IMG/VR virus record: IMGVR_UViG_2700989168_000009
Origin: a virus
Taxonomy: Duplodnaviria; Heunggongvirae; Uroviricota; Caudoviricetes
Length of the DNA stretch: 15,890 bases
Strand: one strand, 5' to 3'
Shown: positions 1 through 15,890 of the stretch, piece after piece
Position numbering within the stretch: the stretch's first letter is position 1
Layout: each line of letters opens with the position of its first letter
Position numbers and translations under genes: made by a program
Notes under the pieces: generated by a model
The model's database searches: none
What the model saw: only the letters and a program-made list of their open reading frames with translations
Told to the model about the DNA's origin: nothing

Positions 1-1230
1 ATGAGCAGAGCACTTAACAAACTGAGCGATACACAGCTGAGGAAAATCAACGGCACACCCGCCCAAAAAACAGCCTTTCTTAATGACGGTGGAAACCTGA
101 GCGTCAGGCATTCAACCAGTGGCCTTTTAACCTGGTATTTCACTTACAGGGCCGGAACGGGAAGGGGGGCACCACCGGAACGCATTAAGCTGGGAAATTA
201 TCCTGATCTGAGCCTGAAATCAGCCAGGGAAAAAGCCGCCCAGTGTCGCGCATGGCTGGCAGAGGGGAAAAATCCACGTCATGAGCTTAATTACACCGTA
301 CAGGAAGCGTTAAAGCCGGTAACGGTTGGCGATGCGCTCACCTACTGGCTTGAGTCGTACGCAAAGGAAAACCGCGTGGATTATGCCGCCCTGAAAAAGC
401 GCCTTAATAATCACGTAATACAGCACATTGGTGCTATGCCGCTGGATAAATGCGAGCTACGGCACTGGCTGGCCTGTTTTGACCAGGTGGCAAAGCGAAC
501 GCCTGTTACTGCCGGATTCTTGCTACAGACGTGCAAACAGGCGCTTAAGTTCTGCCGGAGGCGGCGCTATGCAATCAGCAACGTTCTTGATGATATGAGT
601 GTGGCGGACGTTGGGAAAAAACCGGATATAAGCGAGCGTGTCTTAAGCACCAAAGAACTGGGCGAATTATTGCAGGCACTGGACAAAAAAATATTCTCCC
701 CCTACTACATCGCGTTAATCCGCCTCCTGATTGTGTTCGGATGCCGGACGGTAGAACTGAGGTTATCGGAGATCAGCGAGTGGGATTTTACCGAAATGCT
801 CTGGACCGTGCCGAAAGAACACAGCAAAACGAAGGTGGCAATATTCCGGCCCATACCGGAAGCAATACTGCCGTTCGTCACGCAGCTGGTGGAGCAGAAC
901 AGGCACACGGGCTTATTGCTGGGGGAAGTGAAACAGGAAACAAGCGTGTCGCAGTACGGCAGATTAGCGCACAGGAGGCTAAATCACCCTCACTGGTCAC
1001 TACATGACATCCGGCGCACCTTTACAACGATGCTGAACGATTTAGGCGTGGATCCTCACGTCGTGGAGCAGCTTACAGGCCACCAGATGCCAGGAATGCA
1101 GCGAGTTTATAATCATTCCCGTTATCTGGATGCTAAACGCAATGCGCTGGATATGTGGACGGAGCGGTTAGGGATACTGGCGGGAACACATGAAAACGTA
1201 ACCACGCTACCAGTAGCCAGAAGAAAATAA
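1..1230 (+). CDS. int: Tyrosine recombinase / phage integrase (P4-type satellite integrase), 409 aa
   Basis: Complete ORF (ATG at 1, TAA at 1228-1230). C-terminal catalytic region with HDIRRTFTT (His-x-x-Arg) and YNHSRYLD (nucleophile Tyr) typical of the phage integrase family. Followed by alpA in the same orientation, as in P4-like islands and PICIs. Confidence 0.9.
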   Translation: MSRALNKLSDTQLRKINGTPAQKTAFLNDGGNLSVRHSTSGLLTWYFTYRAGTGRGAPPERIKLGNYPDLSLKSAREKAAQCRAWLAEGKNPRHELNYTVQEALKPVTVGDALTYWLESYAKENRVDYAALKKRLNNHVIQHIGAMPLDKCELRHWLACFDQVAKRTPVTAGFLLQTCKQALKFCRRRRYAISNVLDDMSVADVGKKPDISERVLSTKELGELLQALDKKIFSPYYIALIRLLIVFGCRTVELRLSEISEWDFTEMLWTVPKEHSKTKVAIFRPIPEAILPFVTQLVEQNRHTGLLLGEVKQETSVSQYGRLAHRRLNHPHWSLHDIRRTFTTMLNDLGVDPHVVEQLTGHQMPGMQRVYNHSRYLDAKRNALDMWTERLGILAGTHENVTTLPVARRK

Positions 1231-1270
1231 TTTTTTTCGTGTTTTTTCAGTATGCGCATACTGGATATGC

Positions 1271-1322
1271 GAACAGATACAACGTGCAACAATGAGCAAC
1301 AATGCGGAACAACTACGAACAA
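1271..1322 (+). repeat. Helically phased array of (C/G)AACAA direct repeats (10-bp period) in the int-alpA intergenic region; candidate regulator or excisionase binding sites
   Basis: CAACAA at 1287 and 1297, GAACAA at 1307 and 1317, degenerate GAACAG at 1271 and ACAACG at 1279. Shares the core AACAACGTG(C/G)AACAA with arrays at 6619-6644 and 14297-14312 (opposite strand). Confidence 0.55.
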
Positions 1323-1514
1323 GAGGTGAAAAAGTGTACAGATTTATAAGTAGCTGATTTTTAATGTGTTACTGATTTTTTATACACTAGCGAATCACTC
1401 TTTAAATAGCGAGAAAAAAGGCATGAAACAATATTTTATGCCTTTGTATTAACATGAATTTAAAGGATTTTATCCTGATTATTCCTCTTTCTGTAAACCA
1501 TACGGCCTCAACAT

Positions 1515-1543
1515 TTGCCAACTCTGAATCATCCTGACACAAT
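1515..1543 (+). promoter_or_regulatory. Candidate sigma70 promoter for alpA
   Basis: -35 TTGCCA (1515-1520), 17-bp spacer, -10 CACAAT (1538-1543), about 60 nt upstream of the alpA start. Sequence-only prediction. Confidence 0.35.
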
Positions 1544-1604
1544 CAGACACATCCCAACGCAATAGAACACGAAATAACTCTTTAAGAAACGAAAGGGGGC
1601 AATA

Positions 1605-1793
1605 GTGTTAAGCACTGATCGGTTTATACGTGAAAAAGAATGCGAAAAGCTAACAGGCCTTAGCCGCTCATGCCGCTACCGCCTGGAAAAGGCCGGACAA
1701 TTCCCATCACGTCGTAAACTTGGCGGTCGTTCCGTTGGCTGGTCTTTATCCGAGGTTCTGGCCTGGAAGGATAGCTGCAAGGCAGTTCATTAA
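1605..1793 (+). CDS. alpA: AlpA-family DNA-binding regulator / excisionase-like protein, 62 aa (GTG start)
   Basis: GTG at 1605 preceded by SD AGGGGG (1594-1599). Protein contains LTGLSRSCRYRLEKAGQFPSRRKLGGRSVGWSLSEVLAWK, the hallmark winged-helix signature of the AlpA/Xis family. Sits immediately after int. Confidence 0.85.
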   Translation: MLSTDRFIREKECEKLTGLSRSCRYRLEKAGQFPSRRKLGGRSVGWSLSEVLAWKDSCKAVH

Positions 1794-1939
1794 TCACGCT
1801 GGCGGCACGCAGCCGCCACACATCAATCATCTGAACACAGAGCTATAACCATGAAGATTGAATATACGCCAGAACGTGGGCGGGGATTCGTTCGCCCTGG
1901 TGAAACTGGAAAACCACAAAATTGGGGTTTTTCAGGCAT

Positions 1940-1969
1940 AAAAAAAGCGGCCCCGAAATGGAGCCGCCT
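1940..1969 (-). terminator. Rho-independent terminator-like hairpin on the minus strand
   Basis: Minus strand reads GGCGGCUCC-AUUUC-GGGGCCGCU followed by UUUUUUU (complement of the A-run at 1940-1946). Stem of 9 bp including 2 G-U pairs. Confidence 0.45.
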
Positions 1970-2062
1970 TTCTGAACAGATAACCCGCTGCGCCGTTTGT
2001 GTGTGTGATCCCAAACATAAGCACGGGGATGATAGCCGCTATCAGGCTGGTGGGCAATGCAA

Positions 2063-2239
2063 TCAGTCTGGTTCAGTGCGTTGCCATAACTGCGAAGTTC
2101 TCTCCTTTGATGAGTATTCTTTAAGGTACTTCTCAAGGGCAAAAGAACACGGCGCGAATCGTTCTGATTCATGCTCTTTCTTTCTGCGTCGTCTTTTTCG
2201 TGCAGGTGATGTTTTTTCGGTTGATTCTTCGTTGGTCAT
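2063..2239 (-). CDS. Hypothetical small basic protein, 58 aa (below ORF-track threshold)
   Basis: Minus-strand ORF MTNEESTEKTSPARKRRRRKKEHESERFAPCSFALEKYLKEYSSKERTSQLWQRTEPD, ending about 90 nt upstream of the minus-strand terminator at 1940-1969. No clear SD. Could be a shadow of non-coding sequence. Confidence 0.2.
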   Translation of the reverse strand: MTNEESTEKTSPARKRRRRKKEHESERFAPCSFALEKYLKEYSSKERTSQLWQRTEPD

Positions 2240-2296
2240 TGTGTGCGCCTGTAAAGCAATGCGCCGTAGTACCTCACACCACGGCGCTGATAGTTT

Positions 2297-2401
2297 TTAT
2301 CCTTTGGGTTCTATGCCGCGTTGCTGTAATTCTTTGCGGATTATTCGCTTTATCCAGGCAGCAAGAGAATCATCGCCGTCCTGTTGTTGTGCCTTTTCCA
2401 T
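2297..2401 (-). CDS. Hypothetical small protein, 34 aa
   Basis: Minus-strand ORF MEKAQQQDGDDSLAAWIKRIIRKELQQRGIEPKG with a weak SD-like GGGAAAAG upstream. It is divergent from the rightward replication operon. Very tentative. Confidence 0.15.
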   Translation of the reverse strand: MEKAQQQDGDDSLAAWIKRIIRKELQQRGIEPKG

Positions 2402-2469
2402 CTTTTCCCGTAAGTCAGGATCTAAACGGAACTGGAACGGAGGATTACCACGCCTTTCGTTTTTGTGTG

Positions 2470-2525
2470 TTGACACGTTAATTACACCTCAGGTAATGTA
2501 TTTATGTGTAGTGACACATTACACA
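2470..2525 (+). promoter_or_regulatory. Candidate promoter plus operator dyad for the rightward small-ORF/primase operon
   Basis: Consensus -35 TTGACA at 2470-2475 with a weak -10 (TAATGT, 2494-2499), followed directly by the dyad TGTGTA (2505-2510) - N9 - TACACA (2520-2525). Confidence 0.3.
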
Positions 2526-2543
2526 CAATCAACACAAAAAGCA

Positions 2544-2576
2544 AAGCCCCGCACTGTAGGAGCAGTAACGGGGCTT
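2544..2576 (+). promoter_or_regulatory. Stable stem-loop in the 5' leader of the rightward operon (attenuator or RNA element?)
   Basis: AAGCCCCG (2544-2551) pairs with CGGGGCTT (2569-2576), with an internal ACTG/CAGT sub-stem. On the minus strand the hairpin is followed by a T-run, so it could also act as a minus-strand terminator. Confidence 0.35.
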
Positions 2577-2605
2577 CTAACCAACAACGTAAACTAGGAG
2601 CCGTT

Positions 2606-2806
2606 ATGGTTGCCGTAAATCATATACCACACCTTGTACACACACAAACGGCCTTTGTGTGGCGTTTTCTGGCACTGAGTGCCGGAGAATCCCAAATCAT
2701 CCACGTAACCGCTTGGACGGAACGCGAAGCGCGTAGCCGTTGCCCGTCCGGTTGTGTTGCTGTATTCGCCGCCCGTATTCGTCAGGGGGAAACCTATGCA
2801 CAATAA
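2606..2806 (+). CDS. Hypothetical protein, 66 aa
   Basis: ATG 2606 preceded by SD GGAG (2597-2600). In frame with ORF-track entry 2504..2806; the internal start is preferred because of the SD and the upstream leader hairpin. Stop overlaps the next start. Confidence 0.45.
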   Translation: MVAVNHIPHLVHTQTAFVWRFLALSAGESQIIHVTAWTEREARSRCPSGCVAVFAARIRQGETYAQ

Positions 2807-3017
2807 AACCACACCGAACGCAGCAGCCGCCGCACTCACTACGCTGATGCACGCGCTTATTGATATTGAATGCACGGCAGAGCTTGCGCAGGGAGAAGAA
2901 CAGAAAGACCGGACACAGTTCGCCCTGGAATGTATCCGATACATCGCAACGCGGTCACTGAATGACGCTAAAAATATTCTTGTTGCCGATTGTGAAAATG
3001 GGGGGGGTTATGCGTGA
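2796..3017 (+). CDS. Hypothetical protein, 73 aa
   Basis: ATG 2796 preceded by GGGGGAA. In frame with ORF-track entry 2754..3017. Overlaps the previous stop, suggesting translational coupling. Confidence 0.45.
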   Translation: MHNKTTPNAAAAALTTLMHALIDIECTAELAQGEEQKDRTQFALECIRYIATRSLNDAKNILVADCENGGGYA

Positions 3018-3162
3018 TGATCGTTTTAATTCCCTGAAACAGGAATTTTCCGGCGTTCCTGATGATGCGGCTGATGCGCTTTCGTCAATGCCAGAACTTA
3101 TTAGAGCGGCTTTTTTCTTACTTTCCACGAGAGAATATAAATCAACGGGCTTGATGTACTGA
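3010..3162 (+). CDS. Hypothetical protein, 50 aa
   Basis: ATG 3010 preceded by a GGGGGG run, overlapping the previous stop (ATGCGTGA). In frame with ORF-track entry 2962..3162. Confidence 0.35.
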   Translation: MRDDRFNSLKQEFSGVPDDAADALSSMPELIRAAFFLLSTREYKSTGLMY

Positions 3163-3231
3163 ATATCGCCGCCGATTATGCTGATTTCGTGACAGAGGTT
3201 ATTTTAAGAAAAACGACGGACGGGGATTAAT

Positions 3232-3465
3232 ATGCGTGATATTTACCACGAAACAATAGACCGCGCATTTCTTGCACTTTCTCACAGTGAAAACATGCTG
3301 GAAATATTGCGCATATGGCTTGAAACACTTGGCGACAATGAACGCGACAAACAAAAATCAAGAATTGCCACGGCATTAATAACGCTTCTTGAGCCTGTAA
3401 TAATGGAACTGCAAGAAATAGATCTATTGCACGACAGATATAAAGAACAACACACCGGAGAATAA
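3232..3465 (+). CDS. Hypothetical protein, 77 aa
   Basis: ORF track 3232..3465. SD-like GGACGGGGA upstream. Same orientation as the operon. The overlapping minus ORF 3227..3511 is judged a shadow. Confidence 0.5.
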   Translation: MRDIYHETIDRAFLALSHSENMLEILRIWLETLGDNERDKQKSRIATALITLLEPVIMELQEIDLLHDRYKEQHTGE

Positions 3466-3470
3466 AAATA

Positions 3471-3770
3471 ATGAAACTTAAATATTCTGGCTTAACTGCC
3501 AGTGGCAACACTCACCCTAAATTTACGCGCGGTGATATTTACCGCGACCAGTACGGCGGCATGGTAACGATTAAAGGCGTGGCAGAACGGCGCATCACCT
3601 ACCGCCGTGAAGGTTACGAATATGATTGCGTGATGCCTGTTTATCAATTCCGGCGTGATTTCACGCTGGTACAGGCAGCGCCCCGCAGTAAACCAACCAG
3701 CAGGGAGAAAGCACGCGCCAATATTCAGGAAATAAAAAAGATGCTTAACGTATTCAGGGGTAAAAAATGA
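3471..3770 (+). CDS. Hypothetical protein, 99 aa
   Basis: ORF track 3471..3770. Stop TGA overlaps the primase ATG (ATGA at 3767-3770), suggesting translational coupling. Confidence 0.55.
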   Translation: MKLKYSGLTASGNTHPKFTRGDIYRDQYGGMVTIKGVAERRITYRREGYEYDCVMPVYQFRRDFTLVQAAPRSKPTSREKARANIQEIKKMLNVFRGKK

Positions 3771-5515
3771 AACTGGCACCGAACGTAAAAAAACAGCCAC
3801 GCGGAATAAAACACAAAGACACAGAGGTAATTATCTTTGCGGGTAGTGATGCCTGGTCGCACGCGAAACAATGGCAGGAGCAGGATGGCCCCGCATCCGG
3901 CGATAATGTGCCGCCTGTGTGGCTTGGGCCAAATCAGCTTGCCGAACTTGATGCACTGAAAATTGTTCCGGATGGAAAAAAACGCGTAAGGCTGTACCAG
4001 GCCGGAGAACTGGATTTGGTGGAGACCAAAAAGATTGGTCAGAAGCTGGCGGCGGCAGATATTCAGGACGCAAATTTTTACCCCGAAGGAATGCACGTCC
4101 AGAAGTGTGAAAACTGGCGGCGCTATCTGAATGCTGAGCGTGAAAATATTGCCGCAGGGCTTACCATGCCGGAGCAGAAAAATACGCAACTGGCACAAAT
4201 GGCAGACAGTGAGCGCGCGCAGCTGCTTGCCGAGCGCTTTGATGGCGTTTGTGTGCATCAGGAAAGTGAAATCGTTCACGTATGGCGCGGCGGGGTATGG
4301 TGTCCGGTCAGCACAATGGAACTTAGCCGCGAAATGGTGGTGATCTATTCAGAGCACAGGGCCACTTTCAGCAAGCGCGTAATCAATAACGCCGTGGAAG
4401 CGTTAAAAGTTATTGCCGAACCAATGGGCGAGCCGTCCGGCGATTTGCTGCCGTTCGCCAATGGTGCGCTTGACCTGAAAACGGGGGAATTTTCCCCGCA
4501 CACGCCGGAGAACTGGATCACCACGCACAACGGCATTGAGTACACGCCACCAGCACCAGGGGAGAACATCCGCGATAACGCGCTAAACTTTCATAAATGG
4601 CTTGAGCACGCAGCCGGAAAAGACCAGCGCAAGATGATGCGTATATGTGCCGCGCTGTACATGATTATGGCGAACCGGTACGACTGGCAGATGTTTATTG
4701 AGGCCACCGGAGACGGCGGGAGCGGTAAAAGTACATTCACACACATAGCCAGCCTTCTGGCAGGGAAACAGAACACGGTAAGCGCTGAAATGACATCGCT
4801 TGATGATGCTGGTGGACGTGCGCAGGTTGTCGGGAGTCGTCTTATCGTCCTGGCTGACCAGCCGAAATATACAGGCGAAGGAACGGGCATCAAGAAAATC
4901 ACGGGCGGTGACCCCGTGGAAATTAACCCGAAATACGAAAAGCGTTTCACGGCTGTAATCAGGGCGGTGGTGCTGGCGACCAACAATAACCCGATGATAT
5001 TCACCGAACGGGCCGGAGGTGTGGCACGTCGTCGCGTGATTTTCCGTTTCGACAATATCGTTAGTGAGGCCGAAAAAGACAGGGAGCTACCGGAAAAGAT
5101 TGCGGCTGAAATCCCTGTCATTATCCGCCGATTGCTGGCGAACTTTACCGACTCTGAGAAAGCACGGGCTTTACTACTGGAACAGCGTGACGGTGATGAA
5201 GCTCTGGCAATAAAGCAACAGACGGATCCGGTTATTGAGTTTTGCCAGTTCCTGAATTTTCTGGAGGAAGCACGCGGCCTGATGATGGGCGGCGGTGGCG
5301 ATTCAGTGAAGTACACGACCAGAAACAGCCTTTACCGCGTCTATCTGGCGTTTATGGCGTACGCAGGCAGGAGCAAACCGCTAAACGTAAATGACTTTGG
5401 CAAGGCTATGAAGCCAGCCGCGAAAGTTTACGGACATGAATATATTACGCGGAAAGTTAAGGGAGTAACGCAGACTAACGCAATAACAACAGACGAGTGC
5501 GACGCGTTTTTATAA
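3767..5515 (+). CDS. Replication initiator: primase / SF3 (P4/D5-type) helicase, 582 aa (PICI pri-rep-like)
   Basis: 582-aa ORF with Walker A GDGGSGKST (nt about 4709-4735) and a downstream hydrophobic stretch LIVLADQ as a Walker-B-like element, in the arrangement of the P4-family primase C-terminal helicase domain. An iteron origin lies immediately downstream, as in PICIs. Confidence 0.85.
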   Translation: MKLAPNVKKQPRGIKHKDTEVIIFAGSDAWSHAKQWQEQDGPASGDNVPPVWLGPNQLAELDALKIVPDGKKRVRLYQAGELDLVETKKIGQKLAAADIQDANFYPEGMHVQKCENWRRYLNAERENIAAGLTMPEQKNTQLAQMADSERAQLLAERFDGVCVHQESEIVHVWRGGVWCPVSTMELSREMVVIYSEHRATFSKRVINNAVEALKVIAEPMGEPSGDLLPFANGALDLKTGEFSPHTPENWITTHNGIEYTPPAPGENIRDNALNFHKWLEHAAGKDQRKMMRICAALYMIMANRYDWQMFIEATGDGGSGKSTFTHIASLLAGKQNTVSAEMTSLDDAGGRAQVVGSRLIVLADQPKYTGEGTGIKKITGGDPVEINPKYEKRFTAVIRAVVLATNNNPMIFTERAGGVARRRVIFRFDNIVSEAEKDRELPEKIAAEIPVIIRRLLANFTDSEKARALLLEQRDGDEALAIKQQTDPVIEFCQFLNFLEEARGLMMGGGGDSVKYTTRNSLYRVYLAFMAYAGRSKPLNVNDFGKAMKPAAKVYGHEYITRKVKGVTQTNAITTDECDAFL

Positions 5516-5530
5516 TTTTTTGTAATTGCT

Positions 5531-5754
5531 GTCTACCCTGTCTACCTGAGTAAAGAAAAATACATTTAATTCAGTGCATTAAGTTAGGTAGATAGCCTTT
5601 TTTTACTGTCTACCCACTATCTACCCTCTCTACCTGATTTTACCTGAATCAGACAGGGAGGTAGACACGGGGTAGATAGTGGATAAAAGCACTCTACCCC
5701 GCTGAAAGCAGCGCCATTACTGGCATGAGGGCCACTAAGGTAGATAAGGTAGAC
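5531..5754. repeat. Iteron-type replication origin: 11 copies of the 7-bp unit (G/A/C)TCTACC in both orientations flanking an AT-rich spacer
   Basis: GTCTACC at 5531, 5540 and 5608; ATCTACC at 5619; CTCTACC at 5628 and 5692; inverted GGTAGA(C/T) at 5587, 5660, 5671, 5739 and 5748. AT-rich stretch 5549-5586. Directly downstream of the primase/helicase gene. Confidence 0.7.
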
Positions 5755-5803
5755 AAGGGGAGGCACAACTCAAAACTTTTTAAACGAGGGGGTAAAAATA
5801 AAT

Positions 5804-6082
5804 ATGCACACTTCAGGGAAATTTAATAAATCATTCAAAAAACGCAGAGACAGAACAGAACCGAAATATCGCGCGTTAGACATGACAGAGCACGCTTTAA
5901 AGGTGGCAATCAGAACGATAGACCGCCACGCGGGGGAAGGATACGCGAAAGCACATCCCGAACTGATAAGCGCATTCATGACCACGACGGCGGCAAATTT
6001 TGCCACGCTGACAGAGCGGGAGATTGCCGAAGCGGAACAGGTAACAACAATCAACGTTAAAACCGGAGAGGTGGAATCATGA
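5804..6082 (+). CDS. Hypothetical protein, 92 aa
   Basis: ORF track 5804..6082, with GAGGGGG upstream. First gene after the ori. Confidence 0.5.
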   Translation: MHTSGKFNKSFKKRRDRTEPKYRALDMTEHALKVAIRTIDRHAGEGYAKAHPELISAFMTTTAANFATLTEREIAEAEQVTTINVKTGEVES

Positions 6083-6384
6083 GCGAACCAAAATTTGGTG
6101 AAAAATTTTACAAGCACAACGGACGGATCACGATTCTGCAAATAAGCGCAGCTACACCAGGCTGGTGGGTTGAAACAGACGAAGGATCCTCACCCGTGGC
6201 ATCATGGGAGCTTTGTGTGCTTAGTTACCCTGACCGCGATGTGTATCAGGATATTCTGCCTGTGATATCCACTGACAAAGGCATGAAACCCGTAGACATC
6301 AAAAACATGGGGTTTCAGTGCGTAATGCTCACTGAAAAAATGATGGAAGAGATGAAAAAGAACAATGCCGGATCGCTTCACTGA
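6079..6384 (+). CDS. Hypothetical protein, 101 aa
   Basis: ORF track 6079..6384. SD GGAGAGGTGG upstream. ATGA overlap with the previous gene. Confidence 0.55.
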   Translation: MSEPKFGEKFYKHNGRITILQISAATPGWWVETDEGSSPVASWELCVLSYPDRDVYQDILPVISTDKGMKPVDIKNMGFQCVMLTEKMMEEMKKNNAGSLH

Positions 6385-6393
6385 GGTGGCAAT

Positions 6394-6555
6394 ATGACAG
6401 CACAAATTGCAGCTTACGGGCAGCTGGTGGGCGACCCGCTGGTAAAACAGAGCAGCAAGGGCACACCGGAGCCGCCAACGGAGAACTACGCAGACCTGAG
6501 AAATGCAGTAAATCGCACTTACGCAGACATGGGGCTGAGCAAATTAGCAGAGTAG
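6394..6555 (+). CDS. Hypothetical small protein, 53 aa
   Basis: ATG 6394 preceded by SD GAGGTGG. Translates to MTAQIAAYGQLVGDPLVKQSSKGTPEPPTENYADLRNAVNRTYADMGLSKLAE. Followed by a strong terminator. Confidence 0.35.
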   Translation: MTAQIAAYGQLVGDPLVKQSSKGTPEPPTENYADLRNAVNRTYADMGLSKLAE

Positions 6556-6577
6556 GAATATCAGAACCACACCACGC

Positions 6578-6609
6578 AGCCGGAGCAATCCGGCTTTTTG
6601 TTATTTTTT
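6578..6609 (+). terminator. Rho-independent terminator
   Basis: AGCCGGA-GCAA-TCCGGCT perfect 7-bp stem with a tetraloop, followed by TTTTTGTTATTTTTT. Confidence 0.7.
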
Positions 6610-6618
6610 GTAAATTAT

Positions 6619-6666
6619 TTGTTCGTGGTTGTTCCACGTTGTTCACTGAGCGGATCGGCATATTTT
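6619..6666 (+). promoter_or_regulatory. Phased TTGTTC x3 array (10-bp period) overlapping a candidate promoter of the head/packaging operon
   Basis: TTGTTC at 6619, 6629 and 6639 (GAACAA on the minus strand). Candidate -35 TTGTTC (6639-6644), 16-bp spacer, -10 TATTTT (6661-6666). Internal dyad CGTGG-TTGTT-CCACG. 15-bp core identical to 14298-14312. Confidence 0.5.
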
Positions 6667-6702
6667 ACCCGAACTGAATCATGATTATTCTCGCCCGTGG
6701 TG

Positions 6703-6828
6703 CCAGGACGCTGGGGCCACTTTCCCGCCTGTTAATGTGCTCGCCAATATTCATTACCAGGCGGGAAAACGATCGGTGCGATTACTGATTTCCTTATGAA
6801 AAACGGTTGAGTGTTTGCCGCGTCCTGG
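6703..6828 (+). other. Structured leader upstream of the capsid gene: nested inverted repeats
   Basis: Perfect 11-bp inverted repeat TTTCCCGCCTG (6721-6731) / CAGGCGGGAAA (6758-6768), enclosed by a 9-bp inverted repeat CCAGGACGC (6703-6711) / GCGTCCTGG (6820-6828). Confidence 0.4.
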
Positions 6829-6858
6829 AGTTCCTTACTTAACCCCAGGACTTTTTTT

Positions 6859-15890: not shown

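Follow-up and report, generated by a model that had tools for sequence, protein, structure and literature searches.

We propose that the helically phased TTGTTC arrays of this island are operators for its own AlpA protein, which would bind them both as an excision factor and as a transcriptional activator; on the strength of sequence comparison we give this reading a probability of roughly two in three (0.65). The arrays, runs of a TTGTT core (AACAA on the other strand) repeated at exact 10-bp intervals, lie in both attachment arms, in front of the capsid operon and, inverted, in the spacer between int and alpA, and across related islands they covary with the type of AlpA rather than with the type of integrase (Int). 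Three of the four arrays fall within the window, by which we mean the whole stretch of 15,890 nt analysed here.

A Pfam scan of the window finds int, alpA and primase genes together with genes for capsid, protease, portal, connectors, HNH, TerS and TerL, as well as a DUF4222 protein and a PerC-like ORF; tail and lysis genes are absent from the window, and an Rfam search of the whole window returned no families. The main genes are:

1-1230, plus strand: int, a P4-type tyrosine integrase with an N-terminal arm-DNA-binding domain (Pfam PF13356, PF00589)
1605-1793, plus strand: alpA, 62 aa (Pfam PF05930, E = 5e-18), starting 375 bp after the end of int
3767-5515: D5-type primase (Pfam)
6860-13338: HK97-type head and packaging module, with capsid, protease, portal, head-completion protein, connector, HNH, TerS and TerL (Pfam)
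from 14430, minus strand: phoQ

Because this module and the gene order are those of annotated cf-PICIs (the identical organisation is annotated between roxA and phoQ in E. coli IAI39 and many further strains), the element is, judged by its gene content, a PICI of the capsid-forming kind (cf-PICI), integrated at the 3' end of phoQ and resembling the described type EcCIEDL933; the capsid gene carries a nonsense codon. EcCICFT073 shares the chromosomal site, and its AlpA is 95% identical to that of the window. The arrays, together with the regulatory and attachment features discussed below, are:

1278-1322, plus strand: site 1, int-alpA spacer, TACAA and then four AACAA at exact 10-bp spacing
1515-1543, plus strand: candidate alpA promoter, sigma-70-like TTGCCA-17-(TG)aCACAAT, invariant across aligned diverged int-alpA spacers
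6578-6606, plus strand: intrinsic terminator, AGCCGGAGCAATCCGGCT and then a T run, ending the upstream replication/PerC unit before site 2
6619-6644, minus strand: site 2, late-operon array, reading TTGTTC on the plus strand at 6619, 6629 and 6639
6661-6666, plus strand: candidate -10 hexamer TATTTT, 16 nt past the last TTGTTC (6639-6644), read from sequence
14287-14312, minus strand: site 3, attR (P) arm array, reading TTGTG, TTGTTC and TTGTTT on the plus strand, 10 bp apart
14330-14353, plus strand: 12-bp-period doublet GGTGTAGTTAAT GGTGTAGTCAAT (second half GGTGTAGTyAAT; GGTGTAGTnAnT twice), candidate integrase arm-type sites
14396-14408, plus strand: IHF-consensus-like AATCAATGACTTG, between doublet and core, read from sequence
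14422-14431: att core GGACATATTT, overlapping the phoQ stop codon and forming the right island boundary, from attL and attR compared with the empty K-12 site

Within the window, AACAA/TTGTT cores stand at exact 10-bp spacing in three stretches (1278-1322, 6619-6644 and 14287-14312). An earlier note on this DNA had reported SAACAA in the int-alpA region at 1287, 1297, 1307 and 1317, and TTGTTC ahead of the capsid operon at 6619, 6629 and 6639; all of these are present, the former as SAACAA on the plus strand and the latter on the minus strand, where a further copy lies at 14297. Of the two right-end copies in that note, 14297 is genuine and 14307 is a degenerate TTGTTT. Other degenerate units lengthen the arrays in phase (TACAA at 1278, TTGTG at 14287); the GAACAG at 1271 falls outside the 10-bp register and is unlikely to be an array unit. 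The 15-mer TTGTTCCACGTTGTT said to be common to sites 2 and 3 is indeed identical at both, one base away from where it had been placed (6629-6643 and 14297-14311, not 6630-6644 and 14298-14312); with two 2-mismatch copies in the int-alpA array this gives 4 matches against 0.04 predicted from shuffles, and ACAACGTGCAACAA, also attributed to the int-alpA site, was found there at 1279-1292.

The phasing of these arrays is non-random, unlike the raw motif count. Window-wide, SAACAA occurs about as often as chance predicts (25 seen, 23.0 +/- 4.7 expected), whereas there are three exact-10-bp core runs, of 4, 3 and 2 units, against an analytic expectation per window of 0.05 pairs and 7e-5 triples; 300 second-order Markov simulations gave a mean of 0.017 runs and a 3-unit run in 0/300. 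When any 4-mer recurring at least three times at 10 bp was searched for, only these arrays and one GTGAC array emerged; the latter, at 13883-13920, is unrelated to the TTGTTC arrays.

Scans with the AlpA sequence returned 69 loci from IMG/VR (AlpA 89-98% identical) and 3 from genome contigs, the IMG/VR scans supplying the comparison set; the islands in this sample are close relatives from Enterobacteriaceae, and several seemingly independent observations therefore share ancestry. Among about 68 loci with a type-1 AlpA, exact-10-bp TTGTT/AACAA runs occur almost solely in four position classes, given here relative to alpA:

attL arm: about -1685, TTGTT on the plus strand
site 1: -297 to -327, AACAA on the plus strand, in nearly all of the roughly 68 loci
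site 2: +4.8 to +6.8 kb, TTGTT, usually 3 units
attR arm: the fourth position class in these loci

The phased motif, which the earlier note had proposed to look for in related islands, is thus found again in dozens of them, at the same four positions. The three sites of that note are all real, and to them must be added a fourth array in the attL arm, about 55-90 bp upstream of the int start and just outside the window, which begins at the int ATG so that attL is not included; this array reads TTGTTCCAGC TTGTTTCACG TTGTAGCCCT TTGTGC in IAI39, EcCICFT073 and islands at other loci. All units within a site are co-oriented, with 2-6 units per site 10 bp apart, and units pooled from related islands give the consensus TTGTTCSnnR. 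The arrays belong to the islands: the island DNA of nine annotated E. coli loci (119 kb) contains 29 arrays and the flanking chromosome (157 kb) none, so that in this sample the motif does not approach in the host the density it has in the islands, one of the points on which the earlier note had expected its proposal to stand or fall. A search of 41 kb from CFT073, covering chromosomal and lambdoid-prophage sequence, found no 10-bp array, and 1.13 Mb of mostly prophage DNA around HE-PICIs yielded only 2-unit pairs at about chance level plus three site 2 cassettes. In CP4-57, the original K-12 AlpA element, we found no 10-bp array, only a 12-bp doublet upstream of intA, and CP4-57 therefore offers no family-wide precedent for the arrays.

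Phased repeats need not imply a sequence-specific binder: they could be slipped tandem repeats, or DNA bent for architectural reasons, and Tandem Repeats Finder does call site 1 a 10-bp tandem repeat. The variation at site 1 makes this very improbable. Its 35 unique variants, which fall into several diverged spacer families, keep ACAA invariant in 10-bp register while 4-5 spacer bases vary freely and the number of units ranges from 2 to 6; information content at unit positions 6-10 (the spacers) is 0.14-0.75 bits, core positions are invariant, and units are gained or lost in 10-bp steps (as in L041 and L210), one variant of site 1 having an exact 10-bp unit insertion. An invariant core amid variable spacers is, at the level of these alignments, the signature of selection; moreover, unlinked positions share this core, which is found in either orientation, and TTGTTC units are not A-tracts.

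If a protein does read the arrays, Int is an obvious candidate, and the earlier note had offered integrase arm sites as its alternative. The arrays would then be arm-type sites for the N-terminal domain of Int, and their internal copies would let Int regulate transcription; Int does carry an arm-DNA-binding domain, the arrays, like lambda arm-type sites, are found on the two att arms with the same orientation, and in the first few islands compared similar Int N-domains were found wherever arrays occur. The anatomy of the arms makes this reading quite unlikely. The crossover core reads GG(A/G)CATATTT at 14422-14431 (attL and attR versus the empty K-12 site), which places the right-hand site, correctly described in the earlier note as near phoQ, in the attR arm, with about 126 bp between its centre and the core, which overlaps the stop codon of phoQ; this array is kept in the attR of islands at tqsA, abgR/smrA, cspD/clpS and thiM-adjacent loci. 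On both arms a 12-bp doublet follows 7-18 bp after the array (18 bp in attR, from 14287-14312 to 14330-14353; the attL array likewise adjoins a doublet in related islands), with doublet centres at about -85 and about +142 bp from the core centre. Beyond the doublet, exact GGTGTAGT has no further occurrence in the window. The element at 14396-14408, between doublet and core, resembles the IHF consensus, WATCAANNNNTTR.

When doublet, Int N-terminus and AlpA are tabulated across loci, it is the doublet whose sequence changes along with the N-terminal domain of Int, in five lineages: i) GGTGTAGTTAAT pairs with Int MSRALNKL...SVRHSTSG; ii) GGTGTAGTCACT, changed on both arms, pairs with Int VSRAMNKL...SVKYLTSG, whose N-domain is 78% identical to that of the GGTGTAGTTAAT lineage although the rest of Int is 95% and AlpA 100% identical; iii) TGTGTGGTCAGT pairs with an Int whose N-domain is 47% identical, and TTGTTC arrays are present beside it; and iv) TGTGTATTGCAA pairs with the HE-PICI Int. 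The TTGTTC arrays, in contrast, persist across four Int arm types, including the one with the 47% identical N-domain, and are unchanged between the GGTGTAGTTAAT and GGTGTAGTCACT lineages, which share AlpA; the number of lineage changes behind the covariation is three or four for the doublet; for the arrays it is two or three. Because the doublet follows the arm-binding domain of Int, the 12-bp doublets are likely the integrase arm-type sites, and their four half-sites suit an Int tetramer; the likenesses of the doublet to lambda arm-type or Xis sites conflict, and we give them no weight. Further, the arrays are not confined to the att arms, recurring at internal promoters 1.3-6.6 kb from the core; the seventh position of their units follows the type of AlpA and not that of Int; and two unrelated motifs for a single domain would be unlikely.

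The case for AlpA as the reader of the arrays begins with the protein itself. Its structural model is an excisionase-type winged helix (pLDDT 87), for which the best fold match is the GIsul2 excisionase (8c3t, TM 0.79-0.86), with further matches to MerR-type wHTH domains, RdfS (8dgl), Pukovnik Xis and TorI. Relatives of AlpA are excisionases (PMC10803314, PMC9376610), and wHTH excision factors oligomerise head-to-tail on DNA and are often transcription factors as well (PMC11963761). In EcCICFT073, which carries the arrays, alpA is required for excision and sufficient to trigger it, and AlpA autoactivates PalpA but leaves the activity of Pint unchanged; expression of alpA is turned on by helper phages (PMC6092414). 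In PICMIs, too, AlpA is necessary and sufficient for excision (PMC10803314). The arrays have what is looked for in sites of an excisionase or recombination directionality factor, namely a wHTH gene beside int, direct repeats at the helical turn, and a position in the att arms next to the doublets, and the occurrence of one motif at both att and element promoters is what is expected of operators for a factor with a second role in transcription.

More specific is the way in which the arrays change with AlpA. Arm units read TTGTTYC with a type-1 AlpA and TTGTTCG with a type-2 AlpA whatever the type of Int, the seventh base being C in type-1 and G in type-2 islands. The scan of 1.13 Mb around HE-PICIs revealed no TTGTT array in their arms, and the recognition helix of HE-PICI AlpA differs (LANSTRWKMEQ vs LSRSCRYRLEK). 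The promoter of a homologous 464-aa early gene is near-identical between type-2-AlpA islands and one HE-PICI except in its repeats, three 10-bp units reading TTGTTCG in the type-2 islands and TTTTTCG in the HE-PICI; one type-2 island has lost exactly one of these units. The earlier note's proposal that one DNA-binding protein recognises all sites is thus favoured by the recurrence of one motif at the same four positions, and its candidate, AlpA, by the comparative evidence.

The same observations bear on whether another factor might be the binder: an inducer from the helper phage, a host response regulator of the OmpR/PhoB type, or another conserved island protein. Response regulators typically read direct repeats spaced by about a helical turn, helper phages induce alpA and one of the arrays lies upstream of alpA, and the site 2 cassette is identical under different types of AlpA. 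Against this, response-regulator repeats usually have an 11-bp period and the arrays are exactly 10; a host factor is unlikely because the arrays are absent from chromosomal DNA, the 157 kb of flanking chromosome arguing against a host regulon; and there is no obvious reason why a phage inducer should require sites on the two att arms. As for other island proteins, the DUF4222, PerC-like, orf92 and orf93 proteins of HE-PICIs are 75-88% identical to those of the window, and since HE-PICI arms lack arrays these proteins are unlikely binders. We regard another factor as improbable, and prefer AlpA. Types 1 and 2 of AlpA differ at several recognition-helix and wing residues, and because the site 2 cassette is identical under both, operators for AlpA would require the specificities of the two types to overlap. 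A PhoP box, suggested by the neighbourhood of phoQ, was considered and rejected: the period is 10 bp and not 11, and arrays are also found at four other loci.

Nor do the arrays behave as replication-origin iterons of the primase or initiator. Iterons are phased direct repeats as well, and in that respect the likeness is real, but distinct TCTACC iterons lie directly after the primase gene, at 5529-5758, the arrays are neither adjacent to nor specific for an initiator, and the same arrays are found in islands with primase-type or RepA-helicase-type replicons. This reading is hardly credible.

Were AlpA the binder, it would load head-to-tail along one face of the DNA in the manner of lambda Xis, with different consequences at different sites. 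In the att arms, where it would sit beside the integrase doublets, it may act as a recombination directionality factor that shapes the excisive complex. That excision-factor sites should be found on both arms is a departure from the lambda paradigm, and counts against the proposal.

At the late operon, site 2 lies between the intrinsic terminator at 6578-6606 and the capsid/packaging operon, its last unit where a -35 hexamer would be expected. The hexamers of this promoter score under the threshold of a consensus promoter scan, and their status as -35 and -10 is therefore a matter of inference; a diverged variant of the cf-PICIs (L223) has the same TTGTTC-16 nt-TATTTT spacing, and we suggest that TATTTT at 6661-6666 is the -10 of an AlpA-dependent late promoter. 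The cassette TTTTGTAAATTA-TTTGTTCGTGG-TTGTTCCACG-TTGTTC is kept in cf-PICIs with AlpA of either type 1 or type 2, and follows four different terminators in different islands. Site 2 could thus be a late promoter that is both insulated and dependent on an activator, its AlpA units lying near -35, -45 and -55; bound at about -35 to -60 of this weak promoter, AlpA would turn on the capsid and packaging genes. The 190-nt leader after site 2 is strongly structured (z = -4.0) and has at its 3' end a terminator-like hairpin abutting the capsid start codon, which makes a second layer of control at the late operon likely. Antitermination by P. aeruginosa AlpA was rejected as a model, that protein having an unrelated Q-like fold and a single GGGACG element.

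Site 1 is the least straightforward of the four. It lies 48-92 bp beyond the int stop and 283-327 bp ahead of the alpA start, inverted relative to the other three sites (its reverse complement gives TTGTTC-type units), and more than 190 bp upstream of the promoter-like element at 1515-1543, the sole such element for alpA that is conserved; in EcCICFT073 it is present with 6 units. The inverted array might mediate the autoregulation of AlpA reported for EcCICFT073, and we tentatively regard site 1 as an autoregulatory operator, with low confidence about the mechanism. Two features of site 1 count against this: its orientation is opposite to that of all other sites, and it is about 230 bp from the predicted transcription start of alpA. 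Counting against the AlpA reading more generally, type-2 islands have a different array (AAATATCG, three or four times) at the equivalent position, and the array they carry nearer to alpA, inverted like site 1 and only about 135 bp from that gene, is no more than GTTCG-like. At the attL array, which lies directly upstream of int, the unchanged activity of Pint in EcCICFT073 is likewise counter-evidence: it fits a purely architectural role there and is not predicted by the activator model.

Two other ideas about the spacer were dropped. A leftward antisense promoter driven by AlpA from site 1 into int (CTGTTC-16-CATACT on the minus strand), judged by eye, was abandoned because the palindrome and the -10-like element are absent in spacer variants of the EcCICFT073 type. 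A small ORF with a ribosome-binding site at AAGAGGTGAAAAA after site 1 was rejected, as type-2 islands have no conserved start codon downstream.

A bolder extension, which we consider rather unlikely, is that one 62-residue protein runs the entire satellite switch through a set of helically phased operators whose orientation carries the code. The arrays of common orientation, on both att arms and ahead of terminator-insulated operons, would permit excision and the transcription of late or early genes; the inverted int-alpA array would pair across int with the attL array, some 1.4 kb distant, and either set a threshold for AlpA feedback or insulate int. If this were true, the operator word (TTGTTYC, TTGTTCG or TTTTTCG) would be an exchangeable specificity code for each allele of AlpA, one that keeps co-resident PICIs from cross-inducing.

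There is ample precedent for excisionases that also serve as transcription factors on phased repeats, and the mechanism will not surprise specialists. Lambda Xis is a winged-helix protein that binds head-to-tail at about 10-bp spacing (X1-X1.5-X2) beside an Int arm-type site and bends the arm; it differs from what we propose for AlpA in that its sites are on one arm (P2 to core) and that it activates no late genes, whereas the PICI arrays are on both arms and, on the P arm, distal to the doublet. P2 Cox is both excisionase and transcription factor, acting through short direct repeats about a helical turn apart at attP and at promoters, but it is not of the AlpA family, recognises another motif, and mainly represses the Pc promoter of its own phage. 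P4 Vis, from the work of Polo and of Cali and their colleagues in 1996 and 2004, is said to regulate late promoters and to serve in excision, with boxes between int and the attP core. Like AlpA it is a small AlpA/Xis-type protein of a satellite with a P4-type integrase; the PICI sites, in contrast, are on both arms, in regular 10-bp arrays of 2-6 units, one of them at the capsid-operon promoter. Vis, required for excision, has been called the P4 homologue of PICI AlpA, although PICI AlpA is only remotely related to it (PMC6092414). RdfS of ICEMlSymR7A, a wHTH excision factor, acts at attP and at promoters and couples excision with expression (PMC11963761); no consensus is evident among its sites, which it reads indirectly, unlike the PICI arrays with their sharp 5-6-bp core. 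P. aeruginosa AlpA has an eight-helix Q-like fold with a C-terminal HTH and binds as one monomer to a single GGGACG between -35 and -10 (PMC9371919); it shares with the PICI protein only the name and a promoter element ahead of a terminator-containing leader, the proteins being unrelated.

Closest to the arms described here is the doubled motif tgTGTATTGCantgTGTATTGCa of HE-PICIs, which has a 12-bp period, is co-oriented, lies at -81/+132 from the attP centre (Mageeney et al. 2023, PMC10111431), and was reported as unique to HE-PICIs, its binder being left open between the arm domains of Int and AlpA (PMC10111431). The GGTGTAGTnAnT doublet of the window (about -85/+142) is of the same design, and it is this doublet, not the AACAA array, that is the counterpart of tgTGTATTGCantgTGTATTGCa. 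In searches of the full-text literature we found no description of AlpA binding sites in PICIs, and neither Fillol-Salom 2018 nor the cf-PICI preprint nor Mageeney 2023 settles the DNA targets of AlpA. Apparently new are the predicted operator of PICI AlpA, its four-site layout, its separation from the Int doublets, and the occurrence beyond HE-PICIs of doublets that differ in sequence.

AlpA is the master switch of Gram-negative PICIs, and the predicted operator TTGTTCSnnR offers testable sites bearing on excision, autoregulation and late-gene activation. The doubled motif of HE-PICIs would become a general feature of this integrase clade, and array plus doublet form a compact signature that could help to delimit the ends of PICIs and to predict cross-talk between AlpA alleles. 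Arrays of another kind, with TTGCA-type units, occur upstream of a lambda-like capsid module in islands with either type of AlpA; these belong to the lambda-like capsid module and not to AlpA.

The TTGTT(C)/AACAA units spaced at exactly 10 bp, predicted to be AlpA operators, and the 12-bp-period doublets adjoining them in the att arms can both be followed beyond the window:

L002:16412-16448, a fourth TTGTT array, 4 units, outside the window in attL (P' arm) of the IAI39 island, about 55-90 bp 5' of the int ATG
Window 14330-14353, doublet GGTGTAGTTAAT GGTGTAGTCAAT, 12-bp period
L283:1596-1620, doublet TAGGCCCAttga TAGGCCCAacga, 12-bp period, in CP4-57 of E. coli K-12, 37-60 bp 5' of intA

In attL of the IAI39 island the array is followed by a doublet of two GGTGTAGTTAAT copies. 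EcCICFT073 has the attL array too, as do islands integrated at tqsA, abgR/smrA, and cspD/clpS. Over five lineages, the sequence of the window doublet changes together with the N-terminal domain of the integrase, and its geometry is nearly that of the 'doubled motif' of helper-embedded PICIs (HE-PICIs), published as unique to them (PMC10111431). No 10-bp array was seen near the CP4-57 doublet; that doublet suggests that such repeats are a general arm-site design for P4-type integrases.

Phased 10-bp arrays of other sequence are also present:

L010:13615-13650, L011:13612-13652, and L012:13606-13640, phased AAATATCG-like array of 3-4 units, directly 3' of int in type-2-AlpA islands
Window 13883-13920, GTGAC x4 at exactly 10 bp, separate from the TTGTTC arrays, directly past the last island ORF
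L006:21580-21625 and L011:18808-18845, TTGCA-type 10-bp arrays, 5' of the lambda-like capsid/decoration module in classical PICIs

The AAATATCG-like array occupies the position that site 1, the int-alpA array, has in type-1 islands. The GTGAC array is kept in both cf-PICIs and classical PICIs, with AlpA of both types; the TTGCA-type arrays likewise occur with either type, and are presumably sites of another regulator. A 464-aa early gene is preceded by homologous promoter regions in an HE-PICI and in type-2-AlpA islands: the HE-PICI has three 10-bp units of TTTTTCG(TAG) (L099:3944-3975), whereas the units in the type-2-AlpA islands (L211, L206, L208, and L210) are TTGTTCG, about 227 bp past the alpA start, with exactly one unit lost in L210. 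Another element, with an HE-type integrase and doublet, encodes two AlpA paralogues in tandem (L161:3914-4477), the second with a type-1-like recognition helix (LSRSRRW). The TTGTTC cassette of site 2 is present in this element as well. A further island (L012:12140-26900), cspD-type at its left end and adjoining thiM at its right, where the doublet TGTGTGGTCAGT belongs to another integrase lineage, contains LPS genes, and is probably a composite or rearranged island pair.

Within the window, the spacer between site 1 and alpA, the late-operon leader, and the stretch after the primase gene have features of their own:

1355-1604, conserved block between site 1 and alpA
1418-1444, terminator-like hairpin within this block
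1515-1543, invariant promoter-like TTGCCA-17-TGaCACAAT, also within it
1536-1570, CA-rich stretch following the promoter-like sequence, RACAC spaced 10 bp
3' end of the late-operon leader (6668-6862), GUCCUGG...CCAGGAC hairpin and U7, abutting the capsid AUG
5529-5758, ori-like iterons on TCTACC, directly 3' of the primase gene

The conserved block may represent a leader or a small RNA. Structure in the late-operon leader is strong, with an MFE of -68 kcal/mol and z = -4.0, and its hairpin and U7 suggest that attenuation or antitermination acts on top of promoter activation. The major capsid gene of the window is broken by a TGA at 7684-7686 in place of the TGG (Trp) of homologues, leaving ORFs 6811-7686 and 7687-8016; the same mutation is present in a Shigella flexneri island (L007), so the window copy of the cf-PICI is probably defective, and a Shigella origin of the window is possible. 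The TCTACC iteron set comprises CTGTCTACC x2, ACTATCTACCC x2, and inverted TAAGGTAGA x2.6.

Follow-up and report, generated by a model that had tools for sequence, protein, structure and literature searches.

The stretch of DNA analysed here (the window, 15,890 nt) carries int, alpA and a primase gene together with genes for a capsid protein, protease, portal, head-completion protein and large terminase, as identified by Pfam searches and a map of the open reading frames. Neither tail nor lysis genes are present in this gene set. The host element is a capsid-forming, AlpA-type phage-inducible chromosomal island (PICI), a class for which the literature gives a size of ~10-15 kb, and it is integrated between roxA and phoQ, at the same site as EcCICFT073. 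The capsid gene of the island contains an in-frame TGA. AlpA is the activator of Gram-negative PICI induction, and its overexpression is published to lead to helper-independent replication or toxicity (PMC6092414). The interval considered below separates alpA from the icd-like gene with which the replication operon begins (Table 1).

Table 1. Genes, predicted control elements and RNA structures from alpA to the icd-like gene
Feature	Position	Strand	Evidence and remarks
alpA	1605..1793	+	AlpA-family regulator; Pfam Phage_AlpA, E = 5e-18
7-bp GC hairpin TGGCGGC-ACGCA-GCCGCCA	1800..1818	+	Directly past the alpA stop, without a U-run
Bridging open frame, 248 codons	1851..2597	+	Begins 57 nt past the alpA stop and ends 8 nt short of the icd ATG
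Intrinsic terminator of the RHH/ORF58 unit	1940..1969	-	13-bp stem and UUUUUUU; -22.4 kcal/mol, z = -3.2
ORF58, 58-aa accessory gene	2063..2239	-	Basic N-terminus, conserved HESERFAPCAFALE motif; phrog_21027, E = 3e-12
Intercistronic stem-loop between the RHH gene and ORF58	2261..2287	-	11-bp stem; -19.3 kcal/mol, z = -3.4; flagged by the terminator scan
59-aa ribbon-helix-helix (RHH) protein, candidate immunity repressor	2476..2297	-	GTG start; homologues, PHROG match, structural model, synteny
Predicted icd/replication-operon promoter	2470..2499	+	-35 TTGACA 2470-2475, inside RHH codons 1-3; -10 TAATGT 2494-2499
Predicted operator cluster, GTGTAAT/ATTACAC-type repeats	2479..2524		Copies at 2479-2489, 2491-2501 and 2514-2524; conserved block in alignment A2
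Predicted RHH promoter	2516..2544	-	-35 TTGCTT 2544..2539; -10 TAATGT 2521..2516
Predicted cis-antisense RNA to the icd leader, ~75 nt	2536..2611	-	Covariation, G·U asymmetry, fold
Predicted antisense-RNA promoter, inside the icd coding sequence	2619..2647	-	-35 TTGTGT 2647..2642; -10 TATGAT 2624..2619
icd-like gene, first of the replication operon	2606..2806	+	NCBIfam phage_ICD_like, E = 6e-18; phrog_29966, E = 5e-32

Several elements listed by a first-pass annotation of the window were recovered: the GC hairpin just after alpA, the minus-strand terminator, in which the 13-bp stem is followed by U7, the consensus -35 hexamer TTGACA, and the dyad TGTGTA-N9-TACACA (2505-2525). Two long open reading frames that it had judged unlike protein-coding sequence, plus 1851-2597 and minus 1843-2172 (109 aa), are also present, and neither has a Pfam match. 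The hairpin after alpA folds with -16.3 kcal/mol (z = -3.8) and is kept in CFT073 and in L002, one of the compared loci, with a single stem pair altered to a plus-strand G·U; it is possibly a 3' stabiliser or a processing site of the alpA transcript. On the plus strand, a terminator scan flagged nothing from 1794 to 2605.

The same annotation had seen no convincing gene between alpA and the replication operon. This was wrong, as the minus strand holds ORF58 and a gene for a 59-aa RHH protein that has 117 database homologues (51-98% identity). Of the two tiny minus-strand reading frames it did describe, the 58-aa one stands as ORF58, whereas the 34-aa one is only the C-terminal part of the RHH gene. 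The RHH protein matches PHROG 228, an Arc-like repressor (E = 2e-6). When the homologues were aligned (A1), R17, G34, D35 and the motif KR..RKEL were invariant, and the turn G34-D35-x-S37 was conserved. The protein has the strand and two helices of the RHH fold. In the AlphaFold model the helices span residues 20-33 and 38-53 (pLDDT > 90), and the strand segment FQFRL is unstructured, as expected for a monomer model since the strand forms in the dimer only. A Foldseek search of this model against the PDB returned 30 matches, of which most, and nearly all of the best, were RHH proteins; among the best were NikR, Arc, CopG, ParD and ParG (rmsd 0.6-1.0 Å), and every E-value was above 1 because the domain is so small. 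Aligned by hhalign with the Arc sequence, the RHH profile fell into the correct register at a probability of just 10%. There was no meaningful match in a PDB sequence search with the profile, and Pfam gave no match for the protein. From the homologues, the invariant residues, the two-helix model, the Foldseek matches and the Arc-like PHROG match, we conclude that the RHH gene is real.

Against the NCBIfam family YlcI/YnfO (NF041551), the protein scored 20 bits (E = 5e-4), below the curated cut-off of 30 bits. The protein of the second cassette in L002 scored 60.6 bits, and PGAP names the CFT073 protein in the RHH position YlcI/YnfO. The RHH gene of the window and the YlcI/YnfO genes are related cassettes of different subfamilies.

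Comparing homologous islands, one of the checks suggested with the first-pass annotation, revealed both this conserved small gene and a covarying minus-strand RNA. The RHH gene is divergent from icd/primase and convergent with alpA in 80 loci (at least 80 species) of the Enterobacterales, Orbaceae, Pasteurellaceae and Aeromonadales. It is also found in EcCICFT073 and in the EcCIEDL933-like element of O157:H7, and L002 has two tandem RHH cassettes. In most loci it stands alone, with the end of alpA next to it.

Three promoters are proposed for this arrangement. Opposite RHH codons 1-3, where the -35 of the predicted icd promoter lies, TTGAC occurs in 63 of the 69 distinct loci, and a TAnnnT hexamer is found ~16-18 nt downstream of this position, again in 63 of 69. 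The TTG and GTAATGT columns of the predicted RHH promoter are invariant in alignment A2, and its -35 hexamer falls within the U-run of the antisense-RNA terminator. At the -10 position of the predicted antisense-RNA promoter, 69 of 70 sequences have TAnnnT despite variability in the overlapping Icd residues. By consensus the proposed promoters are weak: each -10 hexamer of the window fits at 3 of 6 positions, and a simple consensus scan flagged none of the three. They were proposed from their conservation across loci.

The predicted operator repeats cover the promoter spacer and both -10 hexamers, and GTGTAAT itself is found there at 2481-2487 and 2518-2524. This motif is not enriched in the window overall (4 copies, a number reached by 19 of 200 shuffles); what stands out is only that two of the copies cluster in the operator region. 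When loci were compared, the repeated motifs differed by the type of RHH beta-strand. The strand PPFQFRL is accompanied by GTAATGTGT/ACACATTAC, and two copies of one motif each accompany P[PQ][YF]QMRL (ATGGTAATTACCAT), DQYQIRL (TTGTAATTACA), PQFRMRI of O157 (AGGTGACCAC), NKQIAFRV (AGTGTCAGACA) and the RHH type of CFT073 (AGGTGTGGCCC). This tracking of the strand type lends indirect support to the RHH protein as a putative repressor, which would bind these operators as a dimer or higher oligomer.

One could envisage that the RHH protein regulates just its own cassette. The gene and its operators would then form a self-contained, autoregulated unit, possibly controlling only itself and ORF58, with the hairpin 2577..2543 insulating it from antisense transcription and the replication operon under AlpA alone. 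In line with this, the zone from alpA to the replication genes has been described as dynamic (PMC10111431), surveys list YlcI/YnfO and HicB-like genes as accessory (PMC13612085), and the cassette is present twice in L002. However, a copy of the operator always lies within the spacer of the outward-facing TTGACA promoter, the arrangement is kept across four bacterial orders, and the RNA module described below has, beyond its terminator, a conserved -10 box, a 5' domain and an anti-Shine-Dalgarno loop. We consider a cassette that controls just itself unlikely, and favor a repressor that acts on the replication operon.

On the opposite strand from this candidate repressor, an open frame bridges the interval. 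This frame ends in a TAG that overlaps the icd Shine-Dalgarno sequence, runs antisense to the two minus-strand genes, and crosses all of the promoters and hairpins. Between alpA and icd, 267 of 270 codons are open in one frame, while there are 13 and 22 stops in the other two, and a frame of such length arose in 0 of 300 dinucleotide shuffles. The O157, CFT073, Citrobacter, Xenorhabdus and Erwinia loci likewise have one frame open. Although the cassettes are unrelated, a frame is kept open all the way between the alpA stop and the icd start; over the RHH gene it is closed in 17 of 76 loci. Part of its length needs no selection, as long shadow frames antisense to genes are common in the window, one of them, of 241 aa, lying opposite the primase gene. 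Codon-position periodicity was dropped as a test of the coding strand, since the RHH frame and the plus-strand frame share their third codon positions.

If the 248-aa product were a functional protein, the protein would matter rather than the act of translation. The frame is annotated as a CDS in O157:H7 ATCC 43894 (RefSeq WP_001304194.1) and conserved as open, and the first ~16 residues (EY.PE.GRGFVRP) resemble those of CFT073, where several third positions have changed. On the other hand, PGAP calls it a pseudogene in other strains, the Pfam scan returned no match for it, and Cys, Ser and Arg are abundant in its translation. Its length ranges from 122 to 596 codons among loci, a different antisense cassette always brings an entirely different sequence of the frame, and substitutions relative to L002 are distributed 5:3:4 over the three codon positions. 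A functional protein is improbable on these grounds, and we favor a role for translation of the frame.

The minus-strand unit, as read from the sequence, is made up of the 59-aa RHH gene, the 58-aa accessory gene and the terminator, and the stem-loop between the two genes is a possible attenuator or 3' stabiliser. ORF58 has 24 homologues, those with names being all from E. coli or Shigella, and it is absent from most loci of other genera. It has no Pfam match, and no toxin family was found for it in Pfam, PHROG or NCBIfam. A type II toxin-antitoxin or addiction module that stabilises the island would fit the gene order, with RHH first and then a small gene, a weak VapB-antitoxin match (E = 0.012), and the name 'HicB family' given by JGI to several RHH homologues. 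It is quite improbable, however, given a putative toxin that resembles none of the toxin families searched and is limited to relatives from E. coli and Shigella, and an RHH gene that has no consistently paired partner. The RHH protein is better read as a candidate repressor of the replication operon.

The second predicted regulator of that operon is a cis-antisense RNA. Its 5' domain (2611..2579) has an anti-Shine-Dalgarno CUCC in a loop (2600..2597) and is followed by a terminator hairpin (2577..2543) and then a U-run. The RNA has complete complementarity to the 5' leader of icd as well as to its Shine-Dalgarno sequence and start codon. In an alignment of 70 sequences (A3), 96.1% of cells were paired and 14 pairs showed compensatory changes; 0 of 500 shuffles matched this level of pairing, although shuffle statistics overstate independence here because the loci are phylogenetically related. 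G·U pairs numbered 213 on the minus strand versus 10 on the plus strand, and the minus-strand RNA folds with -30.5 kcal/mol (z = -3.8). A covariance model built from the RNA (R1) found one minus-strand match per island among the loci searched, and one per RHH cassette where cassettes are duplicated. It also matched the CFT073, O157 and Pmp8 loci, which were outside its training set. Strand-specific structure, a GC hairpin with a U-run, and overlap with the ribosome-binding site of the target are thus found together, consistent with a cis-antisense RNA.

Across the whole window, Rfam gave no C4, CI or IsrK match at the gathering threshold, and positions 1200-4000 had none even at E <= 1. Matches to the rnk leader, STnc50 and a ctRNA were set aside as chance matches driven by terminator hairpins. 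If the model holds, the antisense RNA would represent a new RNA family with no Rfam counterpart. As icd can be extended upstream in frame, both in the window and in O157, a coding icd leader was considered; this was rejected because the RHH-to-icd distance (126 to 145 nt) varies by non-multiples of three and the leader alignment contains 1-2-nt indels.

The first-pass annotation had placed a stable leader hairpin at 2544-2576 and cited, as a loose precedent, the RNA-based immunity of P4. The hairpin is there, but its role in a plus-strand leader was not borne out: it appears to be selected on the minus strand, as the terminator of the antisense RNA. As for the precedent, Rfam gave no match to a C4-type RNA, but the long plus-strand frame does resemble P4 eta. 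A plus-strand leader structure, or an immunity RNA of the P4/P1 type (C4/CI) processed from the icd leader, is very improbable: the hairpin does lie within the predicted icd 5' leader, the plus strand folds too (-24.9 kcal/mol, z = -2.7), and C4/IsrK-type RNAs occur in some Gram-negative PICIs (PMC10111431), but a plus-strand reading goes against the G·U asymmetry and leaves 258 non-pairs, both the U-run and the covariance-model matches are confined to the minus strand, and even at E <= 1 Rfam offers neither C4 nor IsrK.

The suggestion made with the first-pass annotation, that the region is a regulatory switch (a small repressor, an antisense or leader RNA, or an operator), gains comparative support from the RHH gene, the type-tracking operators and the covarying RNA. 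We lean towards the view that the alpA-icd interval is a switch for both immunity and induction of an AlpA-type PICI, operating by the full mechanism that follows, and its module could represent the missing repressor system of phage-inducible islands in Gram-negative bacteria. The regulated target would be the icd-like/primase replication operon. In the quiescent island, RHH dimers on the operators would shut the promoter of this operon and probably also autoregulate the interleaved RHH promoter. Transcripts that escape would be silenced by the antisense RNA, whose anti-Shine-Dalgarno loop would pair with the icd ribosome-binding site. Once a helper phage has turned alpA on, transcription from the alpA promoter would continue through the interval. 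Ribosomes on the bridging frame would guard this transcript from polarity, melt the hairpins and stop 8 nt before the icd ATG, so that icd and the replication genes could then be translated by coupling, the antisense RNA notwithstanding. The read-through transcript would also be antisense to the RHH mRNA and would collide with RHH transcription, locking the switch ON.

More tentatively, AlpA-type PICIs of the Gammaproteobacteria, including the prototypes EcCICFT073 and EcCIEDL933, may share an unrecognised three-layer immunity switch: RHH master repressors in exchangeable specificity types, a new and widely conserved cis-antisense RNA family directed at the gene that opens the replication operon, and a frame of non-protein-like composition, antisense to the repressor gene, that stays open so that both can be overridden by AlpA-driven read-through. 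In literature searches, no relevant report of an RHH protein, an antisense RNA or a repressor was found for PICIs.

Close parallels exist in other elements. The immI region of phage P22 comprises mnt, Pmnt/Pant, arc, ant and the sar antisense RNA. Its small RHH repressors bind palindromic operators inside two interleaved, opposite promoters, and sar is a short cis-encoded antisense RNA that lies over the ribosome-binding site of the gene it controls. The island shares, as predicted here, an RHH repressor, interleaved opposite promoters with palindromes and an antisense RNA on the ribosome-binding site. It has one RHH protein, however, where P22 immI has two, its switch would control the satellite's icd-like/primase replication operon rather than an antirepressor gene, and its predicted antisense-RNA promoter is inside the target gene, unlike in P22. 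No sequence or Rfam relationship between the two is detectable.

In plasmid pMV158, a replication gene is under the RHH repressor CopG and the antisense RNAII, which ends in an intrinsic terminator. The island likewise appears to place a replication gene under dual control by an RHH repressor and a terminator-ended antisense RNA. In the plasmid, on the other hand, copG is co-transcribed with rep and there is neither a bridging frame nor an AlpA-type activator; the island has both, and its RHH gene is divergent from the replication operon. The immI region of P1 (c4 RNA, icd, ant) has an icd-type first gene with a small RNA aimed at its ribosome-binding site, as predicted for the island. In P1 the transcript itself yields the C4 RNA by cleavage, and C4 then works in trans at short sites complementary to it, whereas the island RNA would come from the opposite strand.

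The P4 immunity region contains vis, eta/kil, the CI RNA and the alpha primase gene, and translation of eta lets transcripts from an upstream inducible promoter escape immunity (PMC10111431). P4 is an element of the same kind, and both have the order alpA/vis homologue, long open frame spanning the immunity determinants, replication genes. The bridging frame starts beside the alpA stop and runs across the predicted immunity region to the replication genes. By analogy with eta, we propose that it may serve a translation-dependent escape from immunity. P4 immunity is due to a C4-family RNA acting on transcription termination (PMC10111431); that of the island, in contrast, appears to rest on a protein repressor and a true cis-antisense RNA, and the Rfam search found no C4 RNA.

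Stl and Rpr are the master repressors of Gram-positive PICIs (PMC6092414). As in those islands, the repressor gene proposed here is divergent from the replication operon of a phage-inducible island. Stl is co-oriented with int, whereas in our island alpA lies between int and the repressor gene, which converges on alpA, and the candidate repressor is a 59-aa RHH protein with no detectable sequence relation to Stl. Induction of Gram-negative PICIs goes through the activator AlpA, rather than through a phage antirepressor as for Stl (PMC6092414).

In surveys, small genes of the zone downstream of alpA are counted as accessory, with YlcI/YnfO having no assigned function (PMC13612085). On the proposed model, the region also shows a recurrent annotation error, in which the plus-strand frame is called a protein or a pseudogene and the GTG-initiated candidate repressor is missed or cut to 34 aa. 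If the model holds, it would supply the missing negative half of the PICI circuit, which is directly testable in the tractable prototypes EcCICFT073 and EcCIEDL933, and a three-layer switch, if true, would explain both the silence of the islands and their induction by AlpA. The type-specific pairs of repressor and operator suggest that there may be immunity groups among co-resident satellites, and such groups would matter for the engineering of PICIs as delivery vehicles.

The interval between alpA and the replication operon had been described in the first-pass annotation as holding no convincing gene. This is refuted by a 59-codon minus-strand ORF that encodes a ribbon-helix-helix (RHH) protein and has 117 database homologues (51-98% identity), and by a second ORF of 58 aa (ORF58). 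The sequence features named in that annotation were all present where it had placed them and its three hairpins folded far better than shuffled sequence; its 34-aa ORF proved to be the portion of the 59-codon ORF after an internal ATG, not a separate gene.

The homologues come from Escherichia, Citrobacter, Serratia, Pantoea, Yersinia, Xenorhabdus, Frischella, Mannheimia and others, with conserved length and start (in Xenorhabdus an ATG at the same position). The RHH protein matched the PHROG “Arc-like repressor” family (E = 2e-6) and scored under the cut-off of the YlcI/YnfO family. Its AlphaFold model has two confident helices, and the Foldseek neighbours of this model were mostly RHH proteins (NikR, Arc, CopG, ParD, ParG, MazE9, and AmrZ) at 0.6-1 Å rmsd, with E-values that are non-significant for so tiny a domain. 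The C-terminal helix and tail, WIKRIIRKELQxRGIEPKG, are nearly constant. In the alignment of RHH proteins (A1), ...W[IL]K..[IL]R.EL..RGIEPKG was almost invariant across repressor types with differing strands and operators, including that of O157; the types might share this C-terminus as a surface for oligomerisation, or a common inducer might dock there. Named homologues of ORF58 were confined to E. coli or Shigella. At a Citrobacter amalonaticus locus (L013, 4238-4681) a 147-aa predicted membrane protein replaces ORF58 downstream of the RHH gene.

Features of the island and of the interval between alpA and icd
Feature	Position	Strand	Remarks
integrase	1-1230
alpA	1605-1793		Pfam Phage_AlpA, E = 5e-18
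strong intrinsic terminator	1969..1940	minus	end of RHH/ORF58 unit
ORF58, 58 aa	2239..2063	minus	phrog_21027 match
RHH ORF, 59 codons	2476..2297	minus	GTG start behind GAGG Shine-Dalgarno
predicted replication-operon promoter	-35 2470-2475, -10 TAATGT 2494-2499	plus	from conservation
predicted RHH promoter, mirror-image	-35 2544..2539, -10 2521..2516	minus	from conservation
predicted antisense RNA	~2611 to ~2536	minus	fold -30.5 kcal/mol, z = -3.8
icd-like gene	2606-2806
DUF4222	3471-3770
D5-type primase	3767-5515
HK97-type capsid, prohead protease, portal, head-completion protein, HNH, small and large terminase	downstream of primase
phoQ	14430-15890	minus

The mapped ORFs and the families they match mark the window as a capsid-forming phage-inducible chromosomal island (cf-PICI). 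It shares its integration site, roxA-phoQ, with the prototype EcCICFT073, and a Shigella flexneri locus (L004) encodes proteins identical to those of the window for all genes compared. An in-frame TGA at 7684-7686 (…GCG GTC TGA GTG GTT…) splits the major capsid gene (6811-8016): Pfam Phage_capsid positions 1-166 of 280 fall in the first ORF and the rest in a same-frame 109-aa ORF after it. This copy may have lost assembly of its own capsid, barring read-through of the TGA. The protease, head-tail and HNH/terminase-small-subunit genes are not fully assessable because they are interrupted by N runs (masked; X in translations) at 8600-8660, 10390-10530, 10860-10920, and 11355-11405. The int-alpA spacer (1231-1604, 374 nt) contains overlapping direct repeats CGTGCAACAATGAGCAA / TGAGCAACAATGCGGAA at 1283-1309 and, at 1449 and 1515, two sites that resemble promoters; it is presumably the AlpA-autoactivated alpA promoter region.

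A synteny scan that took one genome for each species yielded 80 loci, from Enterobacterales, Orbaceae, Pasteurellaceae and Aeromonadales. Wherever neighbours were recognisable, the RHH gene was transcribed divergently from the icd-like/primase operon, whose first gene lay ~126-145 nt away, and convergently with alpA. This layout recurs in EcCICFT073, whose 59-aa gene PGAP names “YlcI/YnfO family protein”, in an O157:H7 element of the EcCIEDL933 type, and in “Pasteurella phage Pmp8”, which was deposited as a phage and is a 15-kb element whose genes make up a cf-PICI-like set. The comparison with homologous islands for small ORFs and RNA structures that the first-pass annotation had suggested showed both the RHH gene and a predicted antisense RNA to be conserved. 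One E. coli locus (L002, NZ_CP027579.1, 3029-4502) has two cassettes in tandem: one pairs a 59-aa RHH gene with a 67-aa gene, the other a YlcI/YnfO gene of 101 aa with a gene of 75 aa. The antisense-RNA covariance model matched twice there, once next to each cassette; the locus looks like a duplicated or double-immunity form of the switch.

RHH proteins read DNA with their N-terminal strand. Here this strand falls into discrete types, each with its own repeated intergenic palindrome: PPFQFRL (the window) with GTAATGTGT/ACACATTAC and GTGTAAT, and, each motif occurring twice, P[PQ][YF]QMRL with ATGGTAATTACCAT, DQYQIRL with TTGTAATTACA, PQFRMRI (O157, type D) with AGGTGACCAC, NKQIAFRV with AGTGTCAGACA, and the CFT073 type with AGGTGTGGCCC. 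One copy always lies directly before the RHH start codon. Read on the opposite strand, this position is the spacer of a predicted promoter, and RHH codons 1-3 (Met/Val-Ser-Thr) encode its -35, TTGACA; 63 of 69 distinct loci have TTGAC, followed ~17 nt downstream by a TAnnnT hexamer. This promoter and the predicted RHH promoter interleave, and their predicted start points are therefore only a few bases apart. A consensus promoter scan made no call at either one.

When 20 type-A intergenic regions were aligned, a block lying after the operators and before the start of icd proved to be conserved from E. coli to Gilliamella. When the alignment was widened to 70 distinct sequences of all types, RNAalifold gave a 5' domain and a long hairpin, then a T-run. 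Paired cells amounted to 96.1%, compared to 86.6% in column shuffles and ~40% with slid partners, compensatory changes were seen at 14 of 20 pairs (129 cells), and none of 500 shuffles matched any measure. The structure is strand-specific: there were 213 G·U pairs on the RHH-sense strand (minus in the window) versus 10 on the icd-sense strand, where the RHH-sense G·U positions become mismatches. In 69 of 70 sequences an invariant A is preceded, at a distance of 7-8 nt, by a TAnnnT hexamer, and the Icd residues encoded opposite the hexamer vary. In 51 of 70 the loop of the 5' hairpin has CUCC or CCUC, complementary to the icd Shine-Dalgarno. Pairing, covariation and strand bias therefore identify the hairpin previously taken for a plus-strand leader structure as the probable terminator of a putative cis-antisense RNA, and the predicted RHH promoter has its -35 inside the U-run of this terminator. 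A covariance model built from the alignment found one match per RHH cassette, always on the RHH-sense strand, including loci on which it was not trained (CFT073, O157, Pmp8, and both L002 cassettes). An Rfam search returned no family matching this RNA, which is not of the C4/CI RNA family.

The whole module of ORF58, RHH gene, operators, antisense RNA and icd start lies between the arms of a perfect 15-nt inverted repeat, GCCGTTTGTGTGTGT / ACACACACAAACGGC (1992-2006 and 2638-2652). The right arm includes the -35 of the predicted antisense-RNA promoter, and the related CGTTTTTGTGTGT, at 2458-2470, comes before the TTGACA. The repeat may have been left behind by cassette exchange, be bound by a protein or allow RNA pairing over a long range.

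The long plus-strand ORF that bridges the interval had been judged non-protein-like, and its product indeed does not look protein-like and matched no Pfam family. RefSeq/PGAP treat this frame inconsistently (L084, 2804-3547; L001 and L003, 2852-3445; window, 1851-2597): O157:H7 ATCC 43894 has it as a 247-aa “hypothetical protein” (WP_001304194.1), and records of other strains label it a pseudogene, “Icd-like, missing C-terminus”. Those records leave the GTG-initiated RHH gene without annotation, and several database entries have the 34-aa fragment in its place. Codon periodicity is unable to separate the strands because third positions of the plus frame and both minus-strand genes coincide, and antisense frames are stop-poor for any gene (for example, a 241-aa shadow ORF opposite the primase). 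Nevertheless, 59 of 76 distinct loci had the frame open across the RHH gene, versus 33 expected from synonymous-codon permutation. It also runs through the AT-rich operator region in the unrelated types A, B and C and in O157 type D (read by hand), where the two other frames close within 2-57 nt. At compact loci its start is at most ~30 nt from the alpA stop, and it either stops 8-12 nt short of the icd ATG or is fused to icd. Between the end of alpA and the start of icd, the window has 267 of 270 codons open in a single frame; the corresponding counts are 140 of 150 for Xenorhabdus, 150 of 153 for Erwinia, and 311 of 312 for Citrobacter L013, where the frame crosses the different 147-aa antisense gene as part of a 596-codon ORF; just 0-2 of 300 dinucleotide shuffles were as long. 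In CFT073 a 428-codon frame is fused to icd. These sequence comparisons suggest that the frame is kept open. In P4, eta comes after the alpA homologue and extends over the immunity determinants; when it is translated, transcripts begun at the inducible promoter upstream are able to escape termination (PMC10111431). By analogy, we hypothesize that the bridging frame may play an eta-like role.

AlpA is an activator, also of its own promoter, it is needed for expression of the gene after alpA, and its overexpression triggers island replication (PMC6092414). Putting these data together with the anatomy of the interval yields a model in which the RHH protein and the antisense RNA would silence the icd/primase operon, and AlpA-driven translated read-through, antisense to the repressor mRNA, would override both. 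The model builds on the genes, structures, conservation and covariation shown here for the module, and in it we infer binding, repression, transcript ends and the role of translation. Our literature search, which covered few subscription journals, found no paper on a repressor or antisense RNA for these islands, and an earlier description may therefore exist. The module resembles P22 immI in its RHH repressors with interleaved promoters and sar antisense RNA, P1 immI in an icd gene under RNA control, P4 in the eta-type bridging ORF, and pMV158 in the pairing of CopG with a countertranscript. Its design is a combination of elements known from these four systems.

Follow-up and report, generated by a model that had tools for sequence, protein, structure and literature searches.

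A conserved leader RNA with two mutually exclusive folds probably gates capsid production in capsid-forming PICIs

Capsid-forming PICIs (cf-PICIs) build their own capsids and borrow only phage tails. The window analysed here, a stretch of DNA of 15,890 nucleotides, carries an island of this type, with the packaging operon preceded by an intrinsic terminator, a phased array of TTGTTC-type repeats, a predicted promoter and a structured leader (Table 1). The upstream terminator of the original prediction was recovered by a terminator scan, and it is kept in window-type relatives with different upstream genes. The array, with TTGTTC copies at 6619, 6629 and 6639 spaced by 10 bp, and the capsid ATG at 6859 are also as first described. 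In the window, the capsid gene is broken by an in-frame TGA at 7684-7686 and perC/ssb is deleted; from these two changes in its sequence the island looks defective. No mention of a promoter, terminator or leader of the packaging operon was found in the cf-PICI preprints searched.

Table 1 Features of the capsid leader and of the associated repeat arrays in the window.
Feature	Position	Strand	Remarks
Second array, TTGTTC/TTGTTG	1287-1322	-	4 units, 10-bp phase, inverted; between int and alpA
alpA	1605-1793	+	62 aa; Pfam Phage_AlpA, E = 5e-18; match to PDB 8c3t
Intrinsic terminator	6578-6605	+	Stem 6578-6595 and T-run; closes the upstream accessory/replication module
First array, TTGTAA 6608, TTGTTC 6619, 6629, 6639	6608-6644	+	10-11 bp phase
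Predicted -35 hexamer TTTACC	6664-6669	+	From P1-anchored comparison
Predicted -10 hexamer TATTCT	6686-6691	+	Predicted; 16-nt spacer from -35
P1 hairpin, GUGGU G CCAG [GACG] CUGG G GCCAC	6697-6720	+	-15.6 kcal/mol
Antiterminator 5' strand, CCAGGACGC	6703-6711	+	Pairs with 6820-6828, 9/9 complementary
P2 long hairpin (11-bp repeat of the original prediction)	6721-6768	+	17-nt arms, -22.6 kcal/mol
Possible weak hairpin P3	6771-6790	+	-5.6 kcal/mol; window lineage only; low confidence
Antiterminator 3' strand, GCGUCCUGG	6820-6828	+	Overlaps 5' arm of terminator-like hairpin
Terminator-like hairpin, GUCCUGGAGUU / AACCCCAGGAC, and U7	6822-6858	+	Arms 6822-6832 / 6841-6851
SD-like AGGA	6847-6850	+	8 nt before ATG; -4.0 kcal/mol with anti-SD
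Major capsid gene, HK97 type	6859-8016	+	First gene of the packaging operon
Third array, TTGTGT, TTGTTC, TTGTTT	14287-14312	+	Near the right end of the island

The RNA from 6660 to 6875 folds at -79.6 kcal/mol, far more stably than 200 dinucleotide shuffles of the same sequence (-53.4 +/- 4.4 kcal/mol, 0/200 as good, z = -5.99). Both inverted repeats that had been reported are present. The perfect 11-bp repeat (6721-6731 / 6758-6768) extends to 17 nt with 94% complementarity (6721-6737 / 6752-6768) and forms P2, a hairpin whose sequence varies between islands. The perfect 9-bp repeat (6703-6711 / 6820-6828) encloses it and forms a duplex of -20.5 kcal/mol. Two elements had been overlooked: the hairpin P1, closed by a GACG loop, and a third inverted repeat, 6822-6832 / 6841-6851, immediately before the gene. 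The latter folds into a hairpin of 7+3 bp (-14.1 kcal/mol) that looks like an intrinsic terminator because T7 (6852-6858) and then the ATG follow directly. Within the possible P3 region, AUCGGUG alone is conserved in the divergent window-type locus L002.

The two reported repeats had been taken for a single nested architecture. The 9-bp repeat is instead an alternative pairing that competes with P1 and with the terminator-like hairpin, since it overlaps both the P1 stem (6703-6706) and the 5' arm of the terminator (6822-6828). Because P1 sequesters its 5' arm and the 6822-6851 hairpin competes for the other, this pairing can be assigned as an antiterminator; P1, by sequestering the 5' strand of that pairing, then corresponds to an anti-antiterminator. 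The order in which the folds prevail depends on transcript length. For nascent RNA ending between 6828 and 6840, the minimum-energy fold is the antiterminator pairing. Once 6851 is reached, P1 plus terminator wins by about 9 kcal/mol (-63.3 versus about -54.5), and in the full leader it is favoured by 13.5 kcal/mol (-68.0 versus -54.5). The same order of folds was obtained for three of four main-type leaders tested.

P1, a variable P2 and a hairpin ending shortly before the AUG recur in related leaders from about 15 Enterobacterales genera, which include Proteus, Providencia, Xenorhabdus, Serratia, Erwinia, Pantoea, Kosakonia and Citrobacter. Window-type leaders occur in 360 of 5426 complete E. 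coli genomes, and leaders of the main type in 153 of the same 5426. A pattern search for P1 returned 120 loci; wherever these extend far enough downstream, the capsid AUG comes immediately after the leader. Main-type P1 (GUGGC A CUCA [GACG] UGAG CC GCCAC) is homologous to that of the window, and a main-type covariance model aligns P1 and P2 of the window in register in a match to 6697-6807 (23.3 bits, E about 1e-5). The loop and bulges of P1 are nearly invariant across genera.

Conservation and covariation of the repeats in related elements had been set beforehand as a test, and both were found. For 33 leaders from about 15 genera, aligned with MAFFT and with the 3' hairpin specified by hand for the pair counts, P1, P2 and the 3' hairpin together are 96.2% paired and compensatory changes occur in 12 pairs. 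The covariation score is 0.244, a value attained by 0/500 shuffles (0.107), and pairing in slid controls does not exceed 44%. MAFFT had misaligned the 3' arm of the 3' hairpin, which is why RNAalifold failed to call this hairpin. Compensatory changes fall in three pairs of main-type P1 and in nine of the ten basal pairs of P2, the architecture of which ranges from a three-way junction to a simple hairpin; the main-type 3' hairpin shows wobble-type changes only, with no double compensation.

The long-range pairing is 98.1% paired in the same set of leaders. Within it, a single nucleotide covaries with each of its two alternative partners: a U-to-G change at nucleotide 15 occurs together with A-to-C changes at nucleotide 10 in P1 and nucleotide 117 in the 3' hairpin, a triple covariation seen in one sub-clade (3/33 sequences) and in the window lineage. 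Among 107 unique main-type leaders, 106 can form a helix of 8-9 bp between the interior of P1 and the 3' hairpin, where shuffled controls mostly reach 5-6 bp, and in 105 a gap of 3-5 nt separates the end of the 3' hairpin from the AUG.

The window lineage follows the same switch logic with a different sequence and in a shifted register. Its terminator hairpin and U tract are kept in most of about 30 unique window-type sequences, with changes in the 3' arm of the hairpin in L008 and L032. The divergent L002 (76% identity) retains the hairpin and a U7-U8 tract through a G-C to G.U change and the conversion of one mismatch to U-A. Matches to the L002 type at 99% identity or more occur in only two E. 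coli genomes, and no intermediates between the two window-type variants were detected among the E. coli genomes searched. Most relatives, those of the main type, have no U tract after the 3' hairpin; termination would thus be specific to the window lineage, and in the relatives the switch would act on translation only.

The position of the promoter was predicted by comparing 111 non-redundant upstream sequences anchored on P1. T-11, A-10 and T-6 are invariant in all 111, and TTT at -33 to -31 is nearly so, which points to a weak conserved sigma-70 promoter with a transcript start at about 6697-6699. The hexamer pair scores only 8/12 against the consensus and was for that reason missed by a consensus promoter scan. 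On this comparison, the predicted start moves from about 6670 to about 6697, and the leader shortens from some 190 nt to about 162 nt, beginning at P1. The first array then spans about -89 to -53 relative to the predicted start.

Arrays of the TTGT type are enriched in the window, with 11 two-unit matches against 1.84 expected (0/200 shuffles reach this number). In the related loci L261 and L001 arrays likewise lie upstream of int and at the equivalent right-end position, and the islands with three-unit arrays elsewhere were all of the TTGTTC type. The island has helically phased direct repeats both at its att arms and at a promoter predicted to be regulated, the arrangement of binding arrays for an excisionase or recombination directionality factor. 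P2 Cox, P4 Vis, 186 Apl, lambda Xis and E. coli AlpA are multifunctional excisionases and regulators that bind phased direct repeats, and through such repeats P2 Cox activates the PLL promoter of P4. The island resembles these systems in that its repeats are found in the att arms, beside the regulator gene and upstream of the late promoter; AlpA binding to the island's TTGTTC, in contrast to the Cox-type systems, is only proposed. To our knowledge, no cf-PICI has been described in which an AlpA-type protein acts at a capsid promoter. Array motifs appear to vary with the clade of AlpA, as judged by eye from a listing, and induction of islands of this type requires alpA (10.1101/2022.09.08.507074). 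The AlpA-type regulator/excisionase of the island, whose match PDB 8c3t is an AlpA family phage regulatory protein, probably binds the phased TTGTTC arrays. The array also resembles the iterons of P4 alpha, but a role as a replication origin was rejected because the array is identical alongside the primase of the window and the RepA helicase of L001, and because it recurs at the att arms.

The AlpA of Pseudomonas aeruginosa shares the name alone with the island protein, from which it differs in fold and size. It is an eight-helix, Q21-like protein (PMC9371919). Searches with the island AlpA gave no match to the P. aeruginosa AlpA chains at E <= 10, returning Phage_AlpA and 8c3t only. The layout at the capsid gene is similar to that used by P. 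aeruginosa AlpA and lambdoid Q proteins, in that an intrinsic terminator within the 5' UTR stands between the promoter and the first gene of a late or lysis operon, right next to that gene, whereas the 62-residue Phage_AlpA protein itself is unrelated. By eye, neither a Q-type binding element between -35 and -10 nor a -10-like pause element in the initial transcribed region was seen in the window sequence.

Taken with the folds described above, these features suggest that the capsid (packaging) operon is gated jointly by a regulated promoter and a bistable leader RNA acting in cis, a reading to which we assign a probability of roughly 0.6. The weak sigma-70 promoter, downstream of four phased TTGTWM repeats that are probably bound by AlpA, would start transcription at about 6697. 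The first 24 nt would fold into P1, followed by P2. On emerging, the antiterminator 3' strand would invade P1 by way of its GACG loop and pair with 6703-6711 as the antiterminator helix; CCAGGAC (6845-6851), emerging later, would displace this helix, giving the terminator hairpin with U7 and allowing P1 to re-form. In the P1 plus terminator state, transcription would halt at the ATG with the sole SD-like AGGA buried, and in the antiterminator state read-through would occur with AGGA freed. Termination at U7 is predicted from this model. A gating role in capsid timing is probable for the leader because one of its folds combines a transcription stop signal with a hidden ribosome-binding site.

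The capsid start had been described as having no obvious SD. AGGA is in fact present, as the only SD-like sequence, inside the 3' arm of the terminator hairpin; since this hairpin adjoins the AUG, structure-dependent initiation, as originally proposed, is plausible. Control of capsid-operon expression also stands as a proposal in that the leader is placed where such control could act. We favour OFF as the default state, in which case something must hinder P1 re-formation. Neither a conserved aptamer-like core nor a leader peptide was found in the search for an effector, and no site elsewhere in the island has the complementarity expected of a trans-acting RNA. Some production of cf-PICI capsids takes place without a helper phage (10.1101/2025.02.11.637232), so the gate would be leaky or independent of a helper factor.

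We read the leader as a new RNA family of a known attenuator kind. As in terminator/antiterminator attenuators (riboswitch expression platforms, protein-dependent systems such as the bgl/sac RAT and the trp 1:2 / 2:3 / 3:4 pairings), three overlapping pairings precede a U7 tract and the winning fold depends on the order of synthesis. A GC-rich hairpin with a U tract is present in the window lineage only; the alternative pairing is mutually exclusive with the terminator stem, and both conformers covary, the alternative pairing through few independent events. Unlike the known attenuators, the leader has no leader peptide, conserved aptamer or RAT- or ANTAR-like motif, and in most relatives the last hairpin, which has no U tract, would only occlude the ribosome-binding region. 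Neither the leader of the window nor those of six related loci, which represent four leader classes, matched any Rfam 15 family at E <= 1.

Several known identities and partners were considered and rejected. A riboswitch is disfavoured by the variation of P2 in sequence and architecture, with only P1 and the switching strands conserved. By inspection, the P1 loop is a GACG tetraloop rather than the GNRA-like pentaloop of a lambda N/nut boxB, and the loop of the 3' hairpin contains a boxA-like string that is not kept from one genus to another. With respect to RfaH and its ops element (GGCGGTAGnnTG on the non-template strand), the 3' arm of P2 in the window contains GGCGGGAAAACG (about 6757-6768), in which the critical T6 is replaced; nothing similar is found in main-type leaders, and GGCGGTAG is confined to a different leader class (L079, L089). 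Motifs for CsrA (GGA) and sigma-54 (TGGCAC in P1) are not conserved or are incomplete, again by inspection. As candidate protein partners, a PerC-family regulator is found only in window-type loci and survives as a deleted remnant in the window, the phrog_1957 small protein is present in about 70% of main-type loci and absent from the window and several main-type islands, and a ProQ/FinO protein is encoded upstream of the leader in 6/102 loci. The region upstream of the leader has been described as a variable accessory region (10.1101/2025.02.11.637232). The window has 9 matches to CCAGGACGC with at most one mismatch, where 3.25 are expected; the extra ones lie in coding regions and were treated as chance. 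Esr41 and other known EHEC small RNAs were also set aside, Esr41 being located in OI-43 and unrelated.

The leader could instead be a static structured 5' UTR, in which P1 blocks 5'-end-dependent decay of the long operon mRNA and the 3' hairpin insulates the operon or fixes the level of read-through and translation. The ompA hp1 hairpin protects its mRNA from decay of this kind, and P1 has its 5' end at the predicted +1; at equilibrium the full leader folds as P1 plus terminator, no effector was found, and capsids appear without helper phage. Such a UTR, however, would leave unexplained the selection for a covarying long-range pairing kept in 106/107 leaders, the antiterminator as the nascent minimum-energy fold and the near-invariance of the P1 loop and bulges across genera, and we consider it unlikely. 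A protein-free alternative, put-like action in cis, is a good deal less probable again. The put RNAs of phage HK022 modify RNA polymerase without any factor, through the zinc-binding domain of beta', and P1-P2 might likewise render the polymerase resistant to the terminators at 6822-6858 and at 8026-8055, the second of which is conserved across cf-PICIs. HK022 putL comprises two stem-loops in about 70 nt just downstream of PL (PMC9378689). P1 and P2 are similarly two adjacent stem-loops, 0-3 nt apart and 72 nt in total (6697-6768), at the predicted very start of a phage-type transcript and upstream of terminators; independence of a phage factor would be a further likeness, in keeping with capsid formation in the absence of a helper. 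Against homology, the main-type covariance model finds nothing in putL/putR of the HK022 PL-PR region (best 4.4 bits, on the wrong strand). P2 is not conserved, its free variation in sequence and architecture being unsuited to a polymerase-docking surface, and put has no built-in competing pairing, so the conserved competition between P1 and the 3' hairpin would go unexplained.

Marginally less probable than a put-like element is a trans-acting small RNA, analogous to the short RNA that lambdoid and Stx phages make from PR'. The window lineage does combine a promoter, a structured RNA that would run from P1 to U7 (about 160 nt) and a strong terminator whose U7 tail is of the Hfq type, yet most relatives have P1, P2 and the 3' hairpin without a U tract and would yield no discrete RNA, and the leader's place before the capsid AUG, invariable in those loci of the 120-locus search that extend far enough downstream, also speaks against it. 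The original prediction had left open whether the repeats are an RNA structure or a protein-binding dyad. Symmetric changes in palindromic operators can mimic compensatory ones, which would allow the repeats to be DNA operators for dimeric regulators, but the covariation of the repeats across dozens of related islands points clearly to an RNA structure. The G.U pairs on the sense strand, the asymmetric bulges of P1, the wholly different P2 sequences that islands with a common P1 and 3' hairpin carry at this position, and the covariation of a pairing about 100 nt apart make operators very improbable. Least probable of all is attenuation coupled to a leader peptide from the ATG at 6681: this ATG is fairly conserved at -16 to -14 relative to P1 and its short open reading frame runs into P1, but it lies upstream of the predicted start without an SD, and neither its length nor its frame is kept: the main type has 10 codons and the window 36, and in L002 a 7-nt deletion disrupts the frame.

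The gating by promoter and leader provides a concrete two-step model that can be tested, in which an AlpA-type array beside a weak promoter is followed by a bistable leader RNA supported by covariation. A more far-reaching reading, which we hold only tentatively, is that the leader represents an undescribed and widespread family of riboregulators and the satellite's own late switch, with P1 as a receptor for a trans-acting host RNA-binding protein or for feedback by a capsid or scaffold domain. Its distribution would then extend over a few percent of E. coli genomes and many genera of Enterobacterales, capsid timing and dosing would be independent of the late regulators of the helper phage, and one lineage would have converted the switch from translational control to transcription termination. 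The two types form a natural pair of variants, in which common sensor-side hairpins are joined to a terminator or to an SD-occluding hairpin, and may be useful for studying the evolution of expression platforms. Knowledge of the gate would help to explain the appearance of tail-less capsids without a helper phage and could serve the manipulation of satellite transfer.

A separate GC-rich hairpin with a U tail, at 8026-8055, directly follows the capsid stop codon and is kept in nearly all cf-PICIs examined; it is relevant here only as the second terminator of the operon. In phage T7, a terminator of the Tphi type follows the major capsid gene, and the cf-PICI hairpin occupies the corresponding position.

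[quoted passage not shown] It is bordered on the right by phoQ; in the near-identical relative L001, roxA and phoQ flank the island. The capsid gene of the packaging operon is followed by the protease, portal, connector, HNH, terS and terL genes. The studied interval comprises 280 nt from the last upstream ORF to the capsid ATG and contains the elements named in the original prediction: an upstream terminator (stem 6578-6595, followed by a T-run), a phased TTGTTC array (copies at 6619, 6629 and 6639, spaced by 10 bp), an 11-bp inverted repeat and a perfect 9-bp inverted repeat (6703-6711 / 6820-6828). The array has a fourth unit, TTGTAA, at 6608, and the arms of the 11-bp repeat (hairpin P2) lengthen to 17 nt (6721-6737 / 6752-6768). 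The predicted structure is reflected in the folding energy of 6660-6875, which is -79.6 kcal/mol compared with -53.4 ± 4.4 kcal/mol in shuffles (z = -6.0).

Two further hairpins, P1 and a terminator-like hairpin directly before the ATG, changed the interpretation of the leader. The 5' arm of the 9-bp repeat is held within P1, and CCAGGAC occurs twice, at 6703 and 6845, with each copy complementing GUCCUGG at 6822. Because both copies share this complement, the 9-bp repeat is a predicted antiterminator pairing, mutually exclusive with P1 and with the terminator-like hairpin. The capsid start had been described as lacking an obvious Shine–Dalgarno (SD) sequence; AGGA is found at 6847-6850, 8 nt 5' of the ATG (-4.0 kcal/mol), yet it is the only SD-like sequence and is situated in the 3' arm of the terminator.

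The promoter was located by comparing 111 non-redundant upstream sequences anchored on the first base of P1, in which T-11, A-10 and T-6 never vary and TTTAC occupies positions -33 to -29 (spacer, 16 nt). The predicted promoter matches 8 of 12 consensus positions, under the threshold of the promoter scan. We infer a transcript start at approximately 6697, with P1 as the 5'-terminal structure; the untranslated leader would then be 162 nt long rather than about 190 nt.

Coordinates and composition of features in the window, related loci and main-type leaders
Feature	Locus	Position	Details
int	Window	1-1230	
TTGTTC-type array	Window	1287-1322 (-)	10-bp phase; inverted; between int and alpA
alpA	Window	1605-1793	Pfam Phage_AlpA
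Primase gene	Window	3767-5515	
Phased repeats	Window	about -89 to -53 from predicted start	
Predicted -35	Window	6664-6669	TTTACC; from P1-anchored comparison
Predicted -10	Window	6686-6691	TATTCT; from P1-anchored comparison
P1 hairpin	Window	6697-6720	loop GACG; -15.6 kcal/mol
Terminator-like hairpin	Window	6822-6832 / 6841-6851	-14.1 kcal/mol; then U7 (6852-6858), then ATG
HK97-type major capsid gene	Window	starts 6859	first gene of packaging operon
TTGTTC-type array	Window	14287-14312 (+)	10-bp phase; right end of island
Arrays	L261	1194-1282, 2603-2658, 16062-16087	
Arrays	L001	1895, 3270-3305, 16455-16480	
phrog_1957 gene	L261	8623-8871	
phrog_1957 gene	L002	5712-5972	
P1	Main type		GUGGC A CUCA [GACG] UGAG CC GCCAC
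P2	Main type		long, sequence variable; 0-3 nt gap after P1
C-rich linker	Main type		between P2 and 3' hairpin
3' hairpin	Main type		UGGUUUC A CGU ... ACG GAAACCA; AUG 3-5 nt further on

Capsid-gene homologues were gathered irrespective of their leaders, from 58 viral contigs and 80 loci of species-representative genomes. One common plan is found in approximately 35 unique leaders of a widespread class (main type), whose hosts are Rosenbergiella, Providencia, Proteus, Citrobacter, Xenorhabdus, Erwinia, Winslowiella, Serratia, Kluyvera, Rahnella, Pluralibacter, Leclercia, Kosakonia, Pantoea, Enterobacter and Pectobacterium. Covariation across related islands is evident in an alignment of 33 of these leaders: P1, P2 and the 3' hairpin are 96.2% paired, with 12 pairs showing compensatory changes and a covariation score of 0.244 (0.107 in shuffles; reached by 0 of 500), and slid controls are at most 44% paired. 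No double compensation was seen in the main-type 3' hairpin, where variation is of the wobble type only. In the same alignment, AGACGUGA, comprising the P1 loop and 3' strand, complements UCACGUCU in the 3' hairpin with 98.1% pairing. In one sub-clade (L126, L136 and L130), nucleotide 15 changes from U to G and both of its partners are altered as well, nucleotide 10 in P1 and nucleotide 117, a mere bulge in the 3' hairpin, each from A to C. Such triple covariation should be the pattern expected from two alternative pairings under selection, with few independent events behind it. A pattern search with P1 yielded 120 further contigs, with the motif directly 5' of the capsid AUG in every one that has enough downstream sequence. 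Among 107 unique leaders, 106 keep a helix of 8-9 bp joining the interior of P1 to the 3' hairpin (mostly 5-6 bp in shuffles), and in 105 the distance from the end of the 3' hairpin to the AUG is 3-5 nt.

The main-type covariance model matches window positions 6697-6807 (23.3 bits, E about 1e-5) with P1 and P2 in register and all pairs standard; the inner stem of P1, CCAG/CUGG in the window versus CUCA/UGAG in the main type, differs by three compensatory pair changes. The window antiterminator pairing uses the P1 5' strand and loop, and the 3' hairpin is replaced in the window lineage by one bearing a U7 tract. The U tract is confined to the window lineage and the C-rich linker to the main type. 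In the divergent window-type relative L002 (76% identity), P1, P2, the 9-bp pairing and a terminator with a U8 tract are all preserved, with different loops. Members of the lineage include E. coli and Shigella; of 5426 complete E. coli genomes, 360 carry the window-type and 153 the main-type leader. The covariance model aligned CCUUAUGAAAAACGGUUGA (6793-6811) with the main-type capsid start CUUCAUGAAAAAAC, which it resembles. A possible reading is a relic start codon, reduced to an ORF of 4 codons, in which case the 3' part of the window-type leader, with its terminator, would be a later insertion. L002 does not conserve the motif, and a direct repeat (6787-6796 / 6828-6837) lies close to it.

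The minimum-energy fold of the nascent window RNA contains the antiterminator pairing when synthesis has reached 6828 or 6840 (-51.4 and -53.9 kcal/mol, respectively). At 6851, P1 plus terminator wins (-63.3 kcal/mol, compared with about -54.5 kcal/mol with the antiterminator enforced), and the same succession is seen in three of four main-type leaders tested. The leader is thus modelled as bistable, with synthesis order deciding the outcome, and invasion of P1 is likely to nucleate where the GACG loop pairs with CGUC. In the proposed mechanism, AlpA-type activation would start transcription at P1, and the leader would partition into two states: with P1 and the terminator formed, transcription would halt at the ATG with AGGA buried, and with the antiterminator formed, read-through would occur with AGGA exposed. 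In relatives without the U tract, the competition would govern ribosome access only; Rho-dependent polarity via their C-rich linker is speculation. The OFF state is favoured as the default, since P1 forms first and P1 plus terminator is the equilibrium fold. Tail-less capsids are formed without helper phage (10.1101/2025.02.11.637232), so a helper-phage factor would not be strictly needed. Separately, GAUUAUUCUC (6683-6692), overlapping the predicted -10, complements GAGAAUAAUC in capsid codons 2-5 (6864-6873) at all 10 nt, with 9 of 10 positions paired in L002. This pairing would form only in read-through transcripts from upstream, closing the whole leader and burying the start codon, and the complementarity may be due to chance.

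Of the two options originally offered for the inverted repeats, RNA structure stands, whereas the G.U pairs, the variability of P2 and the covariation of distant positions contradict a DNA-operator role. A static 5' UTR, stabilising or insulating, was considered and leaves the selected alternative pairing unexplained. A put-like RNA modifying RNA polymerase would accord with two stem-loops (72 nt) at the 5' end and with the terminators that follow, one of them conserved and situated 3' of the capsid gene, but the leader does not resemble HK022 put and its P2 lacks conservation. The terminated leader could act as a stand-alone sRNA, in the window lineage only. Leader-peptide attenuation is not supported, as the candidate ATG lacks an SD sequence, lies upstream of the predicted start and opens an ORF that is not conserved. 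The class of mechanism proposed for the leader, a terminator/antiterminator switch with SD occlusion, is already well known. No Rfam family matched the window or related loci, and neither Rfam 15 nor the literature searched appears to describe this RNA family, its link with cf-PICI capsid operons or the presence of an AlpA-type array at the capsid promoter.

Two-unit array matches number 11 in the window (1.84 expected; 0 of 200 shuffles reach 11). L261 and L001 extend into the island flanks and have arrays upstream of int as well, giving four sites: the attL arm, int-alpA spacer, capsid promoter and attR arm. Excisionase-type proteins that also regulate transcription, among them P2 Cox, P4 Vis and E. 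coli AlpA, typically have their sites distributed in this way, and the arrays at the island ends and in the int-alpA spacer are probably AlpA excision (RDF) sites. The motif varies between AlpA clades, as judged by eye. In EcCIEDL933-type islands, alpA is necessary for induction (10.1101/2022.09.08.507074). The island protein is not related to the antiterminator AlpA of P. aeruginosa. A replication origin was rejected because identical arrays accompany different replicases. Just 3' of the L002 primase gene, an inverted pair of CTGTTCACCACTGTTC (4527-4542 (+) / 4658-4673 (-)) shows similarity to P4 alpha type-I iterons (TGTTCACC), a candidate replication origin for that island.

The window island looks degenerate, judging from three features. 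An in-frame TGA (7684-7686; TGG in relatives, KNAV*VVNS versus KNAVWV) divides the 385-codon capsid gene into 6859-7686 and 7687-8016, and reflects either a sequencing error or a nonsense mutation that would leave the island defective. Relative to L001 (8327-8996), the greater part of ssb and perC is deleted. The contig is a scaffold with four N runs of 49-119 nt in the packaging operon (8579-8631, 10393-10511, 10866-10915 and 11356-11404), touching the start regions of HNH and terS. A 53-aa ORF (6394-6555) joins the first 25 residues of the island SSB to the last 28 of a PerC-family regulator, with an extra ORF (6079-6384) upstream.

At least four leader classes occur upstream of cf-PICI capsid genes. 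In a non-homologous class, the RfaH ops core GGCGGTAG lies approximately 90 nt upstream of the capsid AUG in L079 and L089 (Xenorhabdus) and forms the 5' arm of a central hairpin, and a 5'-proximal segment competes with an SD-sequestering hairpin; L072 and L082 carry AGCGGTAG. In the window, the capsid stop codon is followed by a GC-rich hairpin (GGGGC-loop-GCCCC; 8026-8055) whose tail is rich in U. Such a hairpin recurs with different loops in nearly all cf-PICIs examined, among them L261, L002, L118, L063, L126, L113, L072 and L119, and it resembles a partial terminator of the T7 Tphi kind or a 3' stabiliser. A phrog_1957 protein (82-86 aa, no Pfam family), absent from the window, is encoded in approximately 70% of main-type loci at most 2.4 kb upstream of the capsid promoter, and directly upstream of it in the largest single locus group. 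L261 also encodes a ProQ/FinO-family RNA-binding protein (8102-8632).
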